Counted from the stretch's first letter, positions 1 to 64,000 are shown. The stretch: 64,000 nucleotides of DNA from Acidobacteriota bacterium (GCA_035471785.1 DATIPQ010000017.1:79115-143114); one strand, 5' to 3'. Numbers and translations: made by a program. The notes: generated by a model not told the origin, from the sequence alone.

Positions 1-548
1 TCGATTCCCCCAAAGCCGGGAGGCGCCACGCCGACAACGGTCAATGTCTCGGCTCCCAATCGGATTTCGGAACCGATTACCTGCGTCTCTCTGGGAAAAT
101 GGCTGCGCCGTAAACTGTTCGCTATCACTGCCACCGGACTCTTCTCGTCAGCGGCGTCAAAAAACCGTCCCAGAAGCGGCTTGATGCCCAAGACCTCGAA
201 GTAGTTGTCAGAAACCAACGCTCCTCTTACGAGCCTCTCGCCGTCGTTGTCCGCCATTCCCAAACGAACATTCACGTAGGCGGCAACATCGGCAATATCC
301 GTGGCCGCGCTCCGCAGGTCCAGGTAGTCCGGGTGGGAAAGGGTGTTGCGGCCTAACGCAAAGAGCGCCTCATGCTCTACAGCCGGCAGAGGGTCGAGCA
401 GGAGTCCCCGCATCAACCGGATGACCGCACTCGAGGCACCGAGACCGATCGCGAGGATCAAGACCGATACGGCCGCCAACCCGGTGCGGGCGCGCAAGGC
501 GCGGAAGGCGGAGCGTCCATCGACGACCAATTCATCCCATAGCCTCAT
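1..548 (-). CDS. ABC transporter permease, FtsX/MacB family (ADOP-like), N-terminal part only. The gene continues beyond the window start.
   Basis: Reverse-strand ATG at 546-548. Translation MRLWDELVVDGRSAFRALRARTGLAAVSVLILAIGLGASSAV...RLGAETLTVVGVAPPGFGG has an N-terminal TM helix followed by a MacB-type periplasmic core motif. It has the same architecture as the complete permease at 41864..44272. There is no in-frame stop before position 1, which is why it is absent from the ORF track. Confidence 0.55.
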   Translation of the reverse strand, partial: MRLWDELVVDGRSAFRALRARTGLAAVSVLILAIGLGASSAVIRLMRGLLLDPLPAVEHEALFALGRNTLSHPDYLDLRSAATDIADVAAYVNVRLGMADNDGERLVRGALVSDNYFEVLGIKPLLGRFFDAADEKSPVAVIANSLRRSHFPRETQVIGSEIRLGAETLTVVGVAPPGFGGI

Positions 549-635
549 CGCCTGCAAAAAAACCGCCTCCTGGAAAATGACGCACGCAAGTCGTTAGGCG
601 TTCTTTCAGTTTTGATTCCTAGGGTTGTCGCCGTT

Positions 636-1112
636 CTATCGGACCAGACCGGCGGTTCCTCGGACACCGATTGAGGCGGCGCCTATCCACCTGCGGTCGT
701 CGAACTGTTCTCCATTGACAAAACAGATGTCGCCCATGCTGGCTTTGCAGGTGCCTGTTTGGGCACAGGCATTCCTAATGCCCATCCGCTTAGAATCGTT
801 TTGCACGATGGCGATGATTCTGTGATCAACCACCGCCAGTCTCGTGAGCAAGCCGAATGTATCTGGGCCGCCGTAGAGAGCAACCCGAGGCAGGATCCCG
901 ATCGGGCTCTCTTGCCGGTGGGCATCGAAGAACTCCTTGTAACGAGCCCGGGCCGTGGAAATCGAGGCCGCATCAGCAGGCTCGTGCGAATCAGCCGGAC
1001 GGGATTCTGAACAGGCTGGGCAGAGGATCGAAACCAGCGAAAGGGCGGCCACAATTCTCGGCAGTCGGAAACATGGCAATCGGAGATCCAGCACCCATGC
1101 TCGTCCTTCCAC
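636..1112 (-). CDS. Hypothetical protein, possibly the frameshifted continuation of the signal-peptide ORF 1162..1362.
   Basis: GTG-initiated ORF from the track. The in-frame upstream extension runs to a stop (TAG) at 1143-1145, only 19 nt (a different frame) from the stop of the upstream signal-peptide ORF. No recognisable domain. Confidence 0.2.
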   Translation of the reverse strand: MEGRAWVLDLRLPCFRLPRIVAALSLVSILCPACSESRPADSHEPADAASISTARARYKEFFDAHRQESPIGILPRVALYGGPDTFGLLTRLAVVDHRIIAIVQNDSKRMGIRNACAQTGTCKASMGDICFVNGEQFDDRRWIGAASIGVRGTAGLVR

Positions 1113-1161
1113 CTCGACAGAACTCCCCTCGGGTCTTGAAACCTAAACGACAGGTCTCCAA

Positions 1162-1362
1162 CTACATCACTGAATGGACGGTCAGGCCGATGCTGTGGAC
1201 TTTCCACAAGCCGTCTTGACGCGCAACGGTACCGAAGAGAGCTCTCTTCTCCGCATCAGGCTTGATCGAAAACGCCAGCGTCTTAGAATCCTGCGCCAAA
1301 GCCGGCGCGGCAACCAGCATGAAGAGGACTATCCACAGACCTGATTTGAGTACTCGTGCCAC
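1162..1362 (-). CDS. Small ORF encoding a signal peptide plus about 40 aa. Possible 5' fragment of a disrupted secreted-protein gene.
   Basis: MARVLKSGLWIVLFMLVAAPALAQD is a canonical Sec signal peptide. The ORF ends at 1162, 50 nt before the next ORF in another frame. Confidence 0.2.
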   Translation of the reverse strand: MARVLKSGLWIVLFMLVAAPALAQDSKTLAFSIKPDAEKRALFGTVARQDGLWKVHSIGLTVHSVM

Positions 1363-1588
1363 GGCTGCCTATAAGTATAACGGTTTTTCGTGGATGGCTA
1401 TTGGAAAAGCGATGGACTTCTACGTGGATCGGAGGTCCCTTGTGCGGGCTTCCACCTCATAGAGAGACGCCGCTTCTTGGTCGAGCAGTCACGCAGATAT
1501 GAATTGATCAAGGTTTGATATGGAATGCCAAGCTCCTCTGACACGGGTGGAAGCGGGACCGGCAGAAGGCCGACGATATAATGGGGGC

Positions 1589-3403
1589 ATGTCGGACGAG
1601 GCGCTGCGGGCCAAGTTGGAGAATCTTCCCGAGACGCCCGGAGTGTATCTGCTCAAGGACGCCAAGGGGAAGGTCATCTACATCGGCAAGGCCAAGGTGC
1701 TGCGCAACCGGGTGCGGGCCTACTTCCAGGCGGCGCGGGCGATTGATCACAAGACCGAGGTGCTCAAGTCTCATGTCGCCGATCTCGACTACGTGGAAAC
1801 CGACTCCGAGGTCGAGGCGCTGCTGCTGGAGAGCCAGTTGGTCAAGAAGCGCCAGCCCGCCTTCAACGTCCGTCTCAAGGACGACAAGGCCTTCCTGCAC
1901 ATCAAGCTGACCACCAACGAAGAGTTTCCGCGGGTGCTGCTGACGCGGCGCATCAAGAAAGACGGAGGCCGCTATTTCGGTCCCTACCTGCCGGCCTCGC
2001 TGGCCCGCAATACCGTCAAGATCATCAACCGCCACTTTCTGTTGCGCACCTGCTCCATCGATATCGACGGCAACCTCGACCGTCCCTGCCTGGAATACCA
2101 CATCAAGCGCTGCCTGGGACCCTGCGTTTCAGGACTGTGCGGCAAAGAGGAATACCTGCAAGCGGTGCGCGACGTCATCCTCTTTCTCGACGGCAAGACT
2201 GAAGAGCTGGAAGCGAAGATCGAAAAGCGCATGATGGAGGCCGCCGACAAGCAGCACTTCGAAGCCGCCGCCTTCTACCGCGACCGCCTCAAGATGATCC
2301 GCGACCTGGGACAGCGCCAGAAGATGGTGCTGTCGGGAGTCGACGACGTGGACGTCTTCGCCTATTACCGCGAGGGTCCCCGCTGCGCCTTGCAGTTGTT
2401 CACCCTGCGCGGGGGCAAGATCGTGGGCAAGCGCGAGTTCTTCTGGGAGGACCTCCAGTTCTTCAAGCCCACCGAGTTCCTGCGCGACGCCTTGCAGCAG
2501 TACTACTACAACGCCGGATTCGTCCCCCGCGAGATTCACCTGCCCGTCAAGATCGAAGACCAGGCCTTGATGCTGCAATGGCTGACCGCCAAGCACCAGG
2601 AAAAGGGCAACCGCAGCAAGGTGCGCATCGTGGTTCCCAAAAAGGGCGAGAAGCACGATTTGCTGCTGCTGGTGGAACGCAACGCCAAGATCGCCTTCGA
2701 GACCCGCTTCCGCATCCTCAAGTCGCGCAAGCTCGAAGTGCTCGAATATCTGCAGGAGGCCCTCAGCCTGCCCCGTCTGCCCCAGCACATCGAGGGCTTC
2801 GACATTTCCACCATCCACGGCACCGAGAACGTAGCCTCGCTGGTGGTTTGCCGCGACGGCATCATGCAGCGCAAAGACTACCGCAAGTTCAAGATCCGCA
2901 GCGTCAAGGGGCAGGCCGACGATTTCAGGGCCATGTTCGAAGTGGTGCGCCGCCGCTACAAGAGGCTTCAGGACGAGGAGGCGTCCTTGCCCGACCTGAT
3001 CCTCATCGACGGCGGCAAAGGCCAGTTGCACTCGGCTTATCAGGCGCTGGCCGAGCTGGGCATCGAGGACCTTCCTCTAGCCAGCATCGCCAAGAAAGAA
3101 GAGCATCTCTTCGTACAGGGTCAGGCCGAGCCGGTAGTGCTCGACCACACTTCGCCGGTCCTGCATCTGGTTCAGGAGATCCGCGACGAGGCCCATCGAT
3201 TCGCGGTTACTTTTCACCGCAAGCGCCGTTCCATGCGCGACTTCGCTTCAGCACTCGACTCGGTCCCCGGGGTAGGCGCCAAGCGACGCAAGCGCCTGCT
3301 GCAAAACTTCGGTTCCCTGGCCCGCATCCGCCGCGCCAGCGTAGAAGAACTCACCCCCTTCGTAGGCAAGAAGGTAGCCGAAGCCATCAAACAGCATCTC
3401 TAG
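1589..3403 (+). CDS. uvrC: Excinuclease ABC subunit C (UvrC).
   Basis: N-terminal GIY-YIG motif (PGVYLLKDAKGKVIYIGKAKVLRNRVRAYF), a central UvrC domain, and a C-terminal RNase H-like plus HhH region (GVGAKRRKRLLQNFGSLARIRRAS). The track ORF starts upstream at 1520. The ATG at 1589 (MSDEALRAKLENLP) fits the family N-terminus. Confidence 0.9.
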   Translation: MSDEALRAKLENLPETPGVYLLKDAKGKVIYIGKAKVLRNRVRAYFQAARAIDHKTEVLKSHVADLDYVETDSEVEALLLESQLVKKRQPAFNVRLKDDKAFLHIKLTTNEEFPRVLLTRRIKKDGGRYFGPYLPASLARNTVKIINRHFLLRTCSIDIDGNLDRPCLEYHIKRCLGPCVSGLCGKEEYLQAVRDVILFLDGKTEELEAKIEKRMMEAADKQHFEAAAFYRDRLKMIRDLGQRQKMVLSGVDDVDVFAYYREGPRCALQLFTLRGGKIVGKREFFWEDLQFFKPTEFLRDALQQYYYNAGFVPREIHLPVKIEDQALMLQWLTAKHQEKGNRSKVRIVVPKKGEKHDLLLLVERNAKIAFETRFRILKSRKLEVLEYLQEALSLPRLPQHIEGFDISTIHGTENVASLVVCRDGIMQRKDYRKFKIRSVKGQADDFRAMFEVVRRRYKRLQDEEASLPDLILIDGGKGQLHSAYQALAELGIEDLPLASIAKKEEHLFVQGQAEPVVLDHTSPVLHLVQEIRDEAHRFAVTFHRKRRSMRDFASALDSVPGVGAKRRKRLLQNFGSLARIRRASVEELTPFVGKKVAEAIKQHL

Positions 3404-3452
3404 GCTGCGCAACTTCCAATGTCCAAGAACCAGGTCAGGCCGCCGAACCGTC

Positions 3453-3804
3453 CCCAGGTCGGGTGGGAGGCGCATCCTTGCGGCGATCCAGGCAGTGTCC
3501 CAACACGCCCAGATGGGGCAGGTCGCCGGGCCGTCCCCGGCCAGGTGGGAGGCGCATCCAAAGCGTTGAGGACTGGAGGCTGGGAGATTGTTCTTTTGAC
3601 CGCCCTCGAAGGCCTGCGCCAGCTCGTCCCAGATGAACATTACCTCCATCGCCGCAAGGATGCGCCTCCCACCAGGCGAGTAGCATAGGAGACTGCAACT
3701 GAAGCAGGCACATCCGTGCGAGCCTGGCAACGCTTCAACGCGGCCAGATGGATAGGCCGCCGGGCGGTGTCCGGGCCGGGTGGCAGGCGCATCCTTGTAT
3801 GAGG
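3453..3804. repeat. Intergenic repeat cluster: four copies of a ~25-nt motif (core GGTGGGAGGCGCATCC). Copies 1 and 3 form a perfect 23-bp inverted repeat.
   Basis: Copy 1 is 3453-3489, copy 2 is 3534-3564, copy 3 (inverted) is 3648-3678, and copy 4 is 3771-3804. gtgggaggcgcatccttgcggcg (3463-3485) is the exact reverse complement of cgccgcaaggatgcgcctcccac (3652-3674). The overlapping track ORFs 3419..3688 and 3435..3713 simply translate the repeats. Confidence 0.6.
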
Positions 3805-3811
3805 TCGCTCG

Positions 3812-4375
3812 CTACGGCTGAGCTGCCAAAAGGCTGAGCATCTCTTCCAGTTGCAGGATGTGGCGGCGCAGGTGTTGGGCGTTGAAGAGCAGCCACTGGT
3901 GGCCGTTGAGCTTGCCGATGGCGGGCAAGGGGTGGACGCGGGTGTGCTGCTTGAAAGGACGCTCCGTCTCCTGGGCCAGGGCCAGGGTGCGGGCTCGGAC
4001 TTCTTCGAAGAGGCGGACAGCCTCCTGGCGCTGCAAGCCTTCCTCGCGGGGGCGCACGTGGGGAGGCGCTTCAGCCTTGCGGCGGCGGGCCGGCAGCAGG
4101 CGGATGATCAGCTCTTCCTTGCCCAGGGTCTCCTGCCACTGCGGATCGGCCTCCCTCTGCAAAGATCTCAGCAACCCCTCCAATACCGCAGTCTCGGCCA
4201 ACACCACATGCTGGGCCAATTGGGCCGGCGTCCAGGAACCTTCCCGGGGACAGCGGTTCCAGTCTTCCTCAGCCACCTGCTGCAAGGCTTTGAGGAAGTC
4301 CTGCCGAGTTTCCTGCAGCAAAGTCATGACCTGCTGATGTTCCTGGGAGCTCATGCGGGGTGAAGGCGTGCTCAT
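3812..4375 (-). CDS. DinB/YfiT-like (DinB_2 superfamily) metal-dependent protein.
   Basis: 187 aa with a four-helix-bundle-like composition. The His-containing segments AQLAQHVVLAE and HLRRHILQLEE are typical of the DinB_2 His triad. Assigned by family resemblance only. Confidence 0.4.
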   Translation of the reverse strand: MSTPSPRMSSQEHQQVMTLLQETRQDFLKALQQVAEEDWNRCPREGSWTPAQLAQHVVLAETAVLEGLLRSLQREADPQWQETLGKEELIIRLLPARRRKAEAPPHVRPREEGLQRQEAVRLFEEVRARTLALAQETERPFKQHTRVHPLPAIGKLNGHQWLLFNAQHLRRHILQLEEMLSLLAAQP

Positions 4376-4481
4376 GACGGTGAATATACAACAAAATCTC
4401 GTCTTGAATAATCGGCGGCCCCTTGCGTAGTCGTTCGCGTAGACCAGGTGCTTGCGATAGACTGAAAAGCGCTGCCGAGTT

Positions 4482-5021
4482 ATGGGACTTTTCGATTTCC
4501 TGAAAAAGAAGAAAGAGCCCGAGGGCCTCGATCCCCTTCATGATCTGAGCCTCGAAAAGATGCAGCCCGGCTACATCGTCGACTACGACATGCGCAGTTG
4601 GAAGGTGACGGCCCGCCACCGCTACGACTTCGACGGTGACACCACTCTGGAGTGGGAGCTGCAGGACGGCGACGAGACCTGGTTTCTGGAACGCGAAGTC
4701 GACGACGAAGCCTACTGGTCGCTGTCGCGCAAGATCCCCCTGGCGGCCATCGACGGCGACGTCCGCAAAACCATCATCGAGCAGGACGACCCGCCCGAGT
4801 GCATCACCTGCAAGGGCCGCACCTATTACCTGGAAGAGTCGGGCGCGGGATATTTCTTCAAGAACGAACAAGGCTCTGGAGAGGGATTCGTCTACTGGTC
4901 TTTTGCCGACGAGAGCGAGAAGCACTACCTGACCATCGAGCAGTGGGGCGAAACCGATTTCGAGGCCTCCGAGGGACATCCGGTGGAAGAGTACCAATTC
5001 ACCAACGTCCTGCCCGGCTGA
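4482..5021 (+). CDS. DUF4178 domain protein.
   Basis: ATG at 4482. The acidic 179-aa protein (DYDMRSWKVTARHRYDFDGDTTLEWELQDGDETWFLEREVDDEAYWSL) resembles the DUF4178 family that co-occurs with PspA, DUF350 and SpeE-like genes. Confidence 0.5.
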   Translation: MGLFDFLKKKKEPEGLDPLHDLSLEKMQPGYIVDYDMRSWKVTARHRYDFDGDTTLEWELQDGDETWFLEREVDDEAYWSLSRKIPLAAIDGDVRKTIIEQDDPPECITCKGRTYYLEESGAGYFFKNEQGSGEGFVYWSFADESEKHYLTIEQWGETDFEASEGHPVEEYQFTNVLPG

Positions 5022-5058
5022 TCCGGGTGCGAATGCGAAGAAGCAGAGGCGCTGTCTT

Positions 5059-5769
5059 ATGAGCAAACGAACCATTCCGGCAATCCTGATCATCCTGGTT
5101 TCGCTGGCCACCTCCTCCTGCCGGCGCGACCCTCTCGACGGTCTTCAGGACCAGCTCAGGGAATACCCGCGATACTCCATCGTCCTGGAAGACATGGACC
5201 GGGAAGGCAACTTCTTCACCGACTACTACCACAAGTACAAGTTGGTGTGGCAGGAGCCCGGAGAGGACGGGCAACTGCGCAGCCGCGAGACCGACTGGGA
5301 GCGGGTCGACAAGAGCACCTTCCGCCGCTATGAAGATTGCCTGGGCATGGCGCTGCGCTCCAAGGGCGGGCAGGGCGACGTGTCTCAGGACTGCTATCCG
5401 GCCGGATTTCAGTACTTAGGCGACCGCCGCTATGGAAGATGGCGGACCGACAGCCGCGGCAACACCTTCTGGGAATTCGCCGGCAAGTACGCCGTGGCAA
5501 GGGCCATCTTCAACTGGGGCGACCGAAACATCGGCCGCGGCGAATGGGACAGCTACCGCACCGCCCGCCAGAACAGCCGTCCCTACTTCGGCAACGGGAC
5601 CTACGGCACCAGCGGCACTCACACCCGGAAGATGCGCCCCAACTTCTTTCAGCGGCGTCAGGCCCGCGAGGCGGCCCGAAAAGCCAGCTTCGGCCAGAAA
5701 GTCCGTTCCCGCGCAGGACGCAGCCGCAGCAGCGGAGCCCGGTCCCGCGGATTCAGCTCCGGCAAGTAG
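5059..5769 (+). CDS. Hypothetical lipoprotein with a basic Arg/Ser-rich C-terminal tail.
   Basis: ATG at 5059. Lipobox LATSSC after a signal peptide (MSKRTIPAILIILVSLATSSC). Trp/Tyr/Arg-rich body and a C-terminal RSRAGRSRSSGARSRGFSSGK tail. Confidence 0.45.
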   Translation: MSKRTIPAILIILVSLATSSCRRDPLDGLQDQLREYPRYSIVLEDMDREGNFFTDYYHKYKLVWQEPGEDGQLRSRETDWERVDKSTFRRYEDCLGMALRSKGGQGDVSQDCYPAGFQYLGDRRYGRWRTDSRGNTFWEFAGKYAVARAIFNWGDRNIGRGEWDSYRTARQNSRPYFGNGTYGTSGTHTRKMRPNFFQRRQAREAARKASFGQKVRSRAGRSRSSGARSRGFSSGK

Positions 5770-5797
5770 CGGCAAAGAGCCGGAAAGGAAGCTCGCC

Positions 5798-6646
5798 ATG
5801 ACCCTCGATCAAGTCCTGAGCGGACTCGTCTACCTCGTTTCGGTCCTCATCCTCTTTCTCATCGGACGCTTCGTCTTCGACAAGATCCTGCACCGCAGCT
5901 TCTCACTGCGCCACGAACTGCTGGAGAAAGACAACGTAGCTCTGGCGCTGGCCGTCTCCGGGTACTACTTCGGACTCGTCATAGCGCTGGGAGGCGTCCT
6001 CTTCGGGCCCTCCAGCGGACTGGTCAATGACCTCATCGACATTTTCGTCTACGGCCTGCTCTCCATCGTCCTCCTCAACTTCTCCATCTGGGTCAACGAC
6101 CGCATCCTTCTCTCCAGCTTTTCCAACGAGAAGGAGATCATTCAAGACCGGAACGCCGGCATGGGCGCGGTGGAGGCGGGCAACCACGTCGCCGTGGGAC
6201 TCATCGTGGCAGGGGCCATTTCAGGGCAGGGCGGCGGCATCGGCACCGCGCTGGCTTTCTGGATCATCGCCCAAGCCGTGCTCATCGTGGGAGCCCGCAT
6301 CTACGACTGGATCACCCCCTACTCGCTGCACGACGAAATCGAGAAAGACAACGTGGCCGTGGGCGTGGCCTTCGCCGGAGTGCTGGTCGCCCTCGGCAAC
6401 ATCGTGGGGGCCGGAATCTACGGCGACTTCTACTCCTGGACCGAGAATCTGACGGTGTTGGGCCAATTCGTCCTCTTCGGCTTCATCCTGCTGCCCGTGG
6501 TGCGCTGGGTGACCGACAAAGTGCTGCTGCCGGGGGCCAGCCTCACCGACGAGCTGGTCAATCAGGAACATCCCAACCTGGGAGCGGGCATCATCGAAGC
6601 CTTTTCCTACATCGCCGCCTCTTTTCTGATCGGCTGGATCGTGTAA
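5798..6646 (+). CDS. Membrane protein with two tandem DUF350 (YjfL-like) domains.
   Basis: ATG at 5798, in frame within the longer track ORF 5432..6646. Two copies of the DUF350 signature: LRHELLEKDNVALALAVSGYYFGLVIALGGV and LHDEIEKDNVAVGVAFAGVLVALGNIVGAG, each followed by TM helices. Confidence 0.6.
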   Translation: MTLDQVLSGLVYLVSVLILFLIGRFVFDKILHRSFSLRHELLEKDNVALALAVSGYYFGLVIALGGVLFGPSSGLVNDLIDIFVYGLLSIVLLNFSIWVNDRILLSSFSNEKEIIQDRNAGMGAVEAGNHVAVGLIVAGAISGQGGGIGTALAFWIIAQAVLIVGARIYDWITPYSLHDEIEKDNVAVGVAFAGVLVALGNIVGAGIYGDFYSWTENLTVLGQFVLFGFILLPVVRWVTDKVLLPGASLTDELVNQEHPNLGAGIIEAFSYIAASFLIGWIV

Positions 6647-6659
6647 GTCCTCTACGTCA

Positions 6660-8198
6660 ATGGCCGCGCGAAACCAACTGCTGAAAGCCTGCATTTTCGC
6701 CACCGGACTGGCGGGCATCGTGGCCGAGTACGTGATGGCTACCCTGGCCAGCTACCTGATGGGCGACTCGGTACGCCAGTGGACGCTCACCGTCTCCCTC
6801 ATGCTCTTCGCCATGGGGGTGGGAAGCCGCCTCAGCCGCCGCTTCCGCCGCCGCCTGCTGGACGCCTTCGTGGCCGTGGAACTGCTGCTCTCGCTGCTCT
6901 GCGCCTCGGCCGCCCTGCTCACCTACACCTTGGCCGTGTGGATCGAGCCCGTCAGCATGGTGGTCTACCCGCTGGCCTTCGCCATCGGACTCCTCATCGG
7001 ACTGGAAATGCCGCTGGCTACCCGCCTCAACGACTACTACGAGGAATTGCGCATCAACATCTCCTCGGTTATGGAGAAGGACTACTACGGCGCCCTCCTG
7101 GGCGGACTCCTCTTCGCCTTCCTGGCCCTGCCTTACCTGGGACTGACCTACACGCCCATACTGCTGGGGACGGTCAACTTCGCCGTGGCGGCGGCGCTCT
7201 TCTGGCAGTTCCGCTCCCAACTGGCCCGCCCCCGCTTTTTCACCCTCGCTTTCGCCGCCCTTACCCTGTTGCTGGCCGCCTTGCTCTTGCTGGCCCGGCC
7301 CATCGTCCTCTACGCGGAACAGAGCCGATACCGCGACCTGGTCGTCTACCAGGAGCAAACGCCCTACCAGAAGATCGTCATCACCCGCTGGAAGAACCAC
7401 CACTGGCTCTATCTCAATGGAGCCGAGCAGTTCAGCAGCTATGACGAAGAGCGATACCACGAACCTCTGGTGCATCCGGCCATGAAAGCCGCTGCCGCCC
7501 GTCATCAGGTGTTGATTCTGGGCGGCGGCGACGGACTGGCCCTGCGCGAAGTCCTCAAGCATCCCGAGGTGGAGGCGGTGGACCTGGTCGACCTCGATCC
7601 GGCCATGACACGGCTGGGCCGCAATCATCCGGTTCTGCTGCAACTCAATCAGGAGGCATTTGAAGATGAGCGGGTGACGGTCGTCAACCAGGACGCCTAC
7701 GCTTTTCTCGACGAAAGCTCGCAGATTTACGACGTCATCATCGTCGATTTGCCCGACCCCAAGTCGGTGGAACTGGCCCGCCTCTACAGCCTCGAGTTCT
7801 ACAGCTTGGCCTCGCGTCAGTTGGCTCAGGGAGGCGTTCTGGTGACTCAAGCCACCAGTCCGCTCTTCGCCCGCCGCGCCTTTTTGTGCATTTACAAGAC
7901 CATGGGCGAGGCCGGACTCTCCACCGCCGCCATGCACAACCACGTCCCCACCATGGGAGAGTGGGGCTGGGTAGTGGGAATCAAGGGACCGCCGCTGAGC
8001 AGCGAGCAGGTGAGGGAGCGCTTGCTGGAGCTGGATTTCCAGGACTTGTCCACGCGCTACCTCGACCGCGACGCCCTCCACACGCTACTCTATTTCGGCA
8101 AGGACACCTTCCGCGACCTGGAGGCAATCGAGGTCAACCGCCAGATGTCCTTACGCTTGCAACGCTACTATCAGGGGGGCGATTGGGACCTCTATTGA
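6660..8198 (+). CDS. Polyamine aminopropyltransferase (spermidine synthase-like) fused to an N-terminal multi-TM domain.
   Basis: N-terminal ~220 aa form about six hydrophobic helices. The C-terminal part has spermidine-synthase motifs: VLILGGGDGLALREVLKHPEVEAVDLVDLDPAM and YDVIIVDLPDP (AdoMet/dcAdoMet-binding fold). Confidence 0.75.
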   Translation: MAARNQLLKACIFATGLAGIVAEYVMATLASYLMGDSVRQWTLTVSLMLFAMGVGSRLSRRFRRRLLDAFVAVELLLSLLCASAALLTYTLAVWIEPVSMVVYPLAFAIGLLIGLEMPLATRLNDYYEELRINISSVMEKDYYGALLGGLLFAFLALPYLGLTYTPILLGTVNFAVAAALFWQFRSQLARPRFFTLAFAALTLLLAALLLLARPIVLYAEQSRYRDLVVYQEQTPYQKIVITRWKNHHWLYLNGAEQFSSYDEERYHEPLVHPAMKAAAARHQVLILGGGDGLALREVLKHPEVEAVDLVDLDPAMTRLGRNHPVLLQLNQEAFEDERVTVVNQDAYAFLDESSQIYDVIIVDLPDPKSVELARLYSLEFYSLASRQLAQGGVLVTQATSPLFARRAFLCIYKTMGEAGLSTAAMHNHVPTMGEWGWVVGIKGPPLSSEQVRERLLELDFQDLSTRYLDRDALHTLLYFGKDTFRDLEAIEVNRQMSLRLQRYYQGGDWDLY

Positions 8199-8287
8199 GT
8201 TCCAGGTCCCTTTTCGAACGAGGCTTTGAATATGTCAGACAAGGCTGCGTACTAGGCAGTGTCAACTGAACATGGAGGCGAGATTCG

Positions 8288-8686
8288 ATGTCCGACAACA
8301 TGGACTTGGTAAGAAATTACGTGCTCGATATGGACCTGGATGTCGTCCACGAGGACGAAAACGAAGAAGTCATCGTGGTGCGGGACGACGACAACGGCAT
8401 CCACAACCTGATTCTCGACTGCGAACCCCCCATCGTCATCTTGGAGCAGTTCATCATGCCGGTGCCGTCCCAGCCGGGCGATCTTTTCGAGCGCCTTCTC
8501 AAAATGAACAGCACCTTGGTGCACGGAGCCTTCGTGCTCGATGATGACGGCAAGAGGGTTTACTTTCGCGACACCTTGCAGTTGGAGAATTTGGACCACA
8601 ACGAGCTGGAGGCTTCCATCAGCGCTCTTTCGCTGGCCATGGCCGAGCATGCCGACGAACTCTTGCGTTACGCCAAATCGAACTAA
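8288..8686 (+). CDS. YbjN/YjfI-like (DUF2170-type) small acidic protein.
   Basis: ATG at 8288 preceded by GGAGG. 132 aa, acidic, with a two-lobed pattern (NLILDCEPPIVILEQFIM ... GAFVLDDDGKRVYFRDTLQLENLD) typical of the YbjN/T3SS-chaperone-like fold. Sits immediately upstream of a PspA homologue, as yjfI-yjfJ do in E. coli. Confidence 0.45.
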   Translation: MSDNMDLVRNYVLDMDLDVVHEDENEEVIVVRDDDNGIHNLILDCEPPIVILEQFIMPVPSQPGDLFERLLKMNSTLVHGAFVLDDDGKRVYFRDTLQLENLDHNELEASISALSLAMAEHADELLRYAKSN

Positions 8687-8722
8687 GCTGTCAGCCCCAG
8701 CCAGGATCATTAGGAGACCAAC

Positions 8723-9427
8723 ATGAGCATCTTTCGAAGAATCTTCAGAGTGGCCCAATCGGAAGCCCATTCGGTGGTGGACCAACTGGAGGATCCCATC
8801 AAGATGACCGAACAAGGGTTGCGCGACCTCAAGGACGACTTGCGCGATGCATTGGCCAGCCTGGCCCAGGTGAAATCATTGGCCATCCGCCTCAAGAAGG
8901 AATCGGAGGACGCCAAAAAGCGTGCCGCCGACTACGAGCGCAAGGCCATGATGCTGCTCAAGAAGATGCAGTCCGGCGAGCTGGAAGCCGAGCGGGCCGA
9001 ATCGCTGGCCCAGGAAGCTCTCACCAAGAAAGAGGAGAGCGACATGAGGTCCAAGCAACAAATGGGCGAGCACGAGACCCAGCAGAAGATGGCCGACCAA
9101 CTGCAGGCCAAAATCGAGAAGCTGAAGCGCTCCATCGCCCGCTACGAAAACGAGCTGACGACACTCAAAGCCCGGGCCAAGACGGCCGAGTCGATGCGCA
9201 AGATCAACCAGCAGATGTCTTCCATCGATTCCTCAGGGACCATCGCCATGCTGGAAAAGATGAAGGCCAAGGTTCAGGAAGAAGAAACCTTGGCCGAGGC
9301 TTACGGCGAAATCGCCGGACAGGAAACCAGCGTGGACGATGAGATCGAAGGCGCCCTGGGGACTCAGGCCAGCGCTAAAGCCGCCGATTCTCTGGCCGAT
9401 TTGAAGAAGAAGATGGGCATTCAATAA
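8723..9427 (+). CDS. PspA/IM30 family protein (YjfJ-like).
   Basis: MSIFRRIFRVAQSEAHSVVDQLEDPIKMTEQGLRDLKDDL is the canonical PspA/IM30 N-terminus. The protein is a long coiled coil of 234 aa. Confidence 0.8.
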   Translation: MSIFRRIFRVAQSEAHSVVDQLEDPIKMTEQGLRDLKDDLRDALASLAQVKSLAIRLKKESEDAKKRAADYERKAMMLLKKMQSGELEAERAESLAQEALTKKEESDMRSKQQMGEHETQQKMADQLQAKIEKLKRSIARYENELTTLKARAKTAESMRKINQQMSSIDSSGTIAMLEKMKAKVQEEETLAEAYGEIAGQETSVDDEIEGALGTQASAKAADSLADLKKKMGIQ

Positions 9428-9687
9428 GCTACCAGCAAAGGAATGGCCATGATCTTCTAGAGCGCCCGCGGCCCCTGGGGATGGGTGCTGGCTTGGGGAT
9501 CTTTGCCGGCTGTTCGTGTCGACTGATGCGCTTCAAGTGACCCTCGGGTCTTGATCTCGAACCAGCGGTAGGCTCCCGGCTTCAGATTCGCCCCTCCCGG
9601 GGGGTTCTTAGCGCATTCTCTGCAGTCTAGTCTCTCCAGTGCGGCCGCCGACAGGCTGCCACTAACAACCGCATTGGAGGTCAAGAC

Positions 9688-11250
9688 ATGTACGTTCCAT
9701 CCGATTTCCCCCGATTCGTTTCGCGCTTTCTTCTTTTCTGCGTGATTGTGGCGGGTTCTTTGCTCTGGGCCAGATGCGTCCTGATGACGGCCAACGGCCA
9801 GGCTTCGGGTCCTCCCCAAAGCAAGCTCTCGCCCTTTCTCCAGCGCAAGCTGGAGGCAGGCGGCGCGACCGCCCGACTCCCTGTAATCGTCGAAGTGCGC
9901 GGGCGGCAGGCTTGGAACCGCCTGCCCCGCTCGCGCTCGGCTCGCATGATCGGCCGCTCAAGCTCTCTCAGCGCCAGGCTCAGCCTTGAGGAATTGCGCC
10001 TGTGGGACCGTCACCCCGAGGTGGTGCGGATCTCCTACGACGCGCCGCTGCGGACTTTCAGCTCAGCGTCCCGCTTGGCGCCGCCTTCTCCGGCCAGCCT
10101 GTCGGAGCCCTTCCTCCAATCCCTGGGCGCAGCCGGCCTGGCCTCCCAAGGACGCGACGGAGCCGGCGTGGGAGTGGCGGTCTTCGACTCCGGCATCGCC
10201 GACCTTCCTGATCTGGAGGGCAAGGTGGTGCATCGCGTCGACTTCAGCGATGGGGCGGGGCAGCAATCCGGCTGGCGGCGCGCCGGATTCGACCCTTACG
10301 GCCATGGCACCCACGTGGCCGGAATCCTGGCCGCTTCGGGCTTGAGCGCCGACGTTCGGGGCATAGCCCCGGGCATTCACCTCATCGACGTGCGGGTGAT
10401 CGACGCCGCTGGACGCGGACGGGCCAGCGGCCTCATCGCAGCCATCGAATGGGTGATCGACAACCGCCGCCGCTTCAACATTCGGGTGGCCAACCTTTCC
10501 CTGGGTCACCTTCCCCTGCAGTCGCCGCACACCGATCCCCTGGCCCGGGCCGCCGCCCGCATGGCAGCAGCGGGAATCGTGACGGTGGCCTCGGCGGGCA
10601 ACTTCGGACGCACGCCGCGTGGCGACCGCCTGTGGGGACTGATCGCTTCTCCCGCGCACCATCCCGACCTCATCACGGTTTCGCCTCTCAACACCCGCGG
10701 TTCGGCTCACATCGATGACGACCTGGCCACCACCTATGGCTCTCGCGGACCGGCCCTCTGGGACGGCGGACTCAAACCCGACCTGACCGCTCCCGGAAAC
10801 CGCATCCCTTCGCTGGCGGCGCCGGGCAGCAGCCTGCAGCGTCAGCGTTGGCGCAGCGGGCAGGATCCCCGCACTCTCGAACTCAGCGGCGCCAGCATGG
10901 CGGTGCCTTACGTGGCGGGCGCCGCCGCGCTGCTCTTGCAGGCGGCTCCCGAGATGCAGCCCTCCATGCTCAAGCGCATCCTGACGCTCTCCTCCCGCCG
11001 CCTGGCGCGTCCCCATCTGCTCGAGCAAGGCAGCGGACTCCCCCATCTCCCTTCGGCCTTGAGGCTGGCCGAATCGCTGAACGGACTGCCCGTCTCGGCC
11101 CTGCTCCTCACCCCGTCACAGACCCCCGCCGCAAGCGGCGCCATCTGGACCGACGGAGCGATATGGACCGATGGGGCGATTTGGACCGACGGCGCCATCT
11201 GGACCGACGGCGCCATTTGGACAGACAGCACCACTGAAGACCCCGAATAA
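9688..11250 (+). CDS. Secreted subtilisin-like serine protease (peptidase S8) with a C-terminal (GAIWTD)x5 repeat.
   Basis: Catalytic triad contexts: Asp in VAVFDSGI, His in HGTHVAGI, Ser in SGASMAVPYVAGAAALL. N-terminal hydrophobic signal or anchor. GGAGGT precedes the ATG at 9688. Confidence 0.8.
   Translation: MYVPSDFPRFVSRFLLFCVIVAGSLLWARCVLMTANGQASGPPQSKLSPFLQRKLEAGGATARLPVIVEVRGRQAWNRLPRSRSARMIGRSSSLSARLSLEELRLWDRHPEVVRISYDAPLRTFSSASRLAPPSPASLSEPFLQSLGAAGLASQGRDGAGVGVAVFDSGIADLPDLEGKVVHRVDFSDGAGQQSGWRRAGFDPYGHGTHVAGILAASGLSADVRGIAPGIHLIDVRVIDAAGRGRASGLIAAIEWVIDNRRRFNIRVANLSLGHLPLQSPHTDPLARAAARMAAAGIVTVASAGNFGRTPRGDRLWGLIASPAHHPDLITVSPLNTRGSAHIDDDLATTYGSRGPALWDGGLKPDLTAPGNRIPSLAAPGSSLQRQRWRSGQDPRTLELSGASMAVPYVAGAAALLLQAAPEMQPSMLKRILTLSSRRLARPHLLEQGSGLPHLPSALRLAESLNGLPVSALLLTPSQTPAASGAIWTDGAIWTDGAIWTDGAIWTDGAIWTDSTTEDPE
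11137..11226 (+). repeat. In-frame tandem repeat, 5 x 18 nt, encoding GAIWTD five times at the C-terminus of the S8 protease.
   Basis: ggcgccatctggaccgac / ggagcgatatggaccgat / ggggcgatttggaccgac / ggcgccatctggaccgac / ggcgccatttggacagac. The copies differ only at synonymous third positions. Confidence 0.85.
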
Positions 11251-11318
11251 CCGACCCTCGGGCCTGAACAATCGGCGTCCCCATTGCGTAGAGATCCTAC
11301 GGAGGTGAAAAGAAGACG

Positions 11319-11510
11319 ATGTTGAAGTTTTTGCTTTGGTGCCTGCTCTTCGTATTGTGCTGGCCGGTTGCCATTCTGGCCCTGATTCTCTACCCCTTCG
11401 TATGGCTTGTGTTGCTGCCATTTCGATTGCTGGGAATCGCCGTGGGAGCCGTCTTCGACTTCCTGTGGGCTGTCCTGACTCTGCCCGCCCGGGTCTTAAA
11501 AGCCATCTAA
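11319..11510 (+). CDS. Small hydrophobic membrane protein (63 aa).
   Basis: ATG at 11319 preceded by GGAGGTG. The sequence is almost entirely hydrophobic (MLKFLLWCLLFVLCWPVAILALILYPFVWLVLLPF...) and predicts two TM helices. Confidence 0.45.
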   Translation: MLKFLLWCLLFVLCWPVAILALILYPFVWLVLLPFRLLGIAVGAVFDFLWAVLTLPARVLKAI

Positions 11511-11555
11511 CCAGGTGCCTGCCTGCCCTCCATAGCCGTGGCGAAGGGGGCCGAC

Positions 11556-11602
11556 AGAAAAAGCGCCGCCCGGCGATTGCCGTAGGCGGCGCTCCTTTTT
11601 CC
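11556..11602. terminator. Bidirectional rho-independent terminator candidate between convergent genes.
   Basis: aaaaagcgccgcc-cggcgattgccgta-ggcggcgct-ccttttt. A GC-rich 9-bp stem is flanked by an A-run on the left and a T-run on the right. Confidence 0.5.
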
Positions 11603-11626
11603 CAGCCTGATTGTTCTCTGCCGACC

Positions 11627-12430
11627 CTACCGCTGGGGCGGTTTGGTGGTGAAGTCGGCGGTGGCCGTTCCGCCGTCGGTAACGGTCACTTCCTGGCTTT
11701 GCGTTCCGAACACCTCGTGCCACAGTTCCACCGTGTAGGTTCCGGCGGGAAGTCCTGCGATCTCATAGCTCCCGTCGGCTCCGGTGACGGCGAAGTAGGG
11801 ATGTTCGAAGACCTGGACCCAGGCCTTCATCCAGGGGTGGACATCGCATTTGACCTCGAAGGGGGCTTCAGGCCTGGAGAAGGTCTTGTCCGTTTCGGTG
11901 ACCGAGGCCGGCATGGGCACGTTGAACTCGCGGTTGACGTTGGGCAAAGCGTGCACGTTGTGCAGGATGCCGTCCGAATTATGGAAGCGCAGCGTCTGGT
12001 TGGCCATCAGGCCCACTACGCGGGGCACGTACTTGCATCCCTTCTGGTCGATGATGACGGGATCGGAAGGAGTGGCGTGGCTGCCCTCGGGAAGTCCGCC
12101 GGTCACGCGCACGATGGCATTGGCCAAAGTCTTTCCTTCGCCCAGCATCAGCATTTCGTTCATGGGCGGGGTCTCGTGCATCTCTTGGCACTTGGGGTCG
12201 GCTTCCATGCTCAGAGGACGCGGCGTGGGCGCGGTGCCCTCGAACACGACGGTCCCCGAAATCTTGGCAGTGCCGCTGGGCGCGGTCTGGGCCGTGCCGG
12301 AGGCCTCGTCCCCGCCTCCGCCGGCCGAGTCGCCTTCTTCGCCGCCTCCGCCCCCGCCTCCGCAGGCGGCGGCGAAAACCACCAACGTCAGCATCATCAT
12401 CAAGGCCAGTAATCCTCTCAATCTGCTCAT
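11627..12430 (-). CDS. Lipoprotein carrying an amicyanin/plastocyanin-like type-1 copper (cupredoxin) domain.
   Basis: Reverse ATG at 12428-12430 (MSRLRGLLALMMMLTLVVFAAAC). Lipobox FAAAC followed by a Gly-rich linker. Cupredoxin signatures: the upstream His ligand context RFHNSDGILHNVH and the C-terminal ligand loop KCDVHPWMKAWVQV (C-x2-H-x2-M, as in amicyanin CTPHPFM). Carboxypeptidase-regulatory-like strands (ISGTVVFEG ... GSYEIAGLPAGTYTVELW) flank the cupredoxin. The track ORF extends to 12556. Confidence 0.55.
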   Translation of the reverse strand: MSRLRGLLALMMMLTLVVFAAACGGGGGGGEEGDSAGGGGDEASGTAQTAPSGTAKISGTVVFEGTAPTPRPLSMEADPKCQEMHETPPMNEMLMLGEGKTLANAIVRVTGGLPEGSHATPSDPVIIDQKGCKYVPRVVGLMANQTLRFHNSDGILHNVHALPNVNREFNVPMPASVTETDKTFSRPEAPFEVKCDVHPWMKAWVQVFEHPYFAVTGADGSYEIAGLPAGTYTVELWHEVFGTQSQEVTVTDGGTATADFTTKPPQR

Positions 12431-12614
12431 GAAATCAATCCCTCCATTCAAAATCCAATTATCGCCCGCAGGGGACGCCGAATCGCTCTTCATTGCGATC
12501 CCGAATCGGGAACTCCCCGCAACGCCCCCGCTTCTTACGTGGGTCGGCAAGTGCATCGGATTGTATCCCGCAGCCCCTACAGGGTCAAGAATCCCCTATT
12601 TTTGGGACAGCCTG

Positions 12615-12643
12615 TTGGAAAGGTGCGGCGCTGCTGCTATACT
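12615..12643 (+). promoter_or_regulatory. Sigma-70-type promoter candidate for the cytochrome oxidase operon.
   Basis: TTGGAA (12615-12620), a 17-nt spacer, then TATACT (12638-12643), about 70 nt upstream of the coxA ATG. Confidence 0.4.
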
Positions 12644-12713
12644 GCGTCCCGTCGCGCGCCGGTTCGACGGCGAGCGGGACTAAAACGCAACCGTCAAGGG
12701 GGGATCTTTGCCT

Positions 12714-14513
12714 ATGGGGGGCAACCACGACCATACCAGGACCGACCATCCCGAGGAATTCGACCACCCGGAAGAGCATGGGCACCATGAGCATCACGAA
12801 CTGGGCTTTTGGCGCAAGTACGTCTTCTCGGTCGATCACAAGGTCATCGGAATCCAGTACTCCATCACCGCTTTGTTGTTCCTGTTTTTCGGCTTCTGCC
12901 TGATGATGATCATGCGCTGGCAGCTGGCCTTTCCCGAGCAGCCGCTGCCCTTTCTGGGAGCCCTGCTGGGAGACGGGATGCCGGGCGGGGTCATGCTGCC
13001 CGACTTCTACAACGAGTTGGGGGCCATGCATGGCACCATCATGGTCTTCCTGGGCGTCGTCCCGCTGGCGGTCGGCGGATTCGGCAATTTCGTGGTGCCC
13101 CTGCAGATCGGGGCCCCCGACATGGCCTTCCCCCGCCTCAACATGTTCAGCTACCACGTCTACTGGATCGGCGGCGTGGTCATGCTGGCCAGCTTCTTCC
13201 TTCCCGGAGGAGCCGCCAACTCGGGCTGGACGGCCTATCCGCCGCTCTCGGTCATCGCCACCATCGGACAGACCTTCTGGCTGCTGGGAATGGTCTTCCT
13301 CATCACCTCTTCGCTCTTCGGAGCCATCAACTTCATCACCACCATCATTCAACTGCGGGCTCCCGGGCTCAGCTTCATGCGTCTGCCTTTCTTCGTCTGG
13401 GCCCAATTCGTTACGGCCTTCCTGCTGCTGCTGGCTTTCCCGCCGCTGGAAGGGGCCGCCATCCTGCAGTTGATGGACCGTCTGGCCGATACCAGCTTCT
13501 TCATGCCTTCGGGCCTGGTGGTGAGCGGACAGGTGCTGGAGCTGAGCGGCGGCGGCAGCCCCATTCTGTGGCAGCATCTGTTCTGGTTCCTGGCCCACCC
13601 CGAGGTTTACGTCCTCATTCTTCCGGCCATGGGAATCGTGTCCGAGATCATCGCCAACAACACGCGCAAGCCCCTGTGGGGCTACAAGTCGCTGGTCTAC
13701 GCGCTCGTCTTCCTGGGATTCATGAGCTTCATCGTGTGGGCCCACCACATGTTCATCACTGGGATGGGAACGGCCATGGCCGCCTTCTTCCAGACCACGA
13801 CCATGATCATCTCTATCCCCTCGGTGATCATTTTGACGGCCCTGCTCTTATCGCTGTGGGGGGCGTCGATCCGCTTCAACACCCCCATGCTCTTCGCCCT
13901 GGCCTTCTTGCCCATGTTCGGCATCGGCGGACTGACCGGACTGCCTTTGGGACTGACGGCGACCGACATTCCGCTGCACGATACCTACTACGTCATCGGG
14001 CACTTCCACTATGTGGTGGCGCCCGGCACCATCTTCGCCCTCATGGCGGGGGTCTACTACTGGTTCCCCAAAGCCACCGGACGCCGCATGAACGAGTTCT
14101 TGGGCAAGCTTCACTTTTGGCCCTCGCTGATCTTCATGAACGGAATCTTCTTCCCCATGCTCATCCAGGGGATGGCGGGCGTTTCCAGGCGTCTTTACGA
14201 CGGCGGCGCCATTTACGACTTCGCCCAGGACACGCTCTACCTCAACCAGGTCATGTCTTACTCGGCCTGGGGACTGGGACTTGTCCAGATCCCCTTTATT
14301 TTCAACTTCTTCTGGAGCATCTGGAAAGGCGCCAAGGTGGGACGCAACCCCTGGCAAGCCACCACCTTGGAATGGCTGGCTCCCTCGCCGCCGCCTCACG
14401 GCAACTTCGAGACCGTGCCTGAGGTCTACCGCGGGCCCTATGAGTACAACGTCCCCGGATCGGGCGACGACGGCTACATTCCCCAGTACAAGTCCAAGGG
14501 AGGTGGAGAATGA
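12714..14513 (+). CDS. ctaD: Cytochrome c oxidase subunit I.
   Basis: Heme-copper oxidase subunit I. Conserved His ligands and 12 TM helices are evident (WFFGHPEVY-like LFWFLAHPEVYVLILPAMG, HHMF, HFHYV). The ATG at 12714 follows AAGGGGGGAT. The track uses TTG at 12708. Confidence 0.9.
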   Translation: MGGNHDHTRTDHPEEFDHPEEHGHHEHHELGFWRKYVFSVDHKVIGIQYSITALLFLFFGFCLMMIMRWQLAFPEQPLPFLGALLGDGMPGGVMLPDFYNELGAMHGTIMVFLGVVPLAVGGFGNFVVPLQIGAPDMAFPRLNMFSYHVYWIGGVVMLASFFLPGGAANSGWTAYPPLSVIATIGQTFWLLGMVFLITSSLFGAINFITTIIQLRAPGLSFMRLPFFVWAQFVTAFLLLLAFPPLEGAAILQLMDRLADTSFFMPSGLVVSGQVLELSGGGSPILWQHLFWFLAHPEVYVLILPAMGIVSEIIANNTRKPLWGYKSLVYALVFLGFMSFIVWAHHMFITGMGTAMAAFFQTTTMIISIPSVIILTALLLSLWGASIRFNTPMLFALAFLPMFGIGGLTGLPLGLTATDIPLHDTYYVIGHFHYVVAPGTIFALMAGVYYWFPKATGRRMNEFLGKLHFWPSLIFMNGIFFPMLIQGMAGVSRRLYDGGAIYDFAQDTLYLNQVMSYSAWGLGLVQIPFIFNFFWSIWKGAKVGRNPWQATTLEWLAPSPPPHGNFETVPEVYRGPYEYNVPGSGDDGYIPQYKSKGGGE

Positions 14514-15118
14514 GCAGCGAGATTCCCTACACGGTCGACGTCCGGCCCGATACCGGACTCAACAACGTCAAGATCGGCATCTGGCTCTTTCTGGCCTCTG
14601 AAGTGATGCTCTTCGGGTCCTTCTTCGCCTCCTACATCCTTCTGCGCGTGGGCGCGGCGCCGGGGACCTGGCCGGAAGGAGCGTCGATACTCAACGTGCC
14701 TCTGGCCTTCGTCAACACGGTGGTGCTCATCACCTCCTCGGTGACCATGGTCATGGCCTGGGCTTCGCTCAAGCGCAAGGACCTGGGCAAATACAAGCTC
14801 TACATGGGCCTGACCATCCTCTGCGGCGTCATCTTCATGGTCATCAAGGCCGTCGAATACAATTCCAAGTTCGCCCACGATCCGCCTTTGCTGCCCAGTT
14901 CAAGCACCTTCCTGGCCATCTACTTCACCATGACCGGGCTGCACGCCCTTCACGTGGTGGGAGGAAGCGTGGTCAACGCCTACCTTTGGGGACCGGGGGC
15001 CAAGCTGTGGAAAACCGATCCCGAGATGTTCACCAACCGGGTGGAGGCTGCCGGGCTCTTCTGGCACCTGGTCGACCTCATTTGGATCTTCTTGTTCCCC
15101 GTTCTCTATCTGCTCTAG
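14510..15118 (+). CDS. ctaE: Cytochrome c oxidase subunit III.
   Basis: The first four bases overlap the coxA stop (ATGA at 14510). Short five-helix subunit III-type protein (IGIWLFLASEVMLFGSFFASY, HVVGG, WHLVDLIWIFLFP). Confidence 0.85.
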   Translation: MSSEIPYTVDVRPDTGLNNVKIGIWLFLASEVMLFGSFFASYILLRVGAAPGTWPEGASILNVPLAFVNTVVLITSSVTMVMAWASLKRKDLGKYKLYMGLTILCGVIFMVIKAVEYNSKFAHDPPLLPSSSTFLAIYFTMTGLHALHVVGGSVVNAYLWGPGAKLWKTDPEMFTNRVEAAGLFWHLVDLIWIFLFPVLYLL

Positions 15119-15131
15119 GAGGGAGTTCTTC

Positions 15132-15443
15132 ATGGCCCATGAGATGAGTGAAGAGGAAATCAGAAAACACGTCCGCGTCTACTTGTTCGTCTTCGGCGCC
15201 CTGCTGGCGCTGACGGTCATCACGGTGGCCGCTTCTTACCTGCATCACGTGGTGCCGATGTCGGTTTCCATCGTCATCGCGCTCTTCATCGCCATCATCA
15301 AGGGATCGCTGGTGGCCTGCTACTTCATGCACCTGATCGACGAGCGCAAGATGATCTATTGGACGCTCATCCTGACGGCGGTTTTCTTTGTCGGGCTGCT
15401 GCTGCTGCCCTTCTTTTCGAAGCTTGATCAAGTGCAGACTTGA
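15132..15443 (+). CDS. Cytochrome c oxidase subunit IV (prokaryotic CoxD/CtaF type).
   Basis: 103 aa with three TM helices. The MAHEMSEEEIRKHVRVYLFVFGALLALTVITVAASY pattern matches bacterial caa3/aa3 subunit IV. Confidence 0.65.
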   Translation: MAHEMSEEEIRKHVRVYLFVFGALLALTVITVAASYLHHVVPMSVSIVIALFIAIIKGSLVACYFMHLIDERKMIYWTLILTAVFFVGLLLLPFFSKLDQVQT

Positions 15444-15464
15444 GCCGTCGTCTAAAATGGACTT

Positions 15465-15659
15465 ATGTCGTTAAAAGGATTTCACATCGTATTCATCGTT
15501 CTGTCCTCGGCCATGGCCTTCGTCGTGGGGCTGTGGGCGCTGCAACAGGACGGTGGCGGGTACACGGCTCTGGCAGTCCTCTCGCTGGCCATGGGAGCGG
15601 GACTGGTGGGCTATGGCCTGTGGTTTTTGAGAAAACTCAAGCACGTGAGCACGCTATGA
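15465..15659 (+). CDS. Small two-TM membrane protein inside the oxidase operon.
   Basis: 64 aa with two hydrophobic helices. Stop TGA at 15657-15659 overlaps the next ATG at 15656 (ATGA), consistent with translational coupling inside the cox operon. Confidence 0.4.
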   Translation: MSLKGFHIVFIVLSSAMAFVVGLWALQQDGGGYTALAVLSLAMGAGLVGYGLWFLRKLKHVSTL

Positions 15660-15904
15660 GAAGAATCGCCAAAGTACTTGCAAGAGGCTTGGCCTTGTGC
15701 CTGCTGCTGCAGTTTTGGGCCTCGGACGCCTGGGCCTGCGAGGTCTGTTACGGCAAGGCCGAGTCGCCCATCATCGACGGCATGAACATGTCGGTTCTCT
15801 TTATGCTGGCCACCACCTATGTCCTCATCGTGGGTATGGCCGGAGGGTTCTTCGTGCTGCGCCGCAAGGCGCTGGCCAAGAAGCGCTGCGAGGAGGGATC
15901 GTAG
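15656..15904 (+). CDS. Small signal-peptide protein with an ACEVCYGK (CxxC) motif and a C-terminal TM anchor.
   Basis: ATG at 15656, in frame within track ORF 15440..15904. MRRIAKVLARGLALCLLLQFWASDAWACEVCYGK, then an Ile/Met-rich TM helix (VLFMLATTYVLIVGMAGGFFVL) and a basic tail. Located between coxD and coxB. Confidence 0.4.
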   Translation: MRRIAKVLARGLALCLLLQFWASDAWACEVCYGKAESPIIDGMNMSVLFMLATTYVLIVGMAGGFFVLRRKALAKKRCEEGS

Positions 15905-15907
15905 AAC

Positions 15908-16717
15908 ATGGAACGGTTTCTGGGACTACCTGAACAGGCTTCGGCTCACGCCGGACAAATCGACTACATGATGGGGCTGGTGCACATCCTCATGCTGCTG
16001 CTCTTCGTAGGATGGGGATTCTATTTCCTCTACGTCCTCTACCGTTTCCGCGCCTCCAGGCAGCCGACTGCCGACGCCACCGGAGTCAAGGGCAAGGCTT
16101 CCAGCTACGTGGAAGCCGCGGTAGCCATCGCCGAGGCCGTTCTGCTGATCGGGTTCTCCATGCCACTGTGGGCCGAGCGGGTCAACGAGTTCCCCTCCGA
16201 GGAAGAGGCCGTGGTGGCCCGCGTCGTTGGTGAGCAGTTCGCCTGGAACGTCCACTACCCGGGAGCGGACGGCGTCTTCGGACGCACCGACATCAACCTC
16301 ATCGACGTGGAAACCAACCCACTGGGGCTGGACACCAGCGATCCCTATGCCAAGGACGACATCACGACTCTTAATCAGCTCCATCTGCCCGTCGACAAGC
16401 CGGCTCTCATCTACCTTTCCAGCAAAGACGTGATCCACAGCTTCAACCTGCCTCACCATCGCGTCAAGCAGGACGCCATTCCGGGGCTCAGCATTCCGGT
16501 CTGGTTCGTCCCCACCGTGACCAACGCCGAAATGGCCCAGCGCACGGGGAAAGACGGTTTCACTTACGAGATCGCCTGCGCCCAACTGTGCGGACTGGGC
16601 CATTACCGCATGCGCGGCTTCCTGACCGTGGAGAGCGAAGAAGAGTTCGAAGCCTGGCTCAAGCAGCGGGCCGAGCAAGCCGCGCCTGCGTCGGGCGACG
16701 ACTTCTGGAACCAGTAA
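15908..16717 (+). CDS. ctaC: Cytochrome c oxidase subunit II with a CuA cupredoxin domain and no fused cytochrome c domain.
   Basis: Two N-terminal TM helices. CuA ligands: DVIHSFNLP (His) and YEIACAQLCGLGHYRMRG (C-x3-C-x3-H-x2-M). The protein ends shortly after the CuA domain, with no CxxCH motif. Confidence 0.85.
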   Translation: MERFLGLPEQASAHAGQIDYMMGLVHILMLLLFVGWGFYFLYVLYRFRASRQPTADATGVKGKASSYVEAAVAIAEAVLLIGFSMPLWAERVNEFPSEEEAVVARVVGEQFAWNVHYPGADGVFGRTDINLIDVETNPLGLDTSDPYAKDDITTLNQLHLPVDKPALIYLSSKDVIHSFNLPHHRVKQDAIPGLSIPVWFVPTVTNAEMAQRTGKDGFTYEIACAQLCGLGHYRMRGFLTVESEEEFEAWLKQRAEQAAPASGDDFWNQ

Positions 16718-16718
16718 T

Positions 16719-17654
16719 TTGCCTCAGCCCCGCTGCCCCCTGTGCGGGTCGGGGGAAAGCCTGAGCCTGTGCAAGGCCCCTGACCGCCAATCGCCTCAGC
16801 GTCCGCGCCCCCGCTGGGAGGTGCGCCGCTGCCGGCAATGCGGCATCGGCTGGACCCATCCCCAGCCCACGCCCGAACAGATCCGCCAGGCCTATCCTTC
16901 CGCTTACCTGGGCGACACCGAGAAGACGATGCTGGAGTTCCGAAGGGGGAAATTGCAGAAGTCGCGCTCCTGGCGCAATGAAACCGACAAGGTGCGTCAC
17001 CTGGAGCGCCACCTGCAGAGAGGACGCATCCTCGACGTGGGCTGCGCCGACGGCAAATTTCTGTGGGCGCTTGATCCGCAGAGGTGGCAGCGCTGCGGAC
17101 TGGAGTTTCTGGAGGAGACGGTGGGCCTGGTCTCGCGGGAGATGCCCGGCCTGCAACTGACCGCCGGGAGGCTGGGGCAGGAGTCGCTGCCCGAGTCCTC
17201 CTTCGACGCCGTCACCCTCTGGCACGTGCTGGAACATCTGCCCCGTCCGCCTCAGGCCCTGCAGCGCCTTAACGCGCTGCTCAAGCCGGGCGGATTCCTG
17301 CTGCTGGCCGTCCCCAACCTGGACAGCCTGCAGGCCCGCCTCTTCGCTCGTCACTGGATGGGGCTGGATGTTCCCCGCCATCTCTTCCACTACTCGCCCC
17401 ACGTCCTCAGCAAGCTGGTGGAGGACGCCGGCTTCACCCTGGTGGAGCAGCGCTTTCAGTCCTCTCCCGTCAACATTCACCACATCAAGCACAGCCTGCT
17501 GGAGTGGAGCCTTCACCGCTTCTCCTCGCGCCTGCCCTACTACTTGCTGAAATGGAGCGTCTTCTGTTTAAACTGGGCCGAGCGCCTGAGCGCCCGCTAC
17601 GGAATGCTCCTGATCGTCGCCCGCAAGAAGGCGGACATGAGAGACCTACGATGA
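16719..17654 (+). CDS. Class I SAM-dependent methyltransferase with an N-terminal C4 zinc ribbon.
   Basis: CPLCGSGESLSLC...CRQCGIGW zinc ribbon. Methyltransferase motif I ILDVGCADGKFL and post-I LKPGGFLLLAVPNLDS. Confidence 0.7.
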   Translation: MPQPRCPLCGSGESLSLCKAPDRQSPQRPRPRWEVRRCRQCGIGWTHPQPTPEQIRQAYPSAYLGDTEKTMLEFRRGKLQKSRSWRNETDKVRHLERHLQRGRILDVGCADGKFLWALDPQRWQRCGLEFLEETVGLVSREMPGLQLTAGRLGQESLPESSFDAVTLWHVLEHLPRPPQALQRLNALLKPGGFLLLAVPNLDSLQARLFARHWMGLDVPRHLFHYSPHVLSKLVEDAGFTLVEQRFQSSPVNIHHIKHSLLEWSLHRFSSRLPYYLLKWSVFCLNWAERLSARYGMLLIVARKKADMRDLR

Positions 17655-18235
17655 ACAACCCCAGCCCCATCCGCCGCCTCGCAGGCTGGTTCCTGCGCTT
17701 CCTCTCCCCTGCCTCCGACCTGGGACGGGAGTCCCTCTGGCGCCGCTATCTGCGCCGAGCCGACAAAGCCGAAGCCCGTCGCGACCGCCGCAAGGTGGAA
17801 GCTGAGTTGCGAGCCGCCCACAAGCTGGCCCAGTCCTTCGGCAAGGACGACCTGCGCTACGTAGAAAGCGTCGAGCATCTGGCCGACTATTACGAGAACG
17901 CCAGCGACTATGTCCAATCCGAGGAGTTCTACAAAGAAGCCATCCGCTGCCGCATGGAAATCCAGGGACCCGACCATTTCGACCTGGGACGCACCATGAA
18001 CAACCTGGCCGTTCTCCACTACGCCCAGGGCAAGTTCGAAGAAGCCGTCCCTCTCTACCAGCGTGTCCTCAAGATCATCGAGGACGCGCGCGGCCCCGAA
18101 GACAAGGAAATCCCCGTCCTCTTAGGCAATCTGGCCGCCGTCATGCGCAAGCTCCACCGCGACCAAGAATCCGACCGCCTCCTGTCCCGCGCCAACGCCA
18201 TCCGCCGCAAACGCAAGCAGCAGTCGGCAGGGTGA
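17651..18235 (+). CDS. TPR-repeat protein.
   Basis: ATG at 17651 overlaps the upstream stop (ATGA). TPR-like helices: YYENASDYVQSEEFYKEAIRCRMEI and MNNLAVLHYAQGKFEEAVPLYQRVLKI. Confidence 0.55.
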   Translation: MNNPSPIRRLAGWFLRFLSPASDLGRESLWRRYLRRADKAEARRDRRKVEAELRAAHKLAQSFGKDDLRYVESVEHLADYYENASDYVQSEEFYKEAIRCRMEIQGPDHFDLGRTMNNLAVLHYAQGKFEEAVPLYQRVLKIIEDARGPEDKEIPVLLGNLAAVMRKLHRDQESDRLLSRANAIRRKRKQQSAG

Positions 18236-18275
18236 AGCACCCGCCTCCCCTGCTAAGATGTGGGCGAGCACGGTT

Positions 18276-18722
18276 ATGGACAAGCAAGCGCCGCGCAACG
18301 ACTCACTTTGGAGAGGTAAGGAACGTCCAGTCATCCTTTTTGACGGGGTGTGCAATCTTTGTGCTTGGTCGGTGCAGTTCGTTCTCAAGCGCGACCGGGA
18401 GGGGGTGTTTCGGTTCGCTTCCTTGCAGTCCGATGTGGCACCCGAGATTTTGGATGGCTGCCGCTTCGACGAGGATGATCTGGACAGCGTGGTGCTGGTT
18501 GATCGGGACGGCTGCTGGGCGCGTTCCGCCGCCGCGCTGCGCATTGCCCGGCGGTTGCGATTCCCCTGGCCGCTGCTATACGCCTTTGTCATCGTTCCCC
18601 GTCCCCTGCGCGACCTGCTCTATCGCTTCATCGCCCGCAACCGCTACCGCTGGTTCGGCCGCAAGGAGCAATGCTGGCTTCCGGATGACAACTGGAAGCA
18701 GCGCTTTCTCGACAGCGAATAG
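18276..18722 (+). CDS. Thiol-disulfide oxidoreductase DCC family (DUF393).
   Basis: The ILFDGVCNLCAWSVQFVLKRD motif (DxxCxxC) is diagnostic for DCC/DUF393. ATG at 18276. The track start at 18258 is also an ATG. Confidence 0.65.
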   Translation: MDKQAPRNDSLWRGKERPVILFDGVCNLCAWSVQFVLKRDREGVFRFASLQSDVAPEILDGCRFDEDDLDSVVLVDRDGCWARSAAALRIARRLRFPWPLLYAFVIVPRPLRDLLYRFIARNRYRWFGRKEQCWLPDDNWKQRFLDSE

Positions 18723-19006
18723 TAAGCCGCCTCAGTCGTCCGCCAACAGAGGACGCAGCACATCGTCGATGATGGGGCGCCAGGCTCTGGTGCTGTGGCC
18801 CTCCGGAAACTCCAGGACATGGACCTCTCCGCCGGCTCCCTCGAGAACCTTGATGAGGTCGAGAGCGTCGGGCAGGAAGCGCAGCATAGGTGCCGTAGGC
18901 CACGGAAAAGCGCGAGCTCTCATGCACACACGGTTTGGCGAGGCGGAAGTTCCCTCAATGTGCCCAGGGTCGCGCATGGACGAGACCGACGGTATGATGT
19001 CGGGCC

Positions 19007-19567
19007 ATGACGCGAGTCGAATACTCCAGCCTCAAGGAGGCCCTGATAGCCGCGGCAACCATGGGCGCCGCCAGCACGCTGGCGGATTTCCTATGGGCTT
19101 ACTGGAGCCTTCCTCACCGCATGCTTTACGGACTCCTGCACGGAGCGCTGCTGTGCCTTCTTCTGGGCCTGGTGCTGGGCCTGTTGGCTCCCCGGCGCCC
19201 CTGGATGCGGGCGGGGGCGGGCGCGCTGCTGGTGGGCGTGGCCTCGGCGGCCTCCTTTTATCTGCTGGCTCCCCTGCTGGGCTGGTCGGCCCTATTCGCT
19301 TCCTGGATGATCCTGTGGCTGCTGACGGCCATGCTCAACCGCTGGATCAGGGCCCAGACCTCCACTGCGGCCGTCGGCCTGCTGCGTGGCCTGTGCGCCG
19401 CCCTCCTCTCGGGAGCCGCCTTCTATGCCGTCTCCGACATGTGGCTTTCTCCTCCCCCCGGCGGCCCCGACTATCCTGTTTTCTTTCTCAAGTGGACGTT
19501 CGCTTTCCTGCCGGGGTTTGTCTGCCTGCTGATCCGCTGGTCGGACCTCGAGGCCGCCACCGATTGA
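19007..19567 (+). CDS. Hypothetical integral membrane protein.
   Basis: 186 aa with about five hydrophobic helices. No recognisable motif. Confidence 0.4.
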   Translation: MTRVEYSSLKEALIAAATMGAASTLADFLWAYWSLPHRMLYGLLHGALLCLLLGLVLGLLAPRRPWMRAGAGALLVGVASAASFYLLAPLLGWSALFASWMILWLLTAMLNRWIRAQTSTAAVGLLRGLCAALLSGAAFYAVSDMWLSPPPGGPDYPVFFLKWTFAFLPGFVCLLIRWSDLEAATD

Positions 19568-19625
19568 GGCGCAAAGCGGCTCCCGAATCGCACAAGAGCG
19601 CTCGACCGTCGTAGAATGCACCGCC

Positions 19626-21020
19626 ATGGCGCGCGTCAAGTCTCAGAAATTCGACCGCCACATTGTCGAGGGCCCCATTCACTCGGCGGTCTGGAAGCTG
19701 GCCTGGCCCACCATGCTGCAGAACGTGGTAGCCGGACTGCAAGGCATCGTCGACCACACCCTGATCGGCCACTATGTCGGTTTTGAAGGCAACGCCGCCG
19801 TGGGCGTCAGTTGGCAGATCTTTCTGGTGGTGGTGGTGTTCGTGGGCTCCGTCTTCACCGGCATGGGGATCCTGGTGGCCCGCTTCGCCGGCGCCGGCGA
19901 CTCGGAAAAGGTCAACCGCGTCGTCTACCAGGCCTGCCTGGTGGCCTTCATCATCACCGGCGGCATCCTGGCCCCCGCCGGATACCTGCTGGCCCCCACC
20001 CTGCTCGACTGGGTCAACGCCGCCCCCGAGGTCCAGGCCGAAGCCCTGCCCTACTTGCGCACCATCCTGGTCTTCAGCATCGGGATGCTCTTCTATTTTC
20101 TCATCGCCGGCGCGCTGCGCGCCGCCGGGGACGCCCGCACTCCGCTGCGGCTGGGCCTGATGATGACCTTCCTCAACCTGGGGCTGAGCGTCATCCTCAT
20201 CCGCGGACTGGGCCCCATCCCCGCCTTCGGGACCATAGGCGCCGCCATGGGGACGGTGATCGCCTCGGGACTGGTGTCGCTGATAGCCTTCTACCTGCTC
20301 TGGAGCAAGCAACTGGTGGTGCGCATGGGCGGCTGCTGGAAGCCTGACTTCCGCATCATCCGCCAACTCTTCCGCTTCGGACTGCCTACCGGATTCCAGG
20401 GAATCGCCATGAACCTGGGAGGCGTGCTGCTGATGGGATTCGTGGGGGCCCTGCCCAACAGCGCGGAGGCCCAGGCCGCCTACGTGGTGGCCTACACTCA
20501 GCTCTTCTCGCTCATTACCTGGACCTCGGTAGGACTGATGGCCGCCACCTCCACCGTGGTGGGACAGAACCTGGGCGCCGGCCTGCTCCACCGGGCCAGA
20601 CGCGCAGCCGTCACCGGAGCCGCTATCGGCCTCTTGGTTGCCATAGCCATGGGGACGCTCTACCTTGCCTTCCCCGAGCCGCTGCTCAAGATCTTCGGAC
20701 TGGAAGACGAAACCGTGCTGGCGCTGGGCCGCCAATTGCTGGGCTATCTGAGCGTGTCGGGACTCTTCGTGACAGTGGCGCTCAACTACAACGGAGCCCT
20801 CCAGGGCAGCGGAGACACCCGCTCTCCGATGGTGGTCACGGTCATCTCGCAACTGATCGTCCCCGTGGGCATCCTCTTCGCCGTCCAGCACTACTCGACG
20901 CTTCAGCCCGGCCATGTTTGGCTGGCCATCGTCATCGGACACTTCCTTCGCGGCACCCTCAACGTCATCCGCTTCCACCAGGGCCGCTGGATCGACATCA
21001 AAGTCGATATCGACAACTGA
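19626..21020 (+). CDS. MATE family efflux transporter.
   Basis: N-terminus MARVKSQKFDRHIVEGPIHSAVWKLAWPTMLQNVVAGLQGIVDHTLIGHYVG is canonical for the MATE/NorM family. 12 TM helices, 464 aa. Confidence 0.85.
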   Translation: MARVKSQKFDRHIVEGPIHSAVWKLAWPTMLQNVVAGLQGIVDHTLIGHYVGFEGNAAVGVSWQIFLVVVVFVGSVFTGMGILVARFAGAGDSEKVNRVVYQACLVAFIITGGILAPAGYLLAPTLLDWVNAAPEVQAEALPYLRTILVFSIGMLFYFLIAGALRAAGDARTPLRLGLMMTFLNLGLSVILIRGLGPIPAFGTIGAAMGTVIASGLVSLIAFYLLWSKQLVVRMGGCWKPDFRIIRQLFRFGLPTGFQGIAMNLGGVLLMGFVGALPNSAEAQAAYVVAYTQLFSLITWTSVGLMAATSTVVGQNLGAGLLHRARRAAVTGAAIGLLVAIAMGTLYLAFPEPLLKIFGLEDETVLALGRQLLGYLSVSGLFVTVALNYNGALQGSGDTRSPMVVTVISQLIVPVGILFAVQHYSTLQPGHVWLAIVIGHFLRGTLNVIRFHQGRWIDIKVDIDN

Positions 21021-21045
21021 AAAGGCCCGCCGGGGCGGGCCTTGA
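21020..21045. terminator. GC-rich hairpin between the convergent MATE and TonB-like genes. Possible bidirectional terminator.
   Basis: aaaaGGCCCGCCggGGCGGGCCttgag. An 8-bp GC stem, an A-run on the 5' side, and a weak T-run on the 3' side. Confidence 0.35.
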
Positions 21046-21079
21046 GTGCTCTTTGCGCCTCATGAGAGGACGCGCCGCT

Positions 21080-24000
21080 CTAAAACGTGAACTTGAGGCC
21101 CAGTTGCACTTGACGCGGATCGCCGACTCCGGCCCGCAGGAAACCGTCGAAGTTGAACAATCCGGGCGTGGTGAGCGGATTGATGTTGTTGTCGTTGTTG
21201 AAGGTGTTGAACATCTCCACCAGGGGAATGAGGGCGTAGCGGCCGTCTCCCCAGCGGAAGGGCCGCTGGATGCGCCAATCCCAGGAGAAGAACTCGTTGT
21301 CCTTCCTCAAGGTATTGCGTCCGCAGTCGATGCCGTCCACCACCCGGGTGCGGATGTTCTGCGGGTTGCAGGGAGGGCCCGATCCGTTGCCGGCCGGATT
21401 GGTGGTGATGGGCTGTGCCGAACGGCCCTGGACGCGGCTGCTGAAGTCGATGCCGCCGGGAAGCAGCGCCGACAGCACCAGATTGAACTTGTGGGCGATG
21501 TCGCGGTCGCTGAGGGCATAGTCGGCGTCCAGGTTGAAGCGGTTGAAGGCGCGGAAGGTGAAAGGATCGCGCTCGTTGGAATCGTCGTCGTAGTCGCGCG
21601 CGTAAGTGTAGTTCCACTCCATCGAGAAGTCGTTGGAAAAGCGCTTGCGCATTCCCACCACCACTCCGCGGTAAAGCGACTTGGCGCTGGAACTGGTCAG
21701 CGCCACTTCGCCCAACTGGGGGCCGAAGGGGTTGGGGCCGAGATAGGTGACGACGTCGCCGTTCTCGGGCAGGGCCGTGGGAGCAGAACCGTTGTTGATG
21801 TTCAAGAAACGGGTCAGGTAGACGCCCTTCGACCAGGTGAAATCGACGTAGGCCACCCAATCCTGAGCGAATTGCTGCTCAAAGGACGTATTGACGGTGT
21901 AGATGCGCGGATTGCGGTAGTCCTCGGCAAAGATGCGCACGCCTGTGAAGAGCGGGAACTCGCCGGGCGGCAGGGGATCGGGTTCCACCGTGAAGGGCCA
22001 AGTGGGCCGGATGGTGGGATTGGCGAAAGCGCCTCCGGCGATGGTCTGCTGCTGCTCGCCGTTGGTGGTGATCGATCCCACCTGGGTGAGCATGTTCTGG
22101 CGCGCGTTGAAGACGCCGGCGCTGGCCCGCCATACCGACTTGCGGGTGCCGCCCACGTCCCAGGCGAAGCCGATGCGGGGCTGCCACATCGAAGTTTCGT
22201 CGGGGATGGTGCCGTCGGAGGGAAAACGGGGATCGCCCAAGAGGTTTCCGTAAGCCGTCTGAGAGGGCGGAACGACCACTTCGGGGAAGAGCTGGGCTTC
22301 ATAGCGCAGGCCCAGATTCAGCGTAAAGGTGGGATGCAACTGCCACTTGTCCTGGATGAAGAAGGCCAGGTCCTCGTTGGTGATGTTTGAAAAGCCGGTG
22401 GCGTCGCTCGTCGGACCGCGCACTCCCGCTCCCTGCAGATAGAGCAGCAGCGGGCTTCCGAAAGAGCCTACGCCGTCCGGGCAGCCGATGGATAGATCGG
22501 TGAAGCTTCCGTCGGCGCAGGCTTCCACGTCAGGCCCGAAGCCGGGTCCCATGTCGGCGGGAGAAGCATAGCGCAGGAATCCCACCACGTCGCCGAAGAT
22601 GTAGCGTCCGGTGAAGAACCCGCGGAAGACCTGCTCGTTGAGCGAATGCAGCCATTCGCCCCCCAACTTGATGGTGTGGTCGCCCCTGATCAAGGTGAAG
22701 TTGTCGCGCAACTGGGTGCGCCAGAAGAGTTCGTCGATATCGGGCTGCAGAAAGAAAGGGTTGCCGAAGCGGAAGGTGGTCTCGAATCCGATGGCGGTAT
22801 CGGCGGGGACATTGGATTCGGTAGCCGAGCGGGGCCTGTTTTCGCGCGAGTAAGTGAAGTGAAACTCGTTGAGCGCAGTGGGCGTAATGCTGGAAAACCA
22901 ATTCAAATGTGCCGTCTGGATCTCGCCCGGCCCCTCGGTGCCGTTGGCCGAGTTGCCGTAAGTGGGCACGTCGAAGGTTTCGTTCTCTTTCTTGGAGCGC
23001 GTGTAGTTGTAGGAGGCCGAGAGGTTGTTGGTGTCGCTGATGGTCCAGTCATACTTGGCCAGAAGAGAACTGTTGTTGACGGGACGCTCAACCGGCGCTC
23101 CCTCGTTCTGTCCCCGTGATTGCTGGAAGAAATCGATCAGCGCCAAGCGCTGGCAATCGGCGTTGGAGCCGATCAGGTCCTGGTTGTCCATGAGGTTGGG
23201 GCTGGCGGTGGGGCAGGGCGTGTCGCCCACCACGGCGCTGAGATTGTCGCGGGTGAGATTTCCCGTGATTTGCTCGAAGGCAAAGAAATAGAACATCTTG
23301 TCGCGCTGGATGGGGCCGCCGATGGTTCCCCCGAACTGCTCGCGGTGAAAGTCTGTCAGCGGCCTGCCGTCCGAGGTGTTGGCGCTCAGCGACTCCAGCC
23401 GCTGGAAGTGGAAGAGGCTGCCGTGGACTTCGTTGGTGCCGCTCTTGGTGACGACGTTGACGATGCCGCCGGCCGAGCGTCCGAATTCGGCGTTGGCGCC
23501 GGTGGCGATGACCTGAAACTCCTGCACGGCTTCCATGGTGATGTCGACGGCGGCCCGCTGTCCGCCCACCTGCTCCCCGAAGAAGCCGTTGTTGTAGTCG
23601 CCTCCGTCCAAGCTGATGTTGTTGAAGATGCCGCGCTGGCCGTTGAAGTTGATCTCGTCGCCGTCCGGTCCCTGAACGATGCTGACGCCCGGCGTCAGGG
23701 TCAGCAGGTCTTCGAACTTGCGTCCCAGCACCGGCGTGGATTCGATGGTGGCGGAATCAAGGGTGGTGGAGGATTCGATCTTGGCCGTGTCCAGCAGAGG
23801 CGTTCCGGTGACAACGACGGTTTCATCCACCGAAGAGACCTTCAGTTGAAGGTCCAGGGAGATGACTTTCCCCACCGTCAATTGCACGTCCTCCTGGCGC
23901 AGGTTGGCGAAGCCCTCCATCGTCACTTCGACGTTGTACCGGCCTGAGGGAAGCTGGGGAGCGAGAAAACGGCCGTCGTCGCCGGTGATGAAATTTCTCT

Positions 24001-24190
24001 CCAGATTGGTCCCCACGTTCACCACCCGAACCGAGGCGCCAGGCACGACGCCGCCCGATTCGTCGGTGACGACTCCTTCGATAACGCCGGTTGTGATTTG
24101 CGCCTGTCCCAGTGCCGCCGTTCCGGCCAGCAAGACGAACAGGACGCACAATACCCCTCTTCTCGGTAGCTGCATCGTTCGGTCCTCCAT
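21080..24190 (-). CDS. Outer-membrane TonB-dependent-receptor-like protein with an N-terminal carboxypeptidase-regulatory-like domain.
   Basis: Signal peptide (MQLPRRGVLCVLFVLLAGTAALGQAQ). CarboxypepD_reg-like start ITTGVIEGVVTDESGGVVPGASVRVVNVGTNLERNFITGDDGRFLAPQLPSGRYNVEVTMEGF. Long beta-rich body ending in the C-terminal aromatic ...QLGLKFTF. The internal ATG at 24175 is the more likely start. Confidence 0.8.
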   Translation of the reverse strand: MEDRTMQLPRRGVLCVLFVLLAGTAALGQAQITTGVIEGVVTDESGGVVPGASVRVVNVGTNLERNFITGDDGRFLAPQLPSGRYNVEVTMEGFANLRQEDVQLTVGKVISLDLQLKVSSVDETVVVTGTPLLDTAKIESSTTLDSATIESTPVLGRKFEDLLTLTPGVSIVQGPDGDEINFNGQRGIFNNISLDGGDYNNGFFGEQVGGQRAAVDITMEAVQEFQVIATGANAEFGRSAGGIVNVVTKSGTNEVHGSLFHFQRLESLSANTSDGRPLTDFHREQFGGTIGGPIQRDKMFYFFAFEQITGNLTRDNLSAVVGDTPCPTASPNLMDNQDLIGSNADCQRLALIDFFQQSRGQNEGAPVERPVNNSSLLAKYDWTISDTNNLSASYNYTRSKKENETFDVPTYGNSANGTEGPGEIQTAHLNWFSSITPTALNEFHFTYSRENRPRSATESNVPADTAIGFETTFRFGNPFFLQPDIDELFWRTQLRDNFTLIRGDHTIKLGGEWLHSLNEQVFRGFFTGRYIFGDVVGFLRYASPADMGPGFGPDVEACADGSFTDLSIGCPDGVGSFGSPLLLYLQGAGVRGPTSDATGFSNITNEDLAFFIQDKWQLHPTFTLNLGLRYEAQLFPEVVVPPSQTAYGNLLGDPRFPSDGTIPDETSMWQPRIGFAWDVGGTRKSVWRASAGVFNARQNMLTQVGSITTNGEQQQTIAGGAFANPTIRPTWPFTVEPDPLPPGEFPLFTGVRIFAEDYRNPRIYTVNTSFEQQFAQDWVAYVDFTWSKGVYLTRFLNINNGSAPTALPENGDVVTYLGPNPFGPQLGEVALTSSSAKSLYRGVVVGMRKRFSNDFSMEWNYTYARDYDDDSNERDPFTFRAFNRFNLDADYALSDRDIAHKFNLVLSALLPGGIDFSSRVQGRSAQPITTNPAGNGSGPPCNPQNIRTRVVDGIDCGRNTLRKDNEFFSWDWRIQRPFRWGDGRYALIPLVEMFNTFNNDNNINPLTTPGLFNFDGFLRAGVGDPRQVQLGLKFTF

Positions 24191-24324
24191 CAGTAGATTT
24201 CTAGGTCCCCTTGAGCGTGAATCGATTCGTTGTTCGGCTGGAATTCGATTATAGAAGGGGGGTATGCAGGACGCAATGAGTATTCCCCTGAAACGGCCTC
24301 GTCAGCAGACCGTTGAGGGTCTGG

Positions 24325-25203
24325 CTAATGGGATCGGGCCATGGGGAGTGCCGTCCCGCCCGGCAGCTTGGAGAGGATGTCGCGGACCTGGGGGGCGTAG
24401 CCATGCTCGGGATAGCGCTGCAAGTACGTCTCGAAGGCGATGCGGGCCTCCTGGTTGCGTTCCAGGTGTTGCAGGAGTTGGCCCCGAAAGAGCACCGAGT
24501 CGGGCATGAAGGGGGAGGACGGATAGCCTGCTTCGAGCGTTTCGAGCGTTTTCAGCGATTCCATGACCTGGCCCGACATAGACAGTCCTACGGCGCGATA
24601 ATAAAGGGCTTGATCGGCCCTCTTCAGGCTGTTCCCGGCATCGGCGCGCAGATAATCGGCGTAGGCTTGGGCAGCCTCCTTCCACTGCTCCCTGTCGCGC
24701 AGCCTTTCGGCGATCAGGAACTGGGCTTGGGCGTCGGAAGGATCGGCGTCGATCCTCTCCAGCAGGACGCGGAAGCTGTTGGGGCCGGTGGCCTGGTCGA
24801 GCTTGCGCCGCAGTTCGTCAGCCGGCGTATATCCCGTAAAACGGTCCCACTCGCGGCCTTTGGCGTCGAGCACCAGCATTCCCGGAAAGCTGTCGACGCG
24901 AAATCGCTCCCGCAAGGCGATGCCATGCTGGTCCTTCTCGGCGTCCAGCTTGAGCCAGATGAAATCGTCACCGACGTCTTCGATCAGCGATCGGTCCTTG
25001 AGCGTGGTCGCCTCCATCTGGCGGCAGTAGGTACAAGTGTCGGTTTCAAGGTAGGCGAAAATGGGCTTTCCCTGCTCCTGGGCACGGAACAGGGCCTCGT
25101 CATAGTCGTGGATCCAGTCGAATCCATCGGCCTGCGCGCTCATGCAGGCGGCGGCCACAGGGAGGAGAAGGAAGATGAGGAGGTGGGTCAACAGCTTGCT
25201 CAT
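24325..25203 (-). CDS. Secreted thioredoxin-fold protein with a C-terminal TPR region.
   Basis: Signal peptide. Thioredoxin-like segment KPIFAYLETDTCTYCRQMEATTL (CxxC). C-terminal TPR-like helices AQAYADYLRADAGNSLKRADQALYYRAVGL. Confidence 0.55.
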   Translation of the reverse strand: MSKLLTHLLIFLLLPVAAACMSAQADGFDWIHDYDEALFRAQEQGKPIFAYLETDTCTYCRQMEATTLKDRSLIEDVGDDFIWLKLDAEKDQHGIALRERFRVDSFPGMLVLDAKGREWDRFTGYTPADELRRKLDQATGPNSFRVLLERIDADPSDAQAQFLIAERLRDREQWKEAAQAYADYLRADAGNSLKRADQALYYRAVGLSMSGQVMESLKTLETLEAGYPSSPFMPDSVLFRGQLLQHLERNQEARIAFETYLQRYPEHGYAPQVRDILSKLPGGTALPMARSH

Positions 25204-25766
25204 GGTGTGTTCTCCGCGACGAGGTCGTCGCCGCTGTCGAAAATGCCGTCAGGACCGGCAGAGCGCAAATCGAATCCCCCGCCCTTGACCTGGTAGCGGT
25301 AGGGTCGGGACCAGGGGTCGAAACGAATGACCTGGGCCATGTACTTGGGGGTGAGCAGGTCGATCAAGGCCCGAAAGTCGACCGCCTGAGGATGCCTGGA
25401 GTGCTCCTGGCGGTAGCGTTGCAGACCCTGGGCGATCAAATTCAAATGCCGGCGGCCCGTCTCGGCCCGTTGGGCGTTGAGCAGGGCCAGCAGATGTTCG
25501 GCCTTTTCCCAGCGCCGGTCGCCCAGGCGGATCTCCTCGAGGTGCCAGACTCCCTCTTTCTTGCGCAGCTTGACGGCCGTCCTGACGGTAACCTCGGCGG
25601 TGGCGAAGTCGCCGCTGGCCTTCAGGTTCTCGACCTGGACGCTCTTTTCGCCGAGTTGGGCGCTGTCGAATCCGCCCACCGCCGCCGCAACCTGATCCTG
25701 GGTGCTCTTGCCGCAAGAACAAACGGCCACAGCCGTCAAAATAAGCGCGAAAGTAAGCCGCCTCAT
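25200..25766 (-). CDS. Lipoprotein with a type II secretion GspG-like C-terminal domain.
   Basis: Lipobox AVCSCG rather than a prepilin leader. The C-terminus DPWSRPYRYQVKGGGFDLRSAGPDGIFDSGDDLVAEN resembles the conserved pseudopilin GspG C-terminal motif. Confidence 0.4.
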   Translation of the reverse strand: MRRLTFALILTAVAVCSCGKSTQDQVAAAVGGFDSAQLGEKSVQVENLKASGDFATAEVTVRTAVKLRKKEGVWHLEEIRLGDRRWEKAEHLLALLNAQRAETGRRHLNLIAQGLQRYRQEHSRHPQAVDFRALIDLLTPKYMAQVIRFDPWSRPYRYQVKGGGFDLRSAGPDGIFDSGDDLVAENTP

Positions 25767-25861
25767 AACCTCATTAGAATAGCATAGGGTGAATTGCAGA
25801 GAGCCCGCGGCGGACTCGCCCGGCAGGGCGCCGGCGCGCTATCATAACCGTTTCTCGGCCC

Positions 25862-27994
25862 ATGAAGCTTGAAACATCGGTTCAGTTCGTCAAGAAGGTG
25901 GGAGAAGTCAGAGCCGCATTGCTTTCCAAAGCGGGAATCCGCAATCTGGACGACTTGCTGCGCTACCCGCCCATGCGCTACGAGGACCGTACCCGCTTGA
26001 AACCCATCGCCAGTCTGGAGGCGGAGGAGACGGCGGCGGTTGTGGCCCGGGTGGCGGCTTGCGGGGAACACCGGGCCGGTCCCCGGCGCATCCGGCTTTT
26101 TGAAGCGGTGGCCGAAGACCAAAGCGGAAGGCTGGCCCTTAAGTTCTTCAACCGTCCCGGCCTGGAAAAGGTTCTGACGCGGGGCGTTCGGGGGGTCTTC
26201 TTCGGCACCATCCGATACGACAAGTACAGCCGCGGGCTCGCCCTCACCAATCCGGAATTCGAGGTGCTGGAGGAAGAGGACGAGACCGGTTCTCCCCACA
26301 TCGGACGCATCGTCCCCGTCTACCGGCGTATCAGCAGCCTCACTCCCCGCATCCTGCGCACCATCATCTCCAACGCCCTGGATGCGCTGGAAAAGGCTGG
26401 GGGAAGGTGCCAAGACCCCTTACCCGAGGAGTTGAGGCGCCGTTACGGTTTTCCCTCCCTGCCCGAGGCTTTCCGCCAACTCCACTTTCCCCAACCGGGC
26501 GGGGCGAGGACGGAGGCGCTCCTCAAGCAGTTGGAAGACATGGCCACGCCCGTCCAGCAGCGTTTCATCTATGAAGACCTGTTCGCCTTTCAGAGCGCCG
26601 TGCAAGTGGTTCGCTCCCAGCGCACCCGGCTGCGCAAAGGACGCCGCATCGAGCTGGGCGAGAAGGAGCGGCGCACCCTCAAGAGCATCCTCCCCTTCCG
26701 CCCCACCCGGGCTCAAAAGCGCGTTTTGGGAGAGATCGTGCGCGACTTGGCCCGGCCTGAGGTGATGTCGAGACTGCTGCAGGGGGATGTGGGATCGGGC
26801 AAGACCATCGTGGCCCTGCAAGCCATGGCCGTAGCCATGGAAAACGGCTACCAGGCCGCCCTCATGGCCCCCACCGAGATACTGGCCGAGCAACACTGGC
26901 GCAGTCTTTCCCCCCTGCTTCACGATCGCACCCGCTTCCGCGCGGGATATTTGACGTCGGCTGTACAGGGAGGCCAGCGCGAGAACCTGCTCAACGATCT
27001 GAAAGAAGGCAAGATCGACCTTCTCATCGGCACTCACGCCCTGATCGAGGACCCGGTCGACTTCCATCGGCTGGGCATGATCGTGGTGGACGAGCAGCAC
27101 CGCTTCGGGGTCATGCAGCGTTCGCGCCTGATGGAAAAAGGCCCGCTGCCAGACGTGTTGGTAATGACCGCCACCCCCATTCCCCGCTCTCTGGCGCTCA
27201 CCCTCTACGGCGACCTCGATCTCTCGGTGCTGGACGAACTGCCTCCGGGGCGCCGGCCCGTCGAAACGGTGTTGGCGGGCGAAAAGAAGCGCGCTGAGAT
27301 ATACCGCGGGCTGCGCCGCCAGATCGAGAAGGGCCGCCAAGCCTACGTGGTCTATCCGCTGGTGGAAGAATCCGAGAAAGTGGATCTCAAAGCCGCCGTG
27401 GAAATGGCCGCCCACCTGCAGGAAAAAGTCTTTCCCGACCTGCGCGTCGGACTGCTGCACGGCCGCCTCAAGAGCGACGAGAAGGAAGCGGTCATGAAAG
27501 ACTTCGTGGCGGGCCGGTACCACATCCTGGTCTCCACCACCGTGATCGAGGTGGGCGTCGATGTTCCCAACGCTTCCATCATGGTGATCGAGCACGCCGA
27601 GCGGTTCGGGCTTTCCCAGTTGCACCAACTGCGCGGACGCATCGGCCGGGGTTCTCACGATTCCTATTGCGTGCTGATGATCGGTCCCAAGGTGGGCCAG
27701 AAAGCCCGGCAACGCCTGCTCATCATGCGCGAAAGCAACGACGGTTTCGAGATCGCCGAAAAGGACCTGGAACTGAGGGGGCCTGGAGAATTCATCGGAA
27801 CCCGCCAGTCGGGACTGCCGGAATTCGCTTTCGCAAACCTGGTGCGGGACCGCCAATGGGTGAGCCGAAGCCACCAGGACGCCCGTCACTTCATTGAGGA
27901 AAGCCTGCGCCGGGAAGGGGGAGACCGCCAACGCCTCCTCAAGCGCCTCAAAGCCCTCTTCAAGGGGCGCCTTCCCTTGGCCCGAGTGGGCTGA
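25862..27994 (+). CDS. recG: ATP-dependent DNA helicase RecG.
   Basis: Wedge/OB N-terminal domain. Helicase motif I LLQGDVGSGKTIVAL, DEQHRFGV (motif II), and a C-terminal helicase domain. 710 aa. Confidence 0.9.
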   Translation: MKLETSVQFVKKVGEVRAALLSKAGIRNLDDLLRYPPMRYEDRTRLKPIASLEAEETAAVVARVAACGEHRAGPRRIRLFEAVAEDQSGRLALKFFNRPGLEKVLTRGVRGVFFGTIRYDKYSRGLALTNPEFEVLEEEDETGSPHIGRIVPVYRRISSLTPRILRTIISNALDALEKAGGRCQDPLPEELRRRYGFPSLPEAFRQLHFPQPGGARTEALLKQLEDMATPVQQRFIYEDLFAFQSAVQVVRSQRTRLRKGRRIELGEKERRTLKSILPFRPTRAQKRVLGEIVRDLARPEVMSRLLQGDVGSGKTIVALQAMAVAMENGYQAALMAPTEILAEQHWRSLSPLLHDRTRFRAGYLTSAVQGGQRENLLNDLKEGKIDLLIGTHALIEDPVDFHRLGMIVVDEQHRFGVMQRSRLMEKGPLPDVLVMTATPIPRSLALTLYGDLDLSVLDELPPGRRPVETVLAGEKKRAEIYRGLRRQIEKGRQAYVVYPLVEESEKVDLKAAVEMAAHLQEKVFPDLRVGLLHGRLKSDEKEAVMKDFVAGRYHILVSTTVIEVGVDVPNASIMVIEHAERFGLSQLHQLRGRIGRGSHDSYCVLMIGPKVGQKARQRLLIMRESNDGFEIAEKDLELRGPGEFIGTRQSGLPEFAFANLVRDRQWVSRSHQDARHFIEESLRREGGDRQRLLKRLKALFKGRLPLARVG

Positions 27995-28118
27995 GTGCGC
28001 CTGTCCCGCCGCTGCCTTGGGCAAATTTTATTCAACAATGTGGAATAAACCCTTCGAACGCGCTTGGCAAAAACGATCTTGAAGCGCAGAACATGGCTTA
28101 AGCAGGGAAAAAGTTGAC

Positions 28119-28167
28119 ATTCAAACATTTGATTCAAAGAATTGGTTTCTAATTCAAAACTTTGAAT
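28119..28167. promoter_or_regulatory. Two 6-2-6 palindromic operator-like sites in an AT-rich intergenic region.
   Basis: aTTCAAAcaTTTGAt (28119-28134) and aTTCAAAacTTTGAAt (28152-28167, perfect). Centre-to-centre spacing is about 33 bp. The sites lie 120-170 nt upstream of a sigma-54-like element. Confidence 0.35.
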
Positions 28168-28287
28168 GAGATGTCTCCGAAGAGGGCGGCCCGAGATTCT
28201 CTAAATCTGCGAAAACGGTTGATTTTCAACGCAAACAGAGGGATAGAGCGGCAAATGAGGAAAAGATGAGGATCAGGGCCGAAGCTT

Positions 28288-28303
28288 TGGCATGATTCGT
28301 GCA
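28288..28303 (+). promoter_or_regulatory. Sigma-54 (-24/-12)-like promoter element upstream of the TonB-like gene.
   Basis: TGGCATGATTCGTGCA: GG at 28289-28290 and GC at 28301-28302, spaced exactly as in the TGGCAC-N5-TTGCA consensus. About 140 nt upstream of the ATG at 28444. Confidence 0.3.
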
Positions 28304-28443
28304 ACGTTGTACAACCCAAGATGACGCAGTGCGTCTGACGCCATTTTGCCGGGTCCGAAGCGGAATCTTCGGACTCTACGATGTTAAACGAACGAATCGA
28401 ACATGGACGTATTGCGAATCAACTCAACAGGAGAGCAACGAGC

Positions 28444-31400
28444 ATGAGATTATCTGGTTTCAGGACCATTTCCGCTCTGCTGGTATTGCTGTTGGCGGGT
28501 CTGCCGCTGATGGCCCAAACCGGCGCGGGAGGCATCCAGGGCGTTGTGCGCGACGCCTCGGGAGGCATCATCCCGGGAGTGGAAGTGAGCATTACCAATC
28601 CGCGCACGGGCCGCACCATCAATACCATCACCAACGACAGCGGTTTTTTCACCGTGCGCTCGCTGCCCGCGGGCAGCTACGAGGTCAAGGCCTCGATTGA
28701 AGGCTTCAAGACCAAGATCATCAACGTGGCCATCGAAGTCGGCGCCATGGCCAACGGCGACGTCACTTTGGAAGTGGGTACGCCGGACGAAGTCATCACG
28801 GTTTCGGGCGAGGCCATCCGGGTCGACACCGTCGACCACGAGGTGAGCGGGGCCATCACTTCGGAGCAGGTGCGCAACCTGCCTCTGAACGGCCGCAACT
28901 TTCTCGACTTGGCCCAAACCCAGCCGGGCGTGCAGTTGGTGGACGGCGGATCCTTCGACCCCACCAAGAACCAGTTCACCGGCATCTCGGTGGCCGGCCG
29001 CAGCGGCCGCGTAACCCGTATTTCCATTGACGGCATCGACATCTCCGACGAGACTGTCGGAACCACCACCCAGAACATCTCGGTGGACGCCGTTCAGGAA
29101 TTCGAGGTGAGTCAGTCTTCCTACGACGCCTCCACCTCGCTGGGTTCGGCTGGTTCGGTCAACATCATCACCAAGAGCGGCAGCAACGAGTTTCACGGCA
29201 GCGGATTCATCTTCTACCGTGACGAAGAAGTGGCCGCCCTGCCCACCACCCGCACCGGCAGCCCTCAGACGATCGCCAACCTGGAGTCGGCTGAGTTCGA
29301 CCGCGAGCAAGGCGGTTTTGAAGTCGGCGGACCTCTGGTCAAGGACCGGGTGTTCTTCTTCATCAACTACGAGAAGCTCAACCAGGATGGAAGCACCTTT
29401 ACGTCCTTGCCTTCCTTCCCCAACTTCAACGGGGCTGTGACCACGCCCTTCAACGACAACCTGGGAATCGGGCGCTTGGACTTCAACCTGAGCGATTCGA
29501 TGACGGCCTTTGGCCGCTTCAGTCACGAGACCAACGACGCCGCCACCGGTTTCGGCGGAACCAACCTGGCGCCTTTCGTCAACCAGAACGTCACCAACGT
29601 GACCGCTTTCGGTTTCGACGCCGCCACCTCTTCGCTGACCCATTCGGTGCGTTACGGTTTCACCAGCTTCGACAACGAGATCTCGACCAACAACCTGGGT
29701 CTGCCCGAGTTCTCGGCTTCCAACGGGACTCCGGTTTCGGTGGCCATCAACAGCCGCGCCACCTTCTTCTCCGGACCCAACCGTCTGGCGCCCCAGGCCA
29801 CTTATCAGACCGACCATCAGTGGAAGTACGACGGTGCCTACATTCGCGGCAACCACACCTTCCGTTTCGGATCCGAGCTGAAGTGGACCAAGACCAACCT
29901 CTTCGCCAGTTTCTTCGGCGTAGGACCTGAGGTCCGCCTGGCCTTCGACGGCAACATCCGTCAGGCCATCATCGACCGTGGCGGCAACCCCAACGATCCG
30001 CTGGAATACCCCGTCAGCTTCGCCATTCTGGGCAACGGGCAGGGGTCTTTCACCGAGATCGCCAACAACAACCGTCCCCGCGGCGGCATCAACAACACCC
30101 GTTTCGCCTGGTACGTTGAAGACTCCTGGCGCGTCACGCCCACCTTCAACCTCAACCTGGCCTTGCGCTGGGACATCAACACCGGTCAGGTCAACGATGA
30201 CCTGGGACTGCCTTCACAACTGTCCACCGTGCTGGGCCCCGACATCGTCAACCCGGTTGATCTCGATAAGAACAACTTCGGACCGCGCATCGGTTTCGCC
30301 TGGCAGCCTTTCGGCAACAACGAGACCGTCATCCGCGCCGGAGCCGGAATCTACTACGAGACCAACATCTTCAACAACGTGATCTTCGACCGCACCGACC
30401 GCTTGGCCGAGGGTCTGGGCTTCAACACCGCCGTGCCGCCCCTGGGCAACATCGACGCCATGGGCCGCGTGCTGGTGAGCGGAATGCCCGTCAACAACAT
30501 CGACACCACCGCCTGGTCGGGCGTCCCCCTGGGCACGGTGATCGACCAGATCGGGCAGACTCAAGCCGATTTCCAGGCCGCCTCTGCTCAGGTCCCCTTC
30601 GATCCCAACGGAACGCCTCTGATCCTGGTCAACGGAACCACTTTTAGTTCCATCTTCTCCCAGGATTACCAGACGCCCTACTCCATCCAGACCAACCTGG
30701 GCGTTGAGCACCAGTTGAGCGATACCTGGACGATGTCGGTCGACTACCTCCGCAACAAGAGCCTGCACCACAACCTGGTGCGTGACTTCAACCGTCACTT
30801 TGCTGCTGACACCCTGGACGTGGCCGGCGCCGCCGGCGCCATTCAGTCCACTCTCAACAGCATGGGAGTTGGCAGCATCGACGAGGCCATCGCCGCCGGA
30901 GCTTCCATCAACAGCTTCGGGCTGGCCAACTTCTTTGTTGGCGTGGACCCCAACTTCACGGCCATCAACGTGCTGGAGTCGAGCGGACGCTCTACCTATA
31001 ACGCTCTGCAGTTCCGCACCACCGGCCGCTTCACCGACATGGACGGGTTCGTCCGCAACATGTGGATGAACATTTCCTACAACTTGAGCCGCTTTGAAGT
31101 GATCTCAGGCGACCAGGACTTTCTGCCCTCGGTTGCCTTCAACGACAACTTCTTAAGCGATCAGAACCGCGGCCCCGGCGGAACCGACCGCACCCACCAG
31201 TTGAGCGCCCAGTTCTTCATGGATCTCCCCTGGGGATTCGGGCTGAACTGGAACCAGCGCTGGGCCACGGCCTTGCCCCAGAACCTGCTTCTGTCCGGCG
31301 CCGGTGGTGGAAACAACATTTTCACCTCCGACCTGGACGGCGACGGAACCTCGGGCGACTTCGTGGGCGACCGCGGCGACTTCGGCCGCGGAATCAGCAG

Positions 31401-31854
31401 CGTTGACGAACTCAACGCCCTGATCAACGGCTTCAACAGCAGCATCGCCGGCAATATCACCCCGGCGGGCCGCGCCTTGGTCAGCGCGGGACTCTTCACC
31501 GAGGCCCAACTGATCGCCTTGGGAGCGGTCGCTCCCAGCCTGCAACTGGCTCCGGCCGGACAGGTCTTCAACGACTCCTTCATCACCTCCGACATTCGAG
31601 TCACCAAGCACTTCGAAATCGGCGGCGGCGACCGGGTCGTGACCATCTCTCCTTCGGTGGAGATCTTCAACCTGTTCAACGTGGCCAACTACGGCCGCCT
31701 GGGCAACAGCGCCAACGGCATCCTCAGCGGACAGCCGGGCGCCCCCAACGGCACGGTGCAGGGCACCCGCACCAACCTCATCGGATTGGGATCGGGAAGC
31801 TTCTCGCAGGGCATCCCGCGCTCCTTCCAGTTTGCGCTGCGCGTCTCCTTCTAG
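28444..31854 (+). CDS. Outer-membrane TonB-dependent-receptor-like protein with an N-terminal carboxypeptidase-regulatory-like domain.
   Basis: ATG at 28444, in frame within track ORF 28381. Signal peptide MRLSGFRTISALLVLLLAGLPLMAQ. CarboxypepD_reg segment IQGVVRDASGGIIPGVEVSITNPRTGRTINTITNDSGFFTVRSLPAGSYEVKASIEGF. Plug and barrel-like body ending in the C-terminal ...FALRVSF. Confidence 0.8.
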   Translation: MRLSGFRTISALLVLLLAGLPLMAQTGAGGIQGVVRDASGGIIPGVEVSITNPRTGRTINTITNDSGFFTVRSLPAGSYEVKASIEGFKTKIINVAIEVGAMANGDVTLEVGTPDEVITVSGEAIRVDTVDHEVSGAITSEQVRNLPLNGRNFLDLAQTQPGVQLVDGGSFDPTKNQFTGISVAGRSGRVTRISIDGIDISDETVGTTTQNISVDAVQEFEVSQSSYDASTSLGSAGSVNIITKSGSNEFHGSGFIFYRDEEVAALPTTRTGSPQTIANLESAEFDREQGGFEVGGPLVKDRVFFFINYEKLNQDGSTFTSLPSFPNFNGAVTTPFNDNLGIGRLDFNLSDSMTAFGRFSHETNDAATGFGGTNLAPFVNQNVTNVTAFGFDAATSSLTHSVRYGFTSFDNEISTNNLGLPEFSASNGTPVSVAINSRATFFSGPNRLAPQATYQTDHQWKYDGAYIRGNHTFRFGSELKWTKTNLFASFFGVGPEVRLAFDGNIRQAIIDRGGNPNDPLEYPVSFAILGNGQGSFTEIANNNRPRGGINNTRFAWYVEDSWRVTPTFNLNLALRWDINTGQVNDDLGLPSQLSTVLGPDIVNPVDLDKNNFGPRIGFAWQPFGNNETVIRAGAGIYYETNIFNNVIFDRTDRLAEGLGFNTAVPPLGNIDAMGRVLVSGMPVNNIDTTAWSGVPLGTVIDQIGQTQADFQAASAQVPFDPNGTPLILVNGTTFSSIFSQDYQTPYSIQTNLGVEHQLSDTWTMSVDYLRNKSLHHNLVRDFNRHFAADTLDVAGAAGAIQSTLNSMGVGSIDEAIAAGASINSFGLANFFVGVDPNFTAINVLESSGRSTYNALQFRTTGRFTDMDGFVRNMWMNISYNLSRFEVISGDQDFLPSVAFNDNFLSDQNRGPGGTDRTHQLSAQFFMDLPWGFGLNWNQRWATALPQNLLLSGAGGGNNIFTSDLDGDGTSGDFVGDRGDFGRGISSVDELNALINGFNSSIAGNITPAGRALVSAGLFTEAQLIALGAVAPSLQLAPAGQVFNDSFITSDIRVTKHFEIGGGDRVVTISPSVEIFNLFNVANYGRLGNSANGILSGQPGAPNGTVQGTRTNLIGLGSGSFSQGIPRSFQFALRVSF

Positions 31855-31999
31855 GGGCCTGAGCGCATGCAACACTACGAGCCCCGCCGGATCGATCCGG
31901 CGGGGCTCGTTCGTTTAGGACAAAGTGTTTTTGAAACATCGGACCGCCTCGTCCCTCTACAAAGACGTCGGCGGGCCTTTAATATCCGCTACACTATCG

Positions 32000-33592
32000 A
32001 TGATGAAGATAAGATTGATCTTAGCCCTTATCCCTTTGCTCTTATGGACGGCTCCGGCTCTGCCGGGCCAGGACGAGCCGGCGGCCCGCCAGGAAGAGAG
32101 CCGCGACTACTTTAAGAAATGGCTGCAGGAAGACGTCCTCTACATCATCACCCCCGAGGAGCGGGCCGTTTTCGAGGACCTGCGGACTGAAGAAGAGAAG
32201 ACGCGCTTTATCGAGGCCTTCTGGAAGCGGCGCGATCCCGATCCCCAGACGATCGAGAACAGCTACAAGGAAGAGCACTACCGCAGGATCGCCTACGCCA
32301 ACGAACACTTTTCGGCCGGATTGCCCGGCTGGAAGACCGACCGGGGACGCGTCTACATCCGCTTCGGTCCTCCCACCCAGCGCGACGTCAATCCCACCGG
32401 GACCACCCTGGCCGATCCCCGGGGCGGCGTGGCCAACGCCCTCGAGGGACGCATCGAGGGCGGCGTCACCCAGCGCGAGATCATCACCTTTCCTTTTGAA
32501 ACCTGGTACTACAACTACATCGAGGGCATCGGCAGCGGCATCACCCTGGAATTCGTGGACCGTTCCGGCGCCGGACTCTACAAGCTGGCCCTCGATGAAG
32601 ACGAAAAGAACGTCTACGCCTACAAGGACCCCCTGGCCGACCCGGCCAGCGCGGCCAAGAGCGACCTTTTCCGCCTTTCCAAGGACCGCCAGTTCTATAA
32701 GACCGAACTGTTGAGCAAGGTGACTTCGGCGCCCGTCGTCAAGTTCGCCGATCTGGCGGGAGTGGTTTCTTCGCGGGTCACCTACGACCAGATCCCTTTT
32801 CAGCTCGCCGTGTCCCACGTGCAGGTGACCGACAGCTCCTACTACGTGCCGGTGACCTTCACCCTGCCCGTCTCGGATCTCACCTTCAAGAAGGAGGGAG
32901 AGGCCAACAAGGCCTCAGTCAACATCTTCATACAGGCCCGGGACCTTTCCAAGCGCATCAGCGCCATGGTGGAAGACACCCTGGAACTGACGGGAACCGA
33001 GGAGCAGTTGCCGGCCATGCGGCGGGGCAACGCCCTCTACTCCAAGAAGATCCTGCTGCCGGCGGGCCGCCACCTGCTGGACGTGGTGGTCAAGGACGTC
33101 CATTCGGGCAAAGTGGGAAACAAGCAGCAACTCGTCCACCTCGAGGTGCAAGAAGGACTGAGCCTGAGCTCCCTCATTCTTGCCGACGTGATGCGTCCGC
33201 TGATGGGAAAAGAGACCTTGGCCGATCCCTTCGCCATCGGCGATCACAAGGTGGTGCCCAACGTGGGCAACGAATTCCGCTCCAGTCAGCGGGTGGGGCT
33301 CTTCTTCCAGCTCTACGGCCTGCAGATCGATCAGTCCTCGCTGCGTCCGGACGTCGAGCTGACGGTGCGCTTCAAGCAGGGCGACCGCAACCTGGTCACC
33401 ATCGAGGACGACCTCAGCACCTTCGGCAAAGTCAGGGGCGAGCAGGCCTCGGTGACCATCAGTCTGCCGCTGGCCAAGTTCCCCGCGGGCACCGTGGTTG
33501 TGGAGGTCGAGGCCAAGGACCGCCTCAGCGGCCAGAGCACCCGGAGCGAGGCGTCTTTCCGCATCCTCAAGAAAGAGGACTCAGACTCTTGA
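32000..33592 (+). CDS. GWxTD domain protein (secreted).
   Basis: Signal peptide MMKIRLILALIPLLLWTAPALPGQ. Diagnostic FSAGLPGWKTDRGRVYIRFGPP (GWxTD) motif. The family is enriched in Acidobacteria. Confidence 0.65.
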   Translation: MMKIRLILALIPLLLWTAPALPGQDEPAARQEESRDYFKKWLQEDVLYIITPEERAVFEDLRTEEEKTRFIEAFWKRRDPDPQTIENSYKEEHYRRIAYANEHFSAGLPGWKTDRGRVYIRFGPPTQRDVNPTGTTLADPRGGVANALEGRIEGGVTQREIITFPFETWYYNYIEGIGSGITLEFVDRSGAGLYKLALDEDEKNVYAYKDPLADPASAAKSDLFRLSKDRQFYKTELLSKVTSAPVVKFADLAGVVSSRVTYDQIPFQLAVSHVQVTDSSYYVPVTFTLPVSDLTFKKEGEANKASVNIFIQARDLSKRISAMVEDTLELTGTEEQLPAMRRGNALYSKKILLPAGRHLLDVVVKDVHSGKVGNKQQLVHLEVQEGLSLSSLILADVMRPLMGKETLADPFAIGDHKVVPNVGNEFRSSQRVGLFFQLYGLQIDQSSLRPDVELTVRFKQGDRNLVTIEDDLSTFGKVRGEQASVTISLPLAKFPAGTVVVEVEAKDRLSGQSTRSEASFRILKKEDSDS

Positions 33593-33778
33593 GGCCTCGA
33601 TGGGCGGCGGCAACTCCCCCACGGCTGATCCTTCGCTCCCCCGGCGGGACGGACGGCCCGGTGCCTCTAAGTTGCCGCAGGTAAGACCACTTCTCCACTT
33701 CAGAGAACTTCGGGGGCATGGACTTGGGGAGCGGATTGCGGTAAAATCCAGGTCTTTTCCAGCGACCGAAGTCTCAAC

Positions 33779-36544
33779 ATGCTCAAAGATCTTTTCAACA
33801 AGCCGAAATGGCAGCATCGTGATCCCTCGGTGCGCCGGGAAGTGATCGCCGAGTTGTCTGATCAGGAGCTTGAGGAGGCTCTCAGCGAGTTGCTCGAGGA
33901 TCCTGAGGCCCAGGTGCGGATCGCGGCCCTGGAACGGGCCCGCTCCTTGGAAACCCTGCATCGGCTGTGTCGAGAAGATGAAGAGGATGAAGAAGAGGTG
34001 CGCGAGGCCGCCGGCCAGCGCCTGCGCCAGCTTCTGCGCGATCCCTCCGAGGACGCTCTCCCCCTCTCGCAGCGCATCGATTTCCTCAAGGGACTCGACG
34101 ACCAGGGATTGATCGAAGACCTCTTGAGCACGGCTCCGCACAGCGAGCTGCGGCGGGCTTTGCTGGAAATGGGCCCGCGCCAGAAGGCGGTGGCCGACAT
34201 GGCCGTGGACGACACCGACCATGACTTGCGCCTGCTGGCCCTCCAGCGCCTTGAGGAGGAAGCGTTGCTGGCGCGCGTGATGCGCGACACCCGGCGCCAC
34301 GACAAGCGTATCCACCGCGAGGCCCGCGCCAAGCTGCAGCAAAAACGCCTGCAGCGGGGAGATCCCAAGGCCGTGCGCCGCCGCCGCGAGGAACTCTGCC
34401 AGCAAGCCGAGAAACTGGCGTGGACGGTGGATGCCGATCGCGACGCCAAGTCGCTTGAAGTCATCGTGGAGGAATGGAAGAGCCTGCCGGTAGCCGCCGA
34501 AGAGGAGCTTCAGGAGCGCTTCGACGCCATTTGCCACCGCGGATTGAACCGCGACGAGGCCGTCGATTCCGCCAAAGAATCAGCAGACCAGGCCCAAGAG
34601 CCTCCAGAGCCTGCTCCGACCGGCGAGGCTGATGAAGGAGAGACCGCCGAGGCCGCCGCTCCCTCCCAGCAGAAAGCCGGAGCTCAAGCCGTCATCGAGC
34701 GGGCCGAGCGTCTGGCCCGAGACAAAAAAGCCGGACTGCAGCAACGCCTCCTCACCCGCCTCAAGGAATCCTGGCAAACGGCCCGACGCGAGGAGGAGGT
34801 TTCGGAAGAAGAGACGCGGCAGTTCAAGACGGCGTTGTCGCAGCTTGAGCAACTGTTGGCAGAGCAATCCAAGCGCAATGAGGAAATTCTCTCCGAGATT
34901 CGCTCTCATCTGGGCCAGGTGGAGCAGCATCTGGGCCAGGGGGAACTGCGGGAGGCGCGGCTCCTCTTCCGCAAGTGCTCGCGCCGCTTCAAGGGACTGC
35001 CCGGACTCACCCGCAAGCAGCGCGACACCATGCGCAGCCGGCTCAAGGCCGTGCATGCCGGCGTTCGCGAACTCAAGGACTGGCATCATTGGGGCAACAA
35101 CCAGCAGCGGCTGCGCCTGATCGAGAGCATGGAAGCCCTGGCCGGGAGCGAATTGCATCCGGAGGAGTTGAACAAGCGCATCAAGGCCGCCCGCAACCAA
35201 TGGATGCGCTTGGAGCAAAGCGAGAAGCTGCCCGACGATCCGCCTCACTACGCCTCGGGGCCGGGGCTGTGGAGGCGCTTCCACGCCGCCTGCAACCGGG
35301 CTTACGAGCCCTGCAAGCAGTTCTTCAAGGAGAGGGCCGAGAAACGCAAGGCCAAGACCGCCGAGTTGGAAGCCGTTTGCCGGCGCCTGGAAGCCGATCC
35401 CGAACTGAGCGGGGACCCGCCCGACTGGAAGCCCTTGGACCGCCTCATCCGCGAAGGAGCCCGTTCTTTGCGCAGGCTCAACGAGATCGAGCCCAAAAAG
35501 CGAGGTCCCATGGCGCGCCGCATCCGCAAGGCGCTCAAGGGATTGGACCGGCGCCTCCGGGAACTGCAGAAGCCCCACGAGGAGGCTAAGAAGCAGTTGA
35601 TCGAGGCCGCCAAGGCTCAGATCGAAGCCGAGGACATCGGGCAGGCCACCGCCGAGATCCGCCGCCTGCAACAGCAGTGGAAGGAAACGGGAACCACCGC
35701 GCGCCCCCGCGAGCAGGCCCTGTGGAAGGATTTCCGGGCGGCCTGCAACGCCGTATTCGAGCGCTTCAAGGCCAAGCGCAAGGAAGAAGAGCAAGCCCAG
35801 CAGCAACACAACCGCGAACTCATGCAGATCTGTGCCGAGATCGAGAAACTGTGCAAGTTGGAGGGCGAGCAACTGGTCAAGGCCGAAGAGGAGTTCGAGA
35901 AAGCCCGCCAGTCCTGGGCCGAGGCGGAGTCGCGTTCGCCTGGTCTGGAGCGGCGCTTCGTCCGGTGCTGCGGGCGGTTCAGCGGCAAGCTCAAGGCGAT
36001 TCGGCGCGATCAGGCCAAGGAGCGCCGCCGCCGTCAGGCCGAAGAACGCATGCAGTCGTTGCGCCGCAAGGGGGATCTGTGCGCTGAACTAGAAGCTGTG
36101 CAGGGCCTGTCCGCAGCCAAGGCAAAGAAAATGGTGGAAAGCGCGCAAGCCCAGTGGGAGGAGTTGCCTGAGCTCTCCAAAGAGGACGAGCAGCGCATGC
36201 GCCGGCGTTTTGATCAGGCCTGCCAAGCCTTGCTGGAGGGGCGTTCCCAGGACTGGGACGAAACCGCGGCCAAGCACCTCCGGGAAGCCGACTTGCTGTG
36301 CGTGCGCATGGAAATGCTGGCCGGGATCGATTCGCCCCCCGAGTCCGCCGAGGTGCGCATGCGCTACCAGGTTTCGCGTCTCTCCTCAGCCTTGGTGGAC
36401 CGGGAGAAGCCCGCCAATCCCAAGAGCGAGGCCGAAGAGATCGAGCACGACCTGTGCTTTTTGGGCCCCTTGCCCGACGAGAAGGCGGAGGGTATCCAGA
36501 AGCGCTTCCTGCAGGCCTTGGAAAGTTTCCGCAAGAAAGGCTAG
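33779..36544 (+). CDS. DUF349 repeat protein.
   Basis: 921 aa, highly charged and helical. It has the recurring DUF349 unit (WK.L......E..LW.RF..AC...F): WKSLPVAAEEELQERFDAICHRGL, QWMRLEQSEK...LWRRFHAACNRAYEPCKQFFKE, QQWKETGTTARPREQALWKDFRAACNAVFERFK, AQWEELPELSKEDEQRMRRRFDQACQALLE. Confidence 0.7.
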   Translation: MLKDLFNKPKWQHRDPSVRREVIAELSDQELEEALSELLEDPEAQVRIAALERARSLETLHRLCREDEEDEEEVREAAGQRLRQLLRDPSEDALPLSQRIDFLKGLDDQGLIEDLLSTAPHSELRRALLEMGPRQKAVADMAVDDTDHDLRLLALQRLEEEALLARVMRDTRRHDKRIHREARAKLQQKRLQRGDPKAVRRRREELCQQAEKLAWTVDADRDAKSLEVIVEEWKSLPVAAEEELQERFDAICHRGLNRDEAVDSAKESADQAQEPPEPAPTGEADEGETAEAAAPSQQKAGAQAVIERAERLARDKKAGLQQRLLTRLKESWQTARREEEVSEEETRQFKTALSQLEQLLAEQSKRNEEILSEIRSHLGQVEQHLGQGELREARLLFRKCSRRFKGLPGLTRKQRDTMRSRLKAVHAGVRELKDWHHWGNNQQRLRLIESMEALAGSELHPEELNKRIKAARNQWMRLEQSEKLPDDPPHYASGPGLWRRFHAACNRAYEPCKQFFKERAEKRKAKTAELEAVCRRLEADPELSGDPPDWKPLDRLIREGARSLRRLNEIEPKKRGPMARRIRKALKGLDRRLRELQKPHEEAKKQLIEAAKAQIEAEDIGQATAEIRRLQQQWKETGTTARPREQALWKDFRAACNAVFERFKAKRKEEEQAQQQHNRELMQICAEIEKLCKLEGEQLVKAEEEFEKARQSWAEAESRSPGLERRFVRCCGRFSGKLKAIRRDQAKERRRRQAEERMQSLRRKGDLCAELEAVQGLSAAKAKKMVESAQAQWEELPELSKEDEQRMRRRFDQACQALLEGRSQDWDETAAKHLREADLLCVRMEMLAGIDSPPESAEVRMRYQVSRLSSALVDREKPANPKSEAEEIEHDLCFLGPLPDEKAEGIQKRFLQALESFRKKG

Positions 36545-36597
36545 TGCTGCCGCTCATGGATTCTGAAGCCAGGACCCTCCGTTTCTTGTCCCTGACG

Positions 36598-36690
36598 GGG
36601 ACAGATTCGCCAGCCCAGCGACTGTGTTAGAAGTCAAGTCCGGGCTCGCCGAAGGCGAGCGATTCGCCAGCCCAGGGTCAGCCGCGGCGA
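36598..36690. repeat. REP-like palindromic repeat unit, copy A of a family also present at 39686-39965.
   Basis: gattcgccagcccagcgactgtgttagaagtcaagtccgggCTCGCCgaaGGCGAGcgattcgccagcccagggt. Contains a perfect CTCGCC-GAA-GGCGAG hairpin. Shares 30-45-nt identities with the copies at 39686-39760, 39821-39900 and 39901-39965. Confidence 0.55.
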
Positions 36691-36798
36691 GCGCCAGCGG
36701 GACGGCGGCGGCACCCCGGGTTTCAGACGGCAAAGGTCTGAACGCTGAAAGCGTGGAATAACGCCAAAGGGTGGCTCAAAACTTCTGGCGCACTGTCA

Positions 36799-37515
36799 CT
36801 AGATTTTTCCCTCGCCAGGCAGCACCAGCAGGCGGGGGATGCGCACGTGGCTGGGCTGGTCGAGCAGAAAGCGGACGCTGCGGGCCACGTCCTGGGGACG
36901 CAGAGGATGCTCCATTCCCAGCGTGTCGGCGGGATGCTCCTCGTAATGCTCGTGCAATTCCGTTCGCACCAGTCCCGGTTGCACGCAGGACACCTTCACG
37001 TCGCTGCCGGCCAATTCCATCCGCAGCGCTTCCGACAGAGCCTCCAGCGCGAACTTTGTCCCCGCATAGCCTCCCGCCCGCTCGCGGGTCTTGGTGCCCA
37101 AGACGCTGGAGACGTTGATCAGGTGTCCCCATCCCTGCTTCTGGAAGAGTCTCAGGGCCAGGTAGGCCATTCGGTAAGCTGCCTCCACGTTGAGGCGCAC
37201 CATGCGGCACAGGCGCTCGATGTTGATCTCGCTGACGGAGCCGGTCTCGATGATTCCGGCGTTGTTGATGACCACGTCGCATCCGCCATGGATCAAGAGG
37301 GCCTTTTCCAGCACTTGAGAGGGCAAAGAGGGATCGGTCAGATCGCCCGCCAGATAGGCGCATTCGGGCAACTCTTCGGCCAGCCGGCGCAAGCGTTGCT
37401 CGCGGCGGGCGGTGACCATGATCTTGGCTCCGCATTGGGCCAGATCGCGGGCCACGGCTTCGCCGATGCCGCTGCTGCCACCGGTCACCACCACCGTCTG
37501 TCCGCTCAAATCCAT
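36799..37515 (-). CDS. SDR family NAD(P)-dependent oxidoreductase.
   Basis: Reverse ATG at 37513-37515 (MDLSGQTVVVTGGSSGIGEAVARDL). TGxxxGIG Rossmann motif, NNAG, and catalytic S..Y...K (SSVLG...YAGTKFAL). Confidence 0.8.
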   Translation of the reverse strand: MDLSGQTVVVTGGSSGIGEAVARDLAQCGAKIMVTARREQRLRRLAEELPECAYLAGDLTDPSLPSQVLEKALLIHGGCDVVINNAGIIETGSVSEINIERLCRMVRLNVEAAYRMAYLALRLFQKQGWGHLINVSSVLGTKTRERAGGYAGTKFALEALSEALRMELAGSDVKVSCVQPGLVRTELHEHYEEHPADTLGMEHPLRPQDVARSVRFLLDQPSHVRIPRLLVLPGEGKI

Positions 37516-37559
37516 GAAGCGATAGTAAGGCAATCCCGGCTGAGCGGGCAACTGCCGAT

Positions 37560-38009
37560 TCAGGCTCCGGGCTCCGGCACCAGCTTCCCGCTGAGCCATC
37601 CCAGCATGGCGGCGATGGCGCCGATGATCATGTTGACCAACATGCCCACGACCCGGATGACCATGGCCTGGACGACGCCCACGGCATCGGGCGTATTGAG
37701 GGCCTTGGGATGGTTGAAGTAGGTCTCCGCGCCCAACAGATAGGAGCCGGCGGTTCCCGCGATGATCAACACTTGGGCCACGAAGGCGATGGTTATGCCC
37801 AGAAGGGCGGCCTGCAGCACTCCGTATCCGCGTAAGCGGCGCCCGAAGGCTCCCAGGAAGATGCAGGCGAAAAGGGTTGTGAGGACCAGACTGGCTTGAC
37901 TGGTTCCTTCCTCATAAGGAACCTCGAAGATGCCCAACAGCAGGCGCAGGATGAACATCACCACCAGCCACAGAATGGCCACGCGTGCGAAACGGATGTA
38001 TTCACTCAT
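37560..38009 (-). CDS. Hypothetical integral membrane protein.
   Basis: Reverse ATG at 38007-38009 (MSEYIRFARVAILWLVVMFIL...). About four TM helices. No known motif. The track ORF extends to 38192. Confidence 0.4.
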   Translation of the reverse strand: MSEYIRFARVAILWLVVMFILRLLLGIFEVPYEEGTSQASLVLTTLFACIFLGAFGRRLRGYGVLQAALLGITIAFVAQVLIIAGTAGSYLLGAETYFNHPKALNTPDAVGVVQAMVIRVVGMLVNMIIGAIAAMLGWLSGKLVPEPGA

Positions 38010-38019
38010 GGGGGGCATT

Positions 38020-39612
38020 CTAGGGCTCCGGCGGCGGGTCCGCAATAAAGCGCTGTAGCAAGGTGCCGTCTTGTCTGAAGACGCGCACCGTGGGCGGGGC
38101 GCCCGGGCAGTGTCCTTCGCCCATGACGACTTCGTCGATGCCGTCCCCATCGACGTCCAGCGCTGCCACATTGGCGCCGCATCCTCCCTCATCGCGGCCC
38201 TCGGCGTAGAAGTAGTTCTGCAACTTCCCGTCCCAGGAGTAGAGGCGGATGTGGGGCGGGTGCCCTTGCAGGGCGCCTGGCGCGGCCACCAGGCCCCAGC
38301 CGCCGGATCGCAGGCGCAGGGCGGCCAAGCTCAGCCCGTAATCGGTGTTGAAGGCCTCCCAGCGGGTGCCCGGCCGGCCGTCCTCCCCCAGCGGGTAAAC
38401 GAACCCGTGATTGACCGAGACAGGAGTGGGCCAGACCACCAGTCGTTTGGGATCGGGCAGCGCCAGGGCGCGCAGAGAGTTGACGAAATCCAGGCCCGGC
38501 AGTTCCCAGGTACGCAGCAATCCGCTTTCCAGGGAGTATTCGTAAACCGCCTTGGGGGCGTCCGGGCCCGGGCCGGGAGCCGCCAGCAGGGTTCCACGTG
38601 CGGCGCCCACCCAGGCTCCGTATCCCTGCTCGGGCAGGGAGAAGCGCCTGAGTTCACGTCCCCCCAGGTCGAAGATGCGGATCTGCGAGGGGGCCCGGAC
38701 GCCGGGTCCGGGGGCCAGCGCTATCTCGTCTCCGGGAGCGGACGCAAAGTCGCCCACCGCAACGTTGCAGGAATAGCCCACCGACGGGAAGGATTCCAAT
38801 TCGCCCAGCCGTTGGCCATCGGGGCGGAAGAGGCGGACCCGGCAAGGGTGATCGATGTCGGGGCCGGGAAGGGCGGCGATGAAGGGCCGGTTGGCGGCAT
38901 CGTAACCCGCCGCCACCGCGACGCCGTCTCCGAAGTTGTCGTAGGGATGTCCCGCTTTGCCCACCCGGAACTGCTGCATTCCGTCGAACTTGAAGAAGAA
39001 GGAGACGAGCAGTCCCAAGAGGGCGTGGGACAGCGCTACGGCCCACAGGTTGGGGCGGCGCGAGAAGCTCCAGCACCAGACCAGTCCCCCCAGGAAAGAG
39101 GCTGCCATGAGGGGCCAGTTGGGAAGGTGAAAGAGGGCGAAGAGGGCTGCGGCGGCCAACACGGCGCCGTCTCGGCTGCCCAGCACGTCCTCCCAGCGCG
39201 CCAGCAGAAAGCTTTGCAGGATGAACTGTTGGGCCAGGGCCCAGGGAAGGTAGATCCAGGGCAGGCTTCCCTGCTCGGGCTGCAGCCGCCCGCCCAGCCC
39301 GGCCAGCAGCAGGATGGCGGCTGTCAGGGCCAGCGTCAGCGGCAGCAGCAGGCGCAAGGAGGCCGCCAGGTTATCGAGGCGCAGGCCCATTTCCCGGCGT
39401 CCGCCGCTGAGCAGCAGGTTGAGCAGCAGAATCAGGAAGCAGCCCAGGTAGACGCCGCCCAGAATCCACCCGTCGTAGTACTCGAAGCGTCCCCACCACA
39501 GGTAGCCCCAGATCAAGGCCGAGAAGAAGGCCAGAAGCAGCAGCGAGCTGAGGCGCCGGTGGCGGCTTAACCAGTTGCCCGAAGGTGAGAGGTGGTGCTG
39601 CGCGCTCGACAT
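38020..39612 (-). CDS. Fusion protein: N-terminal CPBP/Abi-like intramembrane protease domain and C-terminal FG-GAP/VCBS-repeat beta-propeller-like domain.
   Basis: Reverse ATG at 39610-39612 (MSSAQHH...). Multi-TM N-terminus with CPBP-like motifs (WEDVLGSR ~ EExxxR; FALFH = FxxxH; SHALLG). The C-terminal half has FG-GAP-like repeats: NVAVGDFASAPGDEIALAPGPG and NVAALDVDGDGIDEVVMGEG. Confidence 0.45.
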   Translation of the reverse strand: MSSAQHHLSPSGNWLSRHRRLSSLLLLAFFSALIWGYLWWGRFEYYDGWILGGVYLGCFLILLLNLLLSGGRREMGLRLDNLAASLRLLLPLTLALTAAILLLAGLGGRLQPEQGSLPWIYLPWALAQQFILQSFLLARWEDVLGSRDGAVLAAAALFALFHLPNWPLMAASFLGGLVWCWSFSRRPNLWAVALSHALLGLLVSFFFKFDGMQQFRVGKAGHPYDNFGDGVAVAAGYDAANRPFIAALPGPDIDHPCRVRLFRPDGQRLGELESFPSVGYSCNVAVGDFASAPGDEIALAPGPGVRAPSQIRIFDLGGRELRRFSLPEQGYGAWVGAARGTLLAAPGPGPDAPKAVYEYSLESGLLRTWELPGLDFVNSLRALALPDPKRLVVWPTPVSVNHGFVYPLGEDGRPGTRWEAFNTDYGLSLAALRLRSGGWGLVAAPGALQGHPPHIRLYSWDGKLQNYFYAEGRDEGGCGANVAALDVDGDGIDEVVMGEGHCPGAPPTVRVFRQDGTLLQRFIADPPPEP

Positions 39613-39685
39613 AGTCCGCTGCGGACTGATGCGTCCGCGAGCAGGCAGTGTAGCGCCGCCGGGCCTCCTGGAGCAAACCGGCATC

Positions 39686-39965
39686 CGGGTTCGCCGAAAG
39701 CGAGCGATTCCCTAGCCCGCGACTGTGTTGGAGGTCAATGTGGGCCAGAAACGAGCGATTCGCCCTCCTTCGCCAAAGGTTACGGAGGGCGAGGCAAGGC
39801 TTTGGAGGGGCCGCCGACCCACCGTCTCAAAGCTTGAGTCCGGGCTCGCTGAAGGCGAGCGATTCGACTAGCCCTCGATTAGCATTAGCCCAGGGTGCAG
39901 CACCGTCTCAAGGCTCAAGTCCGGGCTCGCTGAAGGCGAGCGATTCGATTAGCCCAGGGTGCAGC
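39686..39965. repeat. REP-like repeat copies B, C and D (C and D are tandem) of the 36598-36690 family.
   Basis: Copy B is 39686-39760 (gttcgccgaaagcgagcgattccctagcccgcgactgtgttggaggtcaa). Copy C is 39821-39900 and copy D is 39901-39965; both contain accgtctcaa(a/g)gct(t/c)(g/a)agtccgggCTCGCTgaaGGCGAGcgattcga(c/t)tagcc..cagggtgcagc. Track ORF 39738..40022 merely translates the repeats. Confidence 0.6.
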
Positions 39966-40068
39966 CCGCGGCAAGCGAAGCGCAGCAAGGGCGAAACCCT
40001 GGGTACGGTGCTTCACCTATAGAGTTAGGATGCAGCATGGCCCAAGTTAAGACTCTTCTGGCGCAGCA

Positions 40069-40287
40069 CTAGCCGCCAGCAGCGATTTCTGGGGACTGGA
40101 CTCCTGCACGACGGGCAGGCGCCAAGAACTGCCCGTGGGAGGCAGCGTGATCTTCAAGGCACTGGCAGCACACGTAGTGCATGGGGTTGCAGGCTACGCA
40201 GCGCAGCCGCGTGGGCCGTCCGCATTGGTGACAGTGATCGCCGGCCAGGGAATGAAAAACCAGGTTCCTAGGGTCGCTCATGATCAT
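40069..40287 (-). CDS. Small Cys/His-rich (zinc-ribbon-like) protein.
   Basis: About 72 aa from the internal ATG at 40285-40287: MIMSDPRNLVFHSLAGDHCHQCGRPTRLRCVACNPMHYVCCQCLEDHAASHGQ. The track ORF extends upstream through the 20-bp repeats, which looks non-coding. Confidence 0.3.
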   Translation of the reverse strand: MIMSDPRNLVFHSLAGDHCHQCGRPTRLRCVACNPMHYVCCQCLEDHAASHGQFLAPARRAGVQSPEIAAGG

Positions 40288-40323
40288 GCTCCGCATAAGG
40301 TACAGACATGGCTTTGTCCCGCT

Positions 40324-40420
40324 GGCGGCATGGTTGGCCTGCAATGACGGCATGGGACCGGGTCGATTGGCATGGGACCGGGTCGATTGGCATGGGGCCG
40401 GGTCGAACGGCGGCATGGAT
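40324..40420. repeat. Tandem 20-bp direct repeats (three full copies plus flanking partials) between the zinc-ribbon ORF and crcB.
   Basis: ggcatgggaccgggtcgatt (40349-40368), ggcatgggaccgggtcgatt (40369-40388), ggcatggggccgggtcgaac (40389-40408). Flanked by ggcggcatgg partial units at 40324-40333 and 40409-40420. The period of 20 is not a multiple of 3. Confidence 0.7.
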
Positions 40421-40525
40421 ACAGTCCCACCCGGCCTGATGCAATAACGGTAGCAAGCACCTCTGACAGCGAGCAGATTGCGTCCGCTTGATCTCGTCGG
40501 CCTCGGCGGCGACAATGACGGCTTC

Positions 40526-40900
40526 ATGACGCGCTGGTTTTTCATCGGAGCGGCGGGGGCTTGCGGAACACTGCTGCGCTACGCCATCGACCTGTGGCTG
40601 GCTGAAAGGCTGGGCAAGTCCTTTCCCTGGGGTACGCTGACAGTCAATCTGCTGGGCTGCTTTTTCATCGGCGTGGCCCTCAACCTGCTGCAGGACCGCT
40701 TCTTGCTCTCGCCCTACTGGAGGGCGGCCCTGCTGATCGGGTTTCTGGGAGGCTTGACGACCTTTTCCTCCTTCGGCGTGCAGGCCTTCGGCTTTTTCAA
40801 AGCGGGGCAGGTGGAAGCGGCCCTGGGTTACATCGCCGTCTCCAACCTGGCCGGCGTCCTGTTAGTGTGGGCGGGATACGTCCTGGCCCGCTCCTTCTGA
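40526..40900 (+). CDS. crcB: Fluoride ion channel CrcB/Fluc.
   Basis: ATG at 40526, in frame within track ORF 40478. About 125 aa with four TM helices and the hallmark GTLLRY...FPWGTLTVNLLGCFFIG...GGLTTFSSF (TxSxF-like) motif. Confidence 0.8.
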   Translation: MTRWFFIGAAGACGTLLRYAIDLWLAERLGKSFPWGTLTVNLLGCFFIGVALNLLQDRFLLSPYWRAALLIGFLGGLTTFSSFGVQAFGFFKAGQVEAALGYIAVSNLAGVLLVWAGYVLARSF

Positions 40901-40913
40901 TCTTTGGGGCGCC

Positions 40914-41702
40914 TCAGGATTCCATCCAAAACCAGCGTCTTGCGCGGGGACCGAAGGTGAGGCCGAAGCGCTGCATGCCCATGTCACGCGCCACGGTCGC
41001 CGCCTCCTCGGGCGAATCGGTGAGATGGATCAGCTCCAGGTCGCGCTCCGAGATGGTGCGTTCAGTGACGAACTTTTCCCGCAGCAGGTCCATGAGGGGT
41101 TGCCAGTAGTCGTTTCCCATCAAAATGATGGGAAACTGCCGGATCTTGCCGGTCTGAATCAAGGTGGCGGTTTCGAAGATCTCGTCCATGGTGCCGAAGC
41201 CTCCGGGAAGGACGACGAAGGCATAGGAGTATTTGACCAGCATGACCTTGCGCACGAAGAAATAGCGGAAGTCGATGGACTCGTCGAGGTAGGGGTTGGG
41301 CTTTTGTTCCCTGGGCAGTTCGATGTTGCAGCCGATGCTGCGTCCGTCCACGTCCTTGGCCCCTCGATTGGCGGCCTCCATGATGCCTGGCCCGCCTCCC
41401 GTCATGACGGTGAAACCGGCTTGGGCCAGGTGGCGGCCGGCAGCCCGTCCCAGTTGGTAGTAGCGGTGGTTCTCCGAGAAGCGGGCTGATCCGAAGACGG
41501 TGACGCAGGGACCCACGAAGTGAAGGGTGCGGAATCCTTTCAGGAACTCCCAACTGATGCGGAAGAGGCGCAGCAACTCGCTGCCACGCCGCTGGGGGCC
41601 CCGAAGGAACTCGATTTCGTCCTTGGCGGGACCGTGGCGAGAATTCGCCTGGTCTTCATCGGTGGACGGCGGGTGCGTTCGGTCCTGTGAGCTTTGCGGC
41701 AT
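40914..41702 (-). CDS. LOG family protein (TIGR00730; putative nucleotide 5'-monophosphate nucleosidase / cytokinin-activating-like).
   Basis: VTVFGSARF...GGGPGIMEAANRGA...VVLPGGFGTMDEIFE are the canonical LOG motifs (PGGxGTxxE). Confidence 0.75.
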   Translation of the reverse strand: MPQSSQDRTHPPSTDEDQANSRHGPAKDEIEFLRGPQRRGSELLRLFRISWEFLKGFRTLHFVGPCVTVFGSARFSENHRYYQLGRAAGRHLAQAGFTVMTGGGPGIMEAANRGAKDVDGRSIGCNIELPREQKPNPYLDESIDFRYFFVRKVMLVKYSYAFVVLPGGFGTMDEIFETATLIQTGKIRQFPIILMGNDYWQPLMDLLREKFVTERTISERDLELIHLTDSPEEAATVARDMGMQRFGLTFGPRARRWFWMES

Positions 41703-41863
41703 GGATTCATTCTAAAGCCGGCCCTTCCCGATGGCCACTTCCGTTAACGGATGCGGGGCCGCCCTTCTCCCGAATAGTGCGATGCCATTCGGAATGAGGC
41801 CTGTTAAGATTCACGCGCCTCCTCCCGTCGATAGTCGTAGAGAGACGTCTTAAGGAGAGAGCA

Positions 41864-44272
41864 ATGACCCAGTTGTTTCAAGATCTGCGTTTCGCGCTGC
41901 GTACCCTTTTCAAGAACCCCGGTTTCACCATCGTGGCCGTCCTGGCTCTGGCGCTGGGTATCGGCGCCAACGCCAGTATTTTCAGTTTTGTCAATGCTTT
42001 TCTCTTACGGCCCATGCCTTTCGCCGAGCCGGAGCGGCTGGTTCATGTCTGGGGCACCGATTCCCGCCGCGGCTATGACAAGTTCCGCGTTTCGGTGCCC
42101 GAGTTCCAGGACTGGAGGGAGCGCGGCCGCTCCTTCGCCGATCTGGCAGCCTTCAACTACACCGAAGAAACGCTGACCGGACTGGATGTGCCCGAGAAGA
42201 TCTCGGCGGGACGCGTTTCCTCCAACCTGATGGAGTTGTTGGGTGTCGAGCCGCTGCAAGGACGGGCTTTCCTGCCCGGCGAGGACTCGCGGACCGCCAC
42301 TCCCGTTGCCGTCATCAGCGAGCGGCTGTGGAAGAACCGCTTGGGCGGGGAAGCCGTCCTGGGACAGCCCATTGAAATCAACGAAACGGCCTACGCCATC
42401 ATCGGCGTCATGCCCGACCGCTTCCGTTTCCCCCTGCCCACCACCGATGTCTGGATGCCCCGCATCATGGATCGGGAGTGGGAACGCGACCGCCACTTCC
42501 TGCAAGTGGTCGGACGCCTGCGCCAGGACGTCAGCCGCCAGCAGGCTCAAGAGGAGATGGACCGCATTTCCGCCGATCTGCGCCAGGAATACCCGCAGCT
42601 TCAGGGCGACCGCGGGGCCAATGTCACCGATCTGCGCAGCGCCCTCAACTTTGCCCACGACATCATCCAGCCCATGTCGGGCATCCTCCTGGCGGCCGTT
42701 GGCTTCGTGTTGCTGATCGCCTGCGCCAACGTCGCCAATCTTCTGCTCTCGCGCTCGGCGGCGCGTCGGCGCGAGATCGCTCTGCGTTCGGCCCTGGGCG
42801 CCGCACGCGGACGCCTGCTGCGACAGTTGTTGACGGAAAGCGCCGTCCTCTCTTTGATGGGAGCCGCAGCCGGATTGCTGTTGGCCCACTTCGCCTCCTC
42901 GGCAATGGCCTCGCTCATCCCGGCCGACCTCTACAAAGTCGGCGCCATCGGACTGGATTTCTCCGTATTCCTCTACACGCTGGCTCTGGCCCTGCTCACG
43001 GCCCTGATCTTCGGAACCCTGCCGGCCCTCAGGCTGGCCCGCTCCAACCTGGTCGACAACCTCAAGGAAGGCGGTGCGGGAAGCGGCTGGGGACGCTCCT
43101 CGGGGCGCATGCACGGCCTGCTGGTGACGGCCGAGATCAGCATGGCCATCATTCTTCTTGTCGGCGCTGCACTGATGGTCCGCTCCTTTCTCAACTTGCA
43201 GGACATCGATCCCGGCTTCGAGGGCCGTCCGGTCCTCACCGCCAAGCTGGAGATCCCCTCCAACCGCTACGGCGAAGCCGACCAGCGGCGCCTCTTTCAT
43301 CGGCGGCTGATTGAAGAGGTGGGGACGGCGCCCCAGGTTTCAGCCGCAGCCACCGTCAACCTGTTGCCGCTCAACCATGAGACGGACGCACGTGAATTCT
43401 CTATCGTTGGACGTCCCACGGCGGACTCCTCGCCACGCTACGCCACCGCCTTCACGGTCAGCCCCGAGTACTTCAAGGTGCTGGGAGTTCCCATCTTGCA
43501 GGGACGTGGGCTGCGTGCCAGCGACGATGAAAACGCCCCCCTGGCGGCCGTCATTTCGCAGAGCATGGCCGACCGCCACTGGCCCCGGGGCAATGCGCTG
43601 GGGAGCCAGATCGAAGTCGAACACCTGCCCCAGCCCGTGACGGTGGTGGGAATCGCGGCCGACACACGCCAGACCGACCTGGCCGAGGCGCGCCAGTCGC
43701 TGCTTTTCCTGGGCCAGATGCAGATCCCGTCCCGCTACTTTCGCGTGCTGGCCCGCAGCCAGGGCGACCCTCGCCAGTTGGCGGGCACTGTGCGCGCCGC
43801 TTTGGCCCGCATCGACGCCACCATCCCGCTGACTGAGGTGCGTACTCTGCAGGAGGTGGTCGAAGAGTTCCTCCTGCCCCAGCGCACCCTGACCCAGTCA
43901 TTAGGCATCCTGTCTTCGGGAGCGCTTTTGCTGGCGGCTATCGGCATTTACGGGCTGATGGCCTTCTTCGTGTCCCAACGGGTGCGCGAAATCGGCATCC
44001 GCATGGCGCTGGGAGCCCGACGCCAGGACGTTCTTACAATGGTCTTGGGACGGGTGGGGCGATTGGCGGCCATCGGGGTCGTGATCGGACTGGCGGGAGC
44101 GTTTGCGCTGACCCGCTTCATGGCTGCCTTCCTGGAAGGGGTGCAGCCGGCCGACCCTGTCAGCTTCCTCATCATCGCGCTCTTGCTGGGGGCCGTGGCG
44201 GTGGCTTCAGGCCTGATCCCCGCCGCACGCGCTTCGCGCATCGATCCGCTGACGGCCTTGCGCCACGAGTAG
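41864..44272 (+). CDS. ABC transporter permease, MacB/FtsX family with duplicated FtsX domains (ADOP type).
   Basis: [53 protein letters not shown] is the hallmark ADOP N-terminus. 802 aa: two MacB periplasmic core domains and two 4-TM FtsX modules. AAGGAGAG precedes the ATG. Confidence 0.85.
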
Positions 44273-44411
44273 GGGTTGGATGGGCTGATCATCCCTCGCT
44301 GAAGCACCGCCGCTTCATGCCCCTGATCGACTGGCTCGGACGCACCGCGCAGGAGCCGATGAATCCGCCGCCGCCAATGGCGAGAACCTTCATCCATCAC
44401 CTCCCCGACCA

Positions 44412-45014
44412 TTAGGTCCTACGGCCGACGCCGATGAAGATGTCGCCGAACCAGACTGTCGTAACCTCCCCTTGCGGCCTGATTCCCTGCCGCTCCATTT
44501 CGGCCAGGAACGCCTTGAGGGAGAATCTGTTTTCTGTGGGGTGATCCAAGAAGGTCCGAGTCACCCATCGGTCCAGGGCTTTTTTCGCTATCTCTTCAAA
44601 AAGGAAAAGCCCGCCAGGTTTCAAGACGCGCGCGACTTCGCGGATGGCTCCCTGCCAATCGGGAATGTGGTGCACGATTCCGAAGTCGAAGACGGCGTCG
44701 AATTCAGCGTCGGGAGCTTTAATGGCGGTGGCATCGCCGACAGACAGGGTGAGCTTGTCGGCAGGAATGTGGGAGAGTCGCTGCTTAGCCTGTTCGATCA
44801 TGGCTGGGTCGAGGTCCAAGGCCGTGACATGGCCGGCGCCGAATCGCTTGAAAATGACCTCGACGCCTACCCCGCGTCCGCAGCCGATCTCAAGAACCCT
44901 CTTCCCCTCCAGCCGTCCGCCCTTGCTCAGCAAAAGACGCGCTTCAAGATGATGCTGCAGGAGGGCCCGAACCGGGTTGTTTACCAATGCCCGTTCCCAA
45001 AGATTGAGCTTCAC
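44412..45014 (-). CDS. Class I SAM-dependent methyltransferase (about 200 aa).
   Basis: Motif I VLEIGCGRGVGVEV, acidic loop TALDLDPAM, and post-I LKPGGLFLFEE. Methyltransf_11-type. Confidence 0.75.
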   Translation of the reverse strand: MKLNLWERALVNNPVRALLQHHLEARLLLSKGGRLEGKRVLEIGCGRGVGVEVIFKRFGAGHVTALDLDPAMIEQAKQRLSHIPADKLTLSVGDATAIKAPDAEFDAVFDFGIVHHIPDWQGAIREVARVLKPGGLFLFEEIAKKALDRWVTRTFLDHPTENRFSLKAFLAEMERQGIRPQGEVTTVWFGDIFIGVGRRT

Positions 45015-45814
45015 TTACTGGCCTCCCTGGTGAAAACAAAGCAGCGCACGAAAGGGGTCATGGGCCGTTCCGAGCGAAAAGTGAGTCCCGCCTGCCGGGC
45101 TGTTTTCATCCATTCAGATCTGGAGAAGAAGTGCAGGAATCCTGGCCCATAGGCGATGAAATTCCACAAATCGCGCAGATGTTCGACGAGAATCAGGTCT
45201 CCTTGGGGATGCAGCACCCGCCGGATCTCCGTGAAAAATCGAATCCGGTCATCGGGGTCACGCAGCTCGTGGGCGGCGAAAATCAGGAATACGGCATCGA
45301 GAGCACCCTCTTCAAAGGGCAGCGCCCCAGAGTCTGCGGTAGCCCGCTCACCGGCCTGAGATACCGTGGAGCGGGCTCGCCGGATCGACCCTTCCGACAT
45401 CTTGTCGGCATCAAAAATGTCGAATGCACCACCCTGCGACTCAGGAAAAAGCCGCCGAATCGCCTCGCTCGACTCGTCCAACCCCGCATGAAAACTGGCC
45501 CACTTCCCGGGGGAGGAGTTCAACTCACCCGCCAACCAACGCCAGCTATAGAGGGGAGAGAGATCGTAGACGTAGTAGGAGGCGAGCAGCGAGGTCAGGG
45601 ACCAGAAGGTCGTTGCCCCGATACCTACCGTCACCATGACGGCCACCGGCGGCCAAAGCTCGGCCAAAAAAAGCAGAGCAATTCCGCCAACGACCACCAT
45701 CAAGGCCAGGACATAGAAGGGCCAGTTGTAGCGGATGATCTGCCGGACTCCCTGAAAAGGCCGTCGAGTCACGACGGCTGCTTCGCTAGCGGCTCTCGCC
45801 ATCCGCGCTCCCAT
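45011..45814 (-). CDS. Membrane-anchored class I SAM-dependent methyltransferase.
   Basis: Two N-terminal TM helices (FYVLALMVVVGGIALLF... and VAVMVTVGIGATTFWSL). C-terminal methyltransferase motifs (GAFDIFDADKMSEG, LHPQGDLILVEH). Overlaps the downstream methyltransferase by 4 nt. Confidence 0.6.
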   Translation of the reverse strand: MGARMARAASEAAVVTRRPFQGVRQIIRYNWPFYVLALMVVVGGIALLFLAELWPPVAVMVTVGIGATTFWSLTSLLASYYVYDLSPLYSWRWLAGELNSSPGKWASFHAGLDESSEAIRRLFPESQGGAFDIFDADKMSEGSIRRARSTVSQAGERATADSGALPFEEGALDAVFLIFAAHELRDPDDRIRFFTEIRRVLHPQGDLILVEHLRDLWNFIAYGPGFLHFFSRSEWMKTARQAGLTFRSERPMTPFVRCFVFTREASK

Positions 45815-46533
45815 CGGTAGGGTACATCGGCCAGGTAGAAGGCATTCGCCAGCAGAGGCTCAGCCTCGTTGAAGGGCGACGATTGCAGGAAGGTGTTTTT
45901 ATGGACTTCGACCCGCAGCGGCTGCGGCTTCCAGTTGCTGCGCCTCCCGCGCACGATCACCATAGAATGCGATTCGGGTTCATAGTCGAAGGTATGCGGC
46001 AAGGGGCCCGCAAACCGCCGTGCCGTCTTGATATCGGGAAAGGGTGATTCTTCGGGCAGGGGACCCGGCAGATGCGATACATGGGCCGTGACGTCGAGAT
46101 CGGCTTCTCCACCAGGAGTCCTGACTGTGATGCGGAGCATGCCGTTCTCGCTTTCCTTTCGCACTTGAGCTCTGCGGTAGCCGTAGCGGGTCAACAAGTT
46201 GCCACAGCTCACCATCCAGGAACGGTCGGCGTCGCTGCGCAAGATCTTGAGTCCCCGCAGCATCTGGCCGTTACGCGGCTTCAGGCGAGTGAAGATGCGA
46301 TAGCCGGTGAGGAAGAAGCCTCCTCCCAAGGCGCCTGGCAGAAAGGCAGGGCGAAGTCGTCTGGTCTGCACCATCGCCACGGCCAGGAATCCGTGTCCCT
46401 CATAACCGTCCAGTTCGAGGCCGGGAGGAAGCAAGGGAGCCAGAAGGCCGCGGGGATAGGCATAGGTCAATACCAGAACCTGCTCAAAGTGAGCTTTGAT
46501 CGGGATCAGATGCCTTTTGAAAAGATGCAACAT
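45769..46533 (-). CDS. DUF2071-like protein (COG3361).
   Basis: Reverse ATG at 46531-46533 (MLHLFKRHLIPIKAHFEQVLVLTYAYPRGLLAPLLPPGLELDGYEGHGFLAV), resembling the DUF2071 N-terminal signature. The track ORF extends to 46743. Confidence 0.45.
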   Translation of the reverse strand: MLHLFKRHLIPIKAHFEQVLVLTYAYPRGLLAPLLPPGLELDGYEGHGFLAVAMVQTRRLRPAFLPGALGGGFFLTGYRIFTRLKPRNGQMLRGLKILRSDADRSWMVSCGNLLTRYGYRRAQVRKESENGMLRITVRTPGGEADLDVTAHVSHLPGPLPEESPFPDIKTARRFAGPLPHTFDYEPESHSMVIVRGRRSNWKPQPLRVEVHKNTFLQSSPFNEAEPLLANAFYLADVPYRWERGWREPLAKQPS

Positions 46534-46862
46534 CCCTGAAACTCCTGACTGAATCACAATCTTAGCAGGCAAACAGAGATGGGGTGGGATCATCCGGCAT
46601 TGATGCCGGCGGCGTGGCCGATGATTGCCACGAGATCGATGAAGGCGTGAGCGACGATCGTCATGGTCGGTCGCGGTACCAAATGGTTCCAAACCACAAT
46701 CAAATCGCAATGGGAAGCCAGCCCGCTGCGCCAGCGACCGCAAGATAATCTTGCGTCCAGATTAGGCGGTGGTGCAAATTTATTGGAAGTAACTCGTTTA
46801 TTTTCAACAGTTTAGGGTGTAGACGATGCCGGGCGGCACCGAGTTTGCGCTCATGAGGCCCT

Positions 46863-47540
46863 ATGAGCAAAGAAAACGGCTTTCGCGACAACCGACGGGT
46901 GCTGACCAGTTGGCTGGCACCCCTTGAAAAGATAACGCTGCGCTGGATGGCCCGGCGTACTCCCCAGGCTATCCACTCCGACCACCTGACCCTGCTGGCA
47001 TTGCTTGCCATGGTGATGGCAGGCGTGGCCTACGTCTTCAGCCGGCAGGAGCCCCAGTTGCTGCACCTGGTCAACTTCGGACTTTTTCTGCACTGGCTGG
47101 GCGACAGCATGGACGGTACTTTGGCGCGCTACCGCAACCGTCTGCGTCCCCGCTACGGATTCTACGTCGACCACATCCTGGACTGCTTTTCGGCGGCCTT
47201 GCTGCTGGGAGGGCTGGCTCTCTCGGGCTGGATGAGCCCTTGGGCGGCGTTAGTCCTGCTGGCCGCTTTTCTGCTCCTCTCGGCCAACAGCTATCTGGCC
47301 GCCTACACGCTGGGGGACTTCCGCATCTCCTTCCTCAAGTTCGGTCCTACCGAAGGCCGTCTGCTGCTGGCCATGGGAAACCTGAGCCTTCTCTATTTCG
47401 ATCCCTTGCTCATCCTCAATGGGCGCCAATACCTGCTCTTCGACTTCGGAGGGTTGCTGGCGGCTGGAGCCATGGTGGTCATCCTCATCGTCTCGGTGGT
47501 CCGGAATTCGCTTCGGCTTTACCGCATGGAGCGCATTTGA
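46863..47540 (+). CDS. CDP-alcohol phosphatidyltransferase family protein.
   Basis: Signature D-G-x2-A-R-x8-G-x3-D-x3-D is present as DSMDGTLARYRNRLRPRYGFYVDHILD. Six predicted TM helices. Confidence 0.75.
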   Translation: MSKENGFRDNRRVLTSWLAPLEKITLRWMARRTPQAIHSDHLTLLALLAMVMAGVAYVFSRQEPQLLHLVNFGLFLHWLGDSMDGTLARYRNRLRPRYGFYVDHILDCFSAALLLGGLALSGWMSPWAALVLLAAFLLLSANSYLAAYTLGDFRISFLKFGPTEGRLLLAMGNLSLLYFDPLLILNGRQYLLFDFGGLLAAGAMVVILIVSVVRNSLRLYRMERI

Positions 47541-47959
47541 TGTCGGCCCGGGCGGAAGGAGAAGGACGCCTCATCCACCGCCTCCTCAAGTTCTACTCGG
47601 TCGGATTTGTGGGAATCGGGGTACAGGCCGGCATGCTGGCCTTGCTCACTCGCGTGCTGGGACTGCATTACCTGATAGCGGTGGCTCTGGCGGTCGAGTG
47701 CACGATTCTCCATAACTTCATCTGGCACCAGGAGTGGACCTTTCGCCAGCGCCGGCGGCCGGGGGCCTCGTTCCTGGTGCGCTTTTTGCGCTTCAACCTC
47801 AGCGCCGGAGCTTCGGCCCTGCTGGGCAACCTGCTGGTGACGGCACTGCTGGTGGAGGTCTTCGCCCTGCCTGTCCTGCCCGCTAACCTGGCCGCCATCG
47901 CAGCCTGCTCAGTCTTTAACTATCTGGCTTCAGACTTGTGGGTGTTCAGGAGGCGCTAG
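47540..47959 (+). CDS. GtrA family membrane protein.
   Basis: ATG at 47540 overlaps the upstream stop. About 139 aa, four TM helices, with the GtrA-like pattern LLKFYSVGFVGIGVQAGMLALLT ... NFIWHQEWTFRQ ... RFLRFNLSAGASALLGNLLVTALLVEVFAL. Confidence 0.65.
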   Translation: MSARAEGEGRLIHRLLKFYSVGFVGIGVQAGMLALLTRVLGLHYLIAVALAVECTILHNFIWHQEWTFRQRRRPGASFLVRFLRFNLSAGASALLGNLLVTALLVEVFALPVLPANLAAIAACSVFNYLASDLWVFRRR

Positions 47960-48816
47960 ATGGGAAGAACTTGGGGGCGGCGGTCCTGGTCGACGGTCAC
48001 GATATGATTGCGGGGAACCTTTTCCCATCCGCAATCCTCGCCCAAGGGTTCTGAGGTGATGATGACGGTGCCATGGCCTTGCTGGTCGTCGATCATCCTG
48101 CAGACCCCGTTTTCACAGACGTAGTGGGTTCCCTCGTGCACATAGAGGGTATTGGGCTCGCCGCCCTGACTGCTCACCCAGCGGGTCACGACCGCCAGAT
48201 TTCCGTCGGTCAAAGCCAGGTTCAAGGTACTGCGCTCGTTCTCGACCCCTGCTTCCTTACGCAACTCCTCGGAAGTCTCGATCACCTCGAGCAGAGCTGC
48301 TTTCATCTTCTCCAACTGGTAGGTGCCGTCATCTTGGCGGGCCCGGAAAGCATCGATGAAAAGGGCCATCAAGTGCTCGCTGTCGGTGCTGCCTTTGACA
48401 GCGTCGTAGGCCTCGTCGGAGAGGCGAGCCTGCAGCCTGCGCTTGATCCGGCGAAACCCGCCCAGAGTGCCGTTGTGCATGAATGCAAACCGCTCCCAGG
48501 CGAAGGGATGGCAGTTGAATTGAGTCACGGAAAGGCCGAGCGTGGCGGCCCGCACGTGAGCCAGGATGCAGTGGCTGCGGGTCACCGGCGCGATCTGGCG
48601 CAGGTTGAAGTCATTCCAGGCCGGCGAGATGTCTTTGAAAAGCGTCGGCTCACCCTGTCCCAGCGGGTCATACCAGGCAATGCCGAAGCCGTCTCCATTG
48701 AGCGGCTCTGCCGCCTCGCGCGAGCGATAACTCTGGTGAATGATGGAATTCGACGGCTCCGTCACCAGCGAACTGACCCTGATCTCGGGCCCCAAATAAA
48801 GAGCAAATCGGCACAT
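47956..48816 (-). CDS. Class II (Ntn) glutamine amidotransferase-like protein (EgtC/YafJ type).
   Basis: N-terminal Met-Cys (MCRFALYLG) gives the catalytic Cys2 of Ntn amidotransferases. GFGIAWYD and HVRAATLG motifs. 286 aa with no synthase domain. Confidence 0.7.
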   Translation of the reverse strand: MCRFALYLGPEIRVSSLVTEPSNSIIHQSYRSREAAEPLNGDGFGIAWYDPLGQGEPTLFKDISPAWNDFNLRQIAPVTRSHCILAHVRAATLGLSVTQFNCHPFAWERFAFMHNGTLGGFRRIKRRLQARLSDEAYDAVKGSTDSEHLMALFIDAFRARQDDGTYQLEKMKAALLEVIETSEELRKEAGVENERSTLNLALTDGNLAVVTRWVSSQGGEPNTLYVHEGTHYVCENGVCRMIDDQQGHGTVIITSEPLGEDCGWEKVPRNHIVTVDQDRRPQVLPI

Positions 48817-48882
48817 TCTGCCCCTTCCTTCAGACGGTCTTCAGCGATCTATGGAAACCTCTCCTCCACCGCCCACTCTCGC

Positions 48883-49515
48883 TCATGGGTAGAACACTTT
48901 GGCCAGCTCACGCAGGACGGCAGGACCGTAATCCGTGTCTTTCGGGGCGAATTCGCCCTCGCCGGACACGGGGTTGATGTTCAGGTAGACCTCGGCCTCC
49001 TCTTCACCCAAGAAGAGCTTGAACACGATCCAGTCTCCAGGCTTAGTGGAGGTGAACCTGCCGGCGACAAGGTCGTCGCCGACATTCCGCCTCAGCGAGG
49101 TTCCCAGAATAGCGGTCGAGAACTCGAGGCGGTCCACTCGCTCTGGATGGGACGGGATGTCCGCTTCCGCCTCGATAGCGCGGGCGATTTCCTTTAAAAA
49201 ATCTCTGCCGTCGGCATCTGGTTCCCGAATGATGGCGCCCTGCGAAAAGGCCATAGGTATTTCACCCTGAAGAGGCTTCAGCAGCATCTCCAGGCGAAAG
49301 GCGAAGGACTCCTCACCTGTGCTCCTTGACACCGCACGCCATGTCTTCAAGGTGCCTCCCGACGCTTCCTTTGAAGCCACTTCGGTCAGCGAAAAAGATC
49401 CGGGTTGATGAGACGGCAGCCGTTCAGAGGGGGAGGGCAAACACCCGCCTGCACTGAGCAAGCCGGCAAGCACGATGACGATTCCCCGCAACCTCATGGC
49501 CCGATATTCTCTCAT
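48883..49515 (-). CDS. Hypothetical lipoprotein.
   Basis: Reverse ATG at 49513-49515 (MREYRAMRLRGIVIVLAGLLSAGGC) followed by a lipobox. No known domain. The track start is at 49629. Confidence 0.4.
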   Translation of the reverse strand: MREYRAMRLRGIVIVLAGLLSAGGCLPSPSERLPSHQPGSFSLTEVASKEASGGTLKTWRAVSRSTGEESFAFRLEMLLKPLQGEIPMAFSQGAIIREPDADGRDFLKEIARAIEAEADIPSHPERVDRLEFSTAILGTSLRRNVGDDLVAGRFTSTKPGDWIVFKLFLGEEEAEVYLNINPVSGEGEFAPKDTDYGPAVLRELAKVFYP

Positions 49516-49617
49516 GGATGGCAGTCCAGTAACACCCTCCATGCGAATTGAGAACGAGGGTGACTCACTCCTGGAGAACAGCCAAGCCGAGCTTGCGGAG
49601 GCGGGTTGTAACTGTAC

Positions 49618-51759
49618 GTGCTTCAGCAACAGCAGCGAGGAATCGTGTTGACAAGCCCGATTGCGGGATCTATTTTGCTGAATGTCGTGGTTAGTTCAGG
49701 ACAACCCCCTAAGCAACGCAATTCGTCCTTGCCGAAACGTATCGGAAAGTATCAGATTGTTGAAATGCTGGGGAAAGGGGGGATGGGGACGGTCTACAAG
49801 GGCTACGATTCTTCCTTGCAGAGGTTTGCGGCCATTAAGGTAATGGAGGAGATACACCGCCGCGACGAGGACCTCCGGGAGCGTTTCTTCCGCGAGGCTC
49901 GGGCTGTCGCCCGGCTCGATCACGAGAACATTGTTGCCATCTATGAACTCGACGAAGATCCCAAACTTCCTTTCATCGCCATGGAGTACGTGGAGGGCAT
50001 GGACCTCCATCAGCTTTTGAAAAGGGGGCGCCTTCCTCTCCTGCGGGACAGCTTGCGCATGGTCATCGAGGTCTGTCGGGGACTCGGCCACGCCCACGGG
50101 CGTGATCTGGTTCATCGCGACATCAAGCCCTCTAACATCCGGCTGGGGCCAAATCGGAAGGTCAAGCTTCTCGATTTCGGGATCGCCCGTCTGCACGAGG
50201 AGCCCGACACAAAGCGATTGACTCAGACAGGCCAGATCGTGGGAACGCCCGACTACATGTCCCCGGAGCAGGCCGCCGGGGAAAAAGAGGTCGATCTTCG
50301 ATCCGACATCTTCAGCTTGGGTTCGGTGCTCTATGAGCTTCTCGCCAGCAAGCCTCCCTTCTCTTCCAGCAAGGTCTCCACGACTTTGGCCCGTATCATC
50401 TCGGCATCTCATCCTCCGCTGCAGACCATCTATCCCGGCTTTCCTTGCGAGATGGAACGGATCGTCGAACGCGCTTTAGCCAAATCACCCAATAACCGAT
50501 ATCAGAGCTGCGCCGAGATGGAAGCGGACCTGAGCGCGTTTCTCAAGAACCTGCCCGACCATTACAAGAAGACCTTGGCAGTGGTGCGCAAATTGGAAGA
50601 GCAGTTGCGCGTGACGCAGACGGGGGTGGAGGGTGATGATCTCGACCTGCGGCCTCGGCGCGAAGGCGTGGAAGACTTGGGAATTCTATTGGATTATGGA
50701 CGCGACTTGCGGCGAGCATTGGCAGCCTTGGATACCGAGCCGGCCCAGTATAGGCGCCAATATCGAGCCGCCCACAAAGCCTGGCTGCCGCGGTGGGCCT
50801 GGATAACACTGTCGGCAATACTGTTGGCAGCGGTCGGTGCGACCTGGTATTTAGCCAGTGACGGCTCGGGCAGCGACAGTCCTGGAGGCACAGGGCAGGC
50901 GGCGGCAGAGGAGCAGAGGGGCGGCATCCCAGGTTCGGATTCAGGCAGCCAAGACGGGCGGTCACCGCCGCCGGTCACTGGAGCCGCTGGAGGCTCCGCC
51001 GACTTTCCCGCCACCATTACGTTGGGAGGGACGGAGATGGTGCTGGTGCCGGCGGGGGAGTTCCTCATGGGGAGCTCTTTCGGAGAGGGCTGGTTGGATC
51101 AGGATGGCTTGGAGAACGAATCCCCTCAGCGCCGCCTTTTTCTGAAAGCCTTTTACATTGACAGGTTCGAGGTTTCCAACCGGCGCTTTCTGGAATTCGT
51201 GCGTGATACGGGAAGGACGCAACCTCTAGGCCCCGCATTCGATCCGGATTATTTTTATACCAAGCCGGATTATCCGGCGGTGGGAGCGGATTGGGGTTCG
51301 GCCCGGGAATTCTGCCTCTGGAAGGGGCAACGGCTTCCCAATGAAGCCGAGTGGGAGAAGGCCGCCCGCGGTCCCGAGGGACGACCCTATCCCTGGGGTG
51401 AGGCGTTTGAGGAACACTTGGCCAACCTGGGCGGCCCGGACGATTATCCCGAGCTGGCTCCCTGCGGCGTTTTTCCGCGCGACCGCAGCCCTTATGGGGT
51501 CATGGACATGGCCGGCAATGTATCGGAGTGGGTGGCCGACGATTACCGGCTTTATCCGGGCAATCCCGGCGCCATCCCTGCTGAGCAGCGCGGACACAAG
51601 GTGATCAAGGGAGGATTCTTCGGTATAAACCGCTTCAGGGATAAGCTGGCCAGGGCCGCCTACCGGCTGCCGATGAAGCCGGAGGCCCAGTTGCCCGCCA
51701 TCGGATTCCGGTGCGCTGCAGACGCAAAGGCCGCCCTCGGCCTTAGCCCAAGTCAGTGA
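49618..51759 (+). CDS. Receptor-type Ser/Thr protein kinase with a single TM helix and a C-terminal (periplasmic) FGE-sulfatase (formylglycine-generating-enzyme-like) domain.
   Basis: Kinase subdomains: LGKGGMGTVYKG, AIKVM, HRDIKPSNIRL, DFGIA, GTPDYMSPE. TM helix AWITLSAILLAAVGATWYLA. C-terminus MVLVPAGEFLMGS...RFEVSNRRFLEFV...DYPAVGADWGSAREFCLWKG.RLPNEAEWEKAARG...YPWGE...MAGNVSEWVAD matches FGE-sulfatase. The true start is probably downstream of 49618 (GTG at 49687 or TTG at 49729) given the internal promoter-like element. Confidence 0.8.
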   Translation: MLQQQQRGIVLTSPIAGSILLNVVVSSGQPPKQRNSSLPKRIGKYQIVEMLGKGGMGTVYKGYDSSLQRFAAIKVMEEIHRRDEDLRERFFREARAVARLDHENIVAIYELDEDPKLPFIAMEYVEGMDLHQLLKRGRLPLLRDSLRMVIEVCRGLGHAHGRDLVHRDIKPSNIRLGPNRKVKLLDFGIARLHEEPDTKRLTQTGQIVGTPDYMSPEQAAGEKEVDLRSDIFSLGSVLYELLASKPPFSSSKVSTTLARIISASHPPLQTIYPGFPCEMERIVERALAKSPNNRYQSCAEMEADLSAFLKNLPDHYKKTLAVVRKLEEQLRVTQTGVEGDDLDLRPRREGVEDLGILLDYGRDLRRALAALDTEPAQYRRQYRAAHKAWLPRWAWITLSAILLAAVGATWYLASDGSGSDSPGGTGQAAAEEQRGGIPGSDSGSQDGRSPPPVTGAAGGSADFPATITLGGTEMVLVPAGEFLMGSSFGEGWLDQDGLENESPQRRLFLKAFYIDRFEVSNRRFLEFVRDTGRTQPLGPAFDPDYFYTKPDYPAVGADWGSAREFCLWKGQRLPNEAEWEKAARGPEGRPYPWGEAFEEHLANLGGPDDYPELAPCGVFPRDRSPYGVMDMAGNVSEWVADDYRLYPGNPGAIPAEQRGHKVIKGGFFGINRFRDKLARAAYRLPMKPEAQLPAIGFRCAADAKAALGLSPSQ
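49648..49676 (+). promoter_or_regulatory. Sigma-70-type promoter candidate (TTGACA-N17-TATTTT) inside the 5' end of the track ORF for the kinase.
   Basis: TTGACA at 49648-49653, 17-nt spacer agcccgattgcgggatc, TATTTT at 49671-49676. Confidence 0.35.
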
Positions 51760-51918
51760 AGCGCAGAACCAAGGCGGCAGACCTGAGACTCAACTGGATC
51801 TATGCTAGACTGTTTGTAACTTAAGCAAGCCGCGAGTTGAATCGCCCAAGTTTGAAGTATCTCGCGGCAGGCCGAATCGCAGAATCAGTAAGTCTCAACT
51901 CAGCAAGGGGGAGTAGCG

Positions 51919-52740
51919 ATGCGCCTGACCATTGCCGCATTGGTGCTGATCGGGCTGCCTTCCGTGGGGGTGCTCTGCGCTCAGCAGCAAGAGAGCCAGA
52001 CCGTCAAGTCGCGGGATGCCCGTATTTTCGAGATGTACTACAGGGACACCCTGGTCCGCACCGAGAAGGACGAAAAAGCCTCTGGACCAGAGGTTGCCCG
52101 GCCTTCCGCCGGGGCGCAGTCATCAAGACTCGAAGTGCCTGCCAACTATTCCGAGAAACTGGCCCGGCGGGTCGGACTCAAGTACAAGATCAAACGCTGC
52201 ACAGGCGAATGCACGGTGGAGGATGTCGACCAGAGTCACATCTTCTATACCGGAGACAAAATCCGCTTGGAAATCGAAGCCAACATCGACGGATATCTCT
52301 ACATCATCAACAAGGGCAGCACCGGGCGCACCAAGACGCTTTTCCCCGAGCCCTCGCTCAACGGCGGCACAAACCTCATCCAACGGGGCGTGAGTTATTC
52401 TATCCCTTCCGAGGGCTGGATCACATTCACGAAGCGGCCGGGGCGGGAGCAAGTGATCATCATTGTCAGCCGGACGCCCTTGCAGTCGCTTCCCGAGCAG
52501 GCCTCCGAAGCCGCCTCGACGGTTTCGGCCCTGCAAGTGGTGGACGAACTCAACCGCAAAGTAAAGGCCCGCGACTTGGTCATCGTGCGTGAGCGGGGTC
52601 CTCGACGCCAGGGCGCCCCTCCCGGCGTCCAGTCCACCCTGGTGGTCAACAAGTCAGCGGAGGAAAACCAACTGGCCTACACGGAAATCGTCCTCCAGCA
52701 CCGTGCCCGCCCAGGCCGCCAGCAACTTGAGAACCGATGA
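51919..52740 (+). CDS. Secreted DUF4384 domain protein.
   Basis: Signal peptide MRLTIAALVLIGLPSVGVLCAQQ. The core YTGDKIRLEIEANIDGYLYIINKGSTGRTKTLFPEP fits the DUF4384 pattern (a family usually found fused or adjacent to caspase-domain and Ser/Thr-kinase proteins). GGGGAG RBS. Confidence 0.5.
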   Translation: MRLTIAALVLIGLPSVGVLCAQQQESQTVKSRDARIFEMYYRDTLVRTEKDEKASGPEVARPSAGAQSSRLEVPANYSEKLARRVGLKYKIKRCTGECTVEDVDQSHIFYTGDKIRLEIEANIDGYLYIINKGSTGRTKTLFPEPSLNGGTNLIQRGVSYSIPSEGWITFTKRPGREQVIIIVSRTPLQSLPEQASEAASTVSALQVVDELNRKVKARDLVIVRERGPRRQGAPPGVQSTLVVNKSAEENQLAYTEIVLQHRARPGRQQLENR

Positions 52741-53819
52741 TGAGCCTGTTTCCCATTCTGGCTGCATTGCTGGCGGTACCGACAACAGGCCAGCCGCTGA
52801 AGAGCGCCGTGGCCGCCGTAGGCCAAGTGACAGCCTCGGAGCCCGATGCCTCGGGAGCATTGCAGGTGCGCAGCCGGGGCTCGGGAGTCCTCATCGATCC
52901 CCAGGGCGTTTTCGTCACCAACCTGCACTTGGTCCATGACGGACGCCACTTCCATCCTGTGGTTCACTTCCGCCTTCCCGACCCCCAGGACCCTTTTCAG
53001 GATCCCGACCCGCAACGGCGATACCGGGCGCGGCTGGTGGCCCATGACTCCCATCAAGACTTGGCCCTTTTCAGGCTCACCCAGGACAGCCGGGGCGCCC
53101 CCCTGGCACCGGACAGCCGCTTCCCCGCCGCCAGCCTGGAAGAGGTTGGCCCTCTGGAGGTGCTTTCCACCGTCTATGTGGTCGGGTATCCCATCGTCGG
53201 CGGCACAACGCTGACGGTCACGCGGGGACAGGTTTCAGGCCGTGAGGACTCGGCAGGCTGGATCAAGACCGACGCCCAGATCCTCCAGGGCTGCAGCGGA
53301 GGAGCACTGATGGACGACGTCGGTCGCCTGGTCGGCGTTGCGACCCGGGTAAGCCCGGACCTGCGCGAGTTGGACACCGATTCTGACGGGTTTCCCGATA
53401 CCCTCATGGTGCTGGGCTCGGTGGGCTTGGCCCGCCCCGTGCATCTCGTCAAGGCGCTGGCCGACAAACTCGGCCAAGACGGCCTCCCGGCGGACCCTCC
53501 CGTGTTGAACTCCGCGGCGAGCTTGTTGCGCGGACGGGTCGAGGGCAAAGACGGCCAGGCCCTGCCAGGAGTACTGGTGGGGTTGCTCAAGCCGGGCAGC
53601 AGGTTGGCCAGCTTGGACAATCTGGTCACTTGGGCCCGCTCCGATGAAGGGGGACGGCTTGTCTTCCGCGATGCGGTCAGGCCCGGCCGCTACACCGTCC
53701 GCGCCAGGGCCGAAGGCTTTCTCACCTACCTGGAAGATATCGAGATCGATGGTTTCTCTTCCGATCTGATCATCCGGCTCAGGCCCCTGGCGGAACCCAA
53801 AGAGAAGGAGGAGCGGTGA
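52737..53819 (+). CDS. Secreted trypsin-like serine protease (S1/Trypsin_2-type) with a C-terminal carboxypeptidase-regulatory-like domain.
   Basis: Signal peptide. Putative triad: His in FVTNLHLVHDG, Asp in HQDLALFRL, Ser in DAQILQGCSGGALMD. C-terminal GRVEGKDGQALPGVLVGLL...GRLVFRDAVRPGRYTVRARAEGF. The start overlaps the upstream stop (ATGA). Confidence 0.6.
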   Translation: MMSLFPILAALLAVPTTGQPLKSAVAAVGQVTASEPDASGALQVRSRGSGVLIDPQGVFVTNLHLVHDGRHFHPVVHFRLPDPQDPFQDPDPQRRYRARLVAHDSHQDLALFRLTQDSRGAPLAPDSRFPAASLEEVGPLEVLSTVYVVGYPIVGGTTLTVTRGQVSGREDSAGWIKTDAQILQGCSGGALMDDVGRLVGVATRVSPDLRELDTDSDGFPDTLMVLGSVGLARPVHLVKALADKLGQDGLPADPPVLNSAASLLRGRVEGKDGQALPGVLVGLLKPGSRLASLDNLVTWARSDEGGRLVFRDAVRPGRYTVRARAEGFLTYLEDIEIDGFSSDLIIRLRPLAEPKEKEER

Positions 53820-56800
53820 AAAGACACGTCCATCCGCCGCTTGCCATCGGGCGAGCCGCCGCCTTTATACTGATGTTGGCGGCGGCATCTGCCGGAAACC
53901 AGCTGGCAGCTTCTGAGCAGTGGGCTGTGGTCATCGGCATTTCCGAGTTTCAGCTCCTTCCTGAAGAACAGTGGCTGAACTACGCTCATTCTGATGCGCG
54001 CAGCTTTGCCGATGTCCTTAAGAGCCGGCGCGTGGGCGTGCCTCCGGAAAACCTGCGCCTGTTGCTCAACCGCCAGGCCACCACCCGGAACGTCAAGCAT
54101 GTGCTGGGAAGCTGGTTGAGAGACCGGGTGGAGCCAAAGGACACCGTCTACCTCTATATCGCCTCCCACGGAGTCGTGACCAAGCGCAAGGAAGCCTATT
54201 TCATCACCTACGACACCGACCCAGCCAGCCTTTATGCCACCGGCTTTCCCATGGCAGAGCTGAGGCGCGTACTTTCGGAATTGCCAGCCCGAAACCTGAT
54301 CGTGGCTTCGGACGCGTGCAAGAGCGGGAACGTGGGTCCCGAGCTGTTCGACAGCCGCGACCTGGAAATGCCAAGCATCAACGATCATTTTAAGGAACTG
54401 GTTCCTCAGGACGGACAGGGCAGCTTCGACGCCTCGGGCCTGGCCGATGAAAACAGCGAGATTCAGCCCTCCAGGTTTGTGCTCACAGCGGCCGGCAGCT
54501 TCGAAAAGTCCTTTGAGTCGGAACAGTGGGGCGGAGGAGTCTTCACTCACTTCCTGGTGGAGGGCCTCAGGGGTCTAGCCGACCGTGACCGCAACGGGCG
54601 TGTCAACGCCAACGAACTCTACGACTACGTACGCGAGAACGTCCGCAACCGGACCGACAATAAGCAGAATCCGATGGTGATAGGAAGCGAATACGACGGC
54701 CGTTTGGTCTTGGCCGTGGCTCCCGGAGCCGTTGGGCCGACCACTGTCCCTTTCAGCGCCGACGCGCTCCCCGCGACCAAGTCCGCCGCAGCTAAGGCTG
54801 CGGACAGCAGCACCAAAGGCGCCCTGCTGATCAGCGCCAACGTGGGGGGAGTCCGCTGGACCATCGACAATGTGGTCCAGCCCGACTTGGCTTCCGGCGA
54901 ACGGCGCCTCCTCCACCTGCCTCCGGGCGGACATACGCTGACGGCCCAAAAGGACGGCTTCCATCTGCACGTCGCATCCGCCGCTGTACCCCCCGGCCAG
55001 CAGATAGCTGTGGAGCTGCGATTGGAACCCGAGGTCCTCACGCCCGACTTGACCCCACGCCTGGACGACCTCATCGAGCGCTACAAAGTGGGCGAGCCAA
55101 CCGTTGCCGGCGACTTGGAGGAAATTGTAGACGAAGTCGCGGCCATCCACGCCCGTCGGGCCTTGTTGCCCGAAGAGCGCCGCTGGCTAGAGGACGCAGT
55201 GGCCCTGCTGGTTGATCGCTATACTAGCGAACAGAAGTCCCGGAAGCTCTCGGCTTTGATCGACAAGTGCATCAAGAGCTTCTCTTTCTTTCCTTACGCC
55301 CTCACCGTCGGTCGACCCATCGACCGGCAGGCGCTGGTTGGGGAGGAAATCGGTTTCCTGCGACTGCGCTTGCAGCCTCGGGCCGCTCATCTGGAAATCG
55401 ACTCCTCCTATTACGGGTTGCTTCCCGAAGGCCAGAGCGATATTCTCCTGGCAACAGGGCCTCACGACATCCGGCTTCACCGGGACGGATTTCTTCCCCA
55501 GAACAGACACGTCGAAGTAATGGAGTTCGACAAACCTCCGGACGCTGCCGAAGCGGCCCGGCGTGCCGGACCAACGTCCCTGGAGCTAGAGGTTTCGCTG
55601 CAGTTGGAGGCGCTGGACGTTTTCGTTTTCGCCGACAGCGGCGCCTATGATGTCGCCTCAGACCCGCCCGGAGAGGTCTCCCTGGTTGCCCTAAGTTCGC
55701 TGCTGCCACTGCTCCGGCCCGGCCAACAGGAGATCTTGCGGACCGCCGCCGGGGAAAGAGGACTGAACGCCTCGGCTTGGGTGGCTTCTTTGCGCGTTCG
55801 CCCCAGCGAGGCCGGGCCCCTGGCGCTGACCTTCAGCCGTCCCCGCCACGCTACGCACACGACCCAACTGCCCCTGGGAGACGAGCAGGTCTGGAAGGAC
55901 GCCGCCCTTAGCGAAGGCGTCTTCGTCGCCGAGGACACTGTTCGCCTCGACCCGCTGCTGGGCACGCTCAATGTCTCAACCCAGCCGGAGGGGGCCCAGG
56001 TGATGGCTGGCGGAGAGGAATTGGGAGCAACGCCCCTGGAGAAGGAACTCCCGGTGGGCGAATACGAACTGCGCCTGCGCAAGGGCAAGCTGCGTCATAG
56101 GCAGACCCTGACGATCGAAGAAGGCCAGGTACGGGAAATCGACGTTCGCCTCAAGCCGCCCTTGGTCTTCCTGGGTACGCATTCGCCCCAGTTGGAGCCG
56201 GAGAGGACTGCCGAAATCGAACGCCGCATCCGTGACCATCTCCCCCAAATTTTTACCCATTACGCGATCAACTACCAGGATCCTTCCAAGTATGAGTACA
56301 CCCTCGACTTCCTGCGCCAATCCTTCTCTCCCGGCAAAAGCGGGGCAATCGGCTCGGCCCTTCACCTGCAAGCATTGCGCGATCGGTTCGATTCCGATCT
56401 CTTTCTTTTCGCATATTTCCCCAGCGAGCGTGATTTTCTCGCCAACCGGCTCTCCTTCCTGCTCTTCTCGACCCTGTCCTCCCGAGCCGACCGGCGGGTG
56501 GTGGACGCCTATTCGGCCCAGGAGATCAGTCGCTTCCTTACGGTCGTCGACTCCACAGCCCTGCGCCCTGAGGACCTGTTTCGTGCCGACCTGGGACTCC
56601 AAACGATCGACACCTTGCTGAAAGGGCGTGAGTTGACCGTGGCCGTCGTCGATCCTCAAGGACCTGCCGCCCAGGCCGGCCTCCAGAGCGGAGAAGCCAT
56701 TGTTAGAGTCGACGGCCAGGCGGCGACCTCCTCCTCCCTCAAGCAGACCATCCAGAGCAAACCGGCTGGAAGCAGCTTCAGGCTGGAAGTCAGAAGGGCT

Positions 56801-57223
56801 TCAGGGGAAACGGCAACGCTGCCAGTGGTCAGCCGGACCCTTCCCCGGCTCATGCCCGCGAGCGCTGGCCAAGCTCTCCTCAACGGTCTCCTGCTGCAGT
56901 TGGACTTGCTGCTGGAAGAGGCCGCCCCCGGCTTAGCGCGCAACATTGTGCTGCTCAATATGGCGCGCGTCTATATGGAGTTGGAGGACTGGCAGTCGGC
57001 CATAGAAGCACTCAACCGAATCGGCGTCGACCAGCCGGACAGCCGCATCCTCAAGGCTGCCGTAGCCTACCTGCGGGGTTTCGGCTACGAGCATCTGGAT
57101 GAGTTGGAACTGGCGCGCCAAGCCTATCGGAGGGCAACCGGCGACGACAGCGTGGCATTGACTTCAAACCTGGGTTTCGCCTTTCAAGACTTGGCCCAAT
57201 GGAGGCTGGATTACCTGCGATGA
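53816..57223 (+). CDS. Secreted caspase-domain (peptidase C14) protein with PEGA, PDZ and C-terminal TPR-like regions.
   Basis: Signal peptide. Caspase fold: WAVVIGISEF, His in LYIASHGVV, Cys in LIVASDACKSGN (His-Cys dyad contexts). PEGA-like: HTLTAQKDGFHLHVASAAVPPGQQIAVELRLEP and YELRLRKGKLRHRQTLTIEEGQVREIDVRL. PDZ-like: ELTVAVVDPQGPAAQAGLQSGEAIVRVDG. 1135 aa. The start overlaps the upstream stop. Confidence 0.7.
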   Translation: MKRHVHPPLAIGRAAAFILMLAAASAGNQLAASEQWAVVIGISEFQLLPEEQWLNYAHSDARSFADVLKSRRVGVPPENLRLLLNRQATTRNVKHVLGSWLRDRVEPKDTVYLYIASHGVVTKRKEAYFITYDTDPASLYATGFPMAELRRVLSELPARNLIVASDACKSGNVGPELFDSRDLEMPSINDHFKELVPQDGQGSFDASGLADENSEIQPSRFVLTAAGSFEKSFESEQWGGGVFTHFLVEGLRGLADRDRNGRVNANELYDYVRENVRNRTDNKQNPMVIGSEYDGRLVLAVAPGAVGPTTVPFSADALPATKSAAAKAADSSTKGALLISANVGGVRWTIDNVVQPDLASGERRLLHLPPGGHTLTAQKDGFHLHVASAAVPPGQQIAVELRLEPEVLTPDLTPRLDDLIERYKVGEPTVAGDLEEIVDEVAAIHARRALLPEERRWLEDAVALLVDRYTSEQKSRKLSALIDKCIKSFSFFPYALTVGRPIDRQALVGEEIGFLRLRLQPRAAHLEIDSSYYGLLPEGQSDILLATGPHDIRLHRDGFLPQNRHVEVMEFDKPPDAAEAARRAGPTSLELEVSLQLEALDVFVFADSGAYDVASDPPGEVSLVALSSLLPLLRPGQQEILRTAAGERGLNASAWVASLRVRPSEAGPLALTFSRPRHATHTTQLPLGDEQVWKDAALSEGVFVAEDTVRLDPLLGTLNVSTQPEGAQVMAGGEELGATPLEKELPVGEYELRLRKGKLRHRQTLTIEEGQVREIDVRLKPPLVFLGTHSPQLEPERTAEIERRIRDHLPQIFTHYAINYQDPSKYEYTLDFLRQSFSPGKSGAIGSALHLQALRDRFDSDLFLFAYFPSERDFLANRLSFLLFSTLSSRADRRVVDAYSAQEISRFLTVVDSTALRPEDLFRADLGLQTIDTLLKGRELTVAVVDPQGPAAQAGLQSGEAIVRVDGQAATSSSLKQTIQSKPAGSSFRLEVRRASGETATLPVVSRTLPRLMPASAGQALLNGLLLQLDLLLEEAAPGLARNIVLLNMARVYMELEDWQSAIEALNRIGVDQPDSRILKAAVAYLRGFGYEHLDELELARQAYRRATGDDSVALTSNLGFAFQDLAQWRLDYLR

Positions 57224-58713
57224 AGAGAAGCATGGTTAAGACGACCTTGATGACGGGGCTGTTGCTGGCCGCAATGACCCAGAAGGGAATGGCGCAGGCC
57301 GGCGAGGCTCGCCTCGAGACGGCTCTTTCCTTCGAAAAGGAGGGACGCTTCGAAGAGGCCCTGGTCAACTACGAGCGGCTCTTCGATTCGGGGGCTTCAC
57401 AAGACATCGTATTGAAGGCCAAGCTGGGGGCCGGCCGCATCTACCTGGAAGTCATGGGCGAAGTGAAGAAAGCGTCGGCCCTCTTCAACGAGGTGAGCGC
57501 CCAAGTCACTTACCCCGATCTGGCTGCCCGGGCCTTGGCTGGCAACGGGAAGGCCTTGCTGGCCGCGGCCTCGGACGCCGACGACGTGGATCAAGCCGCT
57601 TCCGAGTTCGAAGCCGTCATGCGCACCTATCCCGATTCGCCTGCCATGACCGAGGCCCTGATGTCTTCGGCGCGCCTCTTCGAGATGCAGCGCAAGTATG
57701 ACCGGGCGGTGAGCAACTATCAGGCTCTGGTCGTGGAACATCCGTCGGCGGAAAGCGTCAGCGAGGCCTTTCGCCGTCTGGGGCGGAGCCTGCTCAAGAT
57801 TGGCGCTTTGCCTCCAGCCCTGGTCGCCTACCAGAAGGCTCAGGAAGGCCGAGCGGGGTCGGTAGAAGCCTTGTGGGCCCGGCAGGAGGCCACGCTCGTC
57901 TGCCGTCTTTTTCTGCCCCTTTCGCGTCAGCCTCCTTTTCAGGCCCGTTTGCTGGCATCCAAGTCGGATGCGCTCAAACTGGATTCCCCCAGCCGCATCG
58001 TCGTGCTGGAGGACGGCAATATCGAAATCGAGGACAAAAACCGTTTTTTCCGGCTCTCTCCTTCGGGAGAGCTTCTCCCCAGCCGAACGGCTAGCCGTTT
58101 CGACTTCCAGAGCCCGTCGGGACAGGGTTATCGGCTGACCCGCAACGGATTCTCAGCCGGGGACGGCGCCAGACCGCTCATCCCCTACTTCTTCAAGGAG
58201 GACAAGCGCAAGCACTTCAAAGAGATCACAGCCTTGGCGGCCACCCGTTATCAGACCATCATGATCTCCGCCAGAGATCCGGACGGGCTCTACTTCGTCG
58301 ACCGGGAAAGCGGCGAGGCTTCACCCCGTCATGCTTCGGGGGGAGGCTCGCCGCGCATGCGGCTCGACTCCGAAGACAACTTCTACGTGCTGACCCGGGA
58401 CGGATCGGCTGTCCTGATCCTCAACCGCTGGGGCTCCCTGGTCCATCGGGTGGACAAGGACTCGCTGGGCATGAAGGAGATCTCCGACTTCGCCCTGGAC
58501 ACTTTGGACAATCTGTATCTGCTGGACGAGAAGGGGCAGTTCATTGTCTTGGGAGCAGTGAGCCGCGCCGATGGACGGTACCTCAAGCCCCTCCACCGCC
58601 AACCCGTGCTCGACGCCCGGTCCAAGCCGCTTTCCGACCTCAGGGTCCTGACCGTTGACAAAGACGGCACCGTCTATCTGGCCTCGAAGAGGCAAGTCAT
58701 TGCCTTACGATAG
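57220..58713 (+). CDS. Secreted TPR-repeat plus beta-propeller (NHL-like) protein.
   Basis: ATG at 57220 overlaps the caspase stop (ATGA). Signal peptide MKRSMVKTTLMTGLLLAAMTQKGMAQA. N-terminal TPR/BamD-like helices. C-terminal repeated beta-strand blocks (YFVDRESG, FYVLTRDGSAVLIL, LYLLDEKGQFIVL, TVYLASKRQVIAL). Confidence 0.45.
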   Translation: MKRSMVKTTLMTGLLLAAMTQKGMAQAGEARLETALSFEKEGRFEEALVNYERLFDSGASQDIVLKAKLGAGRIYLEVMGEVKKASALFNEVSAQVTYPDLAARALAGNGKALLAAASDADDVDQAASEFEAVMRTYPDSPAMTEALMSSARLFEMQRKYDRAVSNYQALVVEHPSAESVSEAFRRLGRSLLKIGALPPALVAYQKAQEGRAGSVEALWARQEATLVCRLFLPLSRQPPFQARLLASKSDALKLDSPSRIVVLEDGNIEIEDKNRFFRLSPSGELLPSRTASRFDFQSPSGQGYRLTRNGFSAGDGARPLIPYFFKEDKRKHFKEITALAATRYQTIMISARDPDGLYFVDRESGEASPRHASGGGSPRMRLDSEDNFYVLTRDGSAVLILNRWGSLVHRVDKDSLGMKEISDFALDTLDNLYLLDEKGQFIVLGAVSRADGRYLKPLHRQPVLDARSKPLSDLRVLTVDKDGTVYLASKRQVIALR

Positions 58714-58725
58714 TTTGAGGCCTCC

Positions 58726-60678
58726 TTACAACCCCTTGGCCATCAGGTCGGCCAGGAGTTTGTTGAAGCGGGCGGGGTCGGGGAGTTCGCTGCCTTGGGA
58801 GAGGAGGCCGTAGCCCAGCAACAGGTCGGCGTAGTCGGTGAGGACGGGGTCTTCCTTGTCTTTGGACAGGCGGTCCTTGAGCGAGGTGATGACGGGGTGC
58901 TTGGGATTGAGCTCCAGGATGGGCTTGATGCCGGGGGACGCCATCTGAGCCTTTTCCATCAGACGCTGGAAATGGGGACTGGGATCGTGCTCGCCGCCCA
59001 CCAGACAGGCCGGGGACTCGGTGAGGCGCTTGGAAAGGCGCACTTCGCGCACCTTGTCCTCCAGCTTTTCCTGCAGGAACTTGGTCAGGTCGGCGAAACT
59101 GCTGCGTTCTTCCTCTTCCTGCTTCTTGGCCTCTTCATCCTTCTCCTCTTCCTCAGCCAAGTCGAGTTCGCCTTTGGCCGCCGACTTGAGGGGCTTGTCC
59201 TTGACGTCAGTGAGTTGCTGCACCAGCAGTTCGTCCACCGGCTCGGTCAAGAAGAGCACTTCGATGCCCTTGTCGCGGAACGACTCCAGGTGAGGTGAAT
59301 TTTCGACGATGGCGCGCGACTCGCCCTGCAGGTAGTAGATGGCTTTTTGACCTTCCTTCATGCGCTCCATGTAGCCGTCGAAGGTGGTCAGCTTTTCAGG
59401 GTCGTTCGAGGACTCGAACATGAGCAGGGGCAAGAGGCGCTTGCGGTTGTCGGGATCCTGTCCCACGCCCTCCTTGAGGATGGCGCCGAACTGCTTGTAG
59501 AACTTGAGATAAGTCTCTTCCTTCTCGCGCCGCATCTTGCCCAGCTCGTCCAGCACCTTGCGGGTCAGCCAGCGGCGGATCTGCAGCACGTGGCGGTCGT
59601 TCTGCAAGCGCTGGCGGGAGATGTTGAGGGGAAAGTCGGAGCTGTCGACGACGCCCTTGAGGAAGCGCAGGTAGCGGGGCAGCAGTTCCCGGCAAGCGTC
59701 CATGATGTTGACCCGCCGGGCGAAGAGCTGCAGGCCGTAATCGGCGTCGGGGAAGAAGAGGTCGAAAGGCGCACGGGAGGGAATGTAGAGCAGGGACTGG
59801 TACTCGCGCACCCCCTCGGCCCTGAAGGTCATCCTGGCCAGCGGATCCTCCCAGTCGTGGGCGATGTGCTTGTAGAACTCGTTGTATTCCTCCTCCTTGA
59901 CTTCGTCGGCCGGACGCGCCCACAGGGGCTTCATCGAGTTGAGGGTCTTGTCTTCGTAGACGATTTCGGTCTTGCCGGCTTCCTTGGGCTTTCCCTCTTC
60001 GTCCTTCTCGCGCACCTCGCGCCGCTGGCGCATCTTGATGGGATAGGCCACGAAGTCGGAATAGCGTTTGACCAGCCGTTCCAGCAAAAAGCTCTGAGAG
60101 AAGTCCTCCAGTCCCTCGTCGCTGTCTGCGGGCTTGAGATGCAGCGTGATGGAGGTTCCGCGCTGCTCGCGTTGAGCGGTCTCCACCGTGTAGGTGCCGT
60201 CGGCCTGCGAAACCCAGCGGGTGCCGGTCTTCTGGTCGAAGCGGCGGGTTTCCACCTCGACCTGGTCGGCCACCATGAAAGCCGAGTAGAACCCGACTCC
60301 GAACTGTCCGATCAATTGGGCCGCCTGTTCGCTGTTCTTGGCCCGCTTCATCTTGGCGATGACGTCGCGGGTGCCGCTCTTGGCGATGGTGCCCAGGTTG
60401 TCGATGACCTCTTTGCGGCTCATGCCGACGCCGTTGTCTGAAATGGTCAGGGTGCGGCTGTCGGAGTCGGGATCGAGCCTGATTTCAAGTTCCTCCTCAG
60501 GATCGAGCAACTCGGGCTTCTTGACGGCCTCGAAGCGCAAGCGGTCCAGCGCGTCCGAAGCGTTGGAGATCAGTTCGCGAAGAAAGATCTCCTTGTCGGT
60601 ATAGAGCGAGTGGATGACGATATCGAGAAGCTGCTTGGTCTCAGCCTGAAATTCATAGGTTTCGGTCTTGACGGCCAT
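58726..60678 (-). CDS. htpG: Molecular chaperone HtpG (Hsp90).
   Basis: N-terminal GHKL ATPase ETYEFQAETKQLLDIVIHSLYTDKEIFLRELISNASDALDRLRF, middle domain, and C-terminal dimerisation domain. 650 aa. Confidence 0.9.
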   Translation of the reverse strand: MAVKTETYEFQAETKQLLDIVIHSLYTDKEIFLRELISNASDALDRLRFEAVKKPELLDPEEELEIRLDPDSDSRTLTISDNGVGMSRKEVIDNLGTIAKSGTRDVIAKMKRAKNSEQAAQLIGQFGVGFYSAFMVADQVEVETRRFDQKTGTRWVSQADGTYTVETAQREQRGTSITLHLKPADSDEGLEDFSQSFLLERLVKRYSDFVAYPIKMRQRREVREKDEEGKPKEAGKTEIVYEDKTLNSMKPLWARPADEVKEEEYNEFYKHIAHDWEDPLARMTFRAEGVREYQSLLYIPSRAPFDLFFPDADYGLQLFARRVNIMDACRELLPRYLRFLKGVVDSSDFPLNISRQRLQNDRHVLQIRRWLTRKVLDELGKMRREKEETYLKFYKQFGAILKEGVGQDPDNRKRLLPLLMFESSNDPEKLTTFDGYMERMKEGQKAIYYLQGESRAIVENSPHLESFRDKGIEVLFLTEPVDELLVQQLTDVKDKPLKSAAKGELDLAEEEEKDEEAKKQEEEERSSFADLTKFLQEKLEDKVREVRLSKRLTESPACLVGGEHDPSPHFQRLMEKAQMASPGIKPILELNPKHPVITSLKDRLSKDKEDPVLTDYADLLLGYGLLSQGSELPDPARFNKLLADLMAKGL

Positions 60679-60812
60679 AAGATCCTTCCTGCCTTTAATC
60701 TTCGATATGGGAGCGGGTGCGCGCTTAGATGACTCTCATCAGCACCAGCCGACGTTTCTTAGCAAAAGATGCTCAAAGCTTCTTGTCAAGTCATTTCGGG
60801 GCACTGACGCCG

Positions 60813-62204
60813 TCAGCCCAGGGCCGAGGACATCTCGCGCAGGCCCTTTTCGATGCGTTGCACGACTTCGGGAAGGGAAGGGGCGTCCACCGAGCAAAAG
60901 GCGATGCGCAGGTAGTTGGGGGCGATGGACACCAGGCCGGTGTCCTCGTGCTCCAGCAGGTGGAGGCGGACCTGGTTGCTGTCGAGGCTGCATTGGGACG
61001 GGAGCTGCAGGAGCGCGAAGCATCCGCTGTTGAAAGGCAGCGGACGGATGATCTCGGGGTCGGCCTCTCGAAGGGCCTGATGAAGCACGTCGTGGCGCTC
61101 TTGCAGGCAGCGGCGGACGGCCTCAACCTCGAGCTCGACGTCCGGGTGCTGCAGGCCTTTCAAGAGCAGCAGTTGAGTGGTGGCGGAGGGAGAGCCGACG
61201 CCCGAACGCACCAGCGACTTGACCTTGCTTTCCAGGGCTTGGAAGGCGGGCGAGTCGGGGGACAGTCCGAAGGTGAGGAAGCCCACGCGTCCGCCGAAGA
61301 AGCTGAATTCCTTGGTGGCCCCGTCCAGCTTGATGGGGATGAGGTTGTCGTGAGCGCCCACCAGCTCCCAAAAGAGCGAACGCCTGGGGATGTCGTCTTG
61401 AAAGACCAGTCCGGCGTAGGCGTCGTCGCATACCACTATCAGCGGACGCTCATCAGCCAGCCGCAGCAGCGACCGGCGCACGGCCTGACGCTCTTCTTGA
61501 GTGGGCGAGTAGCCCCCGGGGTTGGAGGGCAGGTTGAGCACCGCCAAGGCCGGGCGCCCGTCCTCGGCGTTCTCCAGGCACTCGGCAATGGCTTCGGTGT
61601 TGTAGCGTCCCCGGCGGTAGAAAGGCGCCGACAGCACCACTCCTCCCCGGCGCATGGCGAAGGTTTGGCGGTAGTTGCCCCAGAAGGGCGCCGGAACCGC
61701 AATCGGCGTCCCCTCGCTGACGAAGAGTTCGCCCACCAGGTTGAGCCCGTGGGTCAGGCCCAGGGTGACCAGAGGCAAGGACGAAGCAACGTCGTCATCG
61801 ACCTGGCGGCGCTGCCAATCCCTCCAGGCCTGGCGCACCTCAGGACGTCCGGGAGGCGGCGAATAGAGCATGGCCCGGTTGCGCTCTTGCCGCTCCAGTC
61901 CCTGCAGGGCCGCGGCGATTGAGGGCAGCGCCAGGATCTCTCCGTGCCCGTTGGTGACCTGTCCGATGGTGGCGTTGAAGGCCTTGCCGCGGGCCTGCTC
62001 GGCCTGGACGGGGATGTCGGGCGGGAAAAAGGCCGCTCTCCCCAAGGGAGAAAGACATTGAAAGAGCAGAGGAGCCTCGCGCTCCAGAAGCGAATTGAGT
62101 TGTTCCACCGTTTGCGCCATGGCAGCCGATTGTACAGCATGGCGTTGCGGTCCAGAAGAGGGTCGGCCGATGGGGTCATCCAGGCGACCTGCAGGCTCAG
62201 GCAA
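60813..62204 (-). CDS. Pyridoxal-phosphate-dependent aminotransferase, class I/II fold.
   Basis: LNLPSNPGGYSPT...LIVVCDDAYAGLVF...KEFSFFGGRVGFLTF are typical aminotransferase class I/II segments. The track start is TTG at 62204. An internal ATG near 62120 (MAQTVEQLNSLLE) is an alternative start. Confidence 0.65.
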   Translation of the reverse strand: MPEPAGRLDDPIGRPSSGPQRHAVQSAAMAQTVEQLNSLLEREAPLLFQCLSPLGRAAFFPPDIPVQAEQARGKAFNATIGQVTNGHGEILALPSIAAALQGLERQERNRAMLYSPPPGRPEVRQAWRDWQRRQVDDDVASSLPLVTLGLTHGLNLVGELFVSEGTPIAVPAPFWGNYRQTFAMRRGGVVLSAPFYRRGRYNTEAIAECLENAEDGRPALAVLNLPSNPGGYSPTQEERQAVRRSLLRLADERPLIVVCDDAYAGLVFQDDIPRRSLFWELVGAHDNLIPIKLDGATKEFSFFGGRVGFLTFGLSPDSPAFQALESKVKSLVRSGVGSPSATTQLLLLKGLQHPDVELEVEAVRRCLQERHDVLHQALREADPEIIRPLPFNSGCFALLQLPSQCSLDSNQVRLHLLEHEDTGLVSIAPNYLRIAFCSVDAPSLPEVVQRIEKGLREMSSALG

Positions 62205-62321
62205 AAAGCTGAGGTGTCACAAATTGTGAGGGGCCTGCCCGACATTTTGTTAGGGCGGCGCGGTAGTCTTTTTGGTAGAGTTGCGGACTTCGAGCAAGGA
62301 GCAACCAACGAGGAGCAAGAT

Positions 62322-63341
62322 ATGGGACGGGATCGGGCGCTTTCCCTCATACAACCCACCGGCAAGGGCCAACTGCACATCGGCAATTACTTCGGAGCCA
62401 TCCGCAACTGGGTCAAGCTGCAAGAGCACTACGACTGCATCTTCGGAGCGGTGGATTATCACGCCATCACCGTCGATTTCGATCCCAAGACGCTGCCTCG
62501 CCAGTCGATGGACATCATCACCGATTTGATCGCCTGCGGCATCGATCCTCAGCGTTCCACCGTGATGATCCAGTCCCACGTGCCCGAACACACCGAGTTG
62601 TGCTGGATCTTCAACTGCGTGGCCGCCTACGGCGACGTGCAGCGCATGACCCAATTCAAGGACAAGGCCGAAGAGCAGGCCTACGTCACCGTGGGCCTCT
62701 TCGACTACCCGGTGCTGCAAGCCGCCGACATCCTCATCTACAAGGCCAAGGCGGTCCCCGTGGGCCAGGATCAGGATCAGCACCTGGAACTGACCCGGGG
62801 GATCGCCCAGAAGTTCAATACCCGCTTCGGAGAGGTCTTTCCCATCCCCTACACCGGGGCCAAGCTGCGCCACATGCACGACCTCCGGGGAGCCAAGATC
62901 GTCTCTCCCGCCGATCCCGAGAAGAAGATGAGCAAGAGCCTGGGAGACAAGCACTGCATCTTCGTGATGGAAGAGGAGAAGGCCATCCGCAAGAAGATCC
63001 GCTCGGCGGTTACCGACATGGGTCCGGCCGACGTCAGCGGCGACAAGTCTCCCGGCGTGGCCAACCTGTTTCACCTGCTGGAATTGACCGCGCCCCCGTC
63101 GGTGGTGGACGAATTCGAGTCCGCCTACCGCGCCGAGACCCTCAAGTACGTCGAACTCAAAGACGCTGTCTTCGAGCACCTGATGGAGGAGTTGCGTCCG
63201 GTGCGGGAGCGCAAGCGGGAACTGGAAAGCGATCCCGAGACGATCCGGACCATTATCCGGGAAGGCAGCGAGAAAGCCCGGCAGATGGCGCGTGAAACCC
63301 TGTCCGAGGTGCGCAAGCTGCTGGGCGTAGGCCCCATTTGA
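62322..63341 (+). CDS. trpS: Tryptophan--tRNA ligase.
   Basis: ATG at 62322, in frame within track ORF 61944. Class I aaRS HIGH-type motif TGKGQLHIGNYFGA and KMSKS motif (KKMSKSLGD). Confidence 0.9.
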   Translation: MGRDRALSLIQPTGKGQLHIGNYFGAIRNWVKLQEHYDCIFGAVDYHAITVDFDPKTLPRQSMDIITDLIACGIDPQRSTVMIQSHVPEHTELCWIFNCVAAYGDVQRMTQFKDKAEEQAYVTVGLFDYPVLQAADILIYKAKAVPVGQDQDQHLELTRGIAQKFNTRFGEVFPIPYTGAKLRHMHDLRGAKIVSPADPEKKMSKSLGDKHCIFVMEEEKAIRKKIRSAVTDMGPADVSGDKSPGVANLFHLLELTAPPSVVDEFESAYRAETLKYVELKDAVFEHLMEELRPVRERKRELESDPETIRTIIREGSEKARQMARETLSEVRKLLGVGPI

Positions 63342-63471
63342 GGACCGTTGAGCAGGCCGGGTAGTCGGGCGTCCAAGTGCGAAGTGCGAGTTGCGAACTG
63401 CGGAGTGGTTCGGTTGGTACTTGCAACAAACTCGACTTGCAGTTTTCCGTGGGCCTTGCCACTATGAGGCC

Positions 63472-64000
63472 ATGAAGAGACCAAGCACTTGGGTGACGAT
63501 CACCACGTTGACGGGTTTGAGCCTGGCCATTTTGGCCGGAGCTCAGCAGATGGATGTGACCTTGCCGGCCACGGGGGACGATGAGCTTCCGCCGGCTTTG
63601 CTGGGTGAGGACCCGCCCTTGCAGGGGGAATCGGTGGCCTATGATCCTGGGGATTCCCAGGCCATGGGATACCTGGCGCTGCCCGACGAAGCAGGGCCGC
63701 ATGGCGGAGTCATCTTGATTCATGAGTGGAACGGACTGGTCGACCGCGTCCGGCGGGTGGCCGACGCCCTGGCAGCCGAAGGCTACGTGGCGCTGGCCGC
63801 CGACCTCTATTCGGGACGCACCGGCAGCAACCGCGAAGAGAACATGGCGCTGGTGCGGGAGACGCGCTCCAATCCCGAGAGGATGATCGCCAACCTGGAC
63901 GCCGCCGCGCGCTTCCTCAGGGAACGCGACGACGTCTCCGGCAAGATCGCCGCCATGGGGTGGTGCTTCGGGGGAGGAGTGGCTCTCAGCTACGCGCTGG
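63472..64000 (+). CDS. Dienelactone hydrolase family protein (secreted), 3'-truncated by the window end.
   Basis: ATG at 63472. Signal peptide MKRPSTWVTITTLTGLSLAILAGAQQ. DLH-like segments GVILIHEWNGL, ALAADLY, AAMGWCFGGG. No stop before 64000, so it is absent from the track. Confidence 0.55.
   Translation, partial: MKRPSTWVTITTLTGLSLAILAGAQQMDVTLPATGDDELPPALLGEDPPLQGESVAYDPGDSQAMGYLALPDEAGPHGGVILIHEWNGLVDRVRRVADALAAEGYVALAADLYSGRTGSNREENMALVRETRSNPERMIANLDAAARFLRERDDVSGKIAAMGWCFGGGVALSYAL

Follow-up and report, generated by a model that had tools for sequence, protein, structure and literature searches.

Six same-strand genes were confirmed at positions 4482–9427 on the plus strand of a 64,000-nucleotide stretch (the window) from the genome of an uncultured Acidobacteriota bacterium. 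They encode, in order, a DUF4178 protein, a lipoprotein, a tandem DUF350 protein, a transmembrane (TM) domain fused to SpeE, a CesT_Tir_1/YbjN protein, and a PspA_IM30 protein (Table 1). The successive intergenic gaps are 37, 28, 13, 89, and 36 bp (range 13–89 bp), and the spacing and ribosome-binding sites are operon-like across all six genes. The genes are co-directional, as originally described, but six were counted rather than the seven expected; a search for open reading frames (ORFs) in the gaps and in the region 3′ of PspA found no further gene. Profile searches recovered the DUF4178, DUF350, and CesT/YbjN domains, the three assignments named beforehand as decisive, and all six proposed domain identifications hold, with the lipoprotein matching no Pfam family.

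Table 1. Features of the cluster and its upstream flank.
Feature	Coordinates	Strand	Evidence or description
DinB_2 gene	3812–4375	−	divergent upstream neighbor
Upstream intergenic region	4376–4481	+	presumed operon promoter region; shared with the divergent DinB_2 gene
DUF4178 protein, 179 aa	4482–5021	+	PF13785, 87 bits, residues 28–169
Lipoprotein, 236 aa	5059–5769	+	no Pfam family; signal peptide
Tandem DUF350 (YjfL-family) protein, 282 aa	5798–6646	+	PF03994, 193 bits, two units
SpeE fusion protein	6660–8198	+	Spermine_synth, 135 bits; NCBIfam NF002956, 596 bits (cut-off 472)
SpeE N-terminal membrane domain, residues 1–212	6660–7295	+	six-helix MFS-half fold plus seventh TM helix
Aminopropyltransferase (PABS/SpeE) catalytic domain, residues 222–512	7323–8198	+	dcAdoMet and catalytic site intact
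Hairpin	8185–8216	+	GGGACCT-N12-AGGTCCC, then TTTTCG; read from sequence; spans the SpeE stop codon
CesT/Tir-YbjN-superfamily chaperone-like protein, 132 aa	8288–8686	+	PF22550 CesT_Tir_1, 172 bits, full length; YbjN, 37 bits
PspA/IM30 (bacterial ESCRT-III) protein, 234 aa	8723–9427	+	PF04012 (PspA_IM30), 138 bits

No convincing promoter or terminator was found for the operon. One sigma-70-like match (TATACA-16-AATAAT, 9/12) lies at 4385–4412 in the upstream region, which is not above the 1.2 matches expected from shuffles. The hairpin at the end of the SpeE gene folds at −13.4 kcal/mol, no better than shuffles (z = −0.89), and is a possible weak terminator or attenuator candidate between two modules.

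The DUF4178 protein is strongly acidic (41 D+E vs 18 K+R) and is predicted to be cytoplasmic because it has neither a signal peptide nor a TM segment. An N-terminal peptide ahead of the Pfam domain, MGLFDxFKKK...DPLxDLxLxKL, is kept in 61 family members. In the searchable literature, DUF4178 was found only in Ravi et al. 2024. The lipoprotein is basic (45 K+R vs 27 D+E), with an invariant lipobox residue, Cys21, shared by 18/18 homologues. Its C-terminal tail is Arg/Ser-rich and conserved, ending in an invariant Gly-Lys; the side chain of the final Lys resembles putrescine. Judged by the published description and its place in the operon, this protein probably corresponds to the lipoprotein with a “Ctha_1186 domain” in Ravi et al. 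2024, and its family includes a Chloroherpetonaceae member located in the same operon type.

Family hydropathy of the tandem DUF350 protein gives eight hydrophobic segments. K+R values are 1.5–3.9 in loops 1-2, 3-4, 5-6, and 7-8 and ≤0.13 in the other loops. The predicted topology is N-out/C-out, with the conserved EKDN/QDRN loops facing the cytoplasm. The assigned start, 5798, is 28 bp past the lipoprotein stop and is served by an AGGA-type ribosome-binding site. A longer ORF from 5432 was rejected; it overlaps the lipoprotein gene and lacks homologue support.

The SpeE catalytic domain has a complete active site. The acidic residue in the GxG(D/E)G motif selects dcAdoMet over AdoMet (PMC10349129), and SpeE is of the dcAdoMet type because it carries GGGDG, with D291 invariant in 39 sequences. 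Residues Y266-H267-E268, D311/D313, D345, and D363-x-x-D366-P367 align with the motifs of 1UIR/3ANX and are also invariant. The proposed check on dcAdoMet-binding residues thus found every dcAdoMet and catalytic residue conserved. SpeE scores 128 and 117 bits against the Thermus enzyme and the thermospermine-synthase branch and 85 bits against E. coli SpeE. These scores place it closer to the broad-specificity Thermus enzyme and the thermospermine-synthase branch than to E. coli SpeE, so putrescine should not be assumed as its amine substrate. Neither the scanned window ORFs nor the conserved neighbors included a gene for AdoMet decarboxylase (SpeD).

Soluble polyamine aminopropyltransferases (Thermus thermophilus SpeE 1UIR/3ANX, thermospermine synthase ACL5 6BQ2, and E. 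coli SpeE 3O4F) lack the membrane domain of the window protein. This domain had been described as having about six TM helices; seven hydrophobic segments were found. The first six match an MFS half by fold, and no Pfam MFS match was obtained by sequence. The seventh helix (residues 191–211) is poorly conserved and very hydrophobic. The membrane domain is conserved as well as the catalytic domain and contains buried invariant acidic residues. Across 1490 clusters at 50% identity, this type of membrane domain is always N-terminal, in proteins of ~500–580 aa. MFS transporters have twelve TM helices in two six-helix halves, whereas SpeE has one half and one extra helix; a putative transporter function would require dimerization.

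The orientation of SpeE bears on where its reaction takes place. Among 79 sequences, K+R values are 1.3 at the N-terminus and 2.6, 2.75, and 3.65 in loops 2-3, 4-5, and 6-7; the alternate loops have 0.08, 0.30, and 0.19. An MFS half has its N- and C-terminal ends in the cytoplasm. Since the first six helices form such a half, the seventh must take the chain out, and the half-MFS fold, seventh helix, and charge bias together would place the catalytic domain outside the cytoplasm. An alternative built on this topology is that a periplasmic SpeE, receiving dcAdoMet through the dimerized half-MFS domain, modifies an acceptor in the envelope instead of supplying the cytoplasm with bulk spermidine, with PspA responding to the resulting membrane state. 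Candidate acceptors would be a surface-bound polyamine, a lipid head-group amine, or the partner lipoprotein (e.g., its invariant C-terminal Lys). This extracytoplasmic aminopropylation is somewhat unlikely. The charge bias favors it, as does the invariant neighboring lipoprotein gene, whose product is also extracytoplasmic. We know of no bacterial dcAdoMet exporter, which counts against it, and the closest enzymes with solved structures are ordinary soluble polyamine synthases. The segment past TM7 has 3.4 K+R, which also argues against this reading. By DSSP on the AF2 model, residues 134–183 form one continuous helix (pLDDT <50 at residues 128–139); a single membrane crossing by this stretch would bring the total to six and leave the enzyme in the cytoplasm. 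In favor of the alternative, “aminopropylation of other substrates” has already been raised as a possibility by Ravi et al. (PMC11237479).

The fungal N-terminal histidine methyltransferase NHMT (AN4663) offers a parallel for this extracytoplasmic alternative. It has a 7TM domain (residues 1–215) and a spermidine-synthase-like domain, resides in the ER, modifies secreted LPMOs, and loses activity once the membrane domain is removed (PMC10349129). SpeE is likened to it by layout only, with the same architecture and proportions (a ~215-residue 7TM domain, then a spermidine-synthase fold). In NHMT, Ile occupies the acidic position of GxG(D/E)G, and the methyl donor is AdoMet.

The CesT-like protein is strongly acidic (29 D+E vs 9 K+R). 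The original prediction of a YbjN/YjfI-like acidic protein stands for its acidity and for YbjN but not for YjfI, as no DUF2170 match was obtained even at E ≤ 10. Its gene and that of PspA are adjacent on the same strand, 36 bp apart. PspA carries an amphipathic segment at its N-terminus, and the peptide DSLAxLKKKMGI is conserved at its C-terminus. It falls under the equivalog cut-offs for PspA (TIGR02977; 52 vs 243 bits) and LiaH (37 vs 380 bits). It is homologous to both E. coli PspA and YjfJ; in hhalign, the family profile reached 98.9% (score 113) with the former and 89.7% (score 47) with the latter, and these scores do not bear out the earlier label “PspA(YjfJ)”. A classical PspF/sigma-54-controlled phage-shock operon is very improbable here. 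PspA_IM30 is present, and some Calditrichia relatives have a PspF-like activator and a second pspA upstream. However, the score far below the PspA equivalog cut-off, the absence of a sigma-54 element (GG-N10-GC) from the upstream intergenic DNA, and the absence of a PspF-like gene across the 64-kb window largely refute this explanation for the window.

The Pseudomonas aeruginosa bac operon (BacA/PA3732 and BacB/PA3731) likewise has a CesT/YbjN-fold gene directly 5′ of a PspA homologue, and is the only dyad of CesT-PspA type with a crystal structure and mutant data (PMC10948618). BacA, of the YjfI family, has a T3SS-chaperone fold, and its operon partners become more abundant when it is lost; the authors refer to unpublished evidence that it binds BacB (PMC10948618). 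By analogy, this dyad suggests a chaperone/negative-regulator role. The bac operon differs in that BacA is a DUF2170 protein, a putative sigma-54 site is present, and spermidine synthase, DUF350, DUF4178, and the window-type lipoprotein are absent.

The cluster matches a published operon class. Ravi et al. [quoted passage not shown] This “second major group” was predicted by comparative genomics and is exemplified by Shewanella oneidensis AAN56744–AAN56747 (PMC11237479). The window contains the same-strand CesT/Tir-PspA pair, the 7TM-SpeE fusion, the 8TM DUF350 protein, and DUF4178; by published description it belongs to this group, and the kind of operon is therefore already known. It differs in its host, an Acidobacteriota metagenome-assembled genome (MAG), and in lacking an RHH regulator gene, which is terminal in the published class only “in some cases” (PMC11237479); no plausible ORF for one lies between the PspA end at 9427 and an S8 peptidase start at 9688. 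The original statement that comparative genomics had already noted the PspA-polyamine link, which is experimentally uncharacterized, is correct (PMC11237479).

The cluster had been framed as an expanded E. coli yjfI–yjfL neighborhood. Both this cluster and yjfIJKLMC have a CesT-superfamily gene directly 5′ of a pspA homologue, DUF350, a lipoprotein, and a polyamine-related enzyme. Homology to the E. coli proteins was detectable for PspA and DUF350 alone. The DUF350 family matches YjfL at 29 bits by HMM and 85% by hhalign, but YjfL is a single 4-TM DUF350 unit whereas the window protein is duplicated. YjfI, YjfK, and YjfM are a DUF2170 protein, a DUF2491 protein, and a DUF1190 lipoprotein, respectively, and no cluster protein matched these three Pfam families. 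Comparisons of CesT with YjfI, DUF4178 with YjfK, and the lipoprotein with YjfM gave no signal by phmmer, hmmsearch, or hhalign (hhalign probability ≤0.3; 0.3% for the CesT-like family vs YjfI), and no cluster protein is similar to YjfK, YjfM, or YjfC. YjfC is an ATP-grasp peptide-spermidine ligase, unrelated to the aminopropyltransferase-type enzyme of the window. For the PspA family, the score is also higher with E. coli PspA than with YjfJ, and Ravi et al. list yjfIJKLMC as a separate “third group” (PMC11237479). Orthology to yjfIJKLMC is thus quite improbable, and by sequence comparison the cluster is only a thematic analogue.

Synteny was counted in 54 species-level loci with enough flank for full context. 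The lipoprotein gene adjoins DUF350 in all 54, and in 84/84 loci of another count. DUF350 is carried by 54 of the full-context loci, SpeE by 53, DUF4178 by 40, and CesT and PspA by 39 each. The CesT-PspA dyad is nearby in 39/54 loci, with CesT always immediately 5′ of PspA in related loci, and DUF4178 is present in 39/39 dyad-bearing loci. The gene set recurs in Acidobacteriota, Calditrichota, KSB1, Bacteroidota, Planctomycetota, Desulfobacterota, Binatota, Gemmatimonadota, and Nitrospinota. The flanking uvrC, DinB, and S8 peptidase genes are common only to the window and its closest relative. The arrangement is far beyond chance, and the conserved synteny looked for is strong.

Two modules make up the operon: lipoprotein-DUF350-SpeE, an envelope module, and DUF4178-CesT-PspA, a cytoplasmic one. 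Thirteen of the 54 loci have lipoprotein-DUF350-SpeE alone, with PspA absent within 8 kb, and the enzyme module is not strictly dependent on PspA. Several loci carry CesT-PspA-DUF4178 as a separate convergent unit. The window’s gene order is the joint commonest complete arrangement among full-context loci. Related loci have a K+ channel gene (43/81) and a small DnaJ protein gene (35/81) between the modules; the window locus is a reduced version because both are missing.

These counts also bear on whether SpeE is simply a membrane-anchored housekeeping spermidine/polyamine synthase with neighbors only loosely related in function. The NCBI equivalog names polyamine aminopropyltransferase at 596 bits, the active site is canonical, and no other SpeE was seen in the window. 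Nevertheless, this explanation is improbable: SpeE is found with the lipoprotein-DUF350 pair in 53/54 loci spanning at least nine phyla, with changing flanks, and its membrane domain has a transporter fold and is as conserved as the enzyme. In Vicinamibacterales-type loci, SpeE is on the opposite strand yet within ~7 kb.

The preferred interpretation, with a probability of about 0.7, is that the locus is an Acidobacteriota example of the published CesT/Tir-PspA plus membrane spermidine-synthase class, composed of two modules. It draws on gene content, homology, conserved synteny, modular structure, and the intact active site; topology, partner contacts, chemical product, and signaling direction are predicted. 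Module A would comprise the lipoprotein on the outer face of the inner membrane, the 8-TM tandem DUF350 protein, and the aminopropyltransferase with its N-terminal half-MFS transporter-like bundle and one extra TM helix. Given that the dcAdoMet-binding and aminopropyl-transfer residues are retained, the most likely role of SpeE is synthesis, at the membrane, of a polyamine or of an aminopropylated product. One of the cationic substrates or products would be handled by the half-MFS domain, which would probably act as a homodimer. In the cytoplasmic module B, the acidic CesT-like chaperone would bind PspA, and possibly DUF4178, keeping PspA ready. PspA would then assemble on the inner leaflet and stabilize or remodel the stressed membrane. 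The cytoplasm-facing conserved DUF350 loops are the most plausible contact between the modules.

The modular split, the invariant SpeE residues, and the membrane-domain architecture, with its predicted placement of the catalytic domain outside the cytoplasm, appear to be additions to the description by Ravi et al. 2024. Local polyamine synthesis coupled to envelope-stress sensing is a reasonable putative function for this operon.

Six open reading frames occupy positions 4482–9427, separated by spacers of 37, 28, 13, 89, and 36 bp. The original prediction counted seven genes in this interval; the domain identities it assigned were each borne out in profile searches. NF002956, which identifies the SpeE fusion, is the NCBI model for the long membrane-bound form of spermidine-synthase-family enzyme, and the fusion also scores above the cut-off of the model "fused MFS/spermidine synthase" (57 vs 40). 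The mechanically called DUF350 reading frame opens 122 codons earlier (5432–5797), in another frame and across the lipoprotein gene, and the extension translates as a low-complexity Ala/Pro/Ser/Thr-rich stretch. The likely start is 5798, because homologs begin directly downstream of the lipoprotein stop codon.

Genes of the PspA-associated cluster and the evidence for each assignment
Feature	Position	Strand	Evidence
DUF4178	4482–5021	+	Profile search, 87 bits
Lipoprotein	5059–5769	+	No Pfam family; signal peptide; Cys in lipobox context invariant in 18/18 aligned homologs
Two DUF350 units	5798–6646	+	Profile search, 193 bits
Spermidine-synthase-family enzyme	6660–8198	+	NF002956, 596 bits (cut-off 472)
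CesT_Tir_1	8288–8686	+	172 bits over full length; also YbjN, 37 bits
PspA_IM30	8723–9427	+	Profile search, 138 bits

The cluster is bordered by unrelated genes, namely uvrC, a divergent DinB_2 gene, an S8 peptidase gene, and cytochrome oxidase genes. These flanking genes are found again only in the nearest relative, locus L006. The S8 peptidase gene (9688–11250, forward strand) carries an 18-bp tandem repeat at 11136–11226 (5.1 copies, 83% identity) that codes for (GAIWTD)x5 at the subtilase C-terminus. Elsewhere in the window, a Ser/Thr kinase fused to an FGE-sulfatase domain is encoded at 49618–51759 (forward strand). A LOG/SLOG-family protein at 40914–41702 (reverse strand) matches the Pfam family "Possible lysine decarboxylase", a name we take to be misleading, and the gene was therefore not counted as a polyamine gene.

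Relatives of the lipoprotein, defined by a family alignment, were found in 371 species-representative genomes. The best 80 loci were retrieved, and HMMs derived from the six proteins of the cluster were used to annotate loci. The synteny on which the original prediction depended is conserved: the lipoprotein gene adjoins the DUF350 gene in 84 of 84 loci. For 54 loci the flanking DNA was long enough to score the other genes; of these, 53 encode SpeE, 40 DUF4178, 39 CesT, and 39 PspA. Among complete arrangements, the window order of DUF4178, lipoprotein, DUF350, SpeE, CesT, and PspA ties for the most frequent. Carriers belong to Acidobacteriota, Calditrichota, KSB1, Bacteroidota, Planctomycetota, Desulfobacterota, Binatota, Gemmatimonadota, and Nitrospinota, and the SpeE-fusion family comprises >4800 clusters at 90% identity. 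Candidate cultivable carriers are Desulfacinum hydrothermale DSM 13146, Acanthopleuribacter pedis, and Shewanella oneidensis. Lipoprotein, DUF350, and SpeE stand alone in 13 of the 54 loci, and DUF4178 is present wherever CesT and PspA occur; the operon is thus the union of an envelope module (lipoprotein-DUF350-SpeE) and a cytoplasmic module (DUF4178-CesT-PspA). In several lineages, CesT-PspA-DUF4178 forms a separate, convergent unit.

Between the modules, from SpeE/DUF350 to CesT (e.g., L010, 11618–13028; range L005–L084), an RCK-domain K+ channel with two TM segments is encoded in 43 of 81 loci and a small (~120-aa) DnaJ-domain protein in 35 of 81. Some loci additionally encode an amine oxidase, a Band-7 protein, or a second PspA together with a PspF-like activator. 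In Vicinamibacterales loci, the amine oxidase recurs, as does an unannotated protein of ~381 aa. The second pspA lies upstream of DUF4178 in Calditrichia and related loci (L004, L007, L008, L011, L013, and L017), in some of them with a Band-7 protein and a PspF-like sigma-54 activator that has no receiver domain. Some relatives therefore encode two adjacent PspA systems. Among the ORFs profiled in the 64-kb window, none encodes SpeD or any of these accessory proteins, PspF, the K+ channel, the DnaJ-domain protein, and the amine oxidase included, which makes the window cluster a minimal version. A truncated cluster of DUF4178, lipoprotein, and DUF350 occurs in three JGI metagenome contigs (L001–L003, 7454–10846 in locus coordinates). 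In these, a glycerophosphodiester phosphodiesterase and a CDP-alcohol phosphatidyltransferase take the place of SpeE, suggesting a possible connection with phospholipid head-group metabolism.

The dcAdoMet site of the SpeE-like domain, whose retention the original prediction left to be checked, is kept. Gln257, Tyr266-His267-Glu268, the GGGDG motif (Asp291), Asp311, Asp313, Asp345, and Asp363-x-x-Asp366-Pro367 match cofactor and catalytic residues of solved structures. These residues are invariant in 39 diverse homologs and >90% conserved in 79 cluster-linked sequences. An acidic residue in GxG(D/E)G marks aminopropyltransferases that use dcAdoMet, as opposed to methyltransferases with this fold (PMC10349129). 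The amine substrate of the fusion cannot be inferred, and SpeD, a potential nearby source of dcAdoMet, was not found among the window ORFs profiled.

Residues 1–212 of the fusion are as conserved as the catalytic domain and include invariant buried polar residues, among them Glu23, Glu74, and Glu116. The AlphaFold model is confident (pLDDT 85). MFS halves both start and end in the cytoplasm. The fusion has a seventh helix (residues 191–211) that is very hydrophobic and poorly conserved, and across 79 sequences, Lys plus Arg number 1.3–3.65 per segment in the N-terminal stretch and loops 2-3, 4-5, and 6-7 but are nearly missing from loops 1-2, 3-4, and 5-6 (0.08–0.30). Together, these features suggest that the catalytic domain probably lies on the outer side of the membrane, with the caveat that DSSP assigns residues 134–183 of the model to one helix and that model confidence is low at residues 128–139. 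When searched alone, the membrane domain was always N-terminal in the best 150 matches, which are proteins in this size class or shorter sequences, possibly fragments, with no evidence of other fusion partners among them. At the level of layout, the fusion resembles the fungal N-terminal histidine methyltransferase NHMT, which likewise joins a 7TM region (1–215) to a spermidine-synthase fold. NHMT acts on secreted proteins in the ER and requires its membrane domain (PMC10349129).

Family-level analysis predicts eight TM segments for DUF350, with both termini outside and the conserved EKDN/QDRN loops on the cytoplasmic side; DUF350 is therefore a plausible link between the modules. The lipoprotein is basic (net charge +18) and has a conserved Arg/Ser-rich tail (5640–5766) ending in an invariant Gly-Lys. 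Its predicted model matched no solved fold in PDB libraries. At the sequence level, it shares 100% identity with a hypothetical protein from an Acidobacteriota MAG. DUF4178 and the CesT-like protein are strongly acidic (net charge −23 and −20). A peptide outside the Pfam domain, MGLFDxFKKK...DPLxDLxLxKL, is conserved at the DUF4178 N-terminus (4482–4565, 28 codons). Its MGLFD start resembles the beginning of the Vipp1/PspA membrane-binding helix (MGLFDR...), and the peptide could bind membrane or chaperone. PspA ends in a conserved peptide, DSLAxLKKKMGI (9389–9424). The only experimental guide to the role of the CesT-like protein is BacA of Pseudomonas aeruginosa, a YjfI-family protein with a T3SS-chaperone fold (PMC10948618). 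When BacA is lost, the proteins encoded with it in the operon become more abundant, and the authors cite unpublished evidence for binding of BacA to the PspA homolog BacB (PMC10948618).

This kind of operon is already known as a prediction: the description that Ravi et al. 2024 (PMC11237479) give of their second major group of CesT/Tir-PspA operons fits the window operon almost exactly. DUF4178 was found nowhere else in the searchable literature. The original prediction equated the cluster with E. coli yjfIJKLMC. The likeness is thematic, and detectable relatedness is confined to DUF350 and PspA; no similarity was found between CesT_Tir_1 and YjfI. Assignments of DUF4178 as YjfK and of the lipoprotein as YjfM were rejected, with no signal at the sensitivity available. 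For the family profile of the cluster PspA, the score is 113 with E. coli PspA and 47 with YjfJ. A classical Psp operon was rejected as well, because PspA falls under the equivalog cut-off and neither a sigma-54 element nor, among the ORFs profiled in the window, PspF accompanies it. The cluster itself is confirmed, and its original interpretation is partly supported.

No promoter or terminator was identified for the cluster. A sigma-54 promoter upstream of 4482 was rejected, as no such element is present there, and a sigma-70-like match and terminator-like matches occur at chance level only. A hairpin at 8185–8216 (GGGACCT-N12-AGGTCCC followed by TTTTCG) spans the SpeE stop codon at the module boundary and is no stabler than shuffled sequence (z = −0.89). 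Folding better than shuffles was not found for the region after PspA or for the SpeE-CesT spacer.

In the proposed mechanism, the envelope module would perform or sense aminopropyl transfer at the membrane, with product and membrane side both conjectural; this step rests on the intact SpeE active site and the conserved transporter-fold domain. DUF350 would join this module to the cytoplasmic one. By analogy with BacA, the CesT-like chaperone may hold PspA, and perhaps DUF4178, ready, and PspA would assemble on the inner leaflet, as is established for its family. The mechanism is predicted, and its weak points are that no nearby dcAdoMet source, promoter, or terminator was found and that the envelope module occurs without PspA in a quarter of the loci. 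A joint reading, to which we assign a probability of only about one in five, is that the fusion is an extracytoplasmic aminopropyltransferase. A homodimer of its half-MFS domain would supply a periplasmic active site directly, either by exporting dcAdoMet or by presenting an amine from the membrane or envelope. An envelope acceptor would be aminopropylated, and DUF350 would relay the state of this reaction across the membrane to DUF4178-CesT-PspA. Candidate acceptors are polyamine at the surface, lipid head groups, and the lipoprotein, by way of its basic tail and invariant C-terminal Lys. If true, extracytoplasmic aminopropyl transfer would be the first in bacteria and the enzyme a bacterial counterpart of NHMT.

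Membrane repair by PspA/ESCRT-III proteins occurs in all domains of life. To our knowledge, little is understood, outside E. coli PspBC and Bacillus Lia, of how PspA activity is coupled to events across the membrane, and we know of dcAdoMet as a cofactor in polyamine synthesis only. A widespread operon class is predicted to tie PspA to a dcAdoMet-using enzyme. To this class, the window contributes another phylum-level example and a minimal six-gene version suited to reconstitution, and no new kind of system. Should the enzyme do no more than produce spermidine at the membrane, the operon would be a tidy, unsurprising stress module; a periplasmic orientation of the enzyme or a non-polyamine acceptor would represent new biochemistry.
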